Shown: positions 1 through 64,000 of the stretch, one piece after another
Layout: the number at the start of each line of letters is the position of its first letter
How positions within the stretch are numbered: position 1 is the first letter of the stretch
Assembly (NCBI GenBank): GCA_000004985.1
Contig: GG738852.1
Reading direction: 5' to 3' (one strand)
Source: Naegleria gruberi
Taxonomy: Eukaryota
DNA length: 64,000 nt
Notes under the pieces: generated by a model
Database searches by the model: none
What the model saw: only the letters and a program-made list of their open reading frames with translations
Told to the model about the DNA's origin: nothing
Made by a program: the position numbers and the translations under genes

Positions 1-647
1 AATTTAAATTGTAATTGGTCAACTACAATTTTAGATTCAAAAACATGTTTACAAAATTCAATTCCACTCACAAGCGACACTAATGTCATTACATTCTTTG
101 TATTATCTACACAAACCATGAAAGGATAATAAACAGCAAATTGAACAGATGTTTGATTAATAAAATTATTCGAATCTAATTTGAAATTCAACTTATTGGA
201 AATATAAAATTGCTTAATTGATCCCATTGCCTCTCTTTGATAAGGAATAAACTCACATTCCTTATTGAGTGTAATTAATTTTCTTTTTCTATTATTTTTC
301 TTTTTACATTCCTTTTTTAAAAGTTGATGAAATAAATTTCCATTTTTAGAATCATCACGAATAAAATCCAATTTAATTTCATCAAATTGAGAATAAATTG
401 AATCGTCGGACCCGAATAATTCTCTATATTGTTCATTCAAGTTTAATCTTCCACTTGTCGAATTTAAATAACAAATTTTAATTAATGCATGATGAAATGA
501 TGAAGTTGATGAAAAGAAAGTTGAATTCCAATAATTGCATACAAGCGAACACGATTTAAAAAGTGTGCTGACATCCAAGTGAGAAAATATGATCAATAAC
601 ACATAGGGATCATCAATGTGTGAAATTGATATGGTCAATTTGTGCAT
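1..647 (-). CDS. F-box-like protein, N-terminal part only (ORF runs off the left window edge)
   Basis: ATG at 647-645 follows an A-run on the minus strand. The frame stays open to position 1, so with no stop in the window it is absent from the ORF track. N-terminus MHKLTISISHIDDPYVLLIIFSHLDVSTLFKSCSLVCNYWN fits the F-box pattern (hh..IF..L....L.....VC..W). Confidence 0.5.
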   Translation of the reverse strand, partial: MHKLTISISHIDDPYVLLIIFSHLDVSTLFKSCSLVCNYWNSTFFSSTSSFHHALIKICYLNSTSGRLNLNEQYRELFGSDDSIYSQFDEIKLDFIRDDSKNGNLFHQLLKKECKKKNNRKRKLITLNKECEFIPYQREAMGSIKQFYISNKLNFKLDSNNFINQTSVQFAVYYPFMVCVDNTKNVMTLVSLVSGIEFCKHVFESKIVVDQLQFK

Positions 648-751
648 TTTTTTGAAATAGTTTTTATCTAGATGGTATTCGAAGAAATTATAAGATAATG
701 CAGTTCATACGAATCCAATTGATATTTCAATCCACATTGTTACTTCTTTAT

Positions 752-1677
752 TTATCTAATCAAAAGCAAACTCATAACAAAACCAACAGTAATATAAATA
801 ATCATTACTAAGGAGAAAGTAGATGAAGATTCACTTTCCTTTCTATCCATATAATCATAATAATTGGATGGAAGTGGAGTAATGTAATCTGGAATTTTTC
901 CAATCATTTCAACAGTCTTACTACATGAGCTAGGTGCAAAAAAGTCAACCTTCATAATCTTGGCGTCATTATGTCTACACATATCATCCAATCCAGCTGG
1001 TCTTGGAGATTTAAAGTTGGTTTTGGCAAATAATATACTACTCTTATCTCCTTGTTTGAAATTGTAATACTTTTCGTATCCAGTTCCAGACATAACCAAT
1101 GGTCTTTCAAAGACAATATTAATATTGGATGAGGTATTAGTGGTTCTCGAATATCCTGCTCCTTTGAGTTGAGGAACAAGCTTATCAGGAATAGCATCGG
1201 AACCAGCAATGTATTCATGGAAGTAATGATTATAGTAGACATCTCTGTATCCAACATAGATTAAGCTGTTTAGCATTTTGGAATTATCTACACCTCCATC
1301 AACTGGAACTGGATCTAAATACTCATATCCCTATTTAATAATAGTAATATTTAAATATTAAAATTGAAGAAATTAATAATCTAAATAATTAATTATAAAC
1401 GTACACTTCTGAATCCGATGCCAGCCCACCCATTAGCAGCATCAGTAAAAACAGCTCTTCCATCTATCCATCATTTAATAATAATATATTAATTTCCAAT
1501 CTTTAAATACCATCAAATATTAAACCTACAAATCTTTGAATCCTTAATCGTCCAGAAGAAGTAATTATTATTGTACTCCACACAATTCTCATACACAACA
1601 TCAGCATCAACAAACAAAATACTTCCGAGCAGGAGGACTATCACCACAGCTGCAAATCCCAATCTAAGGCTCATCAT
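752..1677 (-). CDS. Secreted/membrane-anchored DOMON-like domain protein (3 exons)
   Basis: Exons 1530..1677, 1405..1463 and 752..1330 join in frame across GT-AG introns 1464..1529 (gtaggt..atag, 66 nt) and 1331..1404 (gtacgt..atag, 74 nt). N-terminal signal peptide MMSLRLGFAAVVIVLLLGS. DOMON-like motifs GWAGIGF and VFERPL. C-terminal TM FSLVMIIYITVGFVMSLLLI. Confidence 0.55.
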
Positions 1678-2206
1678 CAACAGCTAAGATTTTTTCTAAA
1701 TAAAAGAACAATATTTTCAGAGGGGAAATCAAGATAAGGTGATCAGTCTGATCTTACGGCGTTTTGAAACGCCCTTAAACATAACTAACTGTTGTATCGG
1801 AGGTTTTTGAGAAGATCCTCGAAATGAAATATTTCTTCAGGTGGTTATGATCTGACATCTAATCCATTATAATAGATAATACTTGTACGGTAACAATTCC
1901 ATTAAACCTGATATTGTTTCTAATAATTTTTCAGTTTGTTGAAGTTCGAATAAACTTATCCTTTAGAGGAAAACAAACACTCAAATTCCGAGCCAATGAG
2001 TAGCCCACAAATAGATGAATCTTATAAATGTTGTGAAATATTCACACAACCCATTCGATATCTCAACATCAGTAATGTAACATTCTTTGAAGATTCCTCC
2101 AAATTGACAACTTTTTTTGCATGAAACACCTTCAACCTCGCAGGGATCTAGCCGCAAACTGGATTTGGCGCGGTTTTGAAAACCAATTAAAATCCTCCTC
2201 GAAAAA

Positions 2207-3380
2207 ATGTCCAAAAAGCAAAGAATGGATCCACAAGGTTATCTCTTGGCCACTGATGAAATATCCGTTGTCCTATCATTCATCAATGATCACAAGACAT
2301 TAAATAATTTATCATTGTGTAACAAGGCCATACACAGTCAAATCGATCACATTGTGAATGGTTTGGTAGAAAGTCCACAGAAATTAATAGATTTTTGGAG
2401 AAGTAAATCGATTGATCCTGTTCTTGCATTCACCTATTTGAAGGAGACAAAAATCAAGTTACCATCCTATTCAGAAACTTTATTGAAATCATGCAATATG
2501 CATGTTGATTTGTTTTACAAAGCTTTCAAGTAAGTAGTTGTAGTATTGTTAATCATTATTTCACACATTTTAAAACCAAAACCTACTAAAATCATGATAA
2601 TGAAACAGTCGTTGTCCAGGAGGAAATGTTGATGCATTTATTCTAATGTGGAGACTTTTATTCACACATGATGAAGGACTCAAAGTTTGGCGTTGTTCTG
2701 CAAGAAACTGGGATGGCTCTTATTATGCATATAATCCATTTTGGAGTGAAGAAAAGAAGCCAAATTGGCCACAACTTTTGAAATGTATTATGAAGCAATC
2801 CATCAAGCATAAATCAGTTCTTTTCACCGAATTGATTCCTGAATTTGATAGTGATGAGTATGATACTGATTGGGCTCAAGTTCAAGCTCAAGTTTTTGTT
2901 AATAATGCCAAATTACTTGATTTTAAAAAGAAACTTGTAACAAACAAGAAGGAAAATACTAATCCAATCAAGACAGCTAAGAAATCTAAAAAGTCTAAAA
3001 AATCTGATACACCAACCTTAATTGACCACTCCAATCCATTAACTCTTCTAGATGAAATCAAAGAATTTTGTCAAGTCAAACTTCCTGTAAATGAATCAGA
3101 TGATTTTGAAGATGAGTATGGATCCATGTCAAAATCTGGAAAGGAGTTCAGAAGAGGTGCAAAATCAACTAGTCTTGCTGAAAATGATGGTGATTGTGAT
3201 GACGATTATCATGATGTTTTTGCATCTCATTTGGAAAATATTATTGAGAGAATTAAAAAGATTGAACCAGTTCCACCTAAACAAGTATTGAATCAAGATG
3301 ATGATGATCTAATGATAATGAAGACAATGATGAAGAACAAGATGAAGAGGAAGAGGATGAGGATGAATAAATCATCTTGA
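2207..3380 (+). CDS. Hypothetical protein with F-box-like N-terminus and acidic/lysine-rich C-terminus (2 exons)
   Basis: ORFs 2207..2533 and 2646..3380 join in frame through intron 2530..2608 (gtaagt..acag, 79 nt; phase 2). A-run before the ATG. N-terminal motif ISVVLSFINDHKTLNNLSLCNKAIHSQI. No other recognisable domain. Confidence 0.6.
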
Positions 3381-3475
3381 ATTTTACTGTATTTCCAATA
3401 AATACAAATTCAAACAACATTGATCTTGCAACAATTAAGTGGTTGTCAATTTTCTTTCAAGTTATTATTAAAAAA

Positions 3476-6400
3476 ATGAATAAATTGCGTTCTGTTGTGT
3501 CAAAGAAGAAACAACGTTACCAAAAGGAAGGTTTTGACCTCGACTTGACGTACATTAGTGATCGTGTCATTAGGTAAGTTTCTACTCGAAAGACAATAGT
3601 TTCGAATAAAGAATAGTATGGGTTTCCCTTCAACAGGTGCAGAAAGTTTGTACAGAAATCCTTTGGAAGAAGTAAAATCCTTTTTCCAGTCCAAACACGA
3701 CGACCACTACAAGATTTATAATTTGTGTTCGGAGAAGAATTATGATCCTAGTGTATTTTCGAATCGTGTTGCTAGGTAAGTTTCGAATAGAATAATAATA
3801 GTAACACCTTTTATAGATTCCCATTTGATGACCACAATGCTCCACATTTTTCATTAATTTTGGATTTTTGTGAAGGTGAGTTTAAAGTTTCGAATTGTTT
3901 GATGGAATTGTATAGATGCTTGTCGTTACTTGATGGAAGATAAACAAAATACTCTTGCTGTTCACTGTAAAGGTAAGTCTAAATTGCTATGAATTCATTC
4001 CATTGACATGTGACTTTAGCCGGCAAAGGAAGAACTGTATGTTTTTCTAATAGTATTTGAAAATTAATGTTTTAACAACAAAAAATATCCATTAACAATT
4101 ATCATCAACACACAACCGATATTTCATCATCAATCATACCAATTATGTCATTGCACAAATTTCTCTCTCAAATAGGGTACTATGGTTTCATCTTTGATGA
4201 TTTATACTGGTTTCTGCTCAACTGCATCCGAAGCTATGGAATTATTTGGTAGAATCAGATGTAATGATTCTAAAGGTGTGACTATTCCTTCTCAGAAGAG
4301 GTAAGTTTTGATGCATTTTTCTTCATTTACTAAAGATTTTCAATGTTAATCATTCGATCATTGTGAAATCTCTGAAATAGATATGTTCAATATTTTGAGG
4401 AATGTGTTGTTCATAGAGGAATGAGATTTCCAACAAAAGATGCGAAAATTACACTCAAAGCTGTTCATATGAATTCAGTTCCACACTTTGATAGAGATGA
4501 AGGAAGTGATCCATACTTTGTCATTCATCAACCTTTCTATGATAAGGAAACAAGAGATAATTATCGTATGGAAAAGTTATTTGATTATTCGGTAAGTTGA
4601 TCATTTTACATAATTTGCTGAAATTCACACAATTTGTAGCAAAATGAAAAAGTTAAACATTTAAAGAAGGGAGAGGAAGTTTGGATTAAAAATTTGAATA
4701 TTGACCTTTCTGGTGACTTTAGAATGATTTTCTATGATATGGATAAAGTCAAGAAGGATGAAAAAATGTTCATGCTTTGGTTGAATACAAACTTTTTACA
4801 CTTGCACCAACCTTACAATTCTTCCAATTCAATTCCACATAGAAAATTTTTGGGTCCTAATGATATTGTTGTTAGAATTCCAAAAGTTGAATTGGATAAA
4901 GCTGTAAAAGACAAGAAGAATCAAGCATTTGATGCTGATTTTTATGTTGACTTGATTATTGAAGTGAAGGAACCAAGTCAATATTCTGAACCACACAAAT
5001 TTGTGTACAATACACCAGACAGTGGAAAGGAATTGTTTGGAGAAATTCAACAATACGCTAAAACTGAAGCTTCAAGCAAGGAAAAGGAAAAAGCCAGAAA
5101 ACAATACGAACAAGGTAGAGAATTCTTTGCATTGAAACAATATTCCAATGCTGTTACATCTTTCTCGAATGCTATTTTGATTGATAGTGGATTTGAGGAA
5201 GCTTACATGTCAAGAGGTTTAGCTAACATGAATTTGAAACGTTTCCCTGAAGCAATTTACGATTTCACAACTGTTTTGAATATTCTGGCTAAGGGAACTA
5301 CAAGTTTGGGTGAAGATATTCCAATTCAAGATAGTATTACAATTACTTTAAGAGCATATCACTCCAGAGGTAAATGTCATACTAAAATGAAGGAATATGA
5401 ATTTGCCATCAAGGATTATGATAGTGCCACTTCAATTTTAGAACATGCTCAACATATTGGAAACGATGGATGTTCTACCACTACTGTATCCAACAATAAT
5501 CACTCTACATCTCCTTTCACTGATTCACTCTTCCAAACATTCTTTAGAGTTTATCTCGATAGAGGTCTCATTAACGATGCTCTTCAAAAATACTCTGACT
5601 GTATTATTGATTATACTAACTTTATCAAATATATGGATCCACTCTCTGAATCTCTAGTTGTTAAATTGAGAGAAGGTAAAATAACTGCAAACAAGTATGA
5701 ACAATACTTGTTTGAATTGTTCCAAGCCTTTTACAATAAGGCAATTGCTATTGGAAAGGTCGATAATTATCCTAACAAGGAAACTCAAGTATTCCATGAC
5801 TTGAACAAGGCAGTTGATTATATTGAAAAGATGTCTGACCCAATTAACAGTCCAGATGCTCTAGTATTTGGTCAAGTCTACCTTGCCAGAGGTGATAGAC
5901 AAACAGATAAGGAAGCTGCCATTAACGATTTCCTTAAATGTCTCTTATATGATAAGACTAACAGGATAGCTACAAAGAGATTGGCTGTTTTACTCTATGA
6001 ACAAAAGCAGTACAAGAGAGCTGTTCTCTATTTTTCAAAACTCATCAAGGATGAACCACAAAATGTCAAAATGCTTACCAATAGAGCTATTTGTTATTTA
6101 AAATTGGAACTTTATGAAAATGCCATTGTTGATTTTAAGGCAGCTCAGAATTTATCACCTGATACTATGAATTTATATGTACAATGTGCCAGATGCTACA
6201 GAAGAAAACACGAACTCTCAGACCCAGCTCAAATACCTCAAAAAGAATTGGAAGATTGTGAAATTCAATATTCAACAGCTATTGATTATCTTCAAAAGAG
6301 AAAGAAGGCAGCTACTCCATCCACTCCAAGCACACCAACTCTCTCTTCATCCTCAACTATTAAGGACGATGATCTTAAAACTCTCTACTTTGAACGTGGT

Positions 6401-6724
6401 ATGACTAGATTCGCTCTGAAAAAATACGAAAGTGCTATTCTCGATTATAGTCATTGTCTTGAACTCGACCCAAATCATTCCCTAGCTCTCTACAATAGAG
6501 CTTACACTCGTCAAAAATTCTTGAAACAATACGACAAGGCCATCACTGACTATGAACAAGTTCTGACCTTCAATTCATCTGATCTAAAGGCACGTCTTGA
6601 AAAGGGATGTTGCCTCTACTATTTAAAGAAAGATGAAGAAGCAATTATGGAATGGCAATTAGTATTGAAAAAAGATCCAAACAATGAAGCTGCCAAAGTG
6701 TATCTTTCCCAATTAGCTAAATAA
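3476..6724 (+). CDS. PTEN-type lipid/protein phosphatase plus C2 domain, fused to a long C-terminal TPR array (8 exons)
   Basis: Exons 3476..3573, 3617..3775, 3817..3875, 3916..3972, 4020..4036, 4176..4300, 4381..4591 and 4640..6724, all joined in frame by GT-AG introns of 43, 41, 40, 47, 139, 80 and 48 nt. The spliced product reads [42 protein letters not shown]...YKIYNLCSE...FPFDDHNAPHF...LAVHCKAGKGRTGTMV...KGVTIPSQKRYVQYF. This is collinear with human PTEN, including the HCKAGKGRTG P-loop. The last exon holds C2-like sequence followed by many 34-aa TPR-like repeats (e.g. AYMSRGLANMNLKRFPEAIYDFTTVLNI). Confidence 0.85.
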
Positions 6725-6808
6725 ATATTCACTCCATTTTAACTCAATTCAACAAAGTTTTTAAAAAAAAAATCAACAAATTTTCTCGCTTTTTAAAAAT
6801 AGAAAAAA

Positions 6809-9800
6809 ATGAATAAACGACTAGAGGAATTTTCTCCTAAGCCAGTTGTTCGGAGCAGTAGAACAGCTGCTGCATCATCAAGTAATAGTAATATGGATGC
6901 TGATGATGATCAATTAATGGTAATTGATGAAAAAATCCTTCAAGAATTTAAACAATTTCACTCATCAGAAATGATTGAATATAATTCTAAAAAGTTTATT
7001 GAAAAGTATTGGAGCAATACACAAGAGAAGAACGAAAAGACCATGTATTTGGTAACCTTTTTACGTGATGTGATATATAAAGTACCAGAACATGAAGAAA
7101 AGGAATTACAAGTTTCGGAGAGGACACAAACAAACAGACAAAGATTAGAAGATTTGTTGGGAGGCTTGACCGGAGGAAATACTCCTACCATTAACAATTT
7201 TATGCAGCTATTGTCTGGATTGAGAGATCAACCAATGCCCATCACTACTTATTCTGAAGTTATAGTAAATCCTGATGAAACGGTAGAGATTGGATCCGAT
7301 TGGTTGTCTTGCTTGTTATGTTATGGACAAATGCAAAAGGAAGCACAGTACAAGAGAATATTAACAACAAATAGAGGAGTTTGTGGTAAAACTTGGACAG
7401 TTGGACAAATTGCATTCAAATGTAAAACTTGTCAGATGGATCCAACTTGTGCTATTTGTGAAGAATGTTTCAAGAAGGGAAATCATGAAGGACATGATTA
7501 TTCCATGACTAGAAATTCTAATGGTATGTGTGATTGTGGTGATGTTGAAGCTTGGAGTGTATCAGGTTTTTGTTGTGATCATACTGGAAGAAGTGATCCT
7601 CTGGCCCACTTGACCCCTGATTATTTGGAACTTTTGAAAGCCATCACCAAAGGATTATTCTCTAAAGAGGGTGTCATTAATAATTACATTCGAGAAATTA
7701 CAACCAAGTACAAATCGTTAAAAGATGAAGGTTCCAGAAAAAAGTCATTCCAACTGCAAACTCTCTACCAAAATTTCAAACAAGTTCTAGAAACTGTTTT
7801 GGAAAATTTTGATTCATCACCTTGTCTCAAAAAGTTAGCATATTTGGAACTTAAAGAGTTGAAAAAGGGATCGACGTCTCTAGATGAAATATTACTGAGC
7901 ATACCATCAATGACTCAACCAATCAAGTATTTGTATTCTGATATCTTTATGTCTTTCATAACAGACATTGATTTTAAAACATTTTTCTCGGAGAGATTTA
8001 TTGCTCATTACTCCATAATTATTGAAGACTACAAGGAATATTTGAAAACAAAAAATAAGGAAAATCGTGAAGATGATGAGAGAAAGTCAGTCCACATCTC
8101 TTCTCTTTCTGTTCAGCTATTAACTACTCCAACCGTAGCTGCCCACTTGATAGAAAATTGCAACTTGGTCTCAGTTCTTTTAGATACGTTAATAGAAACT
8201 GTAGAGGATGAATCTATAATGGATGAGACTAGAAATAATAGATTAGTTTATAATCCTGAAGCCAATTCTAAAAAAGTAGAAGCTCTGTATCATATCATTT
8301 TTGATATTAACTATTGTGTTATGCATCAAAAATTCAGTGATCATGTTTTACTCAATGAAGATTGCTACCACAAATTTTTAACATTCCTCTCCTATCTTCA
8401 AGCAACAATTGATATTAATAGAAAAGATAGCGATGACTCTCAATGGTATACGGCCTTCAATTTGGAGATGGGTACTTTACCTAAAATCATTAGATCCATT
8501 ACCAGTTTTATCGAAGGATATGCTAATGATTCAAAATATAAGACTATCCTCCGTCAATTAATTATGAATCTCAGCAAGATCATTTTGGATGATAACTTTG
8601 AAATTGAAACAGATGGTACTGTAAAAGTTAATCCATTCAATATTCCAATTACATACAACTTACCATTGCACAGGTTTGCAACAACCATATTCAAACAATT
8701 AATGTCAATATTCCCAACTGTTTCTCTCAAGTCATCTATTTCTGAAATTTTAGAACAAACATCACCAAACTCGCCACAAGTAACAAATCAATTCTTAATA
8801 CAGTTACTTGAACAGCCACTCAAAATTTTTGTTACTTCAGCCCAAATTACTGCTAGACTTTGGCAAAGAAATCATGAACATAGTAAGTAATTTAAATTTG
8901 AAAATCTTAAGATCAATTTTTCCAGTTCTTGAGCAATCTTATAATTATAATTCTGAAGCTTTTGGTGATTACACCTATTGTAATGACATATTCTTGATTC
9001 AAATTATTAGTGGACTCATGGATAATCATGATTTAATATTTAGAACACTTATCAAAAAGTTCAACAACTCCTTGGATGAATTGAAATTGTTTACCAAGGA
9101 AAAGCTAAAAGAAGATGAAGATAAAAGATCCATTTTGGAAGAAGAGTTTGCAAGACTCTTAGTTTGCATAAGTACCAACAGAGTATTTATGGATTCAATG
9201 AGCAACTTTGATATTTGTAGAAAATATGTTCTTCATTACTTGTTTACTGAGGAAAAATGCAAATTTTCAGATATTGTTTCGGCAGTTCCAAAATCCTTCA
9301 GAGCAGCTGGTATTGATCTCAAAGTTATTGTAAACGAAGTTGCTAATTTCCACAAGCCAAAAGGATCTCACGATCAGGGTTATTTTACTGTAAAATCAAA
9401 TTATTGGGATGAATTGGATCCATACTTTATTGGTATGAGCTCTCAATTATTTTATCAAGCTACAGAACAATACAAGACACAAACAGGGCTAAAACAACCT
9501 CCACCAATTTGTCTGGAAAAGCCAATATTTGCTGCCAATCAACAACTTGAAAGTGGGCTTACAGGATTAATGCTCAGTAATTCACTTTACAAGATAATTT
9601 TCTTTATCATGTATAGAACGATAATTTGGAGAAAGGATTCTAGCCAAGAACAGTTACCAGCTTTTGTTCTTCATTTACTCTTACTCTCACTGAATCATGT
9701 TCCTACTGGTACAGCAGAAGTTTCCCAAATAACTGTTCCTTCTAAACAATCCTTGCTCTCACCAATTAATAGTTATTTGGACATTCCATTTAAAGATGGT

Positions 9801-12080
9801 GAATCTCCAGTCAAGCTCATTCTTCGACCAATAGAAGATAGTGAAGGCAATGAATATTCTATCATTAGAATGCTTTTCGAATTTGGAAATCAAGGTGAAC
9901 TTGTTAATAAGATTTTCAATAGATTGATTGAATTGAACGAAGCTTGTGATAAAATTGTTGTTGAGGCTAGATTAAAGAAAGAAAACACCAGTAATAAGGA
10001 AGAGAAGGAAGCCAAGAAGAAGAGAGCTTTAGCCAATCGTCAAAAATTGTTGGAAAAGATGAATGCCAGTCAGAAAATGTTTGCCCAGAGCTTGGAAGAA
10101 GAGGAAGACACTGTTGACGATTCCGACAAATTGAAATGTGCCCTCTGTCATGACCACAAGTCACCAGAAGGAAACGAGTCTCTTTCTCTCCTCTGCCAAA
10201 TTGTTAACAACCCATTCCCTCAAATCACTAGAAACAAGGAAAATGTATCCCTCTTTGGAAATATTAGAAACAAACCAATTGTTGATATTGGAGAATTAAC
10301 AGAAGCATTTGCTGATGTCAATAAGGAACACAATGTTCAAATTAATTTCTGCTCTCATGCTTGCCATGCCGATTGTTTTGATAGATACTATACAAATCTT
10401 GTTCAAGAAGAATCTAGACGAAGAAGATTTAAAGGTTTTGGTCAAATAGATTTGGAAAGTATGGAAATACTCTGTCCAATTTGTTCTAGAGTGGCAAATT
10501 GTCTCTGCCCAATTGTTTCAAATCATGCCAATTTGCTCCAATCATCCAATTCTGTATCAACAGAATTACCATCACTTGAAACAATCGCTTCATTCATGAA
10601 GGATATTAAGGTTAAGGACAAGGCAGAAGATGTGAAAACTTCCACTACTCTTTCAACTATTTGTGAGAAAATTATTAATAAGAAGAAAGAAGACTTGGGT
10701 GATACTCTCGATCCAATGCCAGTTGATATTGAACCTTTTGAGTTGATTGATTCGGCATACTTTTCCAATACGTTTAGTTCGGAGATCGCTGTAGAGGAAA
10801 TACTTCAAAGAAGTCAACCACATTTACAAGTATTGCCTGAAGCAGTCAGAAAATCCCTCAGCCACGTATTTGGTCTTCTCATTTCATTCCAACAACTTAA
10901 TGAAAAGAATAGAGGAAAGACTCTTCAAGAAATTAATGCAGTAGTTGGTTCAATGATGGGCTTGAAATCCTATGCAAATTTGAGCCTTTATGATGAAGGA
11001 TTTAGAGAAAGAAAGATGTATCTTCCATTCTTGAGTGGAGACATGTTTACACTATTTGTGAGGTTAACAACCTTGCTTTTCTCATCTGAAAGAAAGATGG
11101 ATTCAGCAATGTTCAGAGATTTGTTAATGGTATTCTATACATCACATATCATTCAGATAATTATGCAATGCAACTTGAGACTTCAACAATCATTTAGTAC
11201 AGGCATTCCATCTATTGATAAGGAAATCTCCACAATAGAGAATATTCCAATATTTGAAAGATTTGAACTCAGAACCCTTGAAACTGACATTATTTTATCT
11301 GAAGATGAAATTGCTAAAATGTCCTGCGGTTTCTTAAGAAGAGTTGCTCTGTATTATTCGTTACTTTTCCCAGAAGAAGAAATTCCAACCTCAAGCTCTG
11401 AACATGTAAATTTGACGAATTATCTCCACCTTCCAACAGTAGATAACCTTTTGGTAATGATTAGAGAATCTAACCCTTATTCTGAGTTGATAACTAAATG
11501 GATTGATCAAGTTAAATTGTCCATGCAAAGTCTTTCAAAAGCCCTCAATGAAGAAACACAAGATGAAGATGATGAAGATTTGTATGCTAGTCAAGCTGAT
11601 TCTTTGATACCTTGCTTTGCAACTCCAAAACCTTTCAGCTTTATTGAGCTACCAAGATTATACGAAGATCTCATTCTCAAGCATAACAATGAAAGATGCC
11701 CACTCTGTTCCAAGAAATTGGAAAATCCTGCCATTTGTTTAATCACTGGAGAATTAGTATGGCTGAAGCAATGCACATGTGAGAAGCACATTTGTGGTAA
11801 GCTTACAAGATATACCAGGGAGAAATATTCTGGATTTGGACTCTTCCTTGTTATTAAATCATCGAGAATTTTGCTTATGCACGAAAGTAGATCAGGAATT
11901 TTGCATTCCCCATACCTAGATAGTCATGGAGAAGAAGATAAGAACCTTAAAAGAGGTGTTCCTTTATTCTTCCACAAAGAAAGACTCGATGAAAACATTC
12001 AAAAGTTAGGAAGAATGAATTGGGATCATGATACCATCATTTTGGAAAAATGTTCTAATTTGCAAACTCATGTTTTGTAA
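6809..12080 (+). CDS. UBR1/UBR2-type E3 ubiquitin ligase (N-recognin), 2 exons
   Basis: ORFs 6809..8890 and 8808..12080 join in frame via intron 8883..8925 (gtaagt..ccag, 43 nt, phase 1). UBR-box zinc finger CGKTWTVGQIAFKCKTCQMDPTCAICEECFKKGNHEGHDYSMTRNSNGMCDCGDVEAWSVSGFCCDH. RING-like region CALCHD...CSHACHADCFDRY...CPICSR. Cys-rich C-terminal UBR-type tail (CPLCSKKLENPAICLITGE...). Confidence 0.9.
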
Positions 12081-12101
12081 ATCTAATTTATTTTCGATAA
12101 A

Positions 12102-13832
12102 TTAATTATATTTTGTTCCTTTGAACTCTTCTTCATTTTGAGTGCTACTTTGAATATTTCCATACTTTCTCTCATAAACTCTAAAGACTGCAACAATAGG
12201 AACAATGTAAATTGTTCTCATCAAGAAGAAGAGATAAACCAAAAGGTAACCAGCTGTAATTCCACCTCTTACACCAAGATCACTAATGTCAAGAATTTTG
12301 AGGGTAGCACTCCAAAGAATGAAAACAACTGGAGCCATAATAACAACAAGCAATACCTTAACCCAGAATAATTTTGGTCTAAAGTTGGCAACCTTTGCAA
12401 GTGGATGTTCTTCACCTGATTTGGAGATGAATGGCTTTTGTTCTTTCTTAGTCTTTTTCTTGGCATCTTGGCTTTCCAAATCGACAGCATCATCGTCACT
12501 TTCTTCATCACTAACCATTTCTACTGAATTAGTGGAAGCTTGTTGCTTATTACTCAAGTCAAGAGTTATTTCAGCAATAATAAACTTGTAGAAGAATAAA
12601 AGTACAACTGAAACAGTTGATGTCACCCAAGCATAACAAATAGTCCATCTGAGGAGAATGTCCCATTCATTTGATTGAATGGCATTGAAGAATAAAACTG
12701 AAATAAATGAAGTTAATGCCATCAAAATACAAGATATATATCCGATTCCTCTAATCTTTGAAGAAGTATTCATATTTGAGAAAAAAACTCTTCTCAAAAA
12801 GTTTCCACAAAAACCACAAGTGAAATCGTAAAGAGCAGACTTGTTGAAAAAGCTTTGTCTTCCAATAAAGTTGAAACATAGAGCAGCAACAATAATTGGC
12901 AAGATCAAGAGGAAGAATGGTGTAAAGTCAGGTGTGATTGATTGAACTGGCAATCTATTAAAGTAAGAAACCCATTCTTGACTCAAACCAAGGAATGGAT
13001 AAGAGTACCAATCCCAAGGTTTGACATACAAGTTATAGTTAATGATTCTCATACCTTGATTAACCATGTAATCCCAACTTGGCCTGTATGTATAATAAAG
13101 AGGTTCAAATCCATTCCAGTGAACTGGTAATCTAACAAGACCATCTGCCTTGGTATTACCCTCTTCAAGCATTGTATCATCAGCATATTCCGCAATTCTC
13201 CAATTATAATAAGTATTCAAGAAAGCTTGAGCGTTTCTATCGTAGGCCTTCTTGAGAACCTCTTCTTCTCTAGCAATCATATCATCAAAAGTAGCAATAC
13301 TTGGTTTAATAGCCATAAAGAAGGTATCCAAGTCATCAGGAATGGTCATTGAATTTGTTCCGCAAACCTTTCCTTTACACTTGAATAAACTATCAATATT
13401 ACGTTTAACTAGAACGTCTGTACTCAAGAAGATGACATTGTTAAAGCCATACTTTTCCAAATACCACAAAAAGATGTATGGGTAAATTTGTCCCTTTGAT
13501 GAAGGAATTTCATGAATAATAGTAATCTTGTCCTCCTTAAGAACTTTCTTACTTCTCTCGCTAACTCTATCTGTTACGATTGCAACAAATGGATGGGTTG
13601 ATTTAGTCTCTCGTACGCTTTTATGAATAACACGTACAGCAGCTAAATGTGAATCATCATCAAGTATTGTTACAAAGGCTTCTGATGATTTTTCTGTTGG
13701 TAAATTATCAATTGGATAAAGTAAACTAGATTGAGTATTTGCTCTCACAAATCCCGAATTTAAAACTACCACTACAAGAGCAAGACACAATAAAATTGTA
13801 TATAAAATCGATGAAGTTCTGGGTATTATCAT
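12102..13832 (-). CDS. GT8 (glycogenin-like) glycosyltransferase domain fused to a C-terminal multi-pass membrane region
   Basis: Single ORF with an N-terminal signal anchor. Collinear with glycogenin: EAFVTILDDDSHLAAV.., VIFLSTDVLVKRNIDSLF (versus FMDADTLVLANIDDLF), FFMAIKPSIATFDDMI, AQAFLNTYY. The C-terminal half has several hydrophobic helices (FFLLILPIIVAALCF, GYISCILMALTSFISVLFF, WVTSTVSVVLLFFYKFII, LLVVIMAPVVFILW, GYLLVYLFFLMRTIYIVPIV). Confidence 0.75.
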   Translation of the reverse strand: MIIPRTSSILYTILLCLALVVVVLNSGFVRANTQSSLLYPIDNLPTEKSSEAFVTILDDDSHLAAVRVIHKSVRETKSTHPFVAIVTDRVSERSKKVLKEDKITIIHEIPSSKGQIYPYIFLWYLEKYGFNNVIFLSTDVLVKRNIDSLFKCKGKVCGTNSMTIPDDLDTFFMAIKPSIATFDDMIAREEEVLKKAYDRNAQAFLNTYYNWRIAEYADDTMLEEGNTKADGLVRLPVHWNGFEPLYYTYRPSWDYMVNQGMRIINYNLYVKPWDWYSYPFLGLSQEWVSYFNRLPVQSITPDFTPFFLLILPIIVAALCFNFIGRQSFFNKSALYDFTCGFCGNFLRRVFFSNMNTSSKIRGIGYISCILMALTSFISVLFFNAIQSNEWDILLRWTICYAWVTSTVSVVLLFFYKFIIAEITLDLSNKQQASTNSVEMVSDEESDDDAVDLESQDAKKKTKKEQKPFISKSGEEHPLAKVANFRPKLFWVKVLLVVIMAPVVFILWSATLKILDISDLGVRGGITAGYLLVYLFFLMRTIYIVPIVAVFRVYERKYGNIQSSTQNEEEFKGTKYN

Positions 13833-14122
13833 TTTCCCACTATACTAATTAATAAAAAATTATTAATGGCCAAGTTGTTCGTATTGTTGTTGTTTTTAAA
13901 CGTTTCTCTCGTTTCCGTTGTTGTTATCTGTTAGCAATCGAACAAATTTTCCTTTACCAACTTGGCGCAATTTTTTTTTTAAAGTATTTTGGAACGTTGG
14001 CTTGCAAACGTTCATAATCCTAATCCAACTCAGCAAGTTGATGACGAATGGAAAAGTGCAACGTTCGAATTGGATATGGATTAATGAGCGAAGGAAATGT
14101 TTAAAAACTATGGGCTGTATGG

Positions 14123-15298
14123 TCAATCACGATTATGGTGTGTTTTATGGTGTTGATGATGGTCAAGTACTTTTTCATTCATGGATTGGAAATTCATTTG
14201 GATGGAATGAAGGAGAGCTAGTTGTGCTCTTGTTCTGATGAGATTGTGTTGTGGATAGGTAGTTTTGTAATAGGTATCACCGTTGATGTAATCTGTTAGA
14301 AATCTCAATGCCTGCTCAAAGGTAATATACTTGGCACTGAAAGCTAGATATTCAATTTCGATATCTGTGAGGAATTTGTAACCCTCAGAGAGATATCCAT
14401 TGGTAAAGCTTTCGAATATGTCCATTTTGAGATGAATGTTTTGAGTATTTGGATCATCTTCTGTAGATGTGTTACAATACGAACGAATGGCATCTCCAAA
14501 ATCATTCAATACTGTACTGCACATTACAGTGTCAAGGTCAATTAAGCAACATGCCTTATTGGTCTCAGTATCGAATAAAATATTACTTAATTTCGTATCG
14601 TTATGAGTAATTCTCAGTGGAATTTTGTTACTTTCTACCAATTCCCAAAAATCAATCATTTCCTTTCTATAATTTTCCACAATTCCAATTTCATCTTTCA
14701 CTTCCTCCAATCTGTTAACAATATTCCTTTCAATGGCTTGATCAAATTGTTCAAATCTGAATTTAATATTGTGAAATCCAGGTAACACATCCTTAATAAT
14801 GCATTCTCTATTTTCATAGGTGATATTTCCATGGCTCTCAGAAACCAAATCAGAAAGCATATTCTGGAATTTTCCAATCATTTTACCTCCTTCAAACGCC
14901 AACTCTTCCGAATCAGCCTTTTCATGAGTAGTGGTATTTTCTATAAACTTAAACATGGTCCAATATTGAGAGTTTTCCGAATCTTGATTCTCAATCAATT
15001 TGTAAAATAATTTTCCATCATTGATGGTAGGAACAATAGAAAGAGTCTCCCTATCCGGATTTCCTCCCAATTTTGCAATTTTCCCTCTCAAATGTTCAAT
15101 CACGAGGGAAATATTATTCATCATGAGTTGAATGTTTTTAAATATTTTGTGATTCTTTCGTTGGAGAATGTATTTATTGTTCGGAGAGGGAATGTTAAGT
15201 TCTACCAGATAGGTATCATTGATGAGTCCACTCGGAATTGGTTCGATATTTATATTTCCAAGATTTGGACCTAAAAATTGGCTTACGATTTCATTCAT
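14123..15298 (-). CDS. APH-fold phosphotransferase, N-acetylhexosamine 1-kinase (NahK)-like, bacterial-type
   Basis: Single intronless ORF with an A/T-run before the ATG. Motifs IPSGLINDTYLV, ILQRKNHKIF, ITHNDTKLSNILFD (catalytic HxD....N), CLIDLDTVM, FGDAIRSY and RFLTDYINGDTYYK match, as I recall it, the bacterial NahK/LnpB-type kinase family. Confidence 0.7.
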   Translation of the reverse strand: MNEIVSQFLGPNLGNINIEPIPSGLINDTYLVELNIPSPNNKYILQRKNHKIFKNIQLMMNNISLVIEHLRGKIAKLGGNPDRETLSIVPTINDGKLFYKLIENQDSENSQYWTMFKFIENTTTHEKADSEELAFEGGKMIGKFQNMLSDLVSESHGNITYENRECIIKDVLPGFHNIKFRFEQFDQAIERNIVNRLEEVKDEIGIVENYRKEMIDFWELVESNKIPLRITHNDTKLSNILFDTETNKACCLIDLDTVMCSTVLNDFGDAIRSYCNTSTEDDPNTQNIHLKMDIFESFTNGYLSEGYKFLTDIEIEYLAFSAKYITFEQALRFLTDYINGDTYYKTTYPQHNLIRTRAQLALLHSIQMNFQSMNEKVLDHHQHHKTHHNRD

Positions 15299-15340
15299 TT
15301 TTTTTTGTTGAAATACTTTACAATGACTATTATTTAATAA

Positions 15341-16516
15341 TTATTCTTGATCATCTTCTGCTTGATAATTTTCATCATTAGCATCTTCCTCTTCGTAATA
15401 TTCATCATCTTCATCAATATCTTCCTCATAATCCTCATCATCATCTTCCTCATCTTCTTCCTCATCATCGTCATCATCCATGTAAAGTGAAATTGGTCTT
15501 CTAATTCCAATGAGAACTGTTTTCATTTGAGTGACAAAGGCAACATTATTGGCCTCATCTCCCTCAATGCAGAATGCAAGTGTGAAATCATCCGTCTTGT
15601 CTGAGATAAATTGATTCGTTTCAAAGGTATTTCTTTGTAAAATCAAATTGATAGAGTGTTTCTTTTCCTGCTCTGAAACATATTCCTGTAATTTGCTGAC
15701 ATAGAGACAAATTTCAATTATCTTTTCTTTGAGTTCCTTTTTAATGTTTGCATGATTGGCTTCAATACTGTCCATGAAACTTAAATATGATCTCGATGTC
15801 AAGTACCAAATCATTTTTGGAGTTGAAGTTGTAACATCATGTTTCGAATAGGAAGCACTCATACCAAGATTTGGAATATTTTGCTTTGGAATAATTGAAA
15901 AACTCAATGTAAATGTTGAGCTTTGTCCCATTCCCAAATCTTTTGTAACTTGTTGACCTTTAAATGTTGAGAGAAATCTGTTTTGAAACCAATTCACATG
16001 TTTGACTTGTTCCAAAGGATAATACCTCGATGCCAATTCAAATGCCTTGCTCACTCTCATCATTTGAATGATTTCTCTCAATGTAAGAAATGGAAATATG
16101 TGATTATTAATAATTTTGAATGGAATTTGCTTTTTACAAATAGAATACTTTAACTTTTCAAGATCGGACCTGAAAGATTCATGATTTTGTGTTTTCTTTC
16201 TTTCCTTGATGAGTGATGATCTCATCTGACGAGCAAATTCTTCAATTTTTCCAATATTTAATTTTCTGTCTTCTGATGATGAGGTTTCGTCTGTTGGATT
16301 TTCGTTTTCTTGTTGAGGAGGATTGGCTGCCTCTTCATTATCGTCATCATTGGTTGATTCGTCATCTCGGGATTTAGTTTTCAACATGTCGTTGAATAGT
16401 TTCTCCTTCTCATGATATTCCTTTAGTCTTTGTTCAGTTTCTCCTAACAAATCACTATCGAATAAATTTTCAAAATTACCCAGAAGAGAAAGGTTCTTAA
16501 ATTGTTGTGGAAGCAT
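15341..16516 (-). CDS. Hypothetical protein with an F-box-like segment and an extremely acidic C-terminal tail
   Basis: Single ORF with a genuine ATG after an A-run. Internal motif IINNHIFPFLTLREIIQMMRVSKAF. The C-terminus DDDDDEEEDEEDDDEDYEEDIDEDDEYYEEED is low complexity. Confidence 0.55.
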   Translation of the reverse strand: MLPQQFKNLSLLGNFENLFDSDLLGETEQRLKEYHEKEKLFNDMLKTKSRDDESTNDDDNEEAANPPQQENENPTDETSSSEDRKLNIGKIEEFARQMRSSLIKERKKTQNHESFRSDLEKLKYSICKKQIPFKIINNHIFPFLTLREIIQMMRVSKAFELASRYYPLEQVKHVNWFQNRFLSTFKGQQVTKDLGMGQSSTFTLSFSIIPKQNIPNLGMSASYSKHDVTTSTPKMIWYLTSRSYLSFMDSIEANHANIKKELKEKIIEICLYVSKLQEYVSEQEKKHSINLILQRNTFETNQFISDKTDDFTLAFCIEGDEANNVAFVTQMKTVLIGIRRPISLYMDDDDDEEEDEEDDDEDYEEDIDEDDEYYEEEDANDENYQAEDDQE

Positions 16517-16677
16517 TTTTTTGTAATTGGTTAATTGGTTTTTGATGTGAAATATCCAGTTAGTTTATTATTGAAATAGAGCTTCATTTTGAGTTAATTG
16601 CTTTCACATCAAATGTTTAGTCTTCAAATGCCTCAATTTTGTTGATGTCTTAAATTTCTTAATATATCATCTTGTTA

Positions 16678-18483
16678 TTAGTAATCATTCCATAATCCAA
16701 TATCCAATTTTTTCTCATTAAGTTCAAATCTTGCACTGTTGTGTCCACAAAGACATTTGCAAATATCATTGAAACAGAATGATTGAATTCCATCAAACAT
16801 ATCTCTTGGAATGATTGGGGAATGATTGGCAATTCCTAGTAAATTTGGAATATCAAAATGCTTTGGAATATTGATATTTAGTGGAGAATCTCTTTCAAGG
16901 TATAAACTAATAATTTGAAGAGCTGTTTCTTTTGTAATTGGTAATTTTCCTGTTTTGAATAGCTCAATATCATACCAAGCTAACATTTGCTCTGGATGGT
17001 AACCTCTTCTTGCAATATCCAAAATTTCTGCATACGCATCTCCTTCTTTTAGTTTGATTGCAACCTCCATTGAAATTTCTTCGCTATTCTTTGAGTCATA
17101 TCTCACAGAATACAAGACAGGAAGGAATATTGTAACAAATTGTTCAATGGTACAATAGAATAACATGCAAGTACCAAAAGGAAAGAAATAGTCAACCAAT
17201 TGGACTATAATATCAATTTGACTAGTAATAATATAAATAAGACAAAAGATGAGTTGGACAACCACTACAGCTAGAGTTTCTTTCTTAATATACCAAATAT
17301 CCTTATCAGTCCTAATAGAAAGAATGACAAATATTGTCTCAATAATTATATAAATAACGGCCTCACATGTAACCAAAATAGAGGTATTCTTCTCCACAGA
17401 ACATCCTCTATCAAATAAAAAGGTTCCTCCATCTACAAAGAAAAGTTTTGTTTCCACAAGCTCATCCGAAACTCCAACTGAGACCCAAAGAGCTACATGT
17501 ATAAAAACAATCAAAATAAGTGCCGGTATTAAGAATTTTGAGCTCAAAAGAAATGAGTAAATTTTGATAAACCTCTTCTTGCGTTCAATGTCCCTGTTTG
17601 ATATTGCAGATGCATTTGTTGTTTTGTTTTCCGAATAAATACTTTGATCATGCATTTCATGTTCATTGCCTAATTCTTTCTGCAATGTAAACAGTTCAAT
17701 TTTTTTCTTACAGAGCTTAAATTTAAAGAAGAGTCTAAAGCATTTGTAAATGGTAGGAAGAAAAATACTTGCAGGAAATAAAAAGTAAATGCTCGAGTAC
17801 AAAATGCATGGAAATGCAGATCTCCCAACTATGAATCTAATACTAAGAATTGATTCAAATATCACATTTCCAGTTAGTGAAAATAATAGAGACAATGGAT
17901 GCCTCTCCTTAATGTGCCTACTCTTCCATTTCCACACTAGGCCAATAAAAGTCAAGAATGTTATCAGTAAATAGATCAAGTAAAATATTGCAGATAGAAT
18001 TGGTGTGAAAATAGTGTCAGGACACAGCCCATAAATCTCTGTAGGCCTCTCCTCTCTCGAATAGCCTCCATTAAACAGAAAAGGATCGCAACTCGTCGCT
18101 ACAGATGCATTATAATTTGGAGTTGTTGAGAGTATGGTATGAAATATTTGGTCCATGTATTCCTTAACTACATGGTCATGCAAGCCTAGATGTTGTGCTA
18201 TTGATTGCACAAACGTATTTTCATTTACAGACGATGATGAAGATGTCAATTCCAAATCATGTTCCGAACAAGTCACAACATTTATCAAAGTACTCATCAA
18301 GGCCACCATTATCAATGTATTTAGAAAAAGCCAGTTAGTTTGTTTCATCTTTTTAAAGCCAAAGTTTATGTTATATTGATGTTGCTGTTGATGTTGTTCT
18401 TCTTTTCGTTGGTGAGTTGATGAAATTGCTTTTGATGTCATTGTGCGTTCATTCTTTTTTTTATGGGATTCAAAAATGTTCAT
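16678..18483 (-). CDS. Seven-transmembrane protein with a C-terminal RGS domain (7TM-RGS)
   Basis: Single ORF. An N-terminal hydrophobic signal-like segment is followed by about seven predicted TM helices (ILSAIFYLIYLLITFLTFIGLVW ... FGTCMLFYCTIEQFVTIFLPVLY). The C-terminal ~130 aa fit the RGS pattern (MLAWYDIELFK....ALQIISLYLERDSPLNINIP....MFDGIQSFCFNDI). Confidence 0.7.
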   Translation of the reverse strand: MNIFESHKKKNERTMTSKAISSTHQRKEEQHQQQHQYNINFGFKKMKQTNWLFLNTLIMVALMSTLINVVTCSEHDLELTSSSSSVNENTFVQSIAQHLGLHDHVVKEYMDQIFHTILSTTPNYNASVATSCDPFLFNGGYSREERPTEIYGLCPDTIFTPILSAIFYLIYLLITFLTFIGLVWKWKSRHIKERHPLSLLFSLTGNVIFESILSIRFIVGRSAFPCILYSSIYFLFPASIFLPTIYKCFRLFFKFKLCKKKIELFTLQKELGNEHEMHDQSIYSENKTTNASAISNRDIERKKRFIKIYSFLLSSKFLIPALILIVFIHVALWVSVGVSDELVETKLFFVDGGTFLFDRGCSVEKNTSILVTCEAVIYIIIETIFVILSIRTDKDIWYIKKETLAVVVVQLIFCLIYIITSQIDIIVQLVDYFFPFGTCMLFYCTIEQFVTIFLPVLYSVRYDSKNSEEISMEVAIKLKEGDAYAEILDIARRGYHPEQMLAWYDIELFKTGKLPITKETALQIISLYLERDSPLNINIPKHFDIPNLLGIANHSPIIPRDMFDGIQSFCFNDICKCLCGHNSARFELNEKKLDIGLWNDY

Positions 18484-18727
18484 AACAATTTACTAATAAA
18501 TAAACTGAAGCACCGTATTGTGGATTTCTTAAATAGTCCTTCAGTGATGAAAATGGTAAAATGAACGATTTTCTTGTTACTTTGTGTTGGCATTTATAAC
18601 ACACTAGTTGAGAAAGTAAACAAGTGATTAAAAATCATTTCAACAATATTGCCAGTTCTCAGCCCGTAAAGAGTTACCTTAATGGAACAGTTTACAAGCA
18701 ACTCAGTAATTGTTTGCGTAAACAACT

Positions 18728-20491
18728 TTATTCTCTGATTTTCACGTGAGGATGGCTTACATGAACCTGTGTTTTATCTTCGTGTTGCTTCAACAGGCTC
18801 ACAATTTTTGTGTGCCCTTCTGTTAGTGCTATTTCCATTGGTGACTGAATTGTTAATGCTGACCAGAGCTGGCAGACAACTTACCAGCTTTTGGTTGTTT
18901 AAAAAAAGTGTTTCAGAGCCAATAATTTTAAATAGTACTTACTTCATCCTTATTTTGTTATAATGGCTTGTAAGGTGGAGAATACATACATTTTTAAAAA
19001 CCCACTACATAATAGAGCTTTAACATGCTTTGTGTTCCTCAACTTACATCCTTAAATAATCGTAAACATCATGTTGATGTGATTATCACATACGAAACTT
19101 ACAGTCTGCATGTTGTTAAACATCATCACACATGCCAGAAACTTACAAACTTTAGGACGTAAAAACAACATTTAACGGAAAATGGACTTACTTGCTTAAT
19201 AATATCACACAACATTATTTACATCAACATCTTAAATACATACTCCTCTTTTAACATCAACTCCTACAACATTCACTAATAATTGAGGAGTCTTCATCAA
19301 TGCATCCATGTTCAATGTTAAAAAAAGCTTACCTCCTATTACATCTTTCAAATGTAAATATTACAAGAAATACTTACATACTAATAATCAAGGTCATTAA
19401 AATTGATTCTTGAAAGCATGTAAAACATACAATCTATGTACATTTAGAAAATCAAATAAGCTGATCACTTACATCCTACATGGAGTGAGATCACTAATTC
19501 ATACTGCATACTTACATACTGGATGGCAAGTGAGTATTCAAATAACGAACATACGTACAGACTTGAATCATTCAAATAATAAGACTATATACATCGAAAG
19601 GTACTCACATACTATCGGATTATTTAAGTGGAGAAAATGGGAGTAACTTACACTCTGACAAATTGTAAAACAAGTTCAAAAGAAGCTCACTTACTCCTTT
19701 GTTGACATCAATCCTTTTTGATTTTAACAATATTTCTACAATGGCTAAATTTTCACTCTTACATGCAACATGAAGGGGACTCTTTTGATCTGTTAGAATG
19801 TCTTCAATCCATGCTACATACATACTAAACAAAAGGAAGAGACAATGGAACAATACGAATTGGAAATGAAACTTACGTAGTTCTATTAGATTGAAAGTCA
19901 ATTTTCCTTGTCAAAAAATTGAAATTGCTTACATTCTTATTACAATAATATTACAGAATAACAAGGATTGAATCTTACATTTTCCTATTTGGAATACTTC
20001 ATGTAATCTTGATTCTGAACTTACATACTAACATTATTATTTCTGATATATTGTTCAAATGCCTAAGACAACTTACTCCTCTATTTACATCAACTTCATC
20101 CCTTTCCACCAATAGTTTTACTATATTGACATGCCCGAACGTACATGCTGTATGTAAGGGAGACTTTTGAGAGATTAATTTCTGGTCTTTCCTCAAACTA
20201 CACTTACATTCTAATCACGCCAAATTCAATTCCTCAGATTATTGATAACTACGTACAGCCTTTTTAATAGAATCCAGTAAATTTTGATATCCACAAACTT
20301 ACTCCTTTATTTACATCAATTCCTTTTATTCCCAACAGAAATTGTACATAATCTGTATCACCTCTCTCACAAGCCTCAATCAATAATGTTTTCCCTTCAA
20401 CTTCATCATTGATAAAGCTTTCAAAATTCCGAATCTGACAAAATTGATGAAAGTTTCCGCTTCTAAGAATATTGAATGCCTTTTGAGCCAT
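18728..20491 (-). CDS. Ankyrin-repeat protein; predicted 27 exons and 26 introns, including chains of 3-nt micro-exons
   Basis: Clear ANK exons:
- 20303..20491: MAQKAF...GKTLLIEACERGDTDYVQFLLGIKGIDVNKG
- 20077..20163: SPLHTACTFGHVNIVKLLVERDEVDVNRG
- 19695..19781: SPLHVACKSENLAIVEILLKSKRIDVNKG
- 19244..19291: TPQLLVNVVGVDVKRG
- 18728..18844: SPMEIALTEGHTKIVSLLKQHEDKTQ...stop
Each is followed by GTAAGT or GTATGT directly after the ..DV(N/K)xG codon (phase 0). The intervening sequence parses entirely into GT-AG units of 39-55 nt separated by exons of 3, 6 or 15 nt. Exons (615 nt) plus introns (1149 nt) sum exactly to the 1764-nt span. The gene call is solid. Micro-exon usage is inferred from splice signals only. 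Confidence 0.65.
18845..19694 (-). other. Micro-exon linker 3 of the ANK gene: 17 introns (39-55 nt) and 16 small exons
   Basis: Small exons, in minus-strand order:
- AGT 19652..19654
- TAT 19609..19611
- TCT 19559..19561
- TAT 19516..19518
- GAT 19473..19475
- ATT 19431..19433
- TAT 19378..19380
- GAG 19333..19335
- 48-nt half-ANK exon 19244..19291
- CAA 19192..19194
- TTT 19147..19149
- ACT 19103..19105
- GAT 19048..19050
- 15-nt exon 18990..19004
- GATGAA 18943..18948
- CTG 18885..18887
Intron lengths are 40, 40, 47, 40, 40, 39, 50, 42, 41, 49, 42, 41, 52, 43, 41, 55 and 40 nt. Confidence 0.5.
19782..20076 (-). other. Micro-exon linker 2 of the ANK gene: 6 introns (49, 40, 43, 50, 52, 40 nt) and 5 micro-exons
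   Basis: Micro-exons TAT (20025..20027), GAAAAT (19979..19984), AAT (19933..19935), AACTAC (19877..19882) and TAT (19822..19824). Each lies directly between an AG acceptor and a GTAAGT, GTAAGA, GTAAGC or GTATGT donor. The last intron ends ..caaaag, and the next exon starts exactly at SPLH. Confidence 0.5.
20164..20302 (-). other. Micro-exon linker 1 of the ANK gene: 3 introns (43, 46, 44 nt) and 2 micro-exons
   Basis: Minus-strand parse:
- intron gtaagt..aaaaag (20260..20302)
- micro-exon GCT (20257..20259)
- intron gtacgt..gattag (20211..20256)
- micro-exon AAT (20208..20210)
- intron gtaagt..caaaag (20164..20207)
The next exon then starts exactly at SPLH. Confidence 0.5.
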
Positions 20492-20582
20492 TTTTTAAGA
20501 GATGATTCATCTCCTCTATTGAGGCTCATCATTATATTTTCAAATGTAATGTAATTCAGTAGTGACAGATGGAAATTACATT

Positions 20583-21185
20583 CTATTCAATTTCGCTCTT
20601 CAATTTTTCATAGATTGTCAAGGCTACTGAATCAGAGTCAATCTTATCCTTTCCCTTGCAGAGTGATTTGGCCATTTCCTTATCAACCTCCACGAGAAGA
20701 AGTTTATGTCTCGATTTACCTCCTCTATCTAAAGTTACTCTTGATTTTGAAACTCCCAAAACACCTGATACGTAATCACATAATTCCTTGTTGGCTTCTC
20801 CTTCTTTTGGTGGTGCAGCAATGTGTACTCCAATTTCTTCATCATTAATATTAGCTATTTGACTTGATGAGCTGTTAGGCTTAGCCAATATTGTCAATCG
20901 GATTGAATAGGGTAAATTTGCAGAGGCAATACTAATTGATTTTGGAATGGCAGTGCTGCTGCTACTTGATGAATTGCTACTACTGGCACTGCTGCTACTT
21001 GTTTCCGTCTTTTTCTTAGGAGCCATGATGGTAGTGAATGACGATGAATTAAATCTTTGATATGAACAGTGAGTGTGATATTCTGAGAGTGAACTAATCG
21101 GTGGTGAATAGATTAATGATGATGAGCCAATAATAATATTGTTATGTTTCTGATGAAGATGTCTTATCAAGCCTCTCTTCAACAT
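20583..21185 (-). CDS. DUF167/YggU (UPF0235) family protein with an S-rich N-terminal extension
   Basis: Single ORF with a genuine ATG. The C-terminal ~90 aa ([72 protein letters not shown]) fit the DUF167 pattern (AkP.ak...i......l.v.iaApp.eGeAN.eL..yl...Lgv.ks.v.l..G..SR.K). Confidence 0.65.
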
Positions 21186-21676
21186 GAATTATTTTTTCCA
21201 ATTTCTATCAATTAATAAACAATCACGATGAACAATAATTTCATCTTCATCATTTAAAATTCAGTCCAATATATGAGAGTATTAAACCATTTGATTCAGA
21301 AATTAGAATGAGAATAATATTCATCTTTTGATCCGACTAATCGCAATAGAAGACATTAGATTGTAGCACATTTGCAGCGCTGCAATCTTTCGCATCCAAC
21401 GGCTAACAAAAAAACAAGGGAAAATCAAACTCTATCTTCATCAAGTAAATCGGAAATACATCAAAGCCTCCATTAAGAATATTATCATCACCAACAACAA
21501 TTAATTGGATGAATAATAATTAAATAGAATAGTATTAATGAATATTCCTTCCTGGTAATAATATAATTATACAATGCCACCAAATATACCAATAGTTACA
21601 GTCACAACATCGACTACTTTAATTCCCAAACACAGATCATCAGCTGCTGTTCATAATACAAGTGGAGAAGGCTCGG

Positions 21677-23214
21677 ATGAATCACCAATTCCTCATCTCG
21701 ATCACAAGATATCTTCACCATTCCGTACGGATGACGTCGAACAGACAACAACAATTGAATAATAATAACAATGGTCAACAATCATCCTCTCCTAACATGA
21801 TGAATTCGAATAATTCTATATTCTTTGTAATTTGCTTTTGTTATTCATTCTTTTGTTCTGGATTGTCTATTAGCATGATTGGACCTCTATTGCCATCCTT
21901 TGTTGCTCAAATTAATTTATCAAAGTATAGAGAAGGTGACATGACAAAAGTCTCATTAGAGGATTTAGGATTGGTATTTCCGAGCAGAGGTTTAGGAACA
22001 ATGTTGGGAAGCTTGTTAGGAGGATTCTTATTGAATTATTCAATCAAACATTGCTCGAGACAACAACATTTAATTCCACTCTTATTTAGTACTACTGGAG
22101 CTATTTTCATGTTATGTGCAAAAGTTTCATTACTTTTGGCTTCACAAGTTCAAGTTTTTGCAATTATTTACTTTGTAGTTGGTTTTTGTAAGTGATTTAT
22201 TTTACAATTATTGAAATAATCCCAACAATTACAGCACATGGATTAATTAATGTCAGTTCTAGTAGTTATATTTTGGCCAAATTCCCTAAAGAGAAGGTTA
22301 CTTTTTATTTTCAATTATTGAATGCATTGTTTGGATTGGGAGCTGTATTTGGACCATTCTTGACAGCCATAACAAAAAAGTATTATTCTAAATCTATTCA
22401 AACCAATGTAGTTGCAGTAGCTATTCTTTCAGATAGTGCCACTACAAAGGCAATTATTATTACATTAATGCTATTATCTATTTCTATTTTCCTTTATATT
22501 TCCGAGATTAAAAAGACCAAGCCAATCAATTCATCATCACCACAAAAAGAGTCCAATAGTGTCACTAATTGGAGTTCTAGAAATATCAAGATTATTGTAT
22601 TTATTTGTTTGGGAATTGTTTGCGTGACAGGTGTTGAACATGGAGTTGGTGGTACTTTGTATTCTTTTATTCATACAAAGAATTTAACAACAGAATCAGA
22701 GGCCAGTATGATAAATTCATCCTTCTGGCTTTCATTTACATTGGGAAGAATTATTAGCATTTTCCTTTCCTACCACATGAGATCATCATCAATTTTGGTT
22801 ATGGACCTTGTTGGTTCATTATTGAGCTCAGTCCTCTTTTTACTTTTCAATGATAATGTTTCAGCAATATGGGCAGCTACTGTGCTTCTTGGTCTTTCAC
22901 TTTCTTCTCAATATCCAACATTGCTTTCATTCCCTTCCTCATACTTAGACATCAAAGTTTCGAGCATTATCACATCATTATTTATTGTGTGTGGAGGTGT
23001 TGGATCAATGGTATTGCCTTACATTATGATTTCACTTTTCAAGTTGAAGGGACCTGAGAGCATGTTTTATGTCTTGTTCTTTACCCTCATCGTGGTTTCA
23101 TTTATTTATTCATATCTGATTCTTGGTTTCAAAAAGAAGATTCTTGACCCATATTTAGGAGGTATTATTAGCGATACAGTCTATGAAGATGATTCATTAA
23201 AGAGAAGAAAATAA
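21677..23214 (+). CDS. Major facilitator superfamily transporter (2 exons; 5' end uncertain)
   Basis: ORFs 21662..22195 and 22192..23214 join in frame through intron 22188..22234 (gtaagt..acag, 47 nt, phase 1). About 11-12 hydrophobic helices. The first in-frame ATG is at 21677, since the track start at 21662 is GTG. An upstream ORF at 21574..21762 in another frame is unresolved. Confidence 0.65.
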
Positions 23215-23244
23215 CACGTAATTTTTCACAATTTTAAGAATTGT

Positions 23245-24630
23245 TTAAATGGATGATCTAGAGGATACACTCTTTCTTGATGTTTGATTTTCCATCATGG
23301 CTTCAATAGCTTGCTTTACCTTATTGTATTGATCTGGATTCTTTTCAAAGTACATTTCCAAAACTCTTGGTTCAGTTTTAGTACCTGGCTTAAAGGTGCA
23401 TGTGAGAATTAATGTTTGATTGAGTGTATCTTCTTCAAGTTCCAAAGTATCAGTGGATGAATTATCATCTTTAGAATGTGGAGCAAAAATAAATTCTTGC
23501 TTGGACAAAAATCCAGATCTTCTATTCAAGAGCAAGAGATCTGTGAAAACGTATAAATCTAAAATACCAGTCTTTCCATTTGATCTCTTATAGTTGACTT
23601 CATTGTCTCCCTCAAAATAATAGAGTAATCTTCTGGTTGGAATGAAAAAGTCCTTCAATTTGAAAGTTTCTCCCAATTCCAAGCTCTTATGAATGTTAGA
23701 ATATTCAAGTTGTCTATTATTCAATTCTGATGCAATTTCCTTAATGAGACTCAATGCATTCTCAATCAATACAAATGATTCATCATTATGATCAGTAAAT
23801 TCTTTCAATTGTTGTAATAAGAGTTGATATCTTGGAATTCTCTGAAGTGGCAATACAAGATGTCCATCAATGGTAAAATCTGATGATACAGTAGCCTCAT
23901 CACTCAATTTCTCTGCAATTTTATCCAACATTTTTCTCAATTTTCCATTCTTTTTCTTTTCCTCTTCAAGTGTTGAAACAGCAATTCCATAATTTCCAAT
24001 AAATCTCGTATAAAGTTTAAAAGAGTGAGCATAATGTAACATTAACTTGGCAACAGCTAGACAGGACAATCCATCAACTCCAAAATAAATCTTTTTCAAT
24101 TCTTGGAGGAAATTCTCATTAACACCCTTAATAATAGCAATATCATTAAATATTAAATCAAATGTTTCCTTTTGAAGAATTTCCTTGATTGGTTTCAAAT
24201 AATTTTCTTCCAAAGTTCTCAAACCTTTAACATAGCTCTCTTCAGTGGTCAAAATTTCTTCCAAAATTCGATCTCTTTTCTTTTCGATTGGTGACTTTTC
24301 AATAACCATTTTAATGTCATCAACCATTTCATCATCATTAATTGTTGTATTCATAATTTCATCAAAAATACTTTCATTACTCTTGACTGTTAAACTATCT
24401 TCTCTGGAGTGTTTCTTTGCAGGTGATGATAAATCTTCCTTGATCAAATTGTCAGTTGACATTTTGACTGGCATCTCCTTCTTCACAACTTCGGCTTCTT
24501 GTTCATCAAATAAATTATTATCAGCTTGTTGATTATTGGTTGATGATGTCTCGCTGGCTTGCTTGTAATACATCAAGACACCAGTCACTATCAACACCAG
24601 CACGTAGAATAATACTTCGAGTAATAACAT
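23245..24630 (-). CDS. RhoGEF (Dbl-homology plus PH-like) protein with an N-terminal TM anchor
   Basis: DH motifs RDRILEEILTTEESYVKGLRTLEENYLKPI and LVLPLQRIPRYQLLLQQLKEFT, followed by a PH-like C-terminal region. The track start at 24648 is TTG. The genuine ATG at 24630-24628 follows an A-run and gives MLLLEVLFYVLVLIVTGVLMYY (TM). Confidence 0.8.
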   Translation of the reverse strand: MLLLEVLFYVLVLIVTGVLMYYKQASETSSTNNQQADNNLFDEQEAEVVKKEMPVKMSTDNLIKEDLSSPAKKHSREDSLTVKSNESIFDEIMNTTINDDEMVDDIKMVIEKSPIEKKRDRILEEILTTEESYVKGLRTLEENYLKPIKEILQKETFDLIFNDIAIIKGVNENFLQELKKIYFGVDGLSCLAVAKLMLHYAHSFKLYTRFIGNYGIAVSTLEEEKKKNGKLRKMLDKIAEKLSDEATVSSDFTIDGHLVLPLQRIPRYQLLLQQLKEFTDHNDESFVLIENALSLIKEIASELNNRQLEYSNIHKSLELGETFKLKDFFIPTRRLLYYFEGDNEVNYKRSNGKTGILDLYVFTDLLLLNRRSGFLSKQEFIFAPHSKDDNSSTDTLELEEDTLNQTLILTCTFKPGTKTEPRVLEMYFEKNPDQYNKVKQAIEAMMENQTSRKSVSSRSSI

Positions 24631-24752
24631 TTTTTTCTTCTGCGCCAATTTAATATCCTAAATTTACTTTTAAAGGAAGAAACTTGTCAGCATTCGAATA
24701 ATTGTTATCTGCTTAACCTACCACACGAGTTTGAACTATTTTGGTTATTGAA

Positions 24753-26072
24753 TCAATTTTGAATAAAATTCAAGACACCAGTCATGCATCTCTTGAAATG
24801 TTGTGGAAGAATGTCAGAAATGAGGTGGAATGCATGGATTGGGATTTTTTCTACATGTTTGGAGAGTTTTACGCCACTATTGTTGAGCTTGTTGATGAAT
24901 GATTCAATTTCATCGACAAATCTTTCCCTCTCACTATATGAAATGAATATTCCCTTAGAAATGGTTTGGTTTACAATTTGATTGACACGTTCTTGACTCC
25001 AATAGAATGGAGAGAGATTTCTAGCTCTTTCTTGTTGGTTTAAACCACATGGTACTCCATTGGATTTCCAAGTACGAATTAATTTGTTAGAGATGGCTCT
25101 ATCTTGGTGATCGAGATCCATAATTGAGGAAGTTCCTTTCAGAGTTAAATCCAACCATGGTGAGAAGAGAATGGCTCCTTTCAAAATGGATTTGTAATTC
25201 ATTTCCTGCTCTCCTGTCAAGTTGGCAATCTTTTCACAAAGTAAAAGTCCCAAATTACCTCCAGATGATTCTCCAATAATGTAAATTTCATCCATTTTCT
25301 TTTCATTAACCAACCATTCAAAAGCACGAAATGCTTCCTCAACAATATCTTCAATTTGTGCATGTGGATAGAGTGAATATTCCAATCCTAATAAATTAAT
25401 TCCATTCCTCTTACAAAACTTTTCATAAATGTGACAAGTCCTGGCATTTCCCACAATATAGGCTCCTCCATGTAAATGCAAAAAACAACTTGTACTCTCG
25501 GATTTGTTCTTCTTTTTAAAATTGAAATATAACGACTTGTTTCCTTTCAATAAAACAGGTTGTTCAATCATTGTTTTGAAATTCACCTCCTCACTTGGTA
25601 CATAGAATGGACCAGCAAGCAGTACATGAGGAGAGGCAGGAGATTGTTGCTGAATTTCCAACAAGTCATGAATAATTAATTCCTTTGATTTTGTCTTATC
25701 AATAAAGTAATCATCTACATCGGGATGAGGTTGTGGCTTTCCATTCAATAATTCAAACCACCTCAGGCAAGCCAATTCTCTCGAATCCAATCCTTGCAAG
25801 GCAGCTTTCTTTTTATAAAGTGGTGTATCCTCATCCTCTTCATCATCATCCTCTCCTTCAGTATTATCCATCATCATGATTGGATCTACTCGAGTCTTGT
25901 AAATATTCCTCTCTACAAAATAAAAGGCTTTGAATAAGAGTTGGAGAATTGTGGCTGGAATGGATAATCTAAATAATAACCATGACATGGCAAAGAAAAT
26001 TGCCCAAAATATTATACTGAAAAGAATTAACCATTTAAGCCACCACGGAATTAATTGTACAATATAATTCAT
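24753..26072 (-). CDS. Alpha/beta-hydrolase fold-3 esterase/lipase (arylacetamide deacetylase/HSL-like) with an N-terminal TM
   Basis: Oxyanion-hole motif LHLHGGAYIVG (HGG type) and nucleophile elbow IIGESSGGNLG (GxSxG). The track start at 26078 is TTG. The genuine ATG is at 26072-26070. Confidence 0.8.
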   Translation of the reverse strand: MNYIVQLIPWWLKWLILFSIIFWAIFFAMSWLLFRLSIPATILQLLFKAFYFVERNIYKTRVDPIMMMDNTEGEDDDEEDEDTPLYKKKAALQGLDSRELACLRWFELLNGKPQPHPDVDDYFIDKTKSKELIIHDLLEIQQQSPASPHVLLAGPFYVPSEEVNFKTMIEQPVLLKGNKSLYFNFKKKNKSESTSCFLHLHGGAYIVGNARTCHIYEKFCKRNGINLLGLEYSLYPHAQIEDIVEEAFRAFEWLVNEKKMDEIYIIGESSGGNLGLLLCEKIANLTGEQEMNYKSILKGAILFSPWLDLTLKGTSSIMDLDHQDRAISNKLIRTWKSNGVPCGLNQQERARNLSPFYWSQERVNQIVNQTISKGIFISYSERERFVDEIESFINKLNNSGVKLSKHVEKIPIHAFHLISDILPQHFKRCMTGVLNFIQN

Positions 26073-26440
26073 TTCCAAATGTATTAATTAATAATTATTG
26101 TGATGATGAATTTTTTGTTTTTTTTAAAAAAAATGAATGAACATTATTTTCAACATTTTGTTTTTCATATTGGAGAATGGAGTGATAATTTTGGTGTTAT
26201 TTTAATATTTTTGGAGAATATTGTTAATAATAATTTACAATTTTATCAATTTTTATTTTTTAAACTTTCTTTTTTTGAGGATATGGAAATGAAATATTAT
26301 AATAACTTCCAAATCTTACTAGAATTTTTGAAAACCTGTCATCTAATTCAAATTCACGTAGGTAGCTTATGATACATTTTCAATATTATTGTATCACCAA
26401 CTTTATGGTTATATCTAATCTCCTTGATGATACTTAGATC

Positions 26441-26930
26441 CTAATGTTTACCAGTGAAATCCTCATCAGCGGATTCCTTATTAGAGTCTTCATCAAGTTG
26501 ATTAGCTTGTTGCAGAATAGATGAAACAGCTTCAAGATGCTTTATTCTCTCACCCAAAGAAGTGATGTTGAGCTACCATTATCAGTAACTGGGATGTAAC
26601 TTGACTTGTAGAAGTTGAAGACTTGTTTGCTGAAACTCTTTGACGATGCTTGTGACTATTGGAATGGTATGAGTGATATAGGATAAAGTGGTTAGATTTT
26701 TGATTAAATCTTCTCTTTTGAAAGTTGCCACTACTTTTCTTTGGTCTTTCTTCTCTCAATTTCTCACCTTTCTTAATGGCCTTTTGTTGTTGCTTGGATA
26801 TAATATCATTGATTGTGCCATCAGATTTATAAGTATTGATAAATTCTTTTGCAGCTTCAAAACCACCAGAACCGGCACTCAATTTAATGGCAATACAATT
26901 TAAGTCAGCAATATTCTGTTACATTGTAAA
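26441..26930 (-). CDS. Fragmentary unknown coding region (exon structure and 5' end unresolved)
   Basis: The open frame NIADLNCIAIKLSAGSGGFEAAKEFINTYKSDGTINDIISKQQQKAIKKGEKLREERPKK.. begins right after an ..aacag acceptor near 26930. The track 'M' at 26882 is TTG. A second coding-looking piece (KHLEAVSSILQQANQLDEDSNKESADEDFTGKH-stop) ends at 26441. It could join via a weak 37-nt gtagct..aaag intron. No family recognised. Confidence 0.3.
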
Positions 26931-27620
26931 TTAATAAAAACAAGATTGAGAACAAGTAATTATACTAATGAATATTAAAGCTCAAAGACTGTTTCACTTT
27001 TATTGATGAAGAATAAGTATGAAAAAATATTCAACTTATATTAAGTTTACAATAAAAACAAATCCATTCTTTACTTCGCTCAGAATTAGACATTATATCC
27101 TCAAATACTACTGCTCTCACTAATTCTTAATCTTAAACAATCTGATTCATCATTTGAGAGATATATCATTATACTCTCGTAAAATACAAGTTGAAAAAAT
27201 TGTAACACTTTAATTATGAGTTAATCAATAATTCAAGAAACCATTGTCTACATATGGAAGAACTAGTGTATTATTATAACAAAATTATTAAAATATTTTA
27301 AAAATTATCCTCAAAAAATAAGTCTCAACATCATGTCTTCATCATTATTAAGACAAAAAAAACCACTACTCCACCCTAAATCGAAAATATCTGTAAGTAT
27401 TGTATTTGCTTAATAAATTGGCTGGATGGTTGAATGAAAAGAGGATAAAATGTATACAATTTGTGTAGTAGAAAAATAAATTCACTGTTTTCAAAATCTG
27501 TTGTCCCATTGTTTTTACAAAAAAATTGATTATTTCAAAAGATTCATTCAAACTATCAATATGAAATACCAAATCAATATTACACATTTTTTTTAATTTT
27601 AAAAAAAAAACAAAATTATC

Positions 27621-29960
27621 ATGTTATCATTTACTTCTATTCAATTACAAAAGAATTTTAATTCCATCCAAGAAAATTTAATGACAAGGAATATACTATT
27701 AACTCCTGGAGAGACGATTCAAATTAATTCTCAAGTATTTTCAGTGAATTTATATTCATCATCGGATCAAAATAATTTAAATGATGAATTTCAAAAATCA
27801 ATTAGTGGACAAGTAGAAAACACAGAATTTATTCAATGTAAAGATCATTTGTTTACAATTGATAATTTATTACACGCTGATGAGTGTAGAGAAATTTTAC
27901 GCATGGAAGATTCCATTTACTTTACACCAATTTCGTCCGAATATCCTGAAGAGTATAGAAATAGCAAACGAATTGTTTATAATGATAAAGAACTTTCACA
28001 GAGATTATGGCGACGATTGAAAAAGTTTCTAGTTGATTGCAATTTCATGAAACCGTATGGTTTAGACACGGATGGATATTGGATTCCAATTGGTGTGAAT
28101 GAATGTTTGAGATTGAGTAAATATGAACCAGGGAATTATTTCAAACCTCACACAGATGGTCAATTTCTCAGAAATGATAATGAGAGAAGTATTTATACTT
28201 TACTAATCTATTTGAACGATGATTTTAAAGGAGGAGAAACCGAATTCTTACAAAGAGTAGATCCAACAGAGGAGTCTATCACCAAATTCAAACATATTTG
28301 TGCAATTAATCCAAGAATGGGATCTGCTGCAATATTTAATCATGAATTGTATCATCAGGGATGTATGGTCACTTCAGGGATCAAGTATATTTTGAGAACT
28401 GAGATAATGTTCAAGAGAATTGATTCAACAGAACAATTGGTGAATAAGAAGAATGATTTGCTTCACAATCAAATTATGAATCTCTTGAAAACAAGTGATG
28501 ATCTAGAAAAGAAAGGTGAAGTGATGGAATCTACCTATTACTATAGAAAAGCACAAGAGCTGTTAATTCAATATGGACATTCCACCTCATTATTGCTGGT
28601 ACCTACCTTTTCCAAGTCAAAAATCAGTTCCGAAGATTATTCTCTGAAAAGTACATTTTCTCAATTACCTGATGAGCTACTCATTCACATTTTCAAATAT
28701 TTGATGGATTGGGAAATTTGCCAACTCATTCTTCCACTCGATAGGTATTTCAATTATATTGGCAGAGACTTACAATTATGGGAATGGATGTATATGAACA
28801 AATGGGGAAATTCTATCACAAATTTATTGAAACAATTTAATGCAAGAAATACTGAGGAACTAAGAGAATTCAATTCACAAGACAATACGAGCTCACTTGA
28901 GGAAACACCAGCTGAGGAACAAGATTGGTTTCATATCTATATTATGAAACGTTATTTTGAAAAGGAATTTGAGCCAGTCTTTATTGATTATGGAAGTAAC
29001 CTATATGCAAACACCTATTTTTCATCAATTGATGGTCCTGTTCAAACTACTTTAACTAAAGTTCTTAGACCTCCAGCCTCTCAGTAAGTATTTCTATAGT
29101 TCATCTAGTTGATGACCATTATTTCAGCTTTTCACTTCCAAGATTTTCTTCTTATGGATTAATGGGAGATAATATTGATAGAGGACGTACTATAGATATG
29201 TTTGATGGTAATGGATTTAAAAAGCATATTCAAGTATTCACCTTTTTAATATACAAGAAAATGAAAAAGAGTTGTCAACGAAATCCACTTGTTGTCAGCT
29301 TGAATTCTAGAGCAATGGTTGACTTTGCAAAGGTCAAGGAAAGTATTTTGAATTTTTTGGTAAGTAGTATTGAAAATTCAACTATTAAATAATGTGAAAT
29401 AGTTCAGAATTCGTATTCCAGCCGTTTGCATTCTTCCAAGATGTTATCTATTGTCAATTTATTATAATCTTCCAACTTGCATAGTAGTGGATATTGGCAA
29501 ATATGATATTTATGTTCATACAGTTATTCAACATGATAAGGATCAAATAGGTACATTACATGCTGAATTTGATATTTATGGATCAAGTATCAACTTGTTC
29601 GAAACAGCTCAATCTACTGAAGAAAAAATCAAGTACATTGAAAATTGTGAAATTACTAAAGCCATTAATCAATTATTAGATCAGCATCCAAAAGAACTGA
29701 GAGCAGAATTGTTGGATAATATTATTTTCTCTGGAAATCTTGTGGAAATGGAATCATTATCAGACGTTCAACATGAAAGGAATCAAATTCTTAACATGTT
29801 CAATTCACCACATTCCACCTATCGAGTGAAACATCAAACGAGTGGTGAGGAGGCCATTCAGTCAGCCATTAATTTCTCAAAACTTCCAAACTTTAAAGAT
29901 TATTGCTCTTTCTGGTTTGATTGTGAAAAGATTGTTGAGTCAAAAGACACATTTATTTAA
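27621..29960 (+). CDS. Fusion protein: prolyl-4-hydroxylase-like 2OG-Fe(II) oxygenase, F-box and divergent actin-fold (ARP-like) domain (3 exons)
   Basis: Exons 27621..29083, 29128..29359 and 29403..29960 join in frame through introns 29084..29127 (44 nt) and 29360..29402 (43 nt).
- Oxygenase core: LRLSKYEPGNYFKPHTDGQF (HxD)...YTLLIYLNDDFKGGETEF...HELYHQG...KYILRTEIMF.
- F-box: LPDELLIHIFKYLMDWEICQLI.
- Actin-like C-terminus: VFIDYGSNLYANTYF (phosphate-1 DxGS), NPLVVSLNSRAMVDFAKVKESILNFLFRIRIPAVCILPRCYLLSIYYNLPTCIVVDIGKYDIYVHTVI (phosphate-2 DxG), collinear with actin. Confidence 0.75.
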
Positions 29961-30138
29961 TTTGGATATTTGAAAGTGGAACTGTGTTTATTTCAGTAAG
30001 GATGAACAGTTTCTTTAGTCTTTTTTCAACATTCGTCTCACTAATTTTAACAGCGCTTAATTTGGTAAACAGTAAAAAACCTGCCCTTAGAGATACAATT
30101 AGAGCAGAGCACTACTTATATGCATATACAAGAAAAAT

Positions 30139-31540
30139 ATGTCTCAACTCATGGTTCGAAGCTATTCATTCCTCCTGTTGATGATGCTCTTGAGTGCAGT
30201 ATTGATGATGTTCATCTCAGCAGCATCACCAATGAATGCTCAATCCACCAGAGCATCCAATGTTCTTTCATTATTGAATGAAAAGAAGGAACAATTAGAG
30301 AAGGTAAATAATGGCTTGTCGGAAACGAGCTTGTTGATGATTGCAAGCAAGAGGGAACAATCTTCCCCTCTCTACACTGCCTACAGTGAGGAAAAGAATA
30401 GAATTTATAATGTATTGGTAGCAACAAAGGCAGAATTGGAATATGAAGTTCAACTTCCTTCAAAAATTATACAATTCATCGATCAATGAATCAACAACCT
30501 CAACAACAAGTGAAGCAGATTTGAAAAAGCAGATGAAACTTGAGCAAGAAGCTGCTGCTGTCAAGAAAGTAGAACAAGAAAGAAAATTGAAAGAGGAACA
30601 GGAAAAGAAGATTAAGGAAGAACAAGAAAAGAAACTGAAATTAGAACAAGAAGCTACTGTTGTTGCTGCCAAGAAAGCAGAACAAGAAAAGAAGATTAAG
30701 GAAGAACAAGAGAGAAAACTCAAAGCTGCTGAAGAAGAAGAAAGAAAGTTGAAAGAAGAAGCTGCTAAAAAAGCTGAACAAGAGAAAAAACTGAAAGAAG
30801 AACAAGAAAAGAAATTGAAATTAGAACAAGAAGCTGCTGCTGTCAAGAAAGCAGAACAAGAAAGAATTCAAAAGGAAGAGCAAGCGAGAAAAGCACTCGA
30901 ACTTGAAAGAAAGGCAGAACAAGAAAGAAAGGCCAAGGAAGAAAAAAGAATCCAAGAAGAAAGAGATAGATTAATCCCAACTATTGGTGAATTGGTCGAT
31001 TCTGATTTATTGACACCTTCTCAATCTGAAAGATTTATGAAAGAAATCATGAAAGGAGTCAACCAACAATTACCTCACAGAATTTGGAAAGCCAAGAAGC
31101 ACGGCTCATCAATTGCTAATTTCCATGCTACATGTGATAACATGGGACCAACCATTGTGTTGGCCAAGACTAGAAATGGAGCTGTATTTGGAGCCTATTC
31201 AAAGATTTCATATTCCCTATCAGGTGATTATGTTTCTGATCCAGCTGCTTTTATGTTTAGTTTGATTTCGGCTGAGGGAGAACAAAGATTTGTCAAGTTG
31301 ACCCAAACACCACAAATTGTTGATGGAAAACAAACTTATCCAACTTCAAAGATTCATAACGCAAATCATTTGATTACTTTTGGAGGTGGTTATGACTTGC
31401 TCATATCAGACAATACTGTTAGCTTGAGTTCTTCCCTTGTTTGTCATACTTATTGTGCTCCACAAGTTACAAATCCAAAGACTTACCTTGCTGGTGAAAG
31501 AACATTTATGATTGACGATTTTGAAGTTTATAGAGTTTAA
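30139..31540 (+). CDS. TLDc-domain protein with a long charged coiled-coil repeat; possible signal-anchor first exon
   Basis: The main ORF 30443..31540 ends in a TLDc domain (HRIWKAKKHGSSIANFHATCDNMGPTIVLAKTRNGAVFGAYS...PAAFMFSL...FGGGYDLLISDN). That frame is open from 30422, directly after an AG. ORF 30139.. (MSQLMVRSYSFLLLMMLLSAVLMMFISAAS, ATG after an A-rich context) reaches a phase-0 GTAAAT donor at 30304. A tentative 118-nt intron 30304..30421 would therefore join the two in frame. Confidence 0.65.
30540..30960 (+). repeat. Degenerate in-frame coding repeat (K/E/Q-rich coiled coil) inside the TLDc gene
   Basis: Reiterated KLKEEQEKK(I/L)K(L)EQEAAAVKKAEQE(R/K)K units. The same DNA gives the spurious S/C/F-rich antisense ORF 30460..30846. 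Confidence 0.7.
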
Positions 31541-31596
31541 ATTAATACACATTCGAAATATCTTTGTGAAATTTTGTTTGTATTATAGAATGTAAT

Positions 31597-32019
31597 TTAA
31601 GGTCTTCCTCTTCCACTAGTTCGCAAGCATTCACATGTTGGACAACCATGTCTATCTCTCTCAAATCCATTTTCACAAAACATTGTACAAGTGGCACGAT
31701 TACACTTCTTCACTCTCAATGGACGAATAAAATTACATTTACAAATTGGACAACCATTTCTTCTGTTCACTCTGAGTCCATATCGACACTTCTTTACAGT
31801 ACAAGAGGTACTTTGACCATAGCATTTGATGAATTGAAATCTAATCCAACGAACGAAATCATTGAGATCACCCTTGTGTCTTCTGTAGAGGAAACGATCT
31901 TTAGGATAACCAAAGAGTTTTTGATGAGTTTCGGCTTTCTCTTCTTGGAAACTGAATTGAATAAAGAGGCAGAGAATGATAGCAAGCAATGAAAGGGCAA
32001 TGATTTGTTTTGATTTCAT
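31597..32019 (-). CDS. Small secreted cysteine-rich protein with two antistasin-like domains
   Basis: Signal peptide MKSKQIIALSLLAIILCLFIQFSF. Two units, CTVKKCRYGLRVNRRNGCPICKC and CNRATCTMFCENGFERDRHGCPTCEC, match the antistasin-type spacing C..C..G....D..GC..C.C. Genuine ATG after an A-run. Confidence 0.6.
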   Translation of the reverse strand: MKSKQIIALSLLAIILCLFIQFSFQEEKAETHQKLFGYPKDRFLYRRHKGDLNDFVRWIRFQFIKCYGQSTSCTVKKCRYGLRVNRRNGCPICKCNFIRPLRVKKCNRATCTMFCENGFERDRHGCPTCECLRTSGRGRP

Positions 32020-32224
32020 TTTTTAAGCTAAATTGATGATGATCTGAATCTAGAAGTTTCTATTTATGATAAAAGAAATGAGGAATTCGAATTAGAACCG
32101 AATGAATGAAGAAAATTTCTTTTTCTGAAAGGACGAAAAGAGAAATTAACTAAACTCGATGGGAATTCACAACGTTTAAAAAGATATCACTCATAACTTT
32201 GAATTGACAACTTTCCAATTAAAA

Positions 32225-32623
32225 ATGAAATCAAATCGTTTGGTTATTATTGCACTTCTCATGGTTCTGGTTGGCTTGATGATTGCAACGACAATTGTAA
32301 GCTGCCAAGAAGCTAGTGATACTACTATAATTGCTGAAGACAGTTCTGGTCAATCAGGAGAACAACAAGGTGGTGATTCTGATAGTGCAGATACATTGAG
32401 TCCAGGTGATGTAGAAGATTCAGATACTACCGACATTCCAGTTGACATTAACGTTGGTAGAGGAGGAAATACAAGAGATGTTAATAGTTTAAGGGGATTT
32501 AATATACTTCACGAACATTTAGATTGTAAGCCAAGTTCCAAAATGTTATTGGCTTGTAGTAAGTGTGCAGAAAAAGTATTAAGCTTTGACAGAAATGGGT
32601 GTTTGGTCTGTTCTTGTAATTAA
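32225..32623 (+). CDS. Small secreted/anchored acidic protein with one C-terminal antistasin-like motif
   Basis: The genuine ATG at 32225 follows an A-run; the track start at 32204 is TTG. Hydrophobic leader LVIIALLMVLVGLMIATTIVSC, then an acidic low-complexity middle. The C-terminus is CKPSSKMLLACSKCAEKVLSFDRNGCLVCSC. Transcribed divergently from 31597..32019. Confidence 0.5.
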   Translation: MKSNRLVIIALLMVLVGLMIATTIVSCQEASDTTIIAEDSSGQSGEQQGGDSDSADTLSPGDVEDSDTTDIPVDINVGRGGNTRDVNSLRGFNILHEHLDCKPSSKMLLACSKCAEKVLSFDRNGCLVCSCN

Positions 32624-32635
32624 ACAACTAATAAA

Positions 32636-34129
32636 TTAATTGAGCAAATTGAGAGCTTCAATCAAATTCTTTCTGGCAGTATCTACATCTTCAAATTGAA
32701 GTGAACTAATTGCAAATTTACATAATTTTTGTGCCTTCATCATATCATCGAGAGAGACTTCTCTCTTTGGTCCATTAGTATTGAGAACTGGTTGAGTAGT
32801 AGTGGTGGAATATGTTGGAGTTACAGGAGATGAGCTAATTGGAGTAGATGATGAGCTTGCTGGTTTTGGAATTGTTGAAACAGATTTTGGTTGTTGAAGT
32901 GGTTGTTGAGGTGGTTGAGTAAAAACAGGAGGTTGTACAAATTGTTGTTGTTGAGGTGGTTGAGGAGGAGGTTGATTAAATGTTGGTTGTTGTTGTTGAG
33001 GAGGAGGTTGTACAAATTGTTGTTGTTGTTGAGGTGGTTGTTGATATTGTGGTGGAACAAATGAAGGAGGTGAAACTTGTCTTGGAGGTTCATAAACAGT
33101 TGGTGAAGTGTTAAATGCAGATCTATTATTTGTTGGTGGAATAGGAGGTTGATTCCATGATGGGAAAGATTGTTCTTCTGTTGTTGTTGGAGAAATTTTC
33201 ATGGCATCATGATTAGTGTCAAAACTCCATGATGAAGGTTGTGGAATATTATTGTTGATATTAACTGAAGATGTTTGTTGTGAAGTTGACAAATTGAGTA
33301 ATCGTTGTTGTTCCATCAAATATTTAGTAACTTCATCTTCGTCATTGGAAGCATCATTGTTAATAGTATTTGCTGTTTGAGTTGGCATGTATTGCAATTG
33401 ATCATCTTCCTCTTCAGCTGTTTCTTCACTTGTAACTGGAGTAACAGGTTGACCTGTTCTAACTGATTTTTGAATTTCAGCAGCTCTCCACTTGGCATAC
33501 TTTTGTTTTTCCATCATCTATTAGTAATAATTAAATATGTTATTATATAATATGAAATTATTCAATGGAACCGAATGATAATAAAACACATACATCCGAA
33601 CTTAAATCACCAAATTGTTTGGTAACTTCAATCAAAATAGAGGCAGCATAATATAATTTAGCAATTTGACTATTTTCCAATGTTTTTAAACAATGATTGG
33701 TTGTTAATCAATTTAAATTATTATTATTATCATCATCATATTCATAAATATGTTTAATTAATATTATTAAATATATAAATAACAATAATAATAATAAACT
33801 TACGTATCGTGTCTTCCTGCACGATCGGCATCATCAGCCTTTTTAAAAACCTTCAAAGCAAAAACTTCAACAACACCCTTGGCTTCATCTTCTTGTGCTT
33901 CAATATTCAATTGTTCCTTATCTTGTTCCAATTGATCCATCAATCCAGTAAGTAAATTAGTAGCTTCATCATCGGCCTGATCTTGCGATTGAATAATTGA
34001 AATTCCCAATTGTGCAGCATAGGTTCTACAATAAAAACTCACAATAGGAGCTCTCTTTTCAAATTCATTGGCTCTTTGAATATAGGGAACGAGCGGCTTC
34101 AAGGAGGCTGGGTAATCATTGAGGGACAT
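32636..34129 (-). CDS. VTA1: Vta1/LIP5 (Vps4 cofactor, ESCRT-III disassembly), 3 exons
   Basis: Exons 33804..34129, 33594..33669 and 32636..33517 join in frame through introns 33670..33803 (134 nt) and 33518..33593 (76 nt). Collinear with human VTA1:
- LKPLVPYIQRANEFEKRAPIVSFYCRTYAAQLG
- ALKVFKKADDADRAGRHDT|QIAKLYYAASILIEVTKQFGDLSSD|MMEKQKYAKWRAAEI
- a Q/P-rich linker
- C-terminal VSL domain MMKAQKLCKFAISSLQFEDVDTARKNLIEALNLL. Confidence 0.85.
32928..33040 (-). repeat. Q/P-rich coding low-complexity region with a ~35-bp direct repeat (Vta1 linker)
   Basis: The plus-strand string aggaggttgtacaaattgttgttgttgaggtggttg occurs twice (near 32928 and 33003), encoding QQQQFVQPP twice. It also produces the spurious overlapping ORF 32821..33093. 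Confidence 0.6.
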
Positions 34130-34985
34130 TTTTTTTTAATAATTTTAATGGGAAGAAATTGTTGTATTTTAATGTTCCTCTATGAACATCTTCCTCTTCT
34201 AATTGAAAAACATTAAAATTTTATAAAAAAAAAATGAAAAGAAGCGCGGAGATTTGAATTGGAAGGTTAATTGGAAGATGGAGTAGGGATTTGATGATCT
34301 TAATGCAATTACTTTGTAAGAAATATCGCTCCTCTAAAATTAAGCAACTTATGTTCATGAATTAAATTATTATTTGAGTAAACTAATCTCGAATGATTGA
34401 TGGAATTAGGTTGGATTTGAAATTGGCATTGGTACGTTAAATACTTAATATTTTGGATGATGATTTATATAGTAAGAAATCTTATCCTAAAACAATGACT
34501 GGCTTTTTGAATCAAAGTTAGTTTCACTTAAGCTTTGTTGTCAATAATTCACAAGTCAACTAACCTGTATATGGGGAAGATAACTCTAGTTTTCTGAATT
34601 GATTCTTGATTATTTGGTAATTGTAAGTTATTTGAATAATTCAATGCATTCACACAACCTAAATTGTTAGCGTTTATTCTTGTAATTTGAAACTTGATAG
34701 TTAGTGTCAGTTCATTCCAGAACTTGTAAAATTTCAATAAAGTTGAACTGTAAATTTGATACCTTGTTTATTGAAAATTGAGTACCATTTCATAAAAAAC
34801 AAGGGTAATAGATTAGTAGAAATTGGTGTATTGTTGGATAAAACAATTTTTAACCAAGCCAGACCTAAATCCATCACAGTAAGTGTGTTTTGAAATAAAC
34901 AAGAGACCTTCTTTCATTACCATTGAAAATGATTTAGAGAATATCAAGAGTTTAATGAACTAGAGCTCAAGTTGAAAATGATTCT

Positions 34986-35381
34986 TTATTTACAATCATC
35001 CATAATTTCCTTACTGATCTGTTCAACGATTTTGGCTTCCTTTGCTGCTGTTTCATTATCAGAATCAATCATTCCTATTAATTGAGTTGGTAACATCGTT
35101 GTCATCTTTAATGGTCCACCTTTTACTTCAGAATAGATCATTACTCTACAAGGAAGTGCCAAAGCAATCATTCTGTTCGATTTCACAACAGACGAAGCAA
35201 TCACAGGATTACAAATCTCGCACACTATACATTCCTCATCATATTCAATTTGTTTTTCATTGAATTTTTGCTTGAAATTATGAGAAATCAAAACTCCGAA
35301 CTGTCTCTTCTGACAAGATTGTTTGAAACGTTCGATGAGAATTGATGGCTCAGTTTCACTAGTTTCAACAGTGTAATACAT
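34986..35381 (-). CDS. DUF302-family small protein (bacterial-type)
   Basis: Single 131-aa ORF with a genuine ATG after an A-run. The pattern FGVLISHNF...IVCEICNPVIASSVV...ALALPCRVMIYSE..G...M fits DUF302 (F.v....d......il..CnP..a......lPCrv.vye). Confidence 0.65.
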   Translation of the reverse strand: MYYTVETSETEPSILIERFKQSCQKRQFGVLISHNFKQKFNEKQIEYDEECIVCEICNPVIASSVVKSNRMIALALPCRVMIYSEVKGGPLKMTTMLPTQLIGMIDSDNETAAKEAKIVEQISKEIMDDCK

Positions 35382-35511
35382 TTTTTTGAGTTGTTTTTAT
35401 ATGAAACTGTTCGTGTTGATCTCAAACCTTAAATAGATTTGAATAGGACGGCAGATTTGGTCGGCGAAAATTGAGGGGAAATTTGTGTTGTAAAAACTGA
35501 AATTCTTTCCA

Positions 35512-36420
35512 TCAATCAGCATCACAACCACAACTGCCACACGAGCCATCTGAATAATAATCATAGGTGTAGGTATCAGAAGTGGAGGTATTGTCAATTG
35601 GTGGGTCATCTTTTTTGTTGTTAACTTTCTCTGTTTTAGATGCCCAACAAAAAATCAAAACAATTACAACAATTCCACCTACGATGATAAAGGGTGGAAT
35701 GCTTGATGGAGTGCATAATTCAATTGTTGAACTCTTTACAATTCCTTTCAAATTAATACTCATGACACTTTGTGGAGAAAGTTGTCTGAAATGTTCTTCA
35801 ATTCTATGCATTCCTTTTTCAATAACCTTTGGAGAAACATCATCGTTCAGTCGATACAATTTTGAAGGATATTCAATTCTGAAAGTAGCTTTGTCAACAT
35901 ATCCCTTTTTAAATTTCATATTCCATCCCAATTCGAAAGTCTTTCGTTCACCATCTTGATAGCCAGCCAGTGGTCCTTTAATTAAATAGGTGAAAGTGAA
36001 TTTGACATAGGTAGTTTGATCTGTTGGTGTTCTTTCTTTTAGGAAAGCAATTATGGAAAAACAGGATTTTTTCTGAGATAGATCTGTTTCAGTTTTGAAC
36101 ACTTTCGAATAATTGGAAGAAACCATCAAATCTTCAACAATAAACTGCCCTGCATTAAAAGGTAAATTAGAATGACAAATAGCTCTCTCAACTCTTCCAA
36201 AATCTCCCTCAAAACCAAACACTATTTCTTCCTGCACATTGATCATACATGAACTGCCCAATCTCAGAGTTGACATTACAGAAGAAACCCAATAATACTT
36301 TTTTGATTTTGAATTGAAAAACCATGCCTCTACCAATGAACCCCCAACAATCATCAACACGATCACGAACACTCCCATTACAAGAGGCAGCAATGATCCT
36401 TTTCTAAGTAGTTGAGCCAT
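35512..36420 (-). CDS. Hypothetical type-I/II membrane protein
   Basis: The genuine ATG is at 36420 (MAQLLRKGSLLPLVMGVFVIVLMIVGG); the track start at 36471 is TTG. A second TM lies near the C-terminus (IPPFIIVGGIVVIVLIFCW), with a Cys-rich end GSCGSCGCDAD. No family recognised. Confidence 0.5.
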   Translation of the reverse strand: MAQLLRKGSLLPLVMGVFVIVLMIVGGSLVEAWFFNSKSKKYYWVSSVMSTLRLGSSCMINVQEEIVFGFEGDFGRVERAICHSNLPFNAGQFIVEDLMVSSNYSKVFKTETDLSQKKSCFSIIAFLKERTPTDQTTYVKFTFTYLIKGPLAGYQDGERKTFELGWNMKFKKGYVDKATFRIEYPSKLYRLNDDVSPKVIEKGMHRIEEHFRQLSPQSVMSINLKGIVKSSTIELCTPSSIPPFIIVGGIVVIVLIFCWASKTEKVNNKKDDPPIDNTSTSDTYTYDYYSDGSCGSCGCDAD

Positions 36421-36874
36421 TTTGTTTTTGAAGAATTTTTGTTTTCTCGCAGAGATGGAAATTGCAACCAACTTTCAACTTGGAACATTGCTCTGCATTT
36501 ACAGCTTGAATTGATATGGAAAACACGTGTTTTTTTGAAACAAGATTCTATCAATAGCACAGTTGCAATCCAAGCTATCAGTTTGAATCATTTCCTGAAA
36601 AGAAAATCAATACTGACACTCAATACATTAAGCAGTACAACTCGATGTGAAATATCTTGGAGGAAGATCTGCGAAAAGGCGGACAAGTTGAACGTTAGGA
36701 AAAATCAAATTTCGATTTTTTTCAAAAACTTTAAAAAAACCAACAAATTAAATTTCCTTCATAGAGAGTTTGTGTGCTCCGAAGATTACTTGTTAAATGG
36801 AAGGAAGAGAATAGAGGATATTTAGATATTGAATAGAATATTATCAAAACAAAAGAATATAAATCTAATATATA

Positions 36875-37729
36875 ATGCTGCTGCGAGGAATTACCAACAT
36901 CAAGTTTAATCATACAACAACAAGAAGAAACAGCCTAACAATGACGATGATGATGATAAATATTGCTTCACTATTATTAATCATTAATATGATGATAATG
37001 GTGATACAGAGTAATGGATTGGTGGAGGCTCAAAACTTTTGTAAGACTTATACAGACTGCTCGGGATGTGTTCAATCACCAGATAATGGTTGTGTTTGGT
37101 GTTCTTCATCGAGATTGTGTGTACCAGTGACTTCTACCTTCTCACCATCGATAGGTTATACTATTGAAGCTGAGTGTCCTATTCAGAGTGAACCAATTTC
37201 ACTATTTACAGAGATGTGTACTGATCCACTTTTTGAAATTTGTGGTAATAGAGAATTGCCCAATATTGTGGAATCTAATTCATCTCTTTTCGATGCTTCT
37301 TCATCAACATTTGAAAGTACTAAATCTAATCAAAGTGTAAAGGATGTTTCATTGTGTCAGGAACATACAGATTGTGTTTCTGATAAGAATTGTGTCTATG
37401 TTTCAAGGGGTTTTTTCACAATTACTGATCCAGAGAGTTTGGAATCGAGAGTTATTCCACTTGGAGCGAATGGAACTTGTTGGAGAGCTTTACCTGTTCT
37501 TGGCTCACCTGTTTCATATAATGTTCATCGTGGAGGTTTAATTTACTCTCTCACTACACAAGAAACCTACTATGCAACATGTGTCATTAGAGAAGTGTAC
37601 TATTGGGTCATTATTGGATGCAGTTTATTGGCCATTTCATGTTGCATTTGTACTGGATGTGTTTGTTGTCTGTGTTGTTTCTGTTTCTATTGTAAGAGAG
37701 ATAGAAGATACATTTCACTCAATGGTTAA
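36875..37729 (+). CDS. PSI-domain membrane protein with a Cys-rich (palmitoylation-like) tail
   Basis: Leader IASLLLIINMMIMVIQS. PSI-like motif CKTYTDCSGCVQSPDNGCVWCSSSRLC. C-terminal TM YWVIIGCSLLAISCCICTGCVCCLCCFCFYC followed by KRDRR. Confidence 0.6.
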   Translation: MLLRGITNIKFNHTTTRRNSLTMTMMMINIASLLLIINMMIMVIQSNGLVEAQNFCKTYTDCSGCVQSPDNGCVWCSSSRLCVPVTSTFSPSIGYTIEAECPIQSEPISLFTEMCTDPLFEICGNRELPNIVESNSSLFDASSSTFESTKSNQSVKDVSLCQEHTDCVSDKNCVYVSRGFFTITDPESLESRVIPLGANGTCWRALPVLGSPVSYNVHRGGLIYSLTTQETYYATCVIREVYYWVIIGCSLLAISCCICTGCVCCLCCFCFYCKRDRRYISLNG

Positions 37730-37881
37730 TTTATTTTTCAATATTGTGAAACACTCAACTTGTTGATTAAATATAACATTACTTTTGAAACATTCTATTC
37801 AATTATTTAATATTATTTAATATTATTTATAAGATTTAAAATTTCCCCTTTTTTAGAAATTTAAAATTTGAATAGAAAAAA

Positions 37882-39891
37882 ATGTTATCACAAACTGCTG
37901 CTACTATCAGCACACCCTCCGAAGAACCGTCATCAAATTCTTCTTCTGCTTGTACAAGTGGTGGTTGTGGTGGTGCAACTTTGAAATATAACTTCCAAAA
38001 ACCTAAAGATGAAAGCCTTCCGACTTGTTGTCTCTTCATTACCAATCTTCCATCACTTGGAGAAACATTGTCATCAAAGGAAGAAAATCGTAAAATTTAT
38101 CAAGATTGGTTACATGAAGAATTATCGGAAAATGTTCAAGAGATTGAAATTGAAGCCATTCTTGCACATGAACAAAAATTGAATAAGAAAAAGAAGGATA
38201 AATTGGAAAAGAAGAAAGAATTGGAAGGAGGTGTTGTTGAGCATCCTACCATGCAATTATATGCAGTTTTTGGAAGTGATGATGACTCTGTAAAGGTAAA
38301 GAGTTATCTTTCGGAAAAGTATAGAAGTATGCACATTTCATTTGCTGAACTTGCTGCTGAATCAAAGGAACAACGTAAGAAGAAACATGTTAAAGGATGG
38401 AATATTGATTGTACTTCATCTACTGATCATGTTTCAATTCCTGGATTGTATGTGATTGAAAATTTCATTACAGAAGAGGAAGAAGCTAAAATTATGGAAC
38501 AAGTGGAACCTAAGAATTGGGTTATTGAATTACAAAGACGTGTTCAACATTATGGATTTAAATTTGATTATGATATTAGATCTATTGATTTTAATACTCA
38601 AGTTGAACCAATTCCAGAATATACCACTAATATTATGAATAGAATGAAAGAAGCAATGAAAAAGAAAAAGGAAGAAAATGATTCAACTATTATGAGTGAT
38701 GAATTTATTTCTACTTTTGATTTTGAGACATACAATCCAGATCAATTGACCATTAATGAATATCAACCTGGACAAGGAATTAGACCGCATATTGATGTTC
38801 ACACTCCATTCAATGATGGTCTATTCATTGTTTCTATGCTCGGTAGTGCTGTCATGTACTTTTCTAAATGTGTAGGAGAGGAGGTTGTTGAAAAGAAGTA
38901 TGTCGATCTTCCAAGAAGGTCATTACTTATCCTCGTTGGAGAAGCAAGGTATTTGTGGAGACACGCCATTATGTGTAGAGAACTCGATAGAGTGAATGGA
39001 AAAATCAGAAAGAGACAACGAAGAGTTTCATTGACCATCAGATCAGTTAGAAAGGAAGGATTGTGCACATGCAAGTATACTGATGTTTGTGACTCTCAAC
39101 AAAATAATGAAATTGCTCACAATCTTCCATATTCTCAACAATTGGGAACTACCAATCTAGAAATTGAATACGTTCAAAAGACCTACAATCAAATTGCCTC
39201 TCATTGGGATAAAACAAGACATACACCATGGCCTAGAGTTCACGAATATATTAAGAGTCTATCTGACTATACATTAATTGGAGACATTGGATGTGGAAAG
39301 TAAGTAGTTTATTTCTAAAATGTTGTTGGATATAATAATAATTCAAATAATAGTGGAAAGTATATTAACCTGAATCCAAAATGTATTTGGGTAGCAACTG
39401 ATAGAAGTGAAAAATTATGTGAAATTTGTGTTGAGAAGGGATATGATGTCTCAGTTTCAGATGCTCTCAATCTTCCTTACAAGTCCAACCTTTTCGATGT
39501 CACTCTCAATATTGCCGTTCTCCATCACATTAGCTCTGTTGCCAGAAGAATCAGATTACTAAAGGAATTGGTTAGAGTTACGAGACCAGGAGGTGAAATT
39601 TTAATCTATGCCTGGAGTTATGAGCAAGAAAATTCATCCAAGAGAAAGTTCCAAAGTCAAGATGTGTTTGTACCTTGGAAACTCCAAGCTAAATACTTGA
39701 ATGGTGAGGATGATCAACCATCTCCTGCACTTATTGAAGAAAATGAAGTTACCATCAAGAGATATTGTCACGTTTACAGAAAAGGAGAATTGGATGAGTT
39801 GGTGACAACTAAGGTTAAGGGAGTGGATATTTTGGATTCTTACTTTGATGTTGGAAATTGGTGTTTATTGTTACGTAAGCACAGCAACTAA
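37882..39891 (+). CDS. ALKBH8: ALKBH8-like tRNA wobble-uridine modifying enzyme (RRM-like, AlkB 2OG oxygenase and Trm9-type methyltransferase), 2 exons
   Basis: ORFs 37882..39303 and 39568..39891 join in frame via intron 39300..39353 (54 nt, phase 2). AlkB core: LTINEYQPGQGIRPHIDVHTPF (HxD)...LLILVGEARYLWRHAI...RRVSLTIRSV. SAM motif I, IGDIGCG|NGKY, is split by the intron. Methyltransferase motifs VLHHISS..RR and LVRVTRPGGEILIYAW follow. Confidence 0.85.
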
Positions 39892-41730
39892 GTAAAGTTT
39901 GATTTTCTCTTCAATGATAGTAAGGTAGCTGCCAGGAATTTCTTTTTCACACCAATAGAACTGACATAGATTGGTTCTTTGAAGGAATCAACTTTCATGC
40001 CACTATTTGATTTCAATTGAGAATTATTGGCCAAATCATCGATATACAAACTTCCTCCATCTCCAACAAACATAAGGAAAGTATCCTCTACTTGAGGTTT
40101 ATCTAAGGTTGTCATTGTCATTGATAAATCATCCAAAATAACATTGGATTCTGTAATTTGCAATTGTCTATTAATAAAATAAAAGCAATTCAATTTGCTG
40201 CCACATTTCATAACAGTACAGCTAGATTGCTCAAATTTTGGTTTGAAAACCTTTCCATAGGTAGCCACAAGTGCAAAATAGTTATTCTCATCCGTATTGG
40301 AAATGTTAGATTTTTCAGAGATGGTAAATTTGAAACTGCAATTAATTGATCCAGCACGAACATTAGGAATATTGTAAACCTGACCTTTCACTGGAATGAA
40401 AGGTAAAATTGTTGTAATATTTGAATTGTCAGAGTTGGTTCTTGTTATCACTCGTTCTCCTCTCGATATCTTATTAAATGAGGAAGAAGGATTAGAAACG
40501 ACTGGTTTCGAATTTCCTTTGATCGTTGGATTATAGGTTCCCACTGATTGACCATTCTTATGAATACCACTTCCAGATGTATAAAATCCAAATCCACTCG
40601 ATGCTCCTAAAATGGTTGTGTTATAAGTTTTGGATACAGATTGTTGAAATTGTAAACTATTCCAATAAGGTGGGAAATTAACCCACCAACTTGAAAATAC
40701 CACTCCATCAACTTTTTCATCAAAAATCAAATTCTTGAATGGAGATTCGAATACAATATCAAAACAAATAATTAATCCAAATTTCATTCCAAAATCTGTT
40801 GTGAAATAAACTGGTTTACCATCTCCTCTATCTATTCCATCTTCAAAATACTATTTTCATATTTCAATCCACTATTTACTTATCAAATAACTTACCAAAT
40901 GAGTTTTGTGATATTTGGTAACAAACTATTACAGTAATTAATATGAAAATTCCAAATATTATTATACTTACATTTCCATTCCTATCAAACACAACATTTG
41001 TATTATAAAGATACCTCCTATCTATTAATATGTGCATTAGAAAATTCCACCAAATCACAAACATACCACTTGGACATTGAGAATCAACACTTGGATCACA
41101 ATACTGCACATCTCCCATATTAATCACCAAATAAGTGTGATACTTCTTGGCAATGCAACTTGCCCTCTTCAAAACCAAATACTCATTCGGATCACTACAA
41201 AGATCATTCACTGACTCATTCGGCACTTGTTCAAAAAACATGCTCAATCGAGTTCTATTAACCAAACCAGGTCCAAACAATCCATATTCTATTTTCCTCA
41301 ATAACTATTTCCAAAAAACCATTAGAAACCTACCTGGAAAGACAACAATATCCAATGGCGACTGCAATCCCGAAACAATCTTTTCATATTCATCCAAATT
41401 TGCATTCAAAATCTTGTTCGCTTCCTGTTGATTCAAATTTGGATAAAACACATGCATAGCTACAGGTGCATAATCCACCACAGCTGCTCTATATTCCTTC
41501 TCTTCATTCTTTCCTATTGATGATGATATTATTATACGAGATGACAAAATTGTAGAAGGGATTGGCAAGGCTTGTTTTCCATCATTATTATTCTTAATAT
41601 TATTGTTATTATTATTTACAATGTGTCCATTCACTACGACACCTATCCATGAAATCAAACTCAACACCACCACCATCAGCATCACTCCGAGTAAGTTCGA
41701 GTGAGAATCATCAATCAATTTTCTTGCCAT
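39888..41730 (-). CDS. Biotinidase/vanin-type amidase (nitrilase superfamily), 5 exons, N-terminal signal anchor
   Basis: Exons 41334..41730, 41067..41288, 40972..41021, 40896..40925 and 39888..40850 join in frame through introns of 45, 45, 46 and 45 nt (41289..41333, 41022..41066, 40926..40971, 40851..40895). Collinear with human biotinidase:
- YRAAVVDYAPV
- IVVFPG|EYGLFG (catalytic Glu)
- CPS|DRRYLYNTNVVFDRNGN|FVTKYHKTHL|YFEDG (Lys)
- KFGLIICFDIVF (Cys). Confidence 0.85.
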
Positions 41731-42105
41731 TGAAAGTTTGTTTTTTTTTTAAGTTTTTTGGATTTTTGGTTTTTCTGTGTTTTTAAAAGAACGAAGGAGA
41801 ATTTTGAGGTTCGGACCTTAATGATTAAAGTGCTTGTGTGTGTTGAGAATGATAATTGAAGGTTCTGGGAGGAGAGGAGTTGAAATAGCCGTTCAGAGAT
41901 GTTAGATTCTTCAAGAATAAAGGTTCAATTTGACTGATTCAATTATTCGAAAGTAAATCAAAATCAAAACTATCCAATTCGAATAGTGATTATATTCGAA
42001 ACTCAATCCTAGTACTAGTTTTAAACTGTTCAACTTGGAATGATATGCTCTTTACTAGTTTGTTTGGAGATAATAAAAAGATGCTTCTCCATTCACTTGT
42101 CCTTT

Positions 42106-42909
42106 TCATTGAGTTTTATTCATCTTCCATTGAGAGGAATTGTTAAAACTCATGAAATAGCCCAATATAGCAGATATGAAATAGGTAATGGTAGCAAACA
42201 AGGCATGTCCTGGAGCAAATACTTCACCATCCTCGACAAGATCTGCCATTTTGGAAGTATCCTGTCCATAGAAAATGGCTCTGGTCATGAAAATTCCCAT
42301 TCCAATATATAAACTCAATGCAATCCAAAAACTCTTGAAAATTCTTTCATTTCCATATTTAGTGGCAATGATAAATATTGCACCAATCCAATGGAATGCA
42401 ATTTCCAATAAGCAATTCTCAAATCTTGACCAATTTTCCCAAGTGGCAAATCCAATCTTTTGGGAGGTGAATGGCGGAAGGATGGCCACATCATTTCTTC
42501 TCACAATCACATCCAACAACCAATGAGAGGCAATGGCCATGAAGAATACTCCATATATTGATAGAAAGGAACGATTCTTTGGTCTATTGATTGCACAATA
42601 AAGCAATGACATGCACAATGTCCAAATTACTGAACCAGTCAAACTGTATGAAATGTCATTATGAGGTTCGAATGGGAAAATCTTATTTTCTCTCATGGCT
42701 TTCACATTATATCTACCATATTCCAAACAAAATACATTCTCACATCTTGCATTCGATTCAATTTTCATTTCACATGCCAAATGACAAGTCCAAGAAAATG
42801 AATAAAACATGACATCTATGACTTGAGTAGCAACCATCAACCATGCCAAGGATATATCTCGGAAAAAGTAATGAAGCACTCCTGCAGGGCCGTAATGTCC
42901 TTGAAACAT
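42106..42909 (-). CDS. Multi-pass membrane protein of unknown family
   Basis: Single 267-aa ORF with a genuine ATG after an A-run and 6-7 hydrophobic segments. The N-terminal GHYGPAGVLHYF is weakly reminiscent of membrane-bound metal-dependent hydrolases (DUF457/YdjM), which I cannot verify. Confidence 0.5.
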   Translation of the reverse strand: MFQGHYGPAGVLHYFFRDISLAWLMVATQVIDVMFYSFSWTCHLACEMKIESNARCENVFCLEYGRYNVKAMRENKIFPFEPHNDISYSLTGSVIWTLCMSLLYCAINRPKNRSFLSIYGVFFMAIASHWLLDVIVRRNDVAILPPFTSQKIGFATWENWSRFENCLLEIAFHWIGAIFIIATKYGNERIFKSFWIALSLYIGMGIFMTRAIFYGQDTSKMADLVEDGEVFAPGHALFATITYFISAILGYFMSFNNSSQWKMNKTQ

Positions 42910-43290
42910 TTTTTTTAATCAACTTTTTCACATACCCAACCAGTAGGTCGGACAAATAAACGCTAACAAAGATTCATCTTTGGAAATGAACATGTGATTC
43001 AACGAAAATGCATCTAAACACATGTTTACACTTTGAAAATGAGGATTTCAGATGTTTGGTTAGCTTACCGAGACTTGCTTTCTCTATTATTAATAAAGTT
43101 TGCTGAGTTTGGTTATTAAGCAAGTAACTTGTTTGGGATTTTGTGTAAAAAGTATTGTAAAGGGAAAGTAGCAACAAACGTCCCAAATGATGAATCAAAT
43201 TTACAATACTTTTGCTGCTAGCTATTTATCCGTGATCATTTTGAAAGGTCGACTCTTTTGCCATTTCTTCCACTTTAGTTACTTAAAAAA

Positions 43291-45258
43291 ATGTCGAAAC
43301 ACAATTTGCTACTGTTATTACTATTAATACTGCTATTTATCCATGTCTATCACAGTGACTTGGTTACATGTCAAAGCAGTATCGATGTCAAGTATAAAAT
43401 AACAACTTTAGTGAGTGGAATTTCAGCTGATGGTAGAATTGACCAAGGATTAAATGGCGATATTTACTTTACTGAAAAAGTTGATAATTACATATCCAAG
43501 GCCAATATCAAAACAGGAATAGTTACACGACTCATTGGCACAGGTATTGGTGGATTCAATGGAGATGGATTATTAGCCAATTTGACACAAGTCAACTCGC
43601 CAAAAGGAGTTTCAATTTCTCAAATAAGTGGTGACATTTATTTTGCAGATTCGTCTAATAATTTGATCAGAGTAATGAATGCTGCAACGAATATTGTATC
43701 CACCATTGCTGGAACTGGTTCTTTTGGTTTCAGTGAAGGAAATGCCACATCCAGCAAGTTAAATAAGCCAACTGAACCAGTTTATTGGAATGGTCAATTG
43801 TTGTTTGCTGATTCGTTGAATTATAGAATTAGAAAGGTGGATCTTTCGAATGGAATGATTTCTACCTTGACAGGAACTGGAATTTCTGAATTTAATGGTG
43901 ATGGATTGGCATTGATTGTTTCAATTACTGAAATTCAGGCATTGACAGCAACTTTGAATGGAGATTTATATTTTGCAGATTCGGATAGTTTTAGAATTAG
44001 AAAATATATTCAATCGACAAAATCTGTAATTACATTGGTTGGCTCCACCAATAATTATAGAGATGGATTGGTCAACCAATCACTTTTGAGTTATCCAGAA
44101 GGTGTTTCAGTAGCTTCAAATGGAGATGTCATATTTAGTGATAATTCTAATCATGTTATTCGAAAGATTTCCATTTCTAAGGGTATGGTATCAACCATTG
44201 CAGGTACTGGAAGTGCAGGAGCTGCAATTGACAATGTGGATGCTACCAATTCTCCAATGCAGTTTCCTTCAGGTGTTTTGGTCAACTCACAAGGAATTAT
44301 TTATGTGAATGATAATGATAATAATCGAATTAGAGTATTGACACCGTATTGCAGTGATTCGAATTATGAATTGATTGATGGAGTTGTTTGTAGAATGAAA
44401 AATTGTTTTGGAATTGCAATTAATGAGTCAACTGTGTGTTCTGGACATGGAAAATGTAATTCGGATAATAATTGCACGTGTTCTTTTGGATATTCTGGTA
44501 ATGATTGCTCAATATTGGATGCGTGCTCACTTTTTACTAGTAATTATGCATGCTCATCAAGTTTTAACACGAGTGAGACTAAATTGCTTACAGTTTCGAA
44601 TATTACACAACTAGATTCGTCGATTATTCAATTTTCATCCACTAGTTCAATTTCAATTTCACTTCCTTCCTCAATTTCACAATATTTACAAGCCACAGAT
44701 ACAAACTTATCCAATGAAACCATTTCAGTACTGAGTTTACTTTCTGCTAACAATGCCAAAGATTCCAACTTGGTTTCTCCAATAGTTTCGTTAACTTTAT
44801 ACAAATCCAGCACAAAATCTGAAATCCAAATTCAAAATCTCAAAGATCCAATTTCAATCCAATTCCAAATCAACACAACTGTACCATCCATCTCATCATT
44901 GAATATCACATGCTCGTATTTCAATGAAATTCAAAAACTTTGGATTTCAGATTCGACCATCAAAACAATAATTTCCAAAATTGATACAATTAACACTCTC
45001 TCAGATGGAAATGTAACAATTTCTGTTTCATTGAATTGTGAAACGAGTCACTTGACTTCATTTGGAATAATCGATCAGAATTATAAGAAAGCAAATAAGG
45101 AATCTCAAACCAAAGATGATTCAGTCATGTTACAAGATAATACTACTGTATTAATTGCTGCAATTGTTGGAAGTGTTGGTGGATGTTGTGTTTTGGTAAC
45201 TATTCTCGTGATCATTATTTCAGTTATCATTCTATTAAGAAGAAGACATAAACATTAA
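43291..45258 (+). CDS. Type-I surface protein: signal peptide, six NHL repeats (beta-propeller), EGF-like module, S/T-rich stalk, TM
   Basis: Six NHL-like blades: GDIYFTEKVDNYISKAN, GDIYFADSSNNLIRVMN, GQLLFADSLNYRIRKVD, GDLYFADSDSFRIRKY, GDVIFSDNSNHVIRKIS and GIIYVNDNDNNRIRVLT. EGF-like CSGHGKCNSDNNCTCSFGYSGNDCS. TM LIAAIVGSVGGCCVLVTILVIIISVIILL followed by RRRHKH. Confidence 0.8.
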   Translation: MSKHNLLLLLLLILLFIHVYHSDLVTCQSSIDVKYKITTLVSGISADGRIDQGLNGDIYFTEKVDNYISKANIKTGIVTRLIGTGIGGFNGDGLLANLTQVNSPKGVSISQISGDIYFADSSNNLIRVMNAATNIVSTIAGTGSFGFSEGNATSSKLNKPTEPVYWNGQLLFADSLNYRIRKVDLSNGMISTLTGTGISEFNGDGLALIVSITEIQALTATLNGDLYFADSDSFRIRKYIQSTKSVITLVGSTNNYRDGLVNQSLLSYPEGVSVASNGDVIFSDNSNHVIRKISISKGMVSTIAGTGSAGAAIDNVDATNSPMQFPSGVLVNSQGIIYVNDNDNNRIRVLTPYCSDSNYELIDGVVCRMKNCFGIAINESTVCSGHGKCNSDNNCTCSFGYSGNDCSILDACSLFTSNYACSSSFNTSETKLLTVSNITQLDSSIIQFSSTSSISISLPSSISQYLQATDTNLSNETISVLSLLSANNAKDSNLVSPIVSLTLYKSSTKSEIQIQNLKDPISIQFQINTTVPSISSLNITCSYFNEIQKLWISDSTIKTIISKIDTINTLSDGNVTISVSLNCETSHLTSFGIIDQNYKKANKESQTKDDSVMLQDNTTVLIAAIVGSVGGCCVLVTILVIIISVIILLRRRHKH

Positions 45259-45302
45259 ATCTTAAATTCATTACAAAACGAAATTCTGGTTGACTTGGAA
45301 AA

Positions 45303-45743
45303 TTATTTACTTGGAATGAATTTCAATATCATTCCAAGCATATATCCTGCACTGTAAACAGCTCCCTTAATTATTGAAAAAACAATATGAAAAGCCGTTG
45401 GGGAAAAGTACCACAAGGCACAGGAAGCAATTACAAAAGCAGCTATTCCTAATTTGAATGAAAGTGGAATTGATTTTGGTGGAGAGGAAGAAGAATCGTC
45501 TGTTTCGTCTTGTTGTGGAATGTTGGAAGGAAAATTCGATTCTATTTTGTCATTGACATACTTGTTGATATCTTGCTCGATTTTATCTGCTTGTTCATTC
45601 AATTCTTTGGAAAGTTTATCTGAAATTTGAGTCGTATCTATATTGGAAAGGTTAGAGATTCGGAACGTTTGGAAGGGATTCCTGTAATTTATCAAAGAGT
45701 GATTTTTCAGAAGGGGAAGACTCGGAATTGGCATTCTTTTCAT
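45303..45743 (-). CDS. Hypothetical small protein with a hydrophobic C-terminus
   Basis: 146-aa ORF with a genuine ATG but no A-run. Two C-terminal hydrophobic segments (LGIAAFVIASCALWYF, VYSAGYMLGMILKFI). No recognisable family. The overlapping ORF 45652..45972 makes the 5' structure uncertain. Confidence 0.35.
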   Translation of the reverse strand: MKRMPIPSLPLLKNHSLINYRNPFQTFRISNLSNIDTTQISDKLSKELNEQADKIEQDINKYVNDKIESNFPSNIPQQDETDDSSSSPPKSIPLSFKLGIAAFVIASCALWYFSPTAFHIVFSIIKGAVYSAGYMLGMILKFIPSK

Positions 45744-46111
45744 CTAATTGTTGATTTTCATCTTTTTGCAAAGAAATCAAATTTATGTGAAAAGTTTGTT
45801 TTTGAAAGTGTTGAATTTTAAAAGAAAATAATTGTCGATGATTCGAGTGGAACATGCTGCAGGGAGGTCTAGCTCTGTGACCAATACAATGAATTGATTT
45901 TATCATTTTTTTAAAATTGATTAGTTTCTCTGAATGCAACCAATCATTTTGGAACTCCAATAACTGGAACAATGAAATGGTCTGTACAATTGTAATTAGG
46001 TGTCACCTGTTTCTTCAAGATCACTTTTCTGAATATCAGTTGAGAGCTGTGGCCACTAATGAATGAAATAATAATCTTTTTAATAATTTAATAAATTCCC
46101 TAGTTATTAAC

Positions 46112-47389
46112 CTAGAAAAGTGACTTGATGGCGTCCCAAGCTCCAGAGAAAACGTCAGAAACCTTTTCAGCAACCTTAAGGTAGGTTTCACTTTGTTGCA
46201 TCTTGAAAGCAAAGATTGAAAGTCCATACAGAGCACTCAAATGAATCAATGATCCAAAGAATAATTTTGTGGCATTGTCATAATCAACATTCTTCTTGAA
46301 AACAATGGATGGTTTGACAAGATAATACCAATTGATTGGAGTAGAAACAACAGCAAACCACCATGGAACAACTCCAAATGCAGGGAGAGCCCAACAAATT
46401 GGGAATAAGGCAAGTGAGTGAATTAATGATTGAGTTGCAGCAGCTTCTGGATTAGAAATTGAAAGCATCTTATAACCAGCTTTACCATAATCTCCTCTAC
46501 ATTTATATGAAATTGCCATAAAGTGAGAAATTTGCCACAAATACATGGATCCGAACATGAACAATCCTGTCACCAAGAGTTTTGTATTATAATCGGAAGT
46601 AGAAGGAAGTAAACCATCAAGAGGAGAAGGTTTTGGAGAAAGATGTTGTGTTAGAGAAAGTGGTAACATGGCTGCAGTGACACCCATAAGTGGAGGTAAA
46701 CTACCATTCAATGTTCCTACCCAAGTATTAATCCAATGGAGTGGTTTTGTTGGTGTATAAACACAAACATAGAGTAATAAATTAGCAAGACCAAGTAAAG
46801 CAGTCTCCTTGTTTGTATACTTGTTTAAAATATAGGTACCAGCAGCACCAGTAATAACGGCTTGAGTAATAGCATGAGTTACACTAATTTTGTTTCTTGG
46901 GAGTGGTCTATTGAATGTTCTACTCATCAATTTATCCCTCTCAATTTCAATAATTTCATTAAAACTATTAGCAGAAGCAGACTGTAAGAATGTTCCGACA
47001 CATAATCCGATCACACTTGTTGATGATGAAGATGACGCATTAATGAGTTGGAGTATCTCATCTCGTTCCGCCGAAATTAAATGGATTTTGTTTGCAGCAT
47101 AATAACCACCAGCTGCTGTGAAAACAACAAGAGCACTCAATCTAGTCTTCCACAATTCATAGTAACATCTCATATAGTGTCTGAAGGCTCCGACCTTCTT
47201 TTCCTCTATGATTGGTTTTTCAATTGGATTTTCAATAGCTGGTTCTACAATAGCAGCCTCACTTTTCTTCATTTTAATTTCGTGGAGAGATTCTTCAACT
47301 GGACAAACATCCTTTGTAGCCAATGAAAAATTAGCCTCGGAGGCTGGTGTTTCAGGCGATAAAGATTTGTTATCTTGTTGTGTTGCCAT
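46112..47389 (-). CDS. COX10: Protoheme IX farnesyltransferase (heme O synthase, COX10; UbiA family)
   Basis: UbiA-type motif NEIIEIERDKLMSRTFNRPLPRNKIS, multiple TM helices and WKTRLSALVVFTAAGGY. The genuine ATG at 47389 follows an A-run (MATQQDNK..); the track start at 47401 is TTG. Confidence 0.85.
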   Translation of the reverse strand: MATQQDNKSLSPETPASEANFSLATKDVCPVEESLHEIKMKKSEAAIVEPAIENPIEKPIIEEKKVGAFRHYMRCYYELWKTRLSALVVFTAAGGYYAANKIHLISAERDEILQLINASSSSSTSVIGLCVGTFLQSASANSFNEIIEIERDKLMSRTFNRPLPRNKISVTHAITQAVITGAAGTYILNKYTNKETALLGLANLLLYVCVYTPTKPLHWINTWVGTLNGSLPPLMGVTAAMLPLSLTQHLSPKPSPLDGLLPSTSDYNTKLLVTGLFMFGSMYLWQISHFMAISYKCRGDYGKAGYKMLSISNPEAAATQSLIHSLALFPICWALPAFGVVPWWFAVVSTPINWYYLVKPSIVFKKNVDYDNATKLFFGSLIHLSALYGLSIFAFKMQQSETYLKVAEKVSDVFSGAWDAIKSLF

Positions 47390-47560
47390 TTTTTTATGCA
47401 ATTTTTTTGACCTTTTTAAATTCTTTCAAGCAAATTTAGTAATTTTGGTTGCTGACTGAATTTTCATTCGTTACTACTGGATTCTTCTGAAATGGCGTCA
47501 TTAATAATGATTGTTTCGAATTATGCTTCAGTCAATTAAAATAATCAACATTTAGAGGCT

Positions 47561-49428
47561 TTATTCTTTGGATTGATCGGCTAGATCAGGAAGTTTGTGT
47601 GTTTCTACTTGATTGGAGAGTGGCGAAATTATTTCAAATGAAAAATCAACAGGGAATGAATGTGGATTGAAACAGGTACAACCTTCGACTTTTGTATTGA
47701 ATGGTTGGCATCTATCGGCTAGAATGAGTGAATGTGGAGATGGGAATAGACTCAATGAGTGATCTTGTTCCCAGAATACAGGTTGTAAATGCATGGCGAA
47801 GGGACTCAAATGAGATTGTGCAAGAACTGTTTCACACATCTATTTTTTTCAATATTAATAAAAAGAAAGAATTGTAAACTTACTGATTGATAAATTTGAG
47901 TTTCCTCCTTGTGTTCTATCACAGTGTGTCTTCTCATTTGTTGTTGTAAATCTTGTCTGAATACAACAAGCTCTTGAGTGTAGAACCGTATTCTGCATGG
48001 ATTTGTGGCAAAGAAGCTGTTTGGAATTCTTGATTTAAAGGTTCTGCTGATACTATCTAAAATTGGAGATCTTGGAAGTACGCCATTTGGAGAGAATGTT
48101 GGATCATTTGGACCTGGTACAAATACAAACGTTGGAGCATTTTCATTTTCTTTGGAATTGTAAATGAAATTAGGGAATCGTTCTTCAATCATCTTGGCAA
48201 GCTTTTCAAAATTCTTTTGATATAAAACACGATCAGAGGTTGTTGAACTAGAGGAGGAAGAGGAATAGAATTGGAATGGTCTAGATATGAAATTACCAAT
48301 AAATAAAAACATTGCTGGCATCAATTCGTATGAGTCCTCAGAAGTTCTATTGTGTTGATTCCACTTGATATATTCAAATAAGAGAGCTAGCTTTTCAAAT
48401 ACTAAAGGCTTATCAAGGCAAACATCTGAAACAACCACAATGAAGGCATTCTTGTTGATATCTTCCTTATTTTTGAGCTCTTTTAACTTTTCTGGTGAAG
48501 ATGAACCAAACATGTCCAACATGCTGCTTCTTCCCACAGATAAGAATCTTTCACTATCATCTCTATCTTCACAAGTTGGTAAAACAATAGCAGATGCTTT
48601 GAATACCTTTGTCACACTATCATAAACACCTGAAGCAATAACAAAAGATCCTTCCAAAATCGTTCCTCTATTATTAGTTGTCTATTTCAGCGTTCAATGA
48701 TTCAAATAAAATTGATGAGAAACTTACTGACTCAGAAATATCAACCTGTGTGACACCATTCAAATCTTCAATTTGATAAATGTCTGCAGACTTTCTTGTA
48801 ATTAATCCCATAATATATTTTGATCCTCTACTTCCTAAAAGTGAATCAATACTAGTTAAAGAGATTGCATTAGGGTCTGTTGGATTGAATTGTTTTCCTC
48901 TCATTACTTTTTGATAAATCATTTTATATCTGTCACGGAATACTTCAACCTTTTGTTGAACCTCTGAGAAGAAGGTAGTATCTCTTTGTTCAGGTTCAAA
49001 AACCTTTCTTGACATGTTATAGGAATAGAATGGTTTATCCTCAGCATTAATTATTTGAATGGCATCTCTGTGTCCAAGAACTGCTGTATTATCATCCACT
49101 AAATCATCTGATGTATCCATTCTCTTGGATTGGAACTCTTTTAATTTCTCTTCTATTAATTCGCCCGATAAATTTTTATCTATTCATCACACAATTGTAG
49201 CATCACATATTATTATTCAATAATCGGGATCATTCCACACAATCACTCACCTTTAACATTCTTATCCTGCAAAAATTTAAAAAATTCTGGTAAAAATTCA
49301 TTGATTTCATCCTTGCTCATTAATTTATTTACACAATAATCAGGAAGTGCCGAATTTGACAAGGTAAATTGGTACTTTTTAGCTGCCGTCACGCAGAGCT
49401 TTGATGCGATGGCTTTATTTGCACTCAT
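47561..49428 (-). CDS. POLE2: DNA polymerase epsilon subunit B (POLE2/Dpb2), 4 exons
   Basis: Exons 49251..49428, 48728..49179, 47884..48681 and 47561..47839 join in frame through introns 49180..49250 (71 nt), 48682..48727 (46 nt) and 47840..47883 (44 nt). Conserved pieces include EGSFVIASGVY.., FLFIGNFIS, FVFVPGPNDP, NPCRIRFYTQELVVFRQD and LAQSHLSPF...VFWEQDHSLSLFPSPHSLILAD...FNPHSF. Confidence 0.85.
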
Positions 49429-49458
49429 TTTTTTTTAAATTAATTAATTTGAATCACT

Positions 49459-49469
49459 TTTGGCGGGAA
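49459..49469. promoter_or_regulatory. E2F-like site TTTGGCGGGAA about 30 bp upstream of the POLE2 start codon
   Basis: The GC-rich 11-mer tttggcgggaa sits in an AT-rich spacer, 31 nt from the ATG at 49428. It matches the classical E2F core TTT(G/C)(G/C)CG(C/G). Function is inferred only. Confidence 0.35.
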
Positions 49470-49922
49470 GAATTTTTGGAGGGAAATTCAGATCGAAAGA
49501 AAATATGAGAAACAAGTTGATTTCCTTCACAAACAACATTAAGATTTTACAATTCAAATAATTTTTATTACAAAAATTCTTTTAAAGTTAAACTCAAAAC
49601 CACTGTTTATCCAAAAATTTAAATGGCAACTCTCCTTTCCTTCTTCATGTGAATCAACAACAGAATATATTGACTTGAGAAAATCCAAGAGATTATAATG
49701 AATATGCACTCCTCACCATCAACAACCACCAACAGCTACACTTCACATGAACAGTAAGAGTCTAGGCCACATTTTCGTTGTGGGTTTTCCGCAAAATTAT
49801 GCGCTCCTCATCCTAGAGGGCAAACACTTCTACTTTTGAAACAAAACTAACACATTGTTATCAATCACAAGCTCCTTTGTGCTCACAAATCACCATCACC
49901 ATCATTATAATATCGAAAAAAA

Positions 49923-52139
49923 ATGTTTCTTCGTCGTATGATTAATGCCATCTCACAATCATCAGAGTCTGGCAAATCTGATAATTCGGCCTATGCTCTC
50001 AATATTGACCATATGGAAATACCTATAGAGGAGTGGAGTCATAAAGTGGTCACATGTTTTTTGTATAAGGAACAATTTTTCGAATTAATTCCCAAAGTTA
50101 CGAAACTGAAATATGAAGGTGTTGATTTTCTGACAAAAAACAAGGAACAATTGACTGCCGAGTTGAAAGTACATGAAGACGAAATTACTGAGTTGATGGC
50201 TAGAATCGAAAGTGTAAAAGTGAAACAAAAGTATTATTCGAAGGCTAATAGATTGACACTTTCAGAGACAGATACAGCAGATATTAATTCTCAACCAGCA
50301 GTTGGAGACCCATCATCGCCAAACAATACTTCAAACGGAATTGCCATCAAAAACAAACCAATCGATTCAACAAGAAATATGTCAGGCTCGCCGAGTGCAC
50401 AAACTTTATCTGCATCACCAATGAATGGAAGTAGAGTTCCTCCACCTGGCCTCACTGAATTGGATAGACAGAGGAGAGGCACTGGGTTGGAGAGGGGCAA
50501 ACTTCCAAGCTCTCCAACAGGAGCAACCTCTCCTTCGAGCTCATCAATTTCACCACCAGCATCATCATCAGGAGAAGCACATTTAAATATTAGTAATATT
50601 CAACTTTTGAAAATTGTGGAATCATTTAAGAGACAACTCAAGGAAAATGATCTTCTCGCAGAAAGATCATACCGACTCAATAAGTATAAGAATACATTTA
50701 CTGGAAGCGATGCAACCACATTATTGCATAAATTGATGAGAGATGTGGCAAAATCTGCAACGAGATTCGATGCCATTGATTTGGGAAATGCAATGATAAG
50801 AGATGGATTCATAAAACATGTTGCCGAAGATGAAGACTTTAAAGATGAGCCAGGTCAATTGTACTTTATTTCCGACGATCCTAGAGCAAGAGACAGTTTG
50901 AACTTGAATAATAAGAAGGGAAGTTCTGCATTCTTTGCCGAAGAGGACAGATCCATCACCAAAGATATAATGACACCTGCAGCTACTGATTTAATTTATA
51001 GAGGTGATTGTGCCTCCAAGATGATTGTACTGATTAAGAATACAGACACTTTGCTCGAGTCTTTAATTTTCCAAGCAGGAATGCTCAATGATAAGGAGAA
51101 GAAGACATTGGAAGCCGTTACTAAAAAGCTCAAAAACTTGAACTATCCTGTCCCAGAGGTTCAAATTAGTTTGGTAGCTCAAGATTTGAGTTTGTCAGAG
51201 AGATACTTGTACAGTTATTTGAATCCAAACAGAATTCCAAGAGCTAAGAAGACTCTTTTGCAAGAAAAATCATGTGGAAAACAATTTATGGATATTGGAT
51301 TGGCCTTGACATGTACAGAAGGATTGGCTGGAGAATTTTACACTTTCGCATTAATTGTAGGAACATTTATTGTGGAATTTTCGGATAGATGTCATTTGGC
51401 ATTGGTAAGAGAAAAGGATTCGAGCTTTGTCAACTTTTTCCATATCACAACTATCAATGATAAGGAAAATATCGAATTGTGCTTAAAAACAGTTAGTAAG
51501 TGCTGTGTAAAGTGGAATGAAAAACCAGTTGCAAAGAATATCAACTCTAAAACTTTTGTAACTGAACTTTTCAGATGGATTGACATTCCTGAAAGTGTGA
51601 TTGAAACTGTTGCCTCAGATATGGACTTTATATCAAACTATCCAATCAACTCAAAATCACTCTTCTTACAAAAGGGACAACTGGAAGAAATTTACAAAGT
51701 ATCCGAGACTGTAGAAATTACTTCATCACTTCAAACACTTCTCAGTCAAATTACCAATCAAACCATTACATTCTACAAACATTCTGATTTGGCTGAATTC
51801 TACTTGATTGCATCCCACCTTTTGAATCCTGTTCAAAAACTTCTCATTTCCTCCTTTGCCAAGACATTTATGAGACAATTCAATGAGGGTATTAATTTAC
51901 CAAACTCTGAACCAATGTCCTACAAGGCAGCAAAGAAAATAACCAAAGAGAGATTATGTAAAATAGATGATGTTTTTACATGCCCATTTAAAGGTCATGG
52001 AATTTGCACAAAGAATGTAAAATATCCAAAAGCTGCAAATAGTGAAAACGAAACTCCAGTCCAATCTGAAAGCTCTCCTTCCGATTCTCTGACCTACCAA
52101 TACTTCCCTTGTAACATTTCATTACCTACCAGACAATAG
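49923..52139 (+). CDS. DEP-domain signalling protein
   Basis: Single 738-aa ORF with an A-run before the ATG. DEP-like segment RSYRLNKYKNTFTGSDATTLLHKLMRDVAKSATRFDAIDLGNAMIRDGFIKHVAEDEDFKDEPGQLYFI. An S/P-rich linker lies upstream. The C-terminal half is unassigned. Confidence 0.65.
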   Translation: MFLRRMINAISQSSESGKSDNSAYALNIDHMEIPIEEWSHKVVTCFLYKEQFFELIPKVTKLKYEGVDFLTKNKEQLTAELKVHEDEITELMARIESVKVKQKYYSKANRLTLSETDTADINSQPAVGDPSSPNNTSNGIAIKNKPIDSTRNMSGSPSAQTLSASPMNGSRVPPPGLTELDRQRRGTGLERGKLPSSPTGATSPSSSSISPPASSSGEAHLNISNIQLLKIVESFKRQLKENDLLAERSYRLNKYKNTFTGSDATTLLHKLMRDVAKSATRFDAIDLGNAMIRDGFIKHVAEDEDFKDEPGQLYFISDDPRARDSLNLNNKKGSSAFFAEEDRSITKDIMTPAATDLIYRGDCASKMIVLIKNTDTLLESLIFQAGMLNDKEKKTLEAVTKKLKNLNYPVPEVQISLVAQDLSLSERYLYSYLNPNRIPRAKKTLLQEKSCGKQFMDIGLALTCTEGLAGEFYTFALIVGTFIVEFSDRCHLALVREKDSSFVNFFHITTINDKENIELCLKTVSKCCVKWNEKPVAKNINSKTFVTELFRWIDIPESVIETVASDMDFISNYPINSKSLFLQKGQLEEIYKVSETVEITSSLQTLLSQITNQTITFYKHSDLAEFYLIASHLLNPVQKLLISSFAKTFMRQFNEGINLPNSEPMSYKAAKKITKERLCKIDDVFTCPFKGHGICTKNVKYPKAANSENETPVQSESSPSDSLTYQYFPCNISLPTRQ

Positions 52140-52565
52140 TCAACCCATTTTGCCACCTTAATTTCCAATTTTGATTAAAAATAATTCTCTGTTCAATTGG
52201 AATGTTGCTATTATTCACACAAAATACAATACAATATTGAGCGAATTCAATTATCCAGCTATTGAGAATATTCCAGTATCATCAGCCAAGTATCAACGAC
52301 CTATAGAACTACTTAATACCCAGCTGTTTTTCTGATATTATCCAGATGTCGATACTTCCAAACAAGAACCAGAGAATATTCTAACATCCACACTCAGCAC
52401 TACACCCCAACAATGTTTGGCATTAATTCCTTGTTTATCTTGCGCTTGATGGTTTACAGATTGACTTGTTTGGTCTCGAGCGTTTAAAAGTGGAGCTTCT
52501 GAAAAAAACGAATCAAAAAAAAAATAACTTTAATTCTCTCCCTATTTAATAATAATAATAACAAA

Positions 52566-53737
52566 ATGAAGATTGCTGTTTTCAGTGCCAAGCCATACGA
52601 TGAAGAATACATGACCAAGACTAATGAAGTTTTGGGTCAAGGAAAGCACGAAATTAAATATATCAAGTCTCCTCTTGATGAAGCTCACGTTCCATTGGCT
52701 CAAGGCTGTGATGCTGTCTGTGTCTTTGTTAATGATCCTGTTACTGAAGTTGTTGTTGATGCTCTTGCATCATATGGAATCAAGTTGATTTTGTGTAGAT
52801 GTGCGTAAGTATCTTTTCCGAATCTATTGGATTAATAGTTCAATTTTGTATTCAAAATATCTTTCTTCCATATTTGATATTATTAATGTTTTATACAAAA
52901 CTATCTAATACAAAAAATCTAATACAACAACAACAACAACAACAATAACAACGAAACAGTGGATACAATAATGTTAATCTTGCTGCTTGTAAGAAACACG
53001 GAATTACAGTTGCTCGTGTTCCAAAATATTCACCATATGCCACTGCTGAACATTCTGTTGCCTTGATGATGACTCTCAATAGAAAGACTCATCGTGCTTA
53101 TAATCGTGTTAGAGAAGGTGATTTCAGTATTAATGGATTGATGGGATTCGATATGAATGGTAAGAAAGTTGGTGTTATCGGAACTGGTAAAATTGGATAT
53201 TTGGTCTGTAAGATCTTAAAGTGTGGATTTGGTTGTGATGTTGTTGCCTATGATGTTTACCAATCTGCTGAAGTTAAAAGCATCGGAGTTGAATATGTTG
53301 ATTTGGATACACTTTTCAGAACATGTGACATTATTTCTCTCCACTGTCCACTTTTCAATAATACCAAGTATATTATCAATGATGAAGCTTTGGAAAAGAT
53401 GAAGAAGGGTGTTATGATTATCAATGCTTCTAGAGGTGCTTTGGTTGATACTAAGGCAGTTATTAAGCATTTGAAGAATGGTAAAGTTGGATCTTTGGGT
53501 GTTGATGTTTATGAAAACGAAGCCAATACTTTCTATGAAAATCACTCATCTGATCTCTACTTGAGCGACGAATTATTGCTCCGTCTCATGTCTTTCAAGA
53601 ATGTCCTTGTTACATCTCACCAAGCTTTCTTCACACAAGAAGCCATGCAAAATATTGCTGACTCTGTTTTCCACAGTGCCACCCAATACCAAACTGAAGG
53701 TAAGGTCACTGGTGAAGAATTTGTCCCATGCGAATAA
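52566..53737 (+). CDS. ldhA: Fermentative D-lactate dehydrogenase (LdhA-type D-2-hydroxyacid dehydrogenase), 2 exons
   Basis: Exons 52566..52804 and 52960..53737 join in frame via intron 52805..52959 (gtaagt..acag, 155 nt, phase 2). Collinear with E. coli LdhA:
- MKIAVFSAKPYDEEY
- GCDAVCVFVNDP
- ILCRCA|GYNNVNL
- RVPKYSPYATAEHSVALMMTLNRKTHRAY
- VGVIGTGKIG
- ISLHCPL
- MIINASRGALVD
- GSLGVDVYENE
- VLVTSHQAFFT. Confidence 0.9.
52925..52945 (+). repeat. (CAA)7 microsatellite inside the ldhA intron
   Basis: Seven perfect CAA units, followed by TAA CAA. This explains the spurious poly-Cys antisense ORF 52891..53079. Confidence 0.9.
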
Positions 53738-54203
53738 GTGCTACACACTCTAAGAAAACTGTAAATAAAAACAAATAATTATTTAATTGGTGGGCTTGCC
53801 TTAGTATCAACCTTTCTCATAAATGTCTTCTTTGGAAAGGCAATTCCAGATATTTGCAATAATTATGAGTTCAGATTGACTATTCTTTAATCTAACTGAA
53901 ATTTGAAACTGATATCGCTCAACAATCTGTTTGCTGTTTTTTCCAACAAGCTATCCTTCCTTATTTCCTTCATAATTTTGAACTGATAGTTAATATAGAC
54001 AACCGAATCGTTATTAATTTTCTTCTTTTGAGGAGCAGTACGTTGTTCTGTAACCAACACAGTGCAAAACACATTAATAAGGGAAGGAATAGAGTGTGCA
54101 AATGGTTTGAAAGAGGACAGACTGATTTGAGAAAAGTCACATATCTTGGTCATTGTAGCTGAATTTTCCCTCCTTCTCGTATTATGTTGTTACAATATAT
54201 CTT

Positions 54204-55415
54204 CTATTCCTCTTTATGTTGAGTGATAAATCCATCCTCATCCACCACTTGATTTTCAGGTTCAAATGAAGGTTTTTCAAGTGATGGAAGTAATTTCATC
54301 GAGTAGGGATGAATCTCTTGAACCGATAAATCTTCCAAATCTATCAGTATCCATTTAGTTTGTTGAGAAAATTCTTGAATATTATCGAATTTCAATCTAG
54401 ACTCAATAGATGGTGTACACAACTTGTACAGAAAGCATGTATCATTCAATCGACAATGTCCAATAATTTTCATCTTATCACTGAAATGTTTGTAGAAATT
54501 TTTAAAGTCACTTCTTGCTAACTTTCCATTCGTTTTTCCATCATCCATTACCTCGAAAGTTAATTTCCTGATGAGATGATGATTTTTCTTTGATTTCCTA
54601 TCTTCATAACTGATAATCAAATAATTATTCTCTTCACTGCTGCTACTCTGATTCAATCTTGATAAAATATTCGAATGAATAAGAAAACAGTGTGCGAATG
54701 GCATTGGAGAAATATTCACCACTTCCTTAATAAGTTTTGAAGAATCATTTGGTGCTTGTTTCAAAAAGGTTGGTTCAATTTGTAAAGTGTCTCGATGATG
54801 CTCCTCAAACATTAGAAACATGTCATGTTTGATGAAAGGCGTAGGAATAAGGTAATTCAAATGAGTAAAATGATCATTATTTGAAAATATAGGCAAGATG
54901 GGAGTCACTTCAAGCTTTGATCTTTCAATATCTTTCTGATCCAGCTCAATTGTAAACCTTTGAGCATAATATCCACAATAATAATCAAAAACCTTTAAAG
55001 TACCATTCCTTGTACTAGGATGTCCATTAATCAATGCTTGTTTAAACACATAATCATATCTATCATATTCCAATACTGTTTGTTTCCCACAAAAATCAAA
55101 AAAGTATTTTCTTGTTAAATTTCCATCATTTTCATTATGCAACAACAAGGAATTTAATCTCAACATTTTCACCTTCATATTCACTGTAACTCCTTCATTA
55201 TATTTTCCCTCTCGTTCCGATCTCTTCACCAAACACACTGCATGGGAAATGTTCGGATCATGTTTTGAAGGAAGATTTAAATGATTGGTTTCATCATTTT
55301 GATTTTCCAAAAAGTAATAACGAGAATGTAAATTATTGGTTAATGGGGGTGAGGAACAAACAAAAGCAATGGGAATGGTGGCATATTCTTCCTCCCTAAA
55401 ATCTAAATGCGCCAT
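54204..55415 (-). CDS. Hypothetical protein (403 aa), no recognisable domain
   Basis: Long uninterrupted ORF with a genuine ATG after an A-run. The composition looks like ordinary coding sequence. Confidence 0.55.
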   Translation of the reverse strand: MAHLDFREEEYATIPIAFVCSSPPLTNNLHSRYYFLENQNDETNHLNLPSKHDPNISHAVCLVKRSEREGKYNEGVTVNMKVKMLRLNSLLLHNENDGNLTRKYFFDFCGKQTVLEYDRYDYVFKQALINGHPSTRNGTLKVFDYYCGYYAQRFTIELDQKDIERSKLEVTPILPIFSNNDHFTHLNYLIPTPFIKHDMFLMFEEHHRDTLQIEPTFLKQAPNDSSKLIKEVVNISPMPFAHCFLIHSNILSRLNQSSSSEENNYLIISYEDRKSKKNHHLIRKLTFEVMDDGKTNGKLARSDFKNFYKHFSDKMKIIGHCRLNDTCFLYKLCTPSIESRLKFDNIQEFSQQTKWILIDLEDLSVQEIHPYSMKLLPSLEKPSFEPENQVVDEDGFITQHKEE

Positions 55416-55784
55416 TTTTTTTTAAAAGATTTTGAAATTTCAATTTTAAGAGTTTACAATAAATAGGTGAAGTATTCAAAGTCAATTTAATTAATATCTG
55501 AAAAGTACTTGTTTAGTTCAGATTGGTTCTCCAGTAGTGAATTAGTTCTGAAAAAGATTCACACACAAAAAGGTTCTTATTGACTTGGTCTTTCCCATTG
55601 AATGTTATTTTCATGCATGTGTTTTAACAATGCAAGGAGAAAAGAAATTACATTTTTCAATTCAGAAACAAATTGAGAAACAACTTGATTGTGATGAACA
55701 AGTGAAGAAAGTACTGATTGAATCACTCATTACAATGATTCAAAGAGATTCAACAAAGAGACTGAATTCACTTACAAATTAATT

Positions 55785-56228
55785 ATGGAAAATTTAATCA
55801 AATTTTTGAAAGGTGAAATTGCTGATTGTTCTCAAGGAATTTCCTCTTACATGCCCAAATTCGATCGCCTTACAGAAAACAAAGGAAATATCTCTGCACT
55901 TACCACTCACAAATACGAATTGACCAAGAAAAACAAGTTACTAATGGAAGAAATTGAACAGTTACGATCCCAAGAAGGTACTTTGGATGTTTCTGTATTG
56001 GTTAATGATCTTGAGACTAGACAAGCATCTCTTAATGAAGAAATAGAACAAGTCAACCTTTCAAAACAAATGATTCTGGAGGAACAGTTAGAAATTAACG
56101 GGCAGAGCAATGCATTGACCATGTTAAACCTTGCTCAACAAGAAGAAATTGAAGAATTGAAGAAGGAATTAGCAAAACTAATTTTTCAATGTTTGAGTAT
56201 TGACATTCTTGTAGTTTACCTTCTCTAG
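55785..56228 (+). CDS. Small coiled-coil protein (boundaries uncertain)
   Basis: ORF rich in heptad-like E/L/Q sequence (LLMEEIEQLRSQEG..., LNEEIEQVNLSKQMILEEQLEING, EEIEELKKELAKL). A 50-aa ORF (ATG 55630..55782) ends 2 nt upstream in another frame. The relation between the two is unresolved. Confidence 0.4.
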   Translation: MENLIKFLKGEIADCSQGISSYMPKFDRLTENKGNISALTTHKYELTKKNKLLMEEIEQLRSQEGTLDVSVLVNDLETRQASLNEEIEQVNLSKQMILEEQLEINGQSNALTMLNLAQQEEIEELKKELAKLIFQCLSIDILVVYLL

Positions 56229-56295
56229 TTTTCATAAAAGCGCCATTATTTCCTATTAATATTCTCCAAAATGTTAAAATTTTCTTATTGCTAAT

Positions 56296-58272
56296 TTACT
56301 GAGCTGGAGTGGTTTGAGTCTGTTGCTGATTTCTGGCAAGTTGATAAGCTGCTCTATGAGCTTGAATCTTTTTTCTAATCAAAAATTCATTATAAACAAA
56401 GCATACAACTAGAATGATAAGAACAAGATAGAATACTGGCTTATCAAACATGTCATCCCAAATAGTGTCTTCATCTCTAGAATTCTTTGAGTGATAATCA
56501 GAATTGAAATAGCTTCCATAGGTAGATCCCTTTCTATCAGAGTCGAGAGAAGTTACATCATAAACAGAAATGGAGCCATCATCCAACATTACTGCCAAGT
56601 TATTATCTGAAATAAAGGTAAGTGATTGAATTGGAGCAGAGTAGTACTTTAAATGACTTCCTTCTCTTTCTATTCTCAAGTTTAACATGGACTTGAGAGC
56701 GAGTCCTTTTCCTTCAATCTTGAACACAAATCCTACAATTTGATGAACAACCACAATGTAAGAACCATCATGATTAATGGCTATAAAATCAGGATGGTTA
56801 TATCTTTCCAATCGTTTCTTAAGAGACTCGAAAACTGCCAAAGTTAATTGATCTTGAGAATAGTATCTCTCCTGTAATGATCTGACATCGTACAAGCCAA
56901 ATCCTGTACCAACAAAACTGTAATAGGTTGTCTTGTCAACACTGAGGTTCTCTCCAGAAGGTCTGTAAATGTACATGCAACCACCGTGAGCTGGGAAAAC
57001 AGTTGTCCTGCCATCTCCACTTTGATAGGAAATCTCCTTTCCTCTATAGTAAACATCATATAAACGATGAGCACTTCTTGAAAGAATTCCTGTAAGAGCT
57101 CCTGGAAGATTATTGTCAATTCTGCTCTTTTCCCACGTGCCATTAATAAGCTTGTATGTGTTGGATTCTACTAATGGACCATGTTTGAAATCATTATCAT
57201 ACATGGAGTGGAATTGTTGATTTCTTACATCTATAACATCAGCATTCTCCTTTAAACTCAAAACTGAGAATTGATTGTCTGGAAGCTTAACCTCATGAAG
57301 AGCTAAAACATTGTGAAGATCTTTCATTCTTGGAATTCTTGGATTTGTCTTGTCCATTTTGAGAAGAGGTGGTCCATTCTGTAATAATGTTCCATTTGCA
57401 CAAATGATTCGATATTCATAAAAATCATTAACGAACGAAGCCATTACACAATCCTCATCCAATGAAGTATCAGAAATACTAGTAACTTCCGGTCCATATT
57501 CATACAAATTAAAAATTCTATTCCTTTCCTTCTGTGGACATATTTTCCTTGCCTCCACATAGGTTTTCACTCTATCACTTTCATGAATATCAACACGTTC
57601 TGTCACCATAAATATGCAATCTCTATTTCTATAGTGTGCAGAACCCTTCTTTGTAAAATAAACTTTAGAATTTTCAATTAGTTGATCATCAGCAAGTTCC
57701 CATCTCAGAATATTAGCTTCCTCCAATTTCATCAACATTTCCGTATCAACTCTCGATAATTCATTCTTCAAATTAAAAAGCTGTAATCTAATAATAGATC
57801 CCACAAATTCAAATGTTGAATTCAAAGCTGTATCCTCATGAATAACCAACTTGGAAATATCAGCAGCTGCTTTTCCAATATTATTAATATTATTATTATT
57901 ATTAATATTACTATTTAATTCCTTCTCTTGATGAGATGATGGTGATAACAATAAATAGGTTGAAAAGTAATTACTCTGTCTAGAATCCATCGCTGAAGGT
58001 GAAACCTTATATTTGTATAATTGACGAGTATTGGGAATGGAAAATACTTTTCGTGGCAAATTTAATATTCTCGAATCGAATTGATTCTCAGAGTAGGCTG
58101 ATAAATCTCTCCTATAATGATCACTGCCAGCACTGTTGTATGATGATGATGATGAATCATTGGGTCCTCCCGAATAGAAATCCAAAATTTGATTAAAGAA
58201 TTGAAAAAAGATAAATAATCCAATGAAAAAGATGGTTACCCTCGGGCTTCCTCCAATGAATATAACGGGCAT
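56296..58272 (-). CDS. Large membrane protein with N-terminal anchor, luminal/extracellular domain and C-terminal TM; family unknown
   Basis: Single 658-aa ORF with a genuine ATG. N-terminal TM VTIFFIGLFIFFQFF and C-terminal TM PVFYLVLIILVVCFVYNEFLI followed by a basic stop-transfer sequence. The middle could be a beta-rich domain, but I cannot assign it. Confidence 0.55.
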   Translation of the reverse strand: MPVIFIGGSPRVTIFFIGLFIFFQFFNQILDFYSGGPNDSSSSSYNSAGSDHYRRDLSAYSENQFDSRILNLPRKVFSIPNTRQLYKYKVSPSAMDSRQSNYFSTYLLLSPSSHQEKELNSNINNNNNINNIGKAAADISKLVIHEDTALNSTFEFVGSIIRLQLFNLKNELSRVDTEMLMKLEEANILRWELADDQLIENSKVYFTKKGSAHYRNRDCIFMVTERVDIHESDRVKTYVEARKICPQKERNRIFNLYEYGPEVTSISDTSLDEDCVMASFVNDFYEYRIICANGTLLQNGPPLLKMDKTNPRIPRMKDLHNVLALHEVKLPDNQFSVLSLKENADVIDVRNQQFHSMYDNDFKHGPLVESNTYKLINGTWEKSRIDNNLPGALTGILSRSAHRLYDVYYRGKEISYQSGDGRTTVFPAHGGCMYIYRPSGENLSVDKTTYYSFVGTGFGLYDVRSLQERYYSQDQLTLAVFESLKKRLERYNHPDFIAINHDGSYIVVVHQIVGFVFKIEGKGLALKSMLNLRIEREGSHLKYYSAPIQSLTFISDNNLAVMLDDGSISVYDVTSLDSDRKGSTYGSYFNSDYHSKNSRDEDTIWDDMFDKPVFYLVLIILVVCFVYNEFLIRKKIQAHRAAYQLARNQQQTQTTPAQ

Positions 58273-58681
58273 TTTGTTTTTTTCTATTATTATTATTAAA
58301 ATTATTAAAATTATGTAATATTTGTATTGATGATGTTATTGTTGTTGGACGGAGGAGAAAAAATCAAGTCCGATAGACACGTTTTTTTTGTAAAGTTTTT
58401 GCATTAGTTATTGCGCTTGGAAGAGTTTCTAATATCAAAATATTGAAAAGATCTTTTATTCGACATGAATATTGAAAATAGTATGAAATGGAATTTCTTA
58501 TTAAGCTTCAATTTCCAAGCATGTGAAAGATTAGTTTGAAAAATTACCATTTGTTCAACTTGCATTACATTAATAACTATAAAAAGGTCATTCTCGTATA
58601 TCTCCAAACTTTTGTAATAATATTAAATCAATGAAACAAAACAGCTGTTAATATTGTTTTGATTTTTTAAATTACAAAAAA

Positions 58682-59537
58682 ATGGTCAAACGTAAATTAT
58701 TGCTCATTTCCAATTCGACAAATTTCGGAGGAGAATATTTGGAACATTGTGCTAGTCAGTGCAGAGATTTCTTATCGGGATGTAAAACTGTTTGTTTTGT
58801 TCCGTATGCCTTGACTGATACTGAAGGCTATTTTAATAAGGTGGAAAATGGTATGAATTTAATATGAATTTTAGGAATTTAATTATTATTAATATTTGGA
58901 AAATATTTGGAAAATATTCGGAATGGAATATTAATTGTTATTATTATTATTTTAAATATTTGATGTAGCCTTTAAAAAGTATAATATTTGTGAACAAGTT
59001 ACAAATGTTGCTCAAAAGGGTGGAAATCCAAAGGAAATTATTCAATCGGCTGATGCTGTTTTTGTTGGAGGTGGAAATACATTTAGATTGTTGAAGAAAC
59101 TTTATGATAATGATTTAATTTCATTGATTAGAAAGAGAGTTTTTGAGGAAAATATGAGATACATGTCTGCTTCAGCTGGCACAAATGTTTCCTGCCCAAC
59201 TATAAGAACTACAAATGATATGCCAATCCTCTTCCCTCCATCTTTCAATGCTCTTCAACTTGTTCCATTCCAAATTAATCCTCACTTTATTGACAAGCAC
59301 ACTTTGGAATCATTAAAACATAATGGAGAAACTCGTGAACAAAGAATTCAAGAGTTCCACGAAGAATTGGAAAATCAACATGTTCCAGTAATTGGCCTCA
59401 GAGAAGGAGCCATGTTATTGGTCGAAGATGATACCATGACTTTGTGTGGAGCTAACGGGGCCAAAATATTTGCAAATTCACAAGAAATTGAAAAGGTAAC
59501 AGGAGATGATTTATCATCCTATTTGAAATCCAATTAA
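58682..59537 (+). CDS. pepE: Peptidase E (S51 alpha-aspartyl dipeptidase), 2 exons
   Basis: Exons 58682..58850 and 58969..59537 join in frame via intron 58851..58968 (gtatga..gtag, 118 nt, phase 1). Collinear with E. coli PepE: LLLISNST, VCFVPYA, AVFVGGGNTFRLLKKL, SAGTNVSCPTIRTTNDMPI (Ser nucleophile), LVPFQINPHF, NGETREQRIQEF. Confidence 0.85.
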
Positions 59538-59674
59538 AAGAATTTCAAATACTAGTAATTTCAATAATTTCAATTGAGTTTACAATTTGATCTTAACATT
59601 CAATGCCAGAACTAAAATAGAAGTCGTACCTATTAAACGCTTTATCTCTCTGCTTTTAAAGATCACAAGAAAAA

Positions 59675-60691
59675 ATGCACGCACTCAGTCTAATAACAAT
59701 TCTTGATCATTTGATTTGTTATTCAGATGATGAATCAATATATAAATTATCACAATGTTCAAAAGATTGTCATGAATCAATTCATCAAATTAAAAGACGT
59801 CAATTATTTAAATTAATCAAGGATGGAAATATTCTTCATAATCAACACTTGAGATCAATTGAAAATATTGAATCAGTACATAATGAAGAAACGTTAAAAT
59901 TGTTAGAAATGATTAAAAGGAAAGAAGACGAATTGAAAATTATTTTGCCTTCCTATTTGAAGGAATTTATTTTAATTTGTGGAGATTTAGATTGTAGATT
60001 TACTCCACATTTAAATGGATATTATTCCTCACATCCTTGTTACAGTTTTATTCCCTTCCAAGAATGGGAATTTTTAAAAACTCATTTTCTGAAAATTCCA
60101 TCAAGAACAGAAATTGAAAAGAAATTTAAAGCTCACCAAAGAGATTCTTTAGTTATTGTTGGATATGATCCAATTACTCATTGTTGTTTATTATTAGAAT
60201 CTAATAGTGGTTTATTGTACGAATTTGGAAGGAACGAATTAACTAAATTTGGAAGTTTATTTGAATGGTATACAAAATTAAATAGTAACAAAACATTTAA
60301 ACATTCTATAAATAATAATCATCATTTGAATCAATTACAACATCCTGTTACAACAGTGGAATCAGCAATTAAATTATTAAAATTCAAATCAGGAGATTAC
60401 TCACAAATTTATAAATATTTACCAATTGATTTTAAAAAGAATGAACAACTAATTATGGAAGTAATGAAATCTGGATATGTAGAAAAATATATTCCTTTCA
60501 AATATAAAGATAATGCAGATTTCATGTTACAATACATTAAACAAAATTTAGATGCTTTCCAAATTTGTTCAGCCAGATTAAGATATGATATTGACTTTGT
60601 AAAGAGAGTTTTTGAAATTAATCCAAAAATTATTTATCAAAATAATTCAAGAGAATGGAATTTCAAAGTTAAACCTTTTATTGATGTATAA
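59675..60691 (+). CDS. Hypothetical protein with F-box-like N-terminus and DUF4116-like C-terminal repeats
   Basis: Single ORF with an A-run before the ATG. N-terminus LSLITILDHLICYSDDESIYKLSQCSKDCHESI. C-terminus NEQLIMEVMKSGYVEKYIPFKYKDNADFMLQYIKQNLDAFQICSARLRYDIDFVKRVFEINPKII resembles DUF4116 repeats. Confidence 0.55.
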   Translation: MHALSLITILDHLICYSDDESIYKLSQCSKDCHESIHQIKRRQLFKLIKDGNILHNQHLRSIENIESVHNEETLKLLEMIKRKEDELKIILPSYLKEFILICGDLDCRFTPHLNGYYSSHPCYSFIPFQEWEFLKTHFLKIPSRTEIEKKFKAHQRDSLVIVGYDPITHCCLLLESNSGLLYEFGRNELTKFGSLFEWYTKLNSNKTFKHSINNNHHLNQLQHPVTTVESAIKLLKFKSGDYSQIYKYLPIDFKKNEQLIMEVMKSGYVEKYIPFKYKDNADFMLQYIKQNLDAFQICSARLRYDIDFVKRVFEINPKIIYQNNSREWNFKVKPFIDV

Positions 60692-60740
60692 ATAAACAAC
60701 ATTTTAAAAAAGTTGAAAATTCAAGTTTAATTACAAAAGT

Positions 60741-61493
60741 TTATTTGCAAATCAATTGAAGAATCTTTTCCCTTAGATCTCTAACTTCCTCCTCGGAATA
60801 TCTCTGATAGAGACCATCCACATTCGGTGGACTACTCTCCCTACAATAGAATTCTCCTGGATAACTCTCTGGCACAACATCTGGATATTGTTGCAGGAAG
60901 AGAACTGTTGGCTCCTTTTCACTCACTTGGATGGTATGAATTTCATTCGGTGAAAGATCATAACTCTCGCCCACCTCACAATGATCAATATGATTCAAAT
61001 GAAGCAAGACCTTATTCAATCTCTCAAATTGATGTGTATGATGAAAATAAGCATACTTCCAATAGAGATCTGAATGATCTTCCTGAGCTTGTCTCTCCTC
61101 AAATACCAAATTCTTTAAACTTCCATTCAATACAGTTGTTTTAAAGTGATACCTGTGATTGTGTGGATTGGCAACATATCCCTTTCCATGCTCAACAGGA
61201 TCCAACAAGTAGACCTTCGTAGTAATATTACAACTTCTCTCCAAACATAAATAATTGACTCCCCTCACATGATAATCTTTAAATGAGTGTTCACACAACT
61301 TTTTCAATGGTAATTGCCTCAGCGACCTCTCCACATACAAACCATCCATCTGAAATACTCGATTTATCAATGTTGACATTTTTTTGTTATTGCTTTCATC
61401 AATCTCTAATTTGAATTCAAGCATCAAGGAACTTTGAAATTCGAACACGTCTTCTGATTGAAAATCAAAGATGATCAATAAATTCTTGCACAT
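60741..61493 (-). CDS. Hypothetical protein (possible cupin-like His-rich motif)
   Basis: The first genuine ATG is at 61493 (MCKNLLIIFDF..); the track start at 61559 is GTG. GYVANPHNHRYHF and SPNEIHTI are weakly cupin-like. Not verifiable here. Confidence 0.45.
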   Translation of the reverse strand: MCKNLLIIFDFQSEDVFEFQSSLMLEFKLEIDESNNKKMSTLINRVFQMDGLYVERSLRQLPLKKLCEHSFKDYHVRGVNYLCLERSCNITTKVYLLDPVEHGKGYVANPHNHRYHFKTTVLNGSLKNLVFEERQAQEDHSDLYWKYAYFHHTHQFERLNKVLLHLNHIDHCEVGESYDLSPNEIHTIQVSEKEPTVLFLQQYPDVVPESYPGEFYCRESSPPNVDGLYQRYSEEEVRDLREKILQLICK

Positions 61494-62119
61494 ATTAATG
61501 TTTTCCTCATCATCGTGGTCTCTTCGGTTTTTGTTCCGTAACCACCAGCCAGCAGCCACTTAGAAAGCCTTCATCATCACTTCTGCCAACTATTCAATGG
61601 ATTGTTTTTTTGCGGCAAAGTGCAAAATGCAAAGACGTGTTCTTAACGTTGATGAAAAAGTAGGTGCAAAAAAAATTCTCTCTTCTACACCTACCTCATA
61701 GTTTTTCAAACTTTTTTGACAAGTTCTTGTTGTTGTTTTGTGGTTTTCCTCTAAATTCCTACTACTATTACTACTCCTTTTTTAAATTATTATCAACTAT
61801 AAACCTTCCGCTCTTCATCAATATATTGACGCGAAAGGACCTACAAACTCTATCTATTTTTTAATTCTTTCAAATACAACAATTTTGTTACGTGTGCTCG
61901 TAAACTCGATACAAATTCATAATCACTAATTAGAGCCGAGTTTAGATCATTATTTACCTATAATTTCTCTCAGACTCTACTGTAGATGCCTTAACTTATT
62001 TAATATGACAATCAATTATAATTCAAACCACCATCACAAAACAACAACACCATCATCACATCTTTCTTCATCTTAAAACACCTTTTGAACAAATTTACAA
62101 TAACAATAATAATTTCAAT

Positions 62120-64000
62120 ATGGCACCAAAACATAAACCAAAGAATAATAACAAACCTAAAAACACACCGAGTAATAACACCAAGAGGCAGGATCACTCT
62201 GATCCTTCTCAGACAGGTGTTAACAAAACCAGTAATAATAACGCAATGTCAGGTATGTAATATTATACTTTTCACTGTTGATTAACCATTCTGTTTAGAA
62301 CCTAATGTACAGGGAAGATCTTTTAATTCTAATAATCAAGCCAATAGTAATAATGGTAATAACAATATTAGGAGAAATACAAGCACTTCTTCTATCACAA
62401 GTACTGACAGCAATTCGAGTAATGATGGATCTAATTCTCCACTTCCTAGAAGGAACAATACAAATTCTTTGAAGAAGAATAATCTATCAAACAACAACAA
62501 CATATCACCAACTTCTCCTAGTACTCATCAAATTAAGAGAAAACAACACGTTCCACCTCCTTTGAATACTAATTTAACACCAAAACCTAGTGAGAGGATT
62601 GAACTTGTATGGAACTGTTTAAAATCACCACTTAAACCACCAGTAAGAGGGTTTCACTCTTGTACACTAGTGGGCGATAAACTTTATATTATTGGAGGTG
62701 ATAATAGAGTGGAACACTTTAAGGATGTTTGCATTTATGATTTGAGTAAGTTTGTTCTTTTTGAAAAACAAATTGATTAACAAATTTTGATAGAAACCAA
62801 TTATTGGATTAAACTATCAGAAAATTCAAATCTTCCAATGCCTAGAACAGGCCACTCAGCAGTACTGTATCAAGATAAATTGTATTTATTTGGTGGAAAA
62901 AACGAAAACTATTACACCTCTGATCTATTTATTTACGATCTGAGGGAAAAACTATGGGACAAAGACGTACAACCCCACAATAAGAAAGTAAGTCTGACAC
63001 CAAGAGCAGCACATAGCTGCTGTTGTGTAGACGATAAAATGTATATATTCGGAGGTATCACATCATATCAAGCTAATGACGGCAGAAAAGCAAGTGAATA
63101 TATTGATGTATTATCTATGTATGATATTAGTCAAAGAAGGTGGAAAAAACCAAAAAATAAGGGTGCAGCACCTTCTGCACGTGCCGGTCATTCTTGTTGT
63201 GTTATCAACAGAGACATTTACATTTTTGGAGGAAGACAAGGAACAATTCTTTTCAATGATTTGTACAAGTATAATGTAGATTCTGAAAAATGGTCTAAAA
63301 TACAAACTAAAGGTGAGGCTCCTCAACCAAGTGCTGGACATACAATGAGTGCTTACATGGATAAGATTGTAATTCTAGGAGGTTCTGATTGGAAGAAATA
63401 TCCAACAGAAATTTATGTATTCCACATTCCAAGTAAGGTTTGGGTAAAATGCGCCTCACTCGGAATTACCACTGGTAGATTTTGGCATACAGCCACTGTC
63501 TATGAGGACAATCTTTATGTTTACGGAGGTGGTACAGTTGAACTCATTGACGATATTTATTCAATCAACTTGAGATCATTGAATGCCATTTCTGAAGCTA
63601 CTGCACTGACACCTCAAAGTTCAGCGTCTCCTGTTCCACTACCAGAAATGCCACTTCAAACATTCGCATCAGCGCTCAAATTTAAAACTATTTATAAGGC
63701 TGAGATGAGAGTGTTTGCAAAAGTTCCAAGAGATGTCACCTACTTGGAATTAAAAGAAACCATCAGCAAATCATATGGTTTCCCAGTTGTACTCAAGTAT
63801 GTAGAGCTGGATGACGAAAAAGACGAAATAACCATTGGATCAGACCGAGAATTAAGAGATTTTATCGAATGCTTTGAAGAAATGGGTAAGGGTCTGAGAT
63901 TAGAGCTTAGCGAGGAAAGAGTTGAATCTGATAGTGATTCAGAAATTGATCAAGAAGAGGAAATTCAAGCAACCACTAACGGCACAGGCATAATGTGGAG
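62120..64000 (+). CDS. Kelch-repeat protein with a C-terminal PB1 domain (3' end beyond the window), at least 3 exons
   Basis: Exons 62120..62252, 62299..62745 and 62794..64000+ join in frame through introns 62253..62298 (46 nt) and 62746..62793 (48 nt). Exon 3 is open to the window edge and so is absent from the ORF track. Kelch blades: GFHSCTLVGDKLYIIGG, RTGHSAVLYQDKLYLFGG, RAAHSCCCVDDKMYIFGG, RAGHSCCVINRDIYIFGG, SAGHTMSAYMDKIVILGG, FWHTATVYEDNLYVYGG. PB1: LKFKTIYKAEMRVFAKVPRDVTYLELKETISKSYGFPVVLKYVELDDEKDEITIGSDRELRDFIECF. Confidence 0.8.

Follow-up and report, generated by a model that had tools for sequence, protein, structure and literature searches.

A gene predicted to encode a five-repeat ankyrin protein in Naegleria gruberi (assembly GCA_000004985.1, contig GG738852.1) probably harbors 26 separate, individually spliced, near-minimal U2-type GT-AG introns. 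The gene lies in the window, which is the whole 64,000-nt stretch of DNA that was analyzed, and a full parse of the minus strand from 20302 to 18845 resolves 26 GT..AG units of 39-55 nt each. When these units are removed, parse and translation give a single open frame that runs from an ATG at 20491 to a TAA at 18728 on the minus strand, so that a predicted spliced coding sequence of only 615 nt carries all 26 introns. A preliminary description of the same DNA had also counted 26 units across 18845-20302, and the seven units of 40 nt that it singled out (introns 5, 9, 10, 11, 13, 14 and 26) are indeed GT..AG units of the minus strand, each at exactly the position it had been given. Its remark that most of the rest measure 41-43 nt is true of 8 of the remaining 19 only.

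Architecture of the predicted gene and its product

The introns, all of which are in phase 0, are arranged in four runs of 3, 6, 9 and 8 units, and all four runs are located in loops between ankyrin repeats. Each run is found at the equivalent position of its repeat, past the Gly codon of a DV(N/K)-(K/R)-G motif and ahead of (S/T)-P, which is the beta-hairpin/loop that joins one ankyrin repeat to another. All spacers between units keep the frame, their lengths being multiples of 3; the 25 internal exons likewise have multiple-of-3 lengths and lack a stop codon, and 18 of them consist of a single codon. The micro-exons within the runs comprise 18 of 3 nt, three of 6 nt and one of 15 nt. The features are listed below from 5' to 3' along the minus strand.

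18728..20491 (-): whole predicted ankyrin-repeat gene, 27 exons, 26 introns, 204-aa product
20303..20491 (-): exon 1, 189 nt, 63 aa, N-terminal cap and ankyrin repeat 1, ending ..GIDVNKG
20302-20164 (-): run 1, introns 1-3, 139 nt in total
20260..20302 (-): intron 1, 43 nt, GTAAGT..AAG; then micro-exon GCT (Ala), 20257-20259
20211..20256 (-): intron 2, 46 nt, GTACGT..TAG; then micro-exon AAT (Asn), 20208-20210
20164..20207 (-): intron 3, 44 nt, GTAAGT..AAG
20077..20163 (-): exon 4, 87 nt, ankyrin repeat 2, SPLHTACTFGHVNIVKLLVERDEVDVNRG
20076-19782 (-): run 2, introns 4-9, 295 nt in total
20028..20076 (-): intron 4, 49 nt, GTAAGT..TAG; then micro-exon TAT (Tyr), 20025-20027
19985..20024 (-): intron 5, 40 nt, GTAAGT..TAG; then micro-exon GAAAAT (Glu-Asn), 19979-19984
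19936..19978 (-): intron 6, 43 nt, GTAAGA..AAG; then micro-exon AAT (Asn), 19933-19935
19883..19932 (-): intron 7, 50 nt, GTAAGC..TAG; then micro-exon AACTAC (Asn-Tyr), 19877-19882
19825..19876 (-): intron 8, 52 nt, GTAAGT..TAG; then micro-exon TAT (Tyr), 19822-19824
19782..19821 (-): intron 9, 40 nt, GTATGT..AAG
19695..19781 (-): exon 10, 87 nt, ankyrin repeat 3, SPLHVACKSENLAIVEILLKSKRIDVNKG
19694-19292 (-): run 3, introns 10-18, 403 nt in total
19655..19694 (-): intron 10, 40 nt, GTAAGT..CAG; then micro-exon AGT (Ser), 19652-19654
19612..19651 (-): intron 11, 40 nt, GTAAGT..TAG; then micro-exon TAT (Tyr), 19609-19611
19562..19608 (-): intron 12, 47 nt, GTGAGT..AAG; then micro-exon TCT (Ser), 19559-19561
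19519..19558 (-): intron 13, 40 nt, GTACGT..CAG; then micro-exon TAT (Tyr), 19516-19518
19476..19515 (-): intron 14, 40 nt, GTAAGT..TAG; then micro-exon GAT (Asp), 19473-19475
19434..19472 (-): intron 15, 39 nt, GTAAGT..TAG; then micro-exon ATT (Ile), 19431-19433
19381..19430 (-): intron 16, 50 nt, GTATGT..TAG; then micro-exon TAT (Tyr), 19378-19380
19336..19377 (-): intron 17, 42 nt, GTAAGT..TAG; then micro-exon GAG (Glu), 19333-19335
19292..19332 (-): intron 18, 41 nt, GTAAGC..AAG
19244..19291 (-): exon 19, 48 nt, truncated ankyrin repeat 4, TPQLLVNVVGVDVKRG
19243-18845 (-): run 4, introns 19-26, 399 nt in total
19195..19243 (-): intron 19, 49 nt, GTATGT..AAG; then micro-exon CAA (Gln), 19192-19194
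19150..19191 (-): intron 20, 42 nt, GTAAGT..AAG; then micro-exon TTT (Phe), 19147-19149
19106..19146 (-): intron 21, 41 nt, GTAAGT..CAG; then micro-exon ACT (Thr), 19103-19105
19051..19102 (-): intron 22, 52 nt, GTAAGT..AAG; then micro-exon GAT (Asp), 19048-19050
19005..19047 (-): intron 23, 43 nt, GTAAGT..TAG; then 15-nt exon TGGGTTTTTAAAAAT (WVFKN), 18990-19004
18949..18989 (-): intron 24, 41 nt, GTATGT..AAG; then micro-exon GATGAA (Asp-Glu), 18943-18948
18888..18942 (-): intron 25, 55 nt, GTAAGT..AAG; then micro-exon CTG (Leu), 18885-18887
18845..18884 (-): intron 26, 40 nt, GTAAGT..CAG
18728..18844 (-): last exon, 117 nt including stop, ankyrin repeat 5 / C-cap, SPMEIALTEGHTKIVSLLKQHEDKTQVHVSHPHVKIRE*

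For intron 17, a second potential acceptor lies 3 nt farther downstream and would be immediately adjacent to the donor that follows. The last exon contains a possible further GTAAGC donor at 18760. Intron 19 holds a 16-nt stretch (19216-19231) that matches the end of exon 4 at 15 of 16 positions (repeat family D8).

Chains of 9, 8, 6 and 3-4 consecutive units are found at this locus only, and elsewhere in the 64 kb the maximum is 2. Shuffled sequence reached a maximum of 2-3 units over 200 shuffles (4 in one of them), and the three-unit pattern was matched in 0 of 100 shuffles. No hidden coding sequence or ankyrin exons were found within the runs, where all three frames are full of stops. Rfam covariance models gave 0 matches at E<=1 on either strand of 18400-20700, and the units thus appear to host no known small RNAs. 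Protein searches found no gene model for the locus, which was counted against the reading of individual splicing.

The spliced product is recognized by Pfam as Ank_2 (E=1.7e-33, 115.5 bits against a cut-off of 27.3) and as Ank (76.5 bits against 21.1). When the micro-exons are left out, the Ank_2 score drops by 13.7 bits to 101.8 (E=3.2e-29). The repeats are spaced by 30, 35, 38 and 28 aa (mean 32.75) with the micro-exons and by 28, 29, 29 and 16 aa (mean 25.5) without them; canonical ankyrin repeats are spaced by 33 aa, and inclusion of the micro-exons therefore restores the canonical spacing. In a phmmer search against the PDB, residues 37-203 align with exactly 167 residues of the ankyrin 4rlv_A. 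The micro-exons supply 29 of the 204 residues, making Tyr- and Asn-rich loops (6 Tyr, 5 Asn, 3 Asp and 2 Ser among the 29), and in alignments to DARPins and ankyrins these residues are found at hairpin positions. The predicted protein has no signal peptide at its N-terminus.

Splice signals, lengths and strain comparison

The units display the features of U2-type introns, namely GT, AG, the length range and a homology-supported frame after their removal. Every one of the 26 donors begins with GT, has G at position +5 and carries a purine (A or G) at +3. The donor is GTAAGT in 16 of the 26, compared with 13 of the 17 ordinary introns of the window, and the remaining array donors are GTATGT, GTACGT, GTAAGC, GTAAGA or GTGAGT. 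The acceptor is likewise AG throughout (AAG 11, TAG 11, CAG 4), and all 52 splice dinucleotides are intact. AAG is nevertheless commoner as an acceptor in the array (11/26 versus 1/17, p=0.014), and a G at exon position -1 is rarer (2/26 versus 11/17, p=1e-4), with T in its place. By these two measures the array has slightly weaker splice sites than ordinary introns do, which argues against individual splicing, as does the little room that single-codon exons between 40-nt introns leave for adjacent spliceosomes.

The units have lengths of 39 (one), 40 (seven), 41 (three), 42 (two), 43 (three), 44, 46 and 47 nt (one each), together with longer ones of 49, 50 and 52 (two each) and 55 nt (one). 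They are slightly shorter than the 17 ordinary introns of the window, which span 40-71 nt (median 42.5 versus 46, p=0.035). Elsewhere in the window, the 40-nt intron at 3876..3915, cited in the preliminary description as belonging to PTEN, is confirmed as GTGAGT..TAG in a gene with exons that read as PTEN. The COX10 open reading frame of the window is 100% identical to an N. gruberi protein. An array minimum of 39 nt, and a minimum of 40 nt among the ordinary introns of this 64-kb window, fit the proposal that 40 nt is near the lower length limit for splicing.

Few units have a length divisible by 3 (3/26, a depletion with p=0.011), which is what one would predict if introns have to disrupt the frame when they are retained. 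Within this class, intron 15 (39 nt) contains an in-frame TGA, and intron 20 is the sole member without an in-frame stop. An apparent excess of 3n+1 lengths (16/26) is not significant once the multiple-of-3 depletion is set aside (16 versus 7). The tetranucleotide TTGA occurs in 13 units when the interior is taken as defined and in 14 when the whole intron is considered (z=3.6 against shuffles), and TTGAA occurs in 8 of the 26 (z=4.9). Of 14 ordinary introns of the window, 12 contain TTGA as well, while about 12 array units have no exact copy; we presume that the motif marks the branch site.

Comparison with a second strain, L121, which is 97% identical to the locus, covers seven units, about the first third of the array. 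The unit count is the same in both strains (7/7), and the micro-exons are kept with one synonymous change. Intron 1 of L121 is 43 nt (GTAAGC..AAG), intron 2 is identical to its counterpart, intron 3 has CAG as acceptor where the window has AAG, intron 4 is 43 rather than 49 nt through a 6-nt indel together with substitutions, intron 5 is 40 nt with an AAG acceptor, intron 6 is also present, and intron 7 is 46 rather than 50 nt and is followed by the micro-exon AACTAT, which bears the synonymous change. Exon 1 is 62/63 identical to P0128 of the second strain, and exon 4 shows 0 differences in 87. Overall, the introns have 12 changes in 323 positions plus indels of 6 and 4 nt, as against 2 changes in 300 for the exons (p=0.013). 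All 15 compared splice sites are kept, an outcome with a chance expectation of about 1 in 3 at such shallow divergence. Look-ups by read-through open reading frames found no second-strain sequence beyond intron 8, and a search for homologues of the downstream 601-aa open reading frame, aimed at syntenic N. fowleri loci, gave no match at E<=1e-10.

The preliminary description had proposed that each unit is maintained as a functional minimal intron. Judged from the DNA, the intact dinucleotides, the shared TTGA, the multiple-of-3 depletion, the ankyrin frame and the pattern of strain changes all favor that proposal indirectly.

Alternative readings and origin of the array

The introns may be real and yet pair flexibly, with donor i joined to any acceptor j>i, to give many isoforms that vary in the length of the hairpin loops and in their Tyr, Asn, Ser and Asp content. 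With every micro-exon in frame and the minimal introns interchangeable, such combinatorial pairing is possible in up to 2^22 inclusion patterns. The hairpin loops of ankyrins are their usual binding surface, and schistosome micro-exon genes vary their protein by skipping micro-exons in frame. The placement and composition of the micro-exon residues, together with the weaker acceptors and unusual -1 base relative to constitutive introns, would suit this scheme, for which the Schistosoma genes, with their in-frame micro-exons (PMC10526429), offer a precedent. Skipping would, however, create introns of at least 83 nt, whereas the lengths of ordinary introns in the window are concentrated between 40 and 55 nt, and the protein has neither a signal peptide nor any other hint of a role in recognition. 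We therefore regard combinatorial splicing as unlikely, and the related idea that the runs of single-codon exons act as an RNA-level diversity generator for four binding-surface ankyrin loops in a free-living protist as quite doubtful. Similarly doubtful is the associated notion that the need for 26 successful splicing events turns the output of the gene into an ultrasensitive read-out of spliceosome capacity.

The runs could also be four long composite introns (139, 295, 403 and 399 nt) that are removed mostly whole, or with most micro-exons skipped. In that case the internal GT and AG sites would be cryptic or seldom spliced, and the gene would chiefly yield a 175-aa protein with 2-residue loops. 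The weak acceptors of the array (AAG in 11 of the 26 units) and the difficulty of defining 3-nt exons speak for this; the product without micro-exons is still an ankyrin, and long introns do exist in N. gruberi, where annotated introns have a mean length of 203 bp (PMC8296547). Yet 22 internal, in-frame, stop-free pairs spaced at 39-55 nt would be unexpected for unused sites, and the strong internal GTAAGT donors would compete with the outer donor. The shortened product, moreover, has a repeat spacing far from canonical and a reduced Pfam score, and composite introns consequently seem a rather improbable account.

Very improbable indeed is that the array is a decaying tandem repeat, a minisatellite or an unspliced pseudogene remnant with GT..AG as a relic of the repeated unit: a quasi-regular length of unit plus spacer (mode 43 nt), a TAT spacer found five times and a marginally greater likeness between adjacent than distant units (p=0.053) might suggest as much, but the splice dinucleotides and the 204-codon frame are intact, the count is equal over the seven units compared in the second strain, the exons are conserved relative to the units between strains, and the interiors are unrelated. 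The likeness of neighbors comes down to two 10-mers that they share, and one of these is simply the TTGAAT motif. Pairwise alignment, which had been named beforehand as a check, found no significant similarity between interiors: in ungapped comparison the interiors are on average 29.5% identical (29.4 +/- 0.5% after shuffling), and the best local (Smith-Waterman) score is 20, against a mean shuffle maximum of 22.3. TRF at a minimum score of 30 found no tandem array at the units (0 rows). A repeat search over the locus recovered only four ankyrin exon ends, that of exon 19 being grouped with the other three in repeat family D1. A metagenome scan for three tandem GTAAGT..AG-NNN units gave no analogue among the matches listed, which consisted only of (GTAA)n microsatellites and of minisatellites that, although they fit the same pattern, have near-identical units.

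These results support the earlier view that the units are not a recent tandem duplication or minisatellite, and with unrelated interiors they look like independent working introns rather than a repeat array. The accompanying statement that nothing is retained beyond donor, AG and length requires amendment: TTGA and TTGAA also recur among the interiors.

According to the preferred reading, that of individually spliced introns, each unit would be removed singly, with a 5' splice site, a presumed branch site of TTGA type and an AG that belong to it alone, and the micro-exons would be retained in the mRNA. The rest of each interior would be unconstrained and would have drifted to random similarity. 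As to origin, we favor a single ancestral phase-0 intron per repeat that may have multiplied long ago, either by ancient duplication of an intron-plus-codon unit or because a longer intron was divided up into pieces of a preferred size, the two routes being favored jointly. Either would account for the presence of all 26 introns in phase 0, for which duplication is the easiest explanation, and this shared phase points to duplication or subdivision rather than to independent insertion.

Relation to known systems and significance

The array shares its GTAAGT-type donor, AG, TTGA-like motif and length range with the ordinary short U2-type introns of N. gruberi and of short-intron protists, from which it differs in packing 26 introns into 615 nt of coding sequence, most of them one codon apart. 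Its depletion of multiple-of-3 lengths resembles that reportedly seen in the short introns of Paramecium by Jaillon et al. (2008). Introners are families of near-identical intron copies spread across genes; they too place many introns in one region or gene, but the array units have no interior similarity. Recursive splicing proceeds through zero-length exons at AG|GTAAGT ratchet sites and, like the array, would remove a long non-coding stretch stepwise via juxtaposed acceptor and donor sites. At 22 of 22 internal junctions, however, 3, 6 or 15 nt lie between AG and GT, which is not a recursive site, and each step in the array would thus add codons to the mRNA.

Tandem arrays and tandem duplication have reportedly also given rise to introns (Zhuo et al. 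2007, which PMC3488318 lists among its references; Lehmann et al. 2010, PMC2891723). These cases share with the present array a regular succession of several neighboring splice-site pairs. In such cases, the units are still recognizably similar, whereas those of the array are at random expectation and stable in number (7 units, two strains), although duplication of a splice-signal unit is a plausible origin for the array as well.

The micro-exon genes of Schistosoma also contain runs of in-frame ("symmetrical") micro-exons, down to 3 bp, in a single gene, but their introns are long, reaching 5 kb, and their products are secreted and largely disordered proteins encoded for the most part by micro-exons (PMC10526429). 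The array has introns of 39-55 nt, draws 29 of 204 residues from micro-exons, encodes a folded ankyrin domain and belongs to a heterolobosean. Its assignment as a schistosome-type micro-exon gene was rejected, as the micro-exons are in frame but the introns are short, the residues few and the signal peptide absent. Isolated 3-nt micro-exons that are kept in the mRNA are known, for instance, in Drosophila homothorax and human MAP4K5 (PMC7392893; PMC8632122). These share single-codon exons with the array, for which retention is predicted, but the animal examples are lone, lie between long introns and are often regulated, with none reported as eight or nine in series. A literature search found no description of arrays of single-codon exons or of Naegleria micro-exons.

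N. gruberi genes have a mean of 1.7 exons, or 0.7 introns, per gene (PMC8296547), and an RNA-seq dataset exists for the organism (PRJEB23822, cited in PMC6142364). If transcripts confirm the parse, the intron density of this coding sequence would be about 42 per kb, compared with some 6-7 per kb in intron-rich genomes. The gene would also contain a series of up to eight consecutive single-codon exons. Such an arrangement would bear on how close two spliceosomal introns can lie, on why gene finders miss such genes, and on how new introns arise and multiply locally.

Anatomy of the predicted intron array

The array comprises 26 predicted GT..AG mini-introns, or units, on the minus strand of an ankyrin-repeat gene, and these form an unambiguous chain from 20302 to 18845 when donors and acceptors are traced along that strand. 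The seven 40-nt units of the preliminary description (19985-20024, 19782-19821, 19655-19694, 19612-19651, 19519-19558, 19476-19515 and 18845-18884) are each GT..AG on the minus strand exactly as located. Unit lengths span 39-55 nt, with 40 (n=7), 41 (n=3), 42 (n=2), 43 (n=3) and other lengths (n=11); that most of the rest measure 41-43 nt was an overstatement, true of 8 of 19. Chains of 9, 8, 6 and 3-4 units in succession are confined to this array, against a maximum of 2 elsewhere in the 64 kb and 2-3, once 4, in shuffled sequence (n=200). A three-unit pattern has two matches in the array and none in 100 shuffles. In JGI metagenome contigs (L010, L022, L038, L050, L074, L079 and others) the tandem-intron pattern includes abundant (GTAA)n and GTAAGT-rich microsatellites among the matches listed, and low-complexity sequence must be filtered out of genome-wide screens for intron arrays.

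The units are grouped into four runs of 3, 6, 9 and 8 introns. Each run begins directly after the Gly codon of DV(N/K)-(K/R)-G and stops directly before (S/T)-P, a site that is in every case the hairpin/loop between ankyrin repeats. Each of the 25 internal exons has a length divisible by 3 (18 of 3 nt, 3 of 6 nt, 1 of 15 nt and 3 repeat bodies), and 26/26 introns are therefore in phase 0. The micro-exons, short in-frame exons between neighbouring units of a run, contain no stop codons, and three-frame translation found no hidden coding sequence inside the runs. Most units have T immediately upstream of the donor (spacers TAT five times, AAT, GAT, AGT, TCT, ATT and others), which may reflect codon choice, a requirement for splicing such small exons, or derivation from a unit that contained TAT.

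The 17 ordinary introns, predicted in other genes of the window, are 40-71 nt long (median 46) and share the GTAAGT donor of the array. They include the following:

3876-3915, a 40-nt intron in what is presumably the PTEN gene

The proposal that 40 nt lies near the lower limit agrees with the lower edge of introns found in this window. Compared with these introns, array units are a little shorter (median 42.5 vs 46, p=0.035), are depleted in multiple-of-3 lengths (3/26, p=0.011), more often carry AAG acceptors (11/26 vs 1/17, p=0.014) and rarely have G at exon position -1 (2/26 vs 11/17, p=1e-4). If anything, their splice sites are slightly weaker than constitutive sites.

The host DNA of region 18845-20302 has a GC content of about 33%, as part of an AT-rich, compact eukaryotic genome for which 1.7 exons per gene and introns averaging 203 bp are reported (PMC8296547). 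The window's COX10 ORF matches a Naegleria gruberi protein at 100% identity across 425 aa and N. fowleri at 72%, which assigns the window to the nuclear DNA of N. gruberi. Protein searches found no gene model for the ankyrin locus; an N. gruberi RNA-seq dataset, PRJEB23822, is on record (PMC6142364). Downstream, the gene adjoins a 601-aa multi-pass membrane ORF (16678-18483), which had no match at E<=1e-10 in a word-indexed protein search, a lossy type that also missed P0128, the second-strain ORF described below. A TLDc-like ORF (30443-31540, plus strand) has a Glu/Lys-rich repeat region with a long antisense ORF (30460-30846, minus strand), probably a compositional artefact of that repeat.

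The predicted ankyrin product and its micro-exons

Removal of the 26 units yields a single open frame of 204 aa, from ATG 20491 to TAA 18728, that matches ankyrin in Pfam (Ank_2, E=1.7e-33). The large exons, of 189, 87, 87, 48 and 117 nt, are the repeat bodies. Successive (S/T)-P motifs lie 30, 35, 38 and 28 aa apart when micro-exons are counted, a mean of 32.75 against the canonical 33, and 28, 29, 29 and 16 aa apart when they are not. Product residues 37-203 align with exactly 167 residues of the ankyrin 4rlv_A, and inclusion of the micro-exons raises the Ank_2 score from 101.8 to 115.5 bits. The spacing, alignment and score indirectly suggest that micro-exons, which contribute 29 residues with Tyr (6), Asn (5), Asp (3) and Glu (3) prominent among them, are kept in the predicted message. 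Among the alternatives, combinatorial skipping of micro-exons and the splicing of four long introns with internal sites unused both appear unlikely, and a non-spliced relic highly improbable.

Ankyrin repeat 4 is a truncated 48-nt exon (19244-19291, TPQLLVNVVGVDVKRG) missing about 13 helix-region residues, and the preceding micro-exon residues, SYSYDIYE, fill the helix 1 position in the ankyrin alignment. The last exon contains an additional GTAAGC donor, followed by an AG after 59 nt (18702-18760); use of this donor would alter the C-terminus (..KTQVH|LLVNCSIKV..).

No description of serial single-codon exons was found in the literature searched. Among the closest known systems are the micro-exon genes of schistosomes, whose exons measure 3-81 bp but whose introns are long (PMC10526429), and 3-nt exons that occur singly in animal genes (PMC7392893, PMC8632122).

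Unit interiors within and between strains

The interiors are unrelated, as first described: the top local alignment score over 325 pairs is 20, below the shuffled-set mean maximum of 22.3, and mean ungapped identity is 29.5% vs 29.4 +/- 0.5% in shuffles. TRF detected no tandem repeat in the array, even at minimum score 30, and a repeat search returned four ankyrin exon ends only. Neighbouring units are marginally more similar than distant ones (p=0.053), a result on which no weight is placed. The statement that only donor, AG and length persist is incomplete, as it overlooks a motif common to many interiors: TTGA is present in 13-14/26 units (z=3.6; 13 when only the defined interior is counted, 14 over the whole intron), and TTGAA in 8/26 (z=4.9). 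TTGA, also present in 12/14 ordinary introns of the window, is a putative branch site. In intron 19, the stretch 19216-19231 (GATGTTGATGTAAATA, minus strand, reading D-V-D-V-N) is identical at 15/16 nt to the end of exon 4 (20082-20097, ..VDVN), with about 0.1 such matches expected by chance on a rough estimate; it appears to be the relic of a repeat end turned intronic.

Exon 1, searched against 1.84 billion representatives, yielded P0128, a 74-aa ORF that is 62/63 identical to the exon 1 product and reads on into intron 1. Its 3,744-nt ENA metagenome contig, L121, represents a second strain, shows collinear gene order (MFS gene, DUF167 gene, ankyrin exon 1) and has 97% identity to the window in the ankyrin part. 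L121 extends from exon 1 as far as the beginning of intron 8 and repeats the architecture of the window, its 7 units measuring 43, 46, 44, 43, 40, 43 and 46 nt. The L121 micro-exons (GCT, AAT, TAT, GAAAAT, AAT, AACTAT) differ by one synonymous change, TAC>TAT. Strain differences number 2/300 in exons vs 12/323 plus 6- and 4-nt indels in units (p=0.013), and divergence in the interiors is about 8-fold that of the flanking 2.5 kb (9/254 vs 11/2530, p=2.6e-5). GT/AG dinucleotides are retained in 15/15 compared, as chance alone would give about one-third of the time at such divergence. The upstream DUF167-like ORF (PF02594; 20583-21185 vs L121 2449-3027) varies more than the adjoining MFS gene, with 24 gap columns and 9 substitutions, probably through length variation of a Ser-rich tract.

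Both strains have equal unit counts over the part compared (7 units), evidence against a dynamic minisatellite. Together with interiors at shuffle level and the empty TRF result, this bears out the earlier reading that the array is neither a recent nor a decaying repeat; judged from sequence, the units look like independently maintained minimal introns. As interiors diverge fast, similarity would soon be erased, and their unrelatedness therefore rules out recent duplication only.

Origin of the array

Twenty-six independent insertions would be expected to give mixed phases, whereas phase 0 is found throughout. One ancestral intron per ankyrin repeat is favoured because all introns are in phase 0 and share one position across the four loops. 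Such introns would have been multiplied later, either through duplication of a unit consisting of an intron and a codon or through a longer intron being subdivided.

What the first reader, a model, noticed from the sequence alone, without database searches (positions are those of the whole stretch)
27621..29960. Unusual three-part fusion: P4H-like 2OG oxygenase, F-box and divergent actin-fold domain
Exon 1 encodes a complete-looking 2OG-Fe(II) oxygenase (the HxD...H triad in KPHTDGQF and ELYHQG, and the basic residue in KYILRTEIMF) followed by a good F-box (LPDELLIHIFKYL). From the end of exon 1 through exons 2-3, the sequence is collinear with actin/ARP subdomains, including both phosphate-binding DxG loops.

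In social amoebae and apicomplexans, a cytoplasmic prolyl hydroxylase modifies Skp1 of SCF ligases. Here a P4H-like enzyme is fused to an SCF-recruiting F-box and an actin-like module. That suggests an SCF-tethered hydroxylase, or an actin-fold substrate adaptor. I am not aware of this architecture being described.
Basis: partly seen in the sequence, partly recalled or inferred. Interest (0 to 1): 0.65.

Follow-up and report, generated by a model that had tools for sequence, protein, structure and literature searches.

The report
Hydroxylase, F-box and actin-like fusion protein
This amoeba gene really does encode one protein joining an oxygen-dependent hydroxylase, a ubiquitin-ligase docking motif and a degenerate actin-like domain; the same uncharacterised fusion occurs in Naegleria, slime moulds (including Dictyostelium discoideum) and chytrid fungi.

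Summary
Exons 27621-29083, 29128-29359 and 29403-29960 splice in frame to a 750-aa protein. It has a confident P4H-type 2OG/Fe(II) oxygenase domain with H177, D179, H245 and K255, then a helical linker, an F-box, and a divergent actin/Arp-fold domain.

The actin-like domain starts in exon 1 and is split by intron 1. Intron positions and phases are the same in three related loci, so this is one gene. No cDNA was available to me.

The architecture is not a one-off. A profile search found the same 2OG, F-box, Actin order in several lineages:
- Heterolobosea: several Naegleria paralogues and Willaertia.
- Amoebozoa: Physarum transcripts, Dictyostelium discoideum and other dictyostelids, Arcella, Dracoamoeba.
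- Chytrid fungi.

Some relatives match Pfam Actin at E = 9e-36. The window's copy is at the degenerate end of the family. Both DxG loops are kept, but Q137 is Arg, G302 is Asn, and subdomain 4 is about 66 residues shorter.

The oxygenase is not a Skp1 hydroxylase (PhyA) orthologue.

My best inferred reading is a Skp1-docked dioxygenase whose actin-fold module selects partners. The nearest known analogues are the JmjC-F-box proteins JcdI and KDM2. I found no paper describing this family.

The parts
27621..29083 (+). Exon 1 (aa 1-487 plus 2 nt of codon 488). It encodes the oxygenase domain, the helical linker, the F-box and the first ~55 aa of the actin-like domain.
   Evidence: It is an ATG-initiated ORF with an in-frame TAA at 27600-27602. 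The donor is CA|GTAAGT. Splicing in frame was verified. The same phase-2 intron position is found in L001, L002 and N. lovaniensis L003.
29084..29127 (+). Intron 1 (44 nt, GTAAGT...TTTCAG). If it is unspliced, an in-frame TAA follows at once and gives a 488-aa product.
   Evidence: ORF-based gene calls in relatives (P0001, P0005) and the N. gruberi model (P0002) break off at this same point.
29128..29359 (+). Exon 2 (completes H488, then 77 codons).
   Evidence: N. lovaniensis exon 2 is also 77 aa. The first in-frame ATG is 12 codons in.
29360..29402 (+). Intron 2 (43 nt, GTAAGT...AATAG).
   Evidence: The position is shared with L001 and N. lovaniensis. It is absent in L002.
29403..29960 (+). 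Exon 3 (aa 566-750 plus the TAA stop).
   Evidence: It aligns with the C-termini of P0003 and P0004.
27681..28424 (+). P4H-type 2OG/Fe(II) oxygenase domain (aa ~21-268). The double-stranded beta-helix is confidently modelled.
   Evidence: Pfam PF13640, E 2.2e-11. AF2 pLDDT is mostly about 77-96 over aa 21-266, with a dip near aa 50-65. Foldseek hits are PiuC, algal, viral and bacterial P4H, PhyA, PHD2 and OGFOD1.
28149..28385 (+). Catalytic residues: H177 (28149-51), D179 (28155-57), H245 (28353-55) and the 2OG-binding K255 (28383-85).
   Evidence: H177, D179 and H245 are invariant, and K255 invariant or nearly so, across relatives. The residues align to the ligands of 3itq.
28446..28598 (+). 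Conserved helical hairpin linker (aa ~276-326).
   Evidence: AF2 helices 276-297 and 301-317, pLDDT about 87-90. Conserved residues are S292, E296, G299, Y308, Q312, L315 and G319.
28656..28805 (+). F-box (aa ~346-395, LPDELLIHIFKYL...LW).
   Evidence: Pfam F-box-like E 5.7e-4 and F-box E 3.5e-3, both below GA. The family matches 9 of 9 and 42 of 60. AF2 helices are 351-358, 363-370, 375-381 and 384-395.
28923..29957 (+). Divergent actin/Arp-fold domain (aa ~435-750, interrupted by both introns). Subdomain 4 is about 66 residues shorter than in actin.
   Evidence: The profile hits only actin/Arp chains in the PDB. Pfam Actin matches 3 of 5 relatives. It is linked to strongly actin-like paralogues. 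An AF2 model of the homologue plus Foldseek gives actin/Arp for all of the top 50 matches.
28986..29000 (+). Phosphate-1 loop equivalent, D456-Y-G458-S-N (actin D11-N-G-S-G).
   Evidence: Alignment with beta-actin and 21 family members.
29490..29504 (+). Phosphate-2 loop equivalent, D595-I-G597-K-Y (actin D154-S-G-D-G).
29730..29738 (+). S675-G-N677, equivalent to actin S300-G-G302. The second Gly is lost.

Best explanation
Shown: this is one three-exon gene of a Naegleria-like heterolobosean amoeba. It encodes a 750-aa protein of a conserved, uncharacterised family with three parts in fixed order.
1. A P4H-type 2OG/Fe(II) dioxygenase domain with an intact iron and 2-oxoglutarate site.
2. A helical linker followed by an F-box.
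3. An actin/Arp-fold domain, which in this copy has lost several nucleotide-site residues and much of subdomain 4.

Inferred: the F-box docks the protein on Skp1, and so on Cul1-Rbx1. The actin-fold module, probably no longer an ATPase, acts as the partner- or substrate-binding domain; actin, Arps or actin-binding proteins are the obvious candidates. The dioxygenase uses O2 and 2-oxoglutarate to hydroxylate the recruited protein.

One polypeptide would therefore couple oxygen-dependent hydroxylation to SCF ubiquitylation. This does in a single chain what animals do with two proteins, PHD and VHL.
For: Single gene:
- The exons splice in frame.
- The actin-like domain begins at aa ~435 in exon 1 and continues through exons 2-3.
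- Intron 1 has the same position and phase in L001, L002 and N. lovaniensis. Exon 2 is 77 aa in both this gene and N. lovaniensis.
- Annotated N. lovaniensis and N. fowleri models cover 95-96% of the query.
- Transcript-derived Physarum ORFs carry 2OG (135-221), F-box-like (302-339) and Actin (from 423, E 9e-36) in one reading frame.

Active oxygenase:
- Pfam scores above GA.
- H177, D179, H245 and K255 are conserved, invariant or nearly so, across relatives.
- The AF2 model is confident and the Foldseek matches are P4H-like.

F-box:
- The family matches Pfam F-box models consistently.

Actin fold:
-.

Precedent:
- The Dictyostelium F-box/JmjC dioxygenase JcdI binds Skp1 through its F-box and is an O2-dependent dioxygenase (PMC9485057).
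Against: - No transcript, interaction or activity data exist for this protein or any family member that I could find.
- In this sequence the F-box and Actin matches are below Pfam's gathering scores.
- Several actin nucleotide-site residues are replaced: G15 to N, Q137 to R578, D157 to K, G158 to Y, G302 to N. The domain may therefore behave unlike an Arp.
- The first lobe of the actin-like domain was modelled with low confidence in the homologue (pLDDT <50 for residues 1-118).
- I could not model the spliced window protein itself.
- In JcdI the F-box was dispensable for the O2 phenotype. Docking on Skp1 therefore need not mean substrate-receptor function.
Confidence: 0.5

Rival explanations
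1. The F-box does not make this protein a substrate receptor. It is a regulatory tether, as in JcdI: it controls the stability, solubility or location of the dioxygenase through Skp1/SCF. The enzyme then acts on targets, chosen by the actin-like domain, that are not ubiquitylated.
For: In Dictyostelium JcdI the F-box mediates Skp1 binding. The O2-sensing effect of overexpression needed catalytic activity but not the F-box, and JcdI levels depended on the Skp1 modification state (PMC9485057). The domain facts are the same as for the best explanation.
Against: Nothing here separates this reading from the substrate-receptor reading. The strict 2OG, F-box, Actin order, with the protein-binding domain C-terminal to the F-box, is the usual layout of substrate receptors.
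Confidence: 0.25
2. The protein is an SCF-tethered hydroxylase that modifies the SCF core itself (Skp1 or Cul1) in cis. It would be analogous to, or would replace, the PhyA-Skp1 pathway.
For: Skp1 prolyl hydroxylation by a cytoplasmic P4H is established in Dictyostelium and Toxoplasma (PMC9485057). The domain is P4H-like.
Against: The domain is not closer to PhyA than to other P4Hs: 6t8m is at rank 22 with E 2e-7, against PiuC at 6e-10. No sequence-level PDB hit to PhyA appeared. Dictyostelids have both PhyA and this family, so it is not a replacement. This reading gives the actin-like domain no role.
Confidence: 0.08
3. There are two separate genes. A 488-aa P4H-F-box protein ends at the TAA inside the 'donor', and an independent actin-like gene starts at the ATG at 29162.
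For: The exon-1 ORF closes exactly at CAG|TAA. ORF-based predictions of relatives stop there. No cDNA was available.
Against: The first strand and phosphate-1 loop of the actin fold are encoded at the end of exon 1. GT...AG introns of conserved position and phase occur in three other loci, and coding conservation starts directly at the acceptor. Intron-free transcript ORFs from Physarum have all three domains.
Confidence: 0.03
4. The protein is a degenerating or non-catalytic scaffold. It would be a pseudo-enzyme plus a pseudo-Arp with no hydroxylase activity.
For: The actin-like domain is clearly eroding in this lineage. An even shorter C-terminus is seen in L002.
Against: All iron and 2OG ligands and about 60 other positions of the oxygenase domain are invariant among close relatives. 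The reading frame is intact over three exons.
Confidence: 0.07

Closest known systems
Dictyostelium JcdI/Fbxo13 and animal KDM2A/B (FBXL11/10): F-box proteins carrying a JmjC 2OG dioxygenase
   Same: A 2OG/Fe(II) dioxygenase and an F-box sit in one polypeptide. JcdI binds Skp1 through the F-box and is O2-dependent (PMC9485057). The KDM2 comparison is from my own knowledge.
   Different: The oxygenase here is P4H-type (PF13640), not JmjC; there is no JmjC Pfam hit. It lies N-terminal to the F-box. The third domain is an actin fold, not LRR, CXXC or PHD.
Prolyl 4-hydroxylases: algal CrP4H, PBCV-1 vCPH, bacterial P4H, PhyA/PHD2, and PiuC
   Same: The double-stranded beta-helix fold, the HxD...H triad and a Lys ten residues after the distal His are shared.
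   Different: Structure-aligned identity is only 13-21% (Foldseek). No orthology to any characterised subfamily could be shown. The family has its own motifs, such as EYPxxYRNSxR and ERSIYTLLIYLN. The substrate is unknown.
Actin-related proteins (Arp4, Arp10/11) and conventional actin
   Same: The match to the actin motifs is collinear: DxG P1 loop, HPLL, PAxxxx, DxG P2 loop, xSG. All of the top 50 fold matches for the homologue are actin or Arp.
   Different: Q137, G15, D157/G158 and G302 are replaced. Subdomain 4 is about 66 aa shorter. The domain is fused to other domains and scores below Pfam GA in this copy.
PHD-VHL oxygen-sensing module of animals (functional analogy, my own knowledge)
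   Same: An O2-dependent prolyl hydroxylase is coupled to a cullin-RING ligase substrate receptor.
   Different: In animals these are two separate proteins on CRL2. Here they are one polypeptide, predicted to work on CRL1. Coupling here is inferred, not shown.

Membership tests
2OG/Fe(II) oxygenase, P4H-like (Pfam PF13640 clan) | Profile match above the curated threshold | tested here: met
   45 bits against GA 27, E 2.2e-11, aa 164-257.
2OG/Fe(II) oxygenase, P4H-like (Pfam PF13640 clan) | HxD...H iron triad plus a basic 2OG-binding residue | tested here: met
   H177, D179, H245 and K255 are conserved, invariant or nearly so, in relatives. They align to the B. anthracis P4H ligands.
2OG/Fe(II) oxygenase, P4H-like (Pfam PF13640 clan) | Double-stranded beta-helix fold | tested here: met
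   The AF2 model of aa 1-487 has pLDDT mostly about 77-96 over aa 21-266. Foldseek gives 312 PDB hits at E<=1e-3, and the top 50 are 2OG oxygenases of the P4H, PHD, PiuC and OGFOD1 kind.
2OG/Fe(II) oxygenase, P4H-like (Pfam PF13640 clan) | Prolyl hydroxylase activity on a defined substrate | not testable with these tools
   This needs biochemistry.
F-box proteins | Match to F-box or F-box-like profiles above threshold | tested here: inconclusive
   This sequence scores 20 bits (GA 24.3) and 17.6 bits (GA 20.5). At E<=0.1, 9 of 9 close relatives match. At E<=0.01, 42 of 60 wider relatives match, best E 3.8e-15.
F-box proteins | LPxE start and a three-helix bundle of about 45 aa | tested here: met
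   L349-P-D-E352...W387, with AF2 helices 351-358, 363-370 and 375-381 (pLDDT 58-77).
F-box proteins | Binding to Skp1 | not testable with these tools
   This needs co-IP or co-expression.
Actin/Arp superfamily (PF00022) | Profile match above the curated threshold | tested here: not met
   This sequence scores 14-16.8 bits against GA 27. Family relatives pass: P0027 123.8 bits, P0040 97.6, P0012 62.7. The window sequence is tied to them by its own family profile, E 1e-30 to 3e-29.
Actin/Arp superfamily (PF00022) | Actin fold (two RNase-H-like lobes) | tested here: inconclusive
The second lobe is confident (pLDDT 70-91). Foldseek gives 422 hits at E<=1e-3, and all of the top 50 are actin or Arp. 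The first lobe has pLDDT <50.
Actin/Arp superfamily (PF00022) | Full set of nucleotide-binding and hydrolysis residues | tested here: not met
   Kept: D456, G458, S459, D595, G597, G676. Replaced: G15 to N460, Q137 to R578, D157 to K598, G158 to Y599, G302 to N677.
Skp1 prolyl hydroxylase (PhyA/PHD type) | Specific relatedness to PhyA/PHD rather than to other P4Hs | tested here: not met
   6t8m is at rank 22 (E 2.2e-7) and PHD2 at about 1e-6, behind PiuC and algal, viral and bacterial P4Hs. phmmer against the PDB finds only B. anthracis P4H and vCPH.
JmjC-F-box proteins (KDM2, JcdI) | JmjC domain | tested here: not met
   No JmjC or Cupin_8 Pfam match at E<=10. The comparison is a functional analogy only.

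The most novel reading that the evidence does not exclude
The family could be a self-contained 'hydroxylate-and-ubiquitylate' device for the actin cytoskeleton. The actin-fold domain would co-assemble with actin or Arp complexes. The P4H domain would hydroxylate them in proportion to O2 and 2-oxoglutarate. The F-box would bring SCF to them.

This would give crawling eukaryotes a direct oxygen or metabolic input into actin turnover. The named members all come from amoeboid or amoeboid-zoospore lineages: Heterolobosea, Amoebozoa and chytrids.
Probability: 0.15. Interest if true: 0.8.

Novelty: new variant of a known kind. Interest (0 to 1): 0.55.

Why it matters
F-box proteins that carry their own 2OG dioxygenase are rare and have been informative. 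KDM2A/B act in chromatin, and JcdI in protist oxygen sensing.

This is a second, independent fusion of that kind. It uses a prolyl-hydroxylase-type enzyme and an actin-fold domain, which to my knowledge has not been reported as an F-box protein partner domain. The fusion is conserved across three deeply separated eukaryotic lineages.

D. discoideum has orthologues, two of them adjacent in one strain, and Skp1 interactome methods already exist for that organism. The hypothesis that oxygen-dependent hydroxylation is wired directly to SCF and to actin-like partners can therefore be tested now.

The result also corrects gene models. N. gruberi XP model P0002 is cut off at intron 1, and D. purpureum DICPUDRAFT_152270 looks over-extended.

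Tried and rejected
- **Structure of the window protein.** I modelled exon 1 of the window protein and the C-terminus of the N. lovaniensis homologue instead.
- **Fold search in AFDB.** The afdb50 library was unavailable.
- **Word-indexed homologue search.** A search with the C-terminal 319 aa found only P0001. The exhaustive profile search was needed.
- **N. gruberi locus.** The locus for P0002 is not on record, so I could not rebuild its exons 2-3.
- **hhalign against beta-actin.** hhalign of the C-terminal profile against a single beta-actin sequence gave only 6.7% probability (E 0.0055), though in the expected register, actin 90-158. I used it for residue mapping only.
- **Literature.** Nine searches and the Dictyostelium actinome paper turned up no description of a P4H-F-box-actin protein.
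- **Genomic context.** Neighbouring genes are an alpha/beta hydrolase, RhoGEF, MFS, TLDc and Vta1, with no functional link.
- **Possible tandem duplicates.** The two adjacent 391-aa ORFs at 14123-16516 are unrelated to each other.
- **Pseudogene reading.** Rejected, because the frame and the catalytic residues are intact.
Full report
**What the window is**

The window is about 33% GC and has short GTAAGT...AG introns. Its closest database relatives are Naegleria proteins. It is therefore nuclear DNA of a heterolobosean amoeba. The best named hit is N. gruberi at only 49-55% identity, so it is not N. gruberi, N. fowleri or N. lovaniensis.

**Gene model**

The ATG at 27621 is the first after an in-frame TAA at 27600-27602. 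Joining 27621-29083, 29128-29359 and 29403-29960 gives 2253 nt in frame and a 750-aa protein. The introns are 44 and 43 nt. I had no cDNA, so I tested the junctions by comparison with other loci:

- A metagenomic relative (L001, 63% identical) has introns at both positions. Coding similarity resumes directly at the acceptors.
- A second relative (L002) has intron 1 only.
- The annotated N. lovaniensis gene has exon 1 ending CA|GTAGGT at the homologous His codon, a 77-aa exon 2 as here, and then exon 3.
- ORF-only predictions (P0001, P0005) stop exactly at this donor, and the N. gruberi model (P0002) breaks off at the same point. The cause is that GTAAGT supplies an in-frame TAA.
- The actin-like domain begins about 55 residues before the end of exon 1 (DWFHIYIMKRYFEKEFEPVFIDYGSN). 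Exon 1 alone would therefore encode a broken domain.
- Transcriptome-derived ORFs from Physarum hold all three domains in one frame.

The two-gene alternative is very unlikely.

**Oxygenase domain**

- Pfam 2OG-FeII_Oxy_3 matches aa 164-257 at E 2.2e-11, above threshold.
- phmmer against the PDB finds only prolyl 4-hydroxylases: B. anthracis P4H at E 0.0025 and PBCV-1 vCPH. The alignment places H177, D179, H245 and K255 on the iron and 2-oxoglutarate ligands.
- H177, D179 and H245 are invariant, and K255 invariant or nearly so, in all alignments, including 60 distant relatives.
- An AF2 model of the window's exon-1 protein has a confident double-stranded beta-helix. pLDDT is mostly about 77-96 over aa 21-266.
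- Foldseek against the PDB returns 2OG oxygenases of the P4H, PHD, PiuC and OGFOD1 kind throughout the top 50:

| Match | E-value |
|---|---|
| PiuC | 6e-10 |
| Algal P4H | 5e-9 |
| PBCV-1 vCPH | 8e-9 |
| P. putida P4H | 1e-8 |
| B. anthracis P4H | 8e-8 |
| Dictyostelium PhyA | 2e-7 |
| OGFOD1 | 3e-7 |
| PHD2 | 1e-6 |

It is P4H-like and probably active. It is not specifically a PhyA/PHD orthologue.

**Linker and F-box**

A conserved helical hairpin at aa 276-317 is followed by LPDELLIHIFKYL...LW at aa 349-387. In this sequence the F-box-like and F-box profiles fall just below threshold, at E 5.7e-4 and 3.5e-3. Family support is stronger:

- All 9 close relatives match, best E 6e-9.
- 42 of 60 wider relatives match, best E 3.8e-15.

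AF2 gives the expected short helices.

**Actin-like domain**

On its own the window's C-terminus is only weakly actin-like, with Pfam Actin at E 0.0026-0.019. The case rests on several further results.

- *Profile against the PDB.* A five-sequence family profile hits 15 PDB sequences, all actin, Arp4, Arp10/11 or crenactin. The best E is 3e-4, with collinear segments.
- *Link to clear actin matches.* The same profile links the window protein to paralogues and orthologues at E 1e-30 to 1e-9. Those proteins pass Pfam Actin decisively:

| Protein | Pfam Actin E-value |
|---|---|
| Physarum P0027 | 9e-36 |
| P0040 | 8e-28 |
| Dracoamoeba P0060 | 1e-24 |
| P0020 | 6e-21 |
| Willaertia P0012 | 3e-17 |
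| N. fowleri P0016 | 2e-17 |

- *Structure of a homologue.* AF2 of the N. lovaniensis C-terminus is confident for the second lobe (pLDDT 70-91). Foldseek returns 422 PDB hits at E<=1e-3, and all of the top 50 are actin or Arp. The first lobe is poorly modelled.
All motifs line up:
  - P1 loop, D456-Y-G-S-N, against D11-N-G-S-G.
  - RNPLVVSL against EHPVLLTE.
  - IPAVCILPR against TPAMYVAIQ, so Q137 is R578, which is invariant in the closest homologues of this clade.
  - P2 loop, D595-I-G-K-Y, against D154-S-G-D-G.
  - S-G-N677 against S-G-G302.
- *Spacing.* The D11-to-D154 distance is preserved, 139 against 143 aa. The D154-to-G301 distance is 81 against 147 aa, so subdomain 4 is much reduced.
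- *Further erosion in relatives.* The N. fowleri and N. lovaniensis orthologues have lost even the DxG glycines (DMRT, EWDD). L002 has a still shorter C-terminus.

I conclude that it is a genuine actin-family domain that is degenerating in this lineage. It is probably no longer a nucleotide hydrolase.

**Distribution**

An exhaustive profile search of 1.84 billion representatives found 5583 proteins at E<=1e-3 and 225 at E<=1e-30. Among the 60 best long hits:

| Pfam family | Hits out of 60 |
|---|---|
| 2OG-FeII_Oxy_3 | 60 |
| F-box-like | 42 |
| Actin | 34 |

Other hits fuse the same oxygenase subfamily to Ank, TPR, WWE, WW, NADAR or MIT domains.

Named three-domain members:

- Heterolobosea:
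  - At least four N. lovaniensis paralogues.
  - Two N. fowleri paralogues.
  - Willaertia magna.
- Amoebozoa:
  - Myxogastria: Physarum.
  - Dictyostelids: D. discoideum, D. cf. discoideum (two adjacent genes, ACTFIZ_002477 and ACTFIZ_002478), D. firmibasis, D. citrinum, D. purpureum, Polysphondylium, Tieghemostelium, Cavenderia, Acytostelium.
  - Other Amoebozoa: Arcella, Dracoamoeba, Soliformovum, Pyxidicula.
- Chytrid fungi: Nowakowskiella and Rhizophlyctis.

All are annotated only as hypothetical, F-box or Fe2OG domain-containing proteins.

**Literature**

Nine full-text searches found no description of this architecture. The Dictyostelium actinome paper (PMC2441452) and a Dictyostelium F-box/Skp1 interactome paper with its supplement (PMC9485057) do not mention it either.

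The nearest characterised analogue is JcdI/Fbxo13. It is an F-box plus JmjC dioxygenase that binds Skp1 through its F-box and has a physiological O2 dependence. Animal KDM2A/B are similar (my own knowledge).

**Mechanism**

Shown: one gene, an intact P4H-type active site, a family-wide F-box and a family-wide actin fold.

Inferred: the protein docks on Skp1. The actin-fold module binds partners. The dioxygenase hydroxylates a recruited protein, and that step is coupled to SCF ubiquitylation. This is a one-polypeptide analogue of PHD plus VHL.

Rivals are a JcdI-like enzyme merely regulated through its F-box, hydroxylation of the SCF core itself, or a non-catalytic scaffold. None can be separated without experiments.

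**Verdict**

The specific hint of a Skp1-hydroxylase relationship is not supported.

This is a new variant of a known kind, namely F-box proteins that carry a 2OG dioxygenase. It belongs to a conserved but uncharacterised family that can be studied in Dictyostelium.

Noticed in passing
window 37882-39303 (+): An ORF of 473 aa matches Pfam 2OG-FeII_Oxy_2, the AlkB-like family, at E 1e-12. It is a second 2OG oxygenase in the window and is unrelated to the finding.
   Followed up: no
window 6809-12080 (+): Two overlapping ORFs together look like one UBR1/PRT6-type N-recognin E3 ligase gene. They carry zf-UBR, the UBR1 winged helix and PRT6_C. A short intron or frame change probably lies near 8808-8890.
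   Followed up: no
window 30139-31540 (+): The next gene downstream is a TLDc-domain protein (E 1.5e-21). Its N-terminal half is a highly repetitive Glu/Lys-rich stretch (EQEKKLKEEQ...). A possible upstream exon starts at 30139, only about 180 nt after the stop codon of the gene studied here.
   Followed up: no
relatives P0002 (N. gruberi) and P0046 (D. purpureum DICPUDRAFT_152270): Two public gene models look wrong. The N. gruberi model (576 aa) runs into intron 1 and lacks the actin-like exons. The D. purpureum model (2127 aa) continues far past the three-domain protein, which ends near aa 776, into what looks like another gene.
   Followed up: partly
family-wide; oxygenase domain, window aa ~160-260: Pfam Pox_C4_C10, the poxvirus C4/C10 protein family, matches the oxygenase domain. 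It hits 4 of 9 close relatives and 18 of 60 wider relatives, best E 1.4e-6. This hints at a relationship between this P4H subfamily and the poxvirus proteins.
   Followed up: no
L002 3021-3632 (metagenome ERZ929261): A relative from the same metagenome as L001 lacks intron 2. Its actin-like C-terminus is only about 210 aa and is missing the LLxNIIxxGN region. This is a further stage of erosion of the domain.
   Followed up: partly
window 27334-27393 (+): A short ATG-initiated stretch (MSSSLLRQKKPLLHPKSKIS) ends at a GTAAGT about 230 nt upstream of the gene's start. It could be chance or a small exon of something else. The start at 27621 agrees with the relative P0001, which also begins 'ML'.
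   Followed up: no
P0169 and P0059 (D. cf. discoideum ACTFIZ_002477 and ACTFIZ_002478): Consecutive locus tags on one contig indicate a tandem pair of three-domain family members in Dictyostelium.
   Followed up: no
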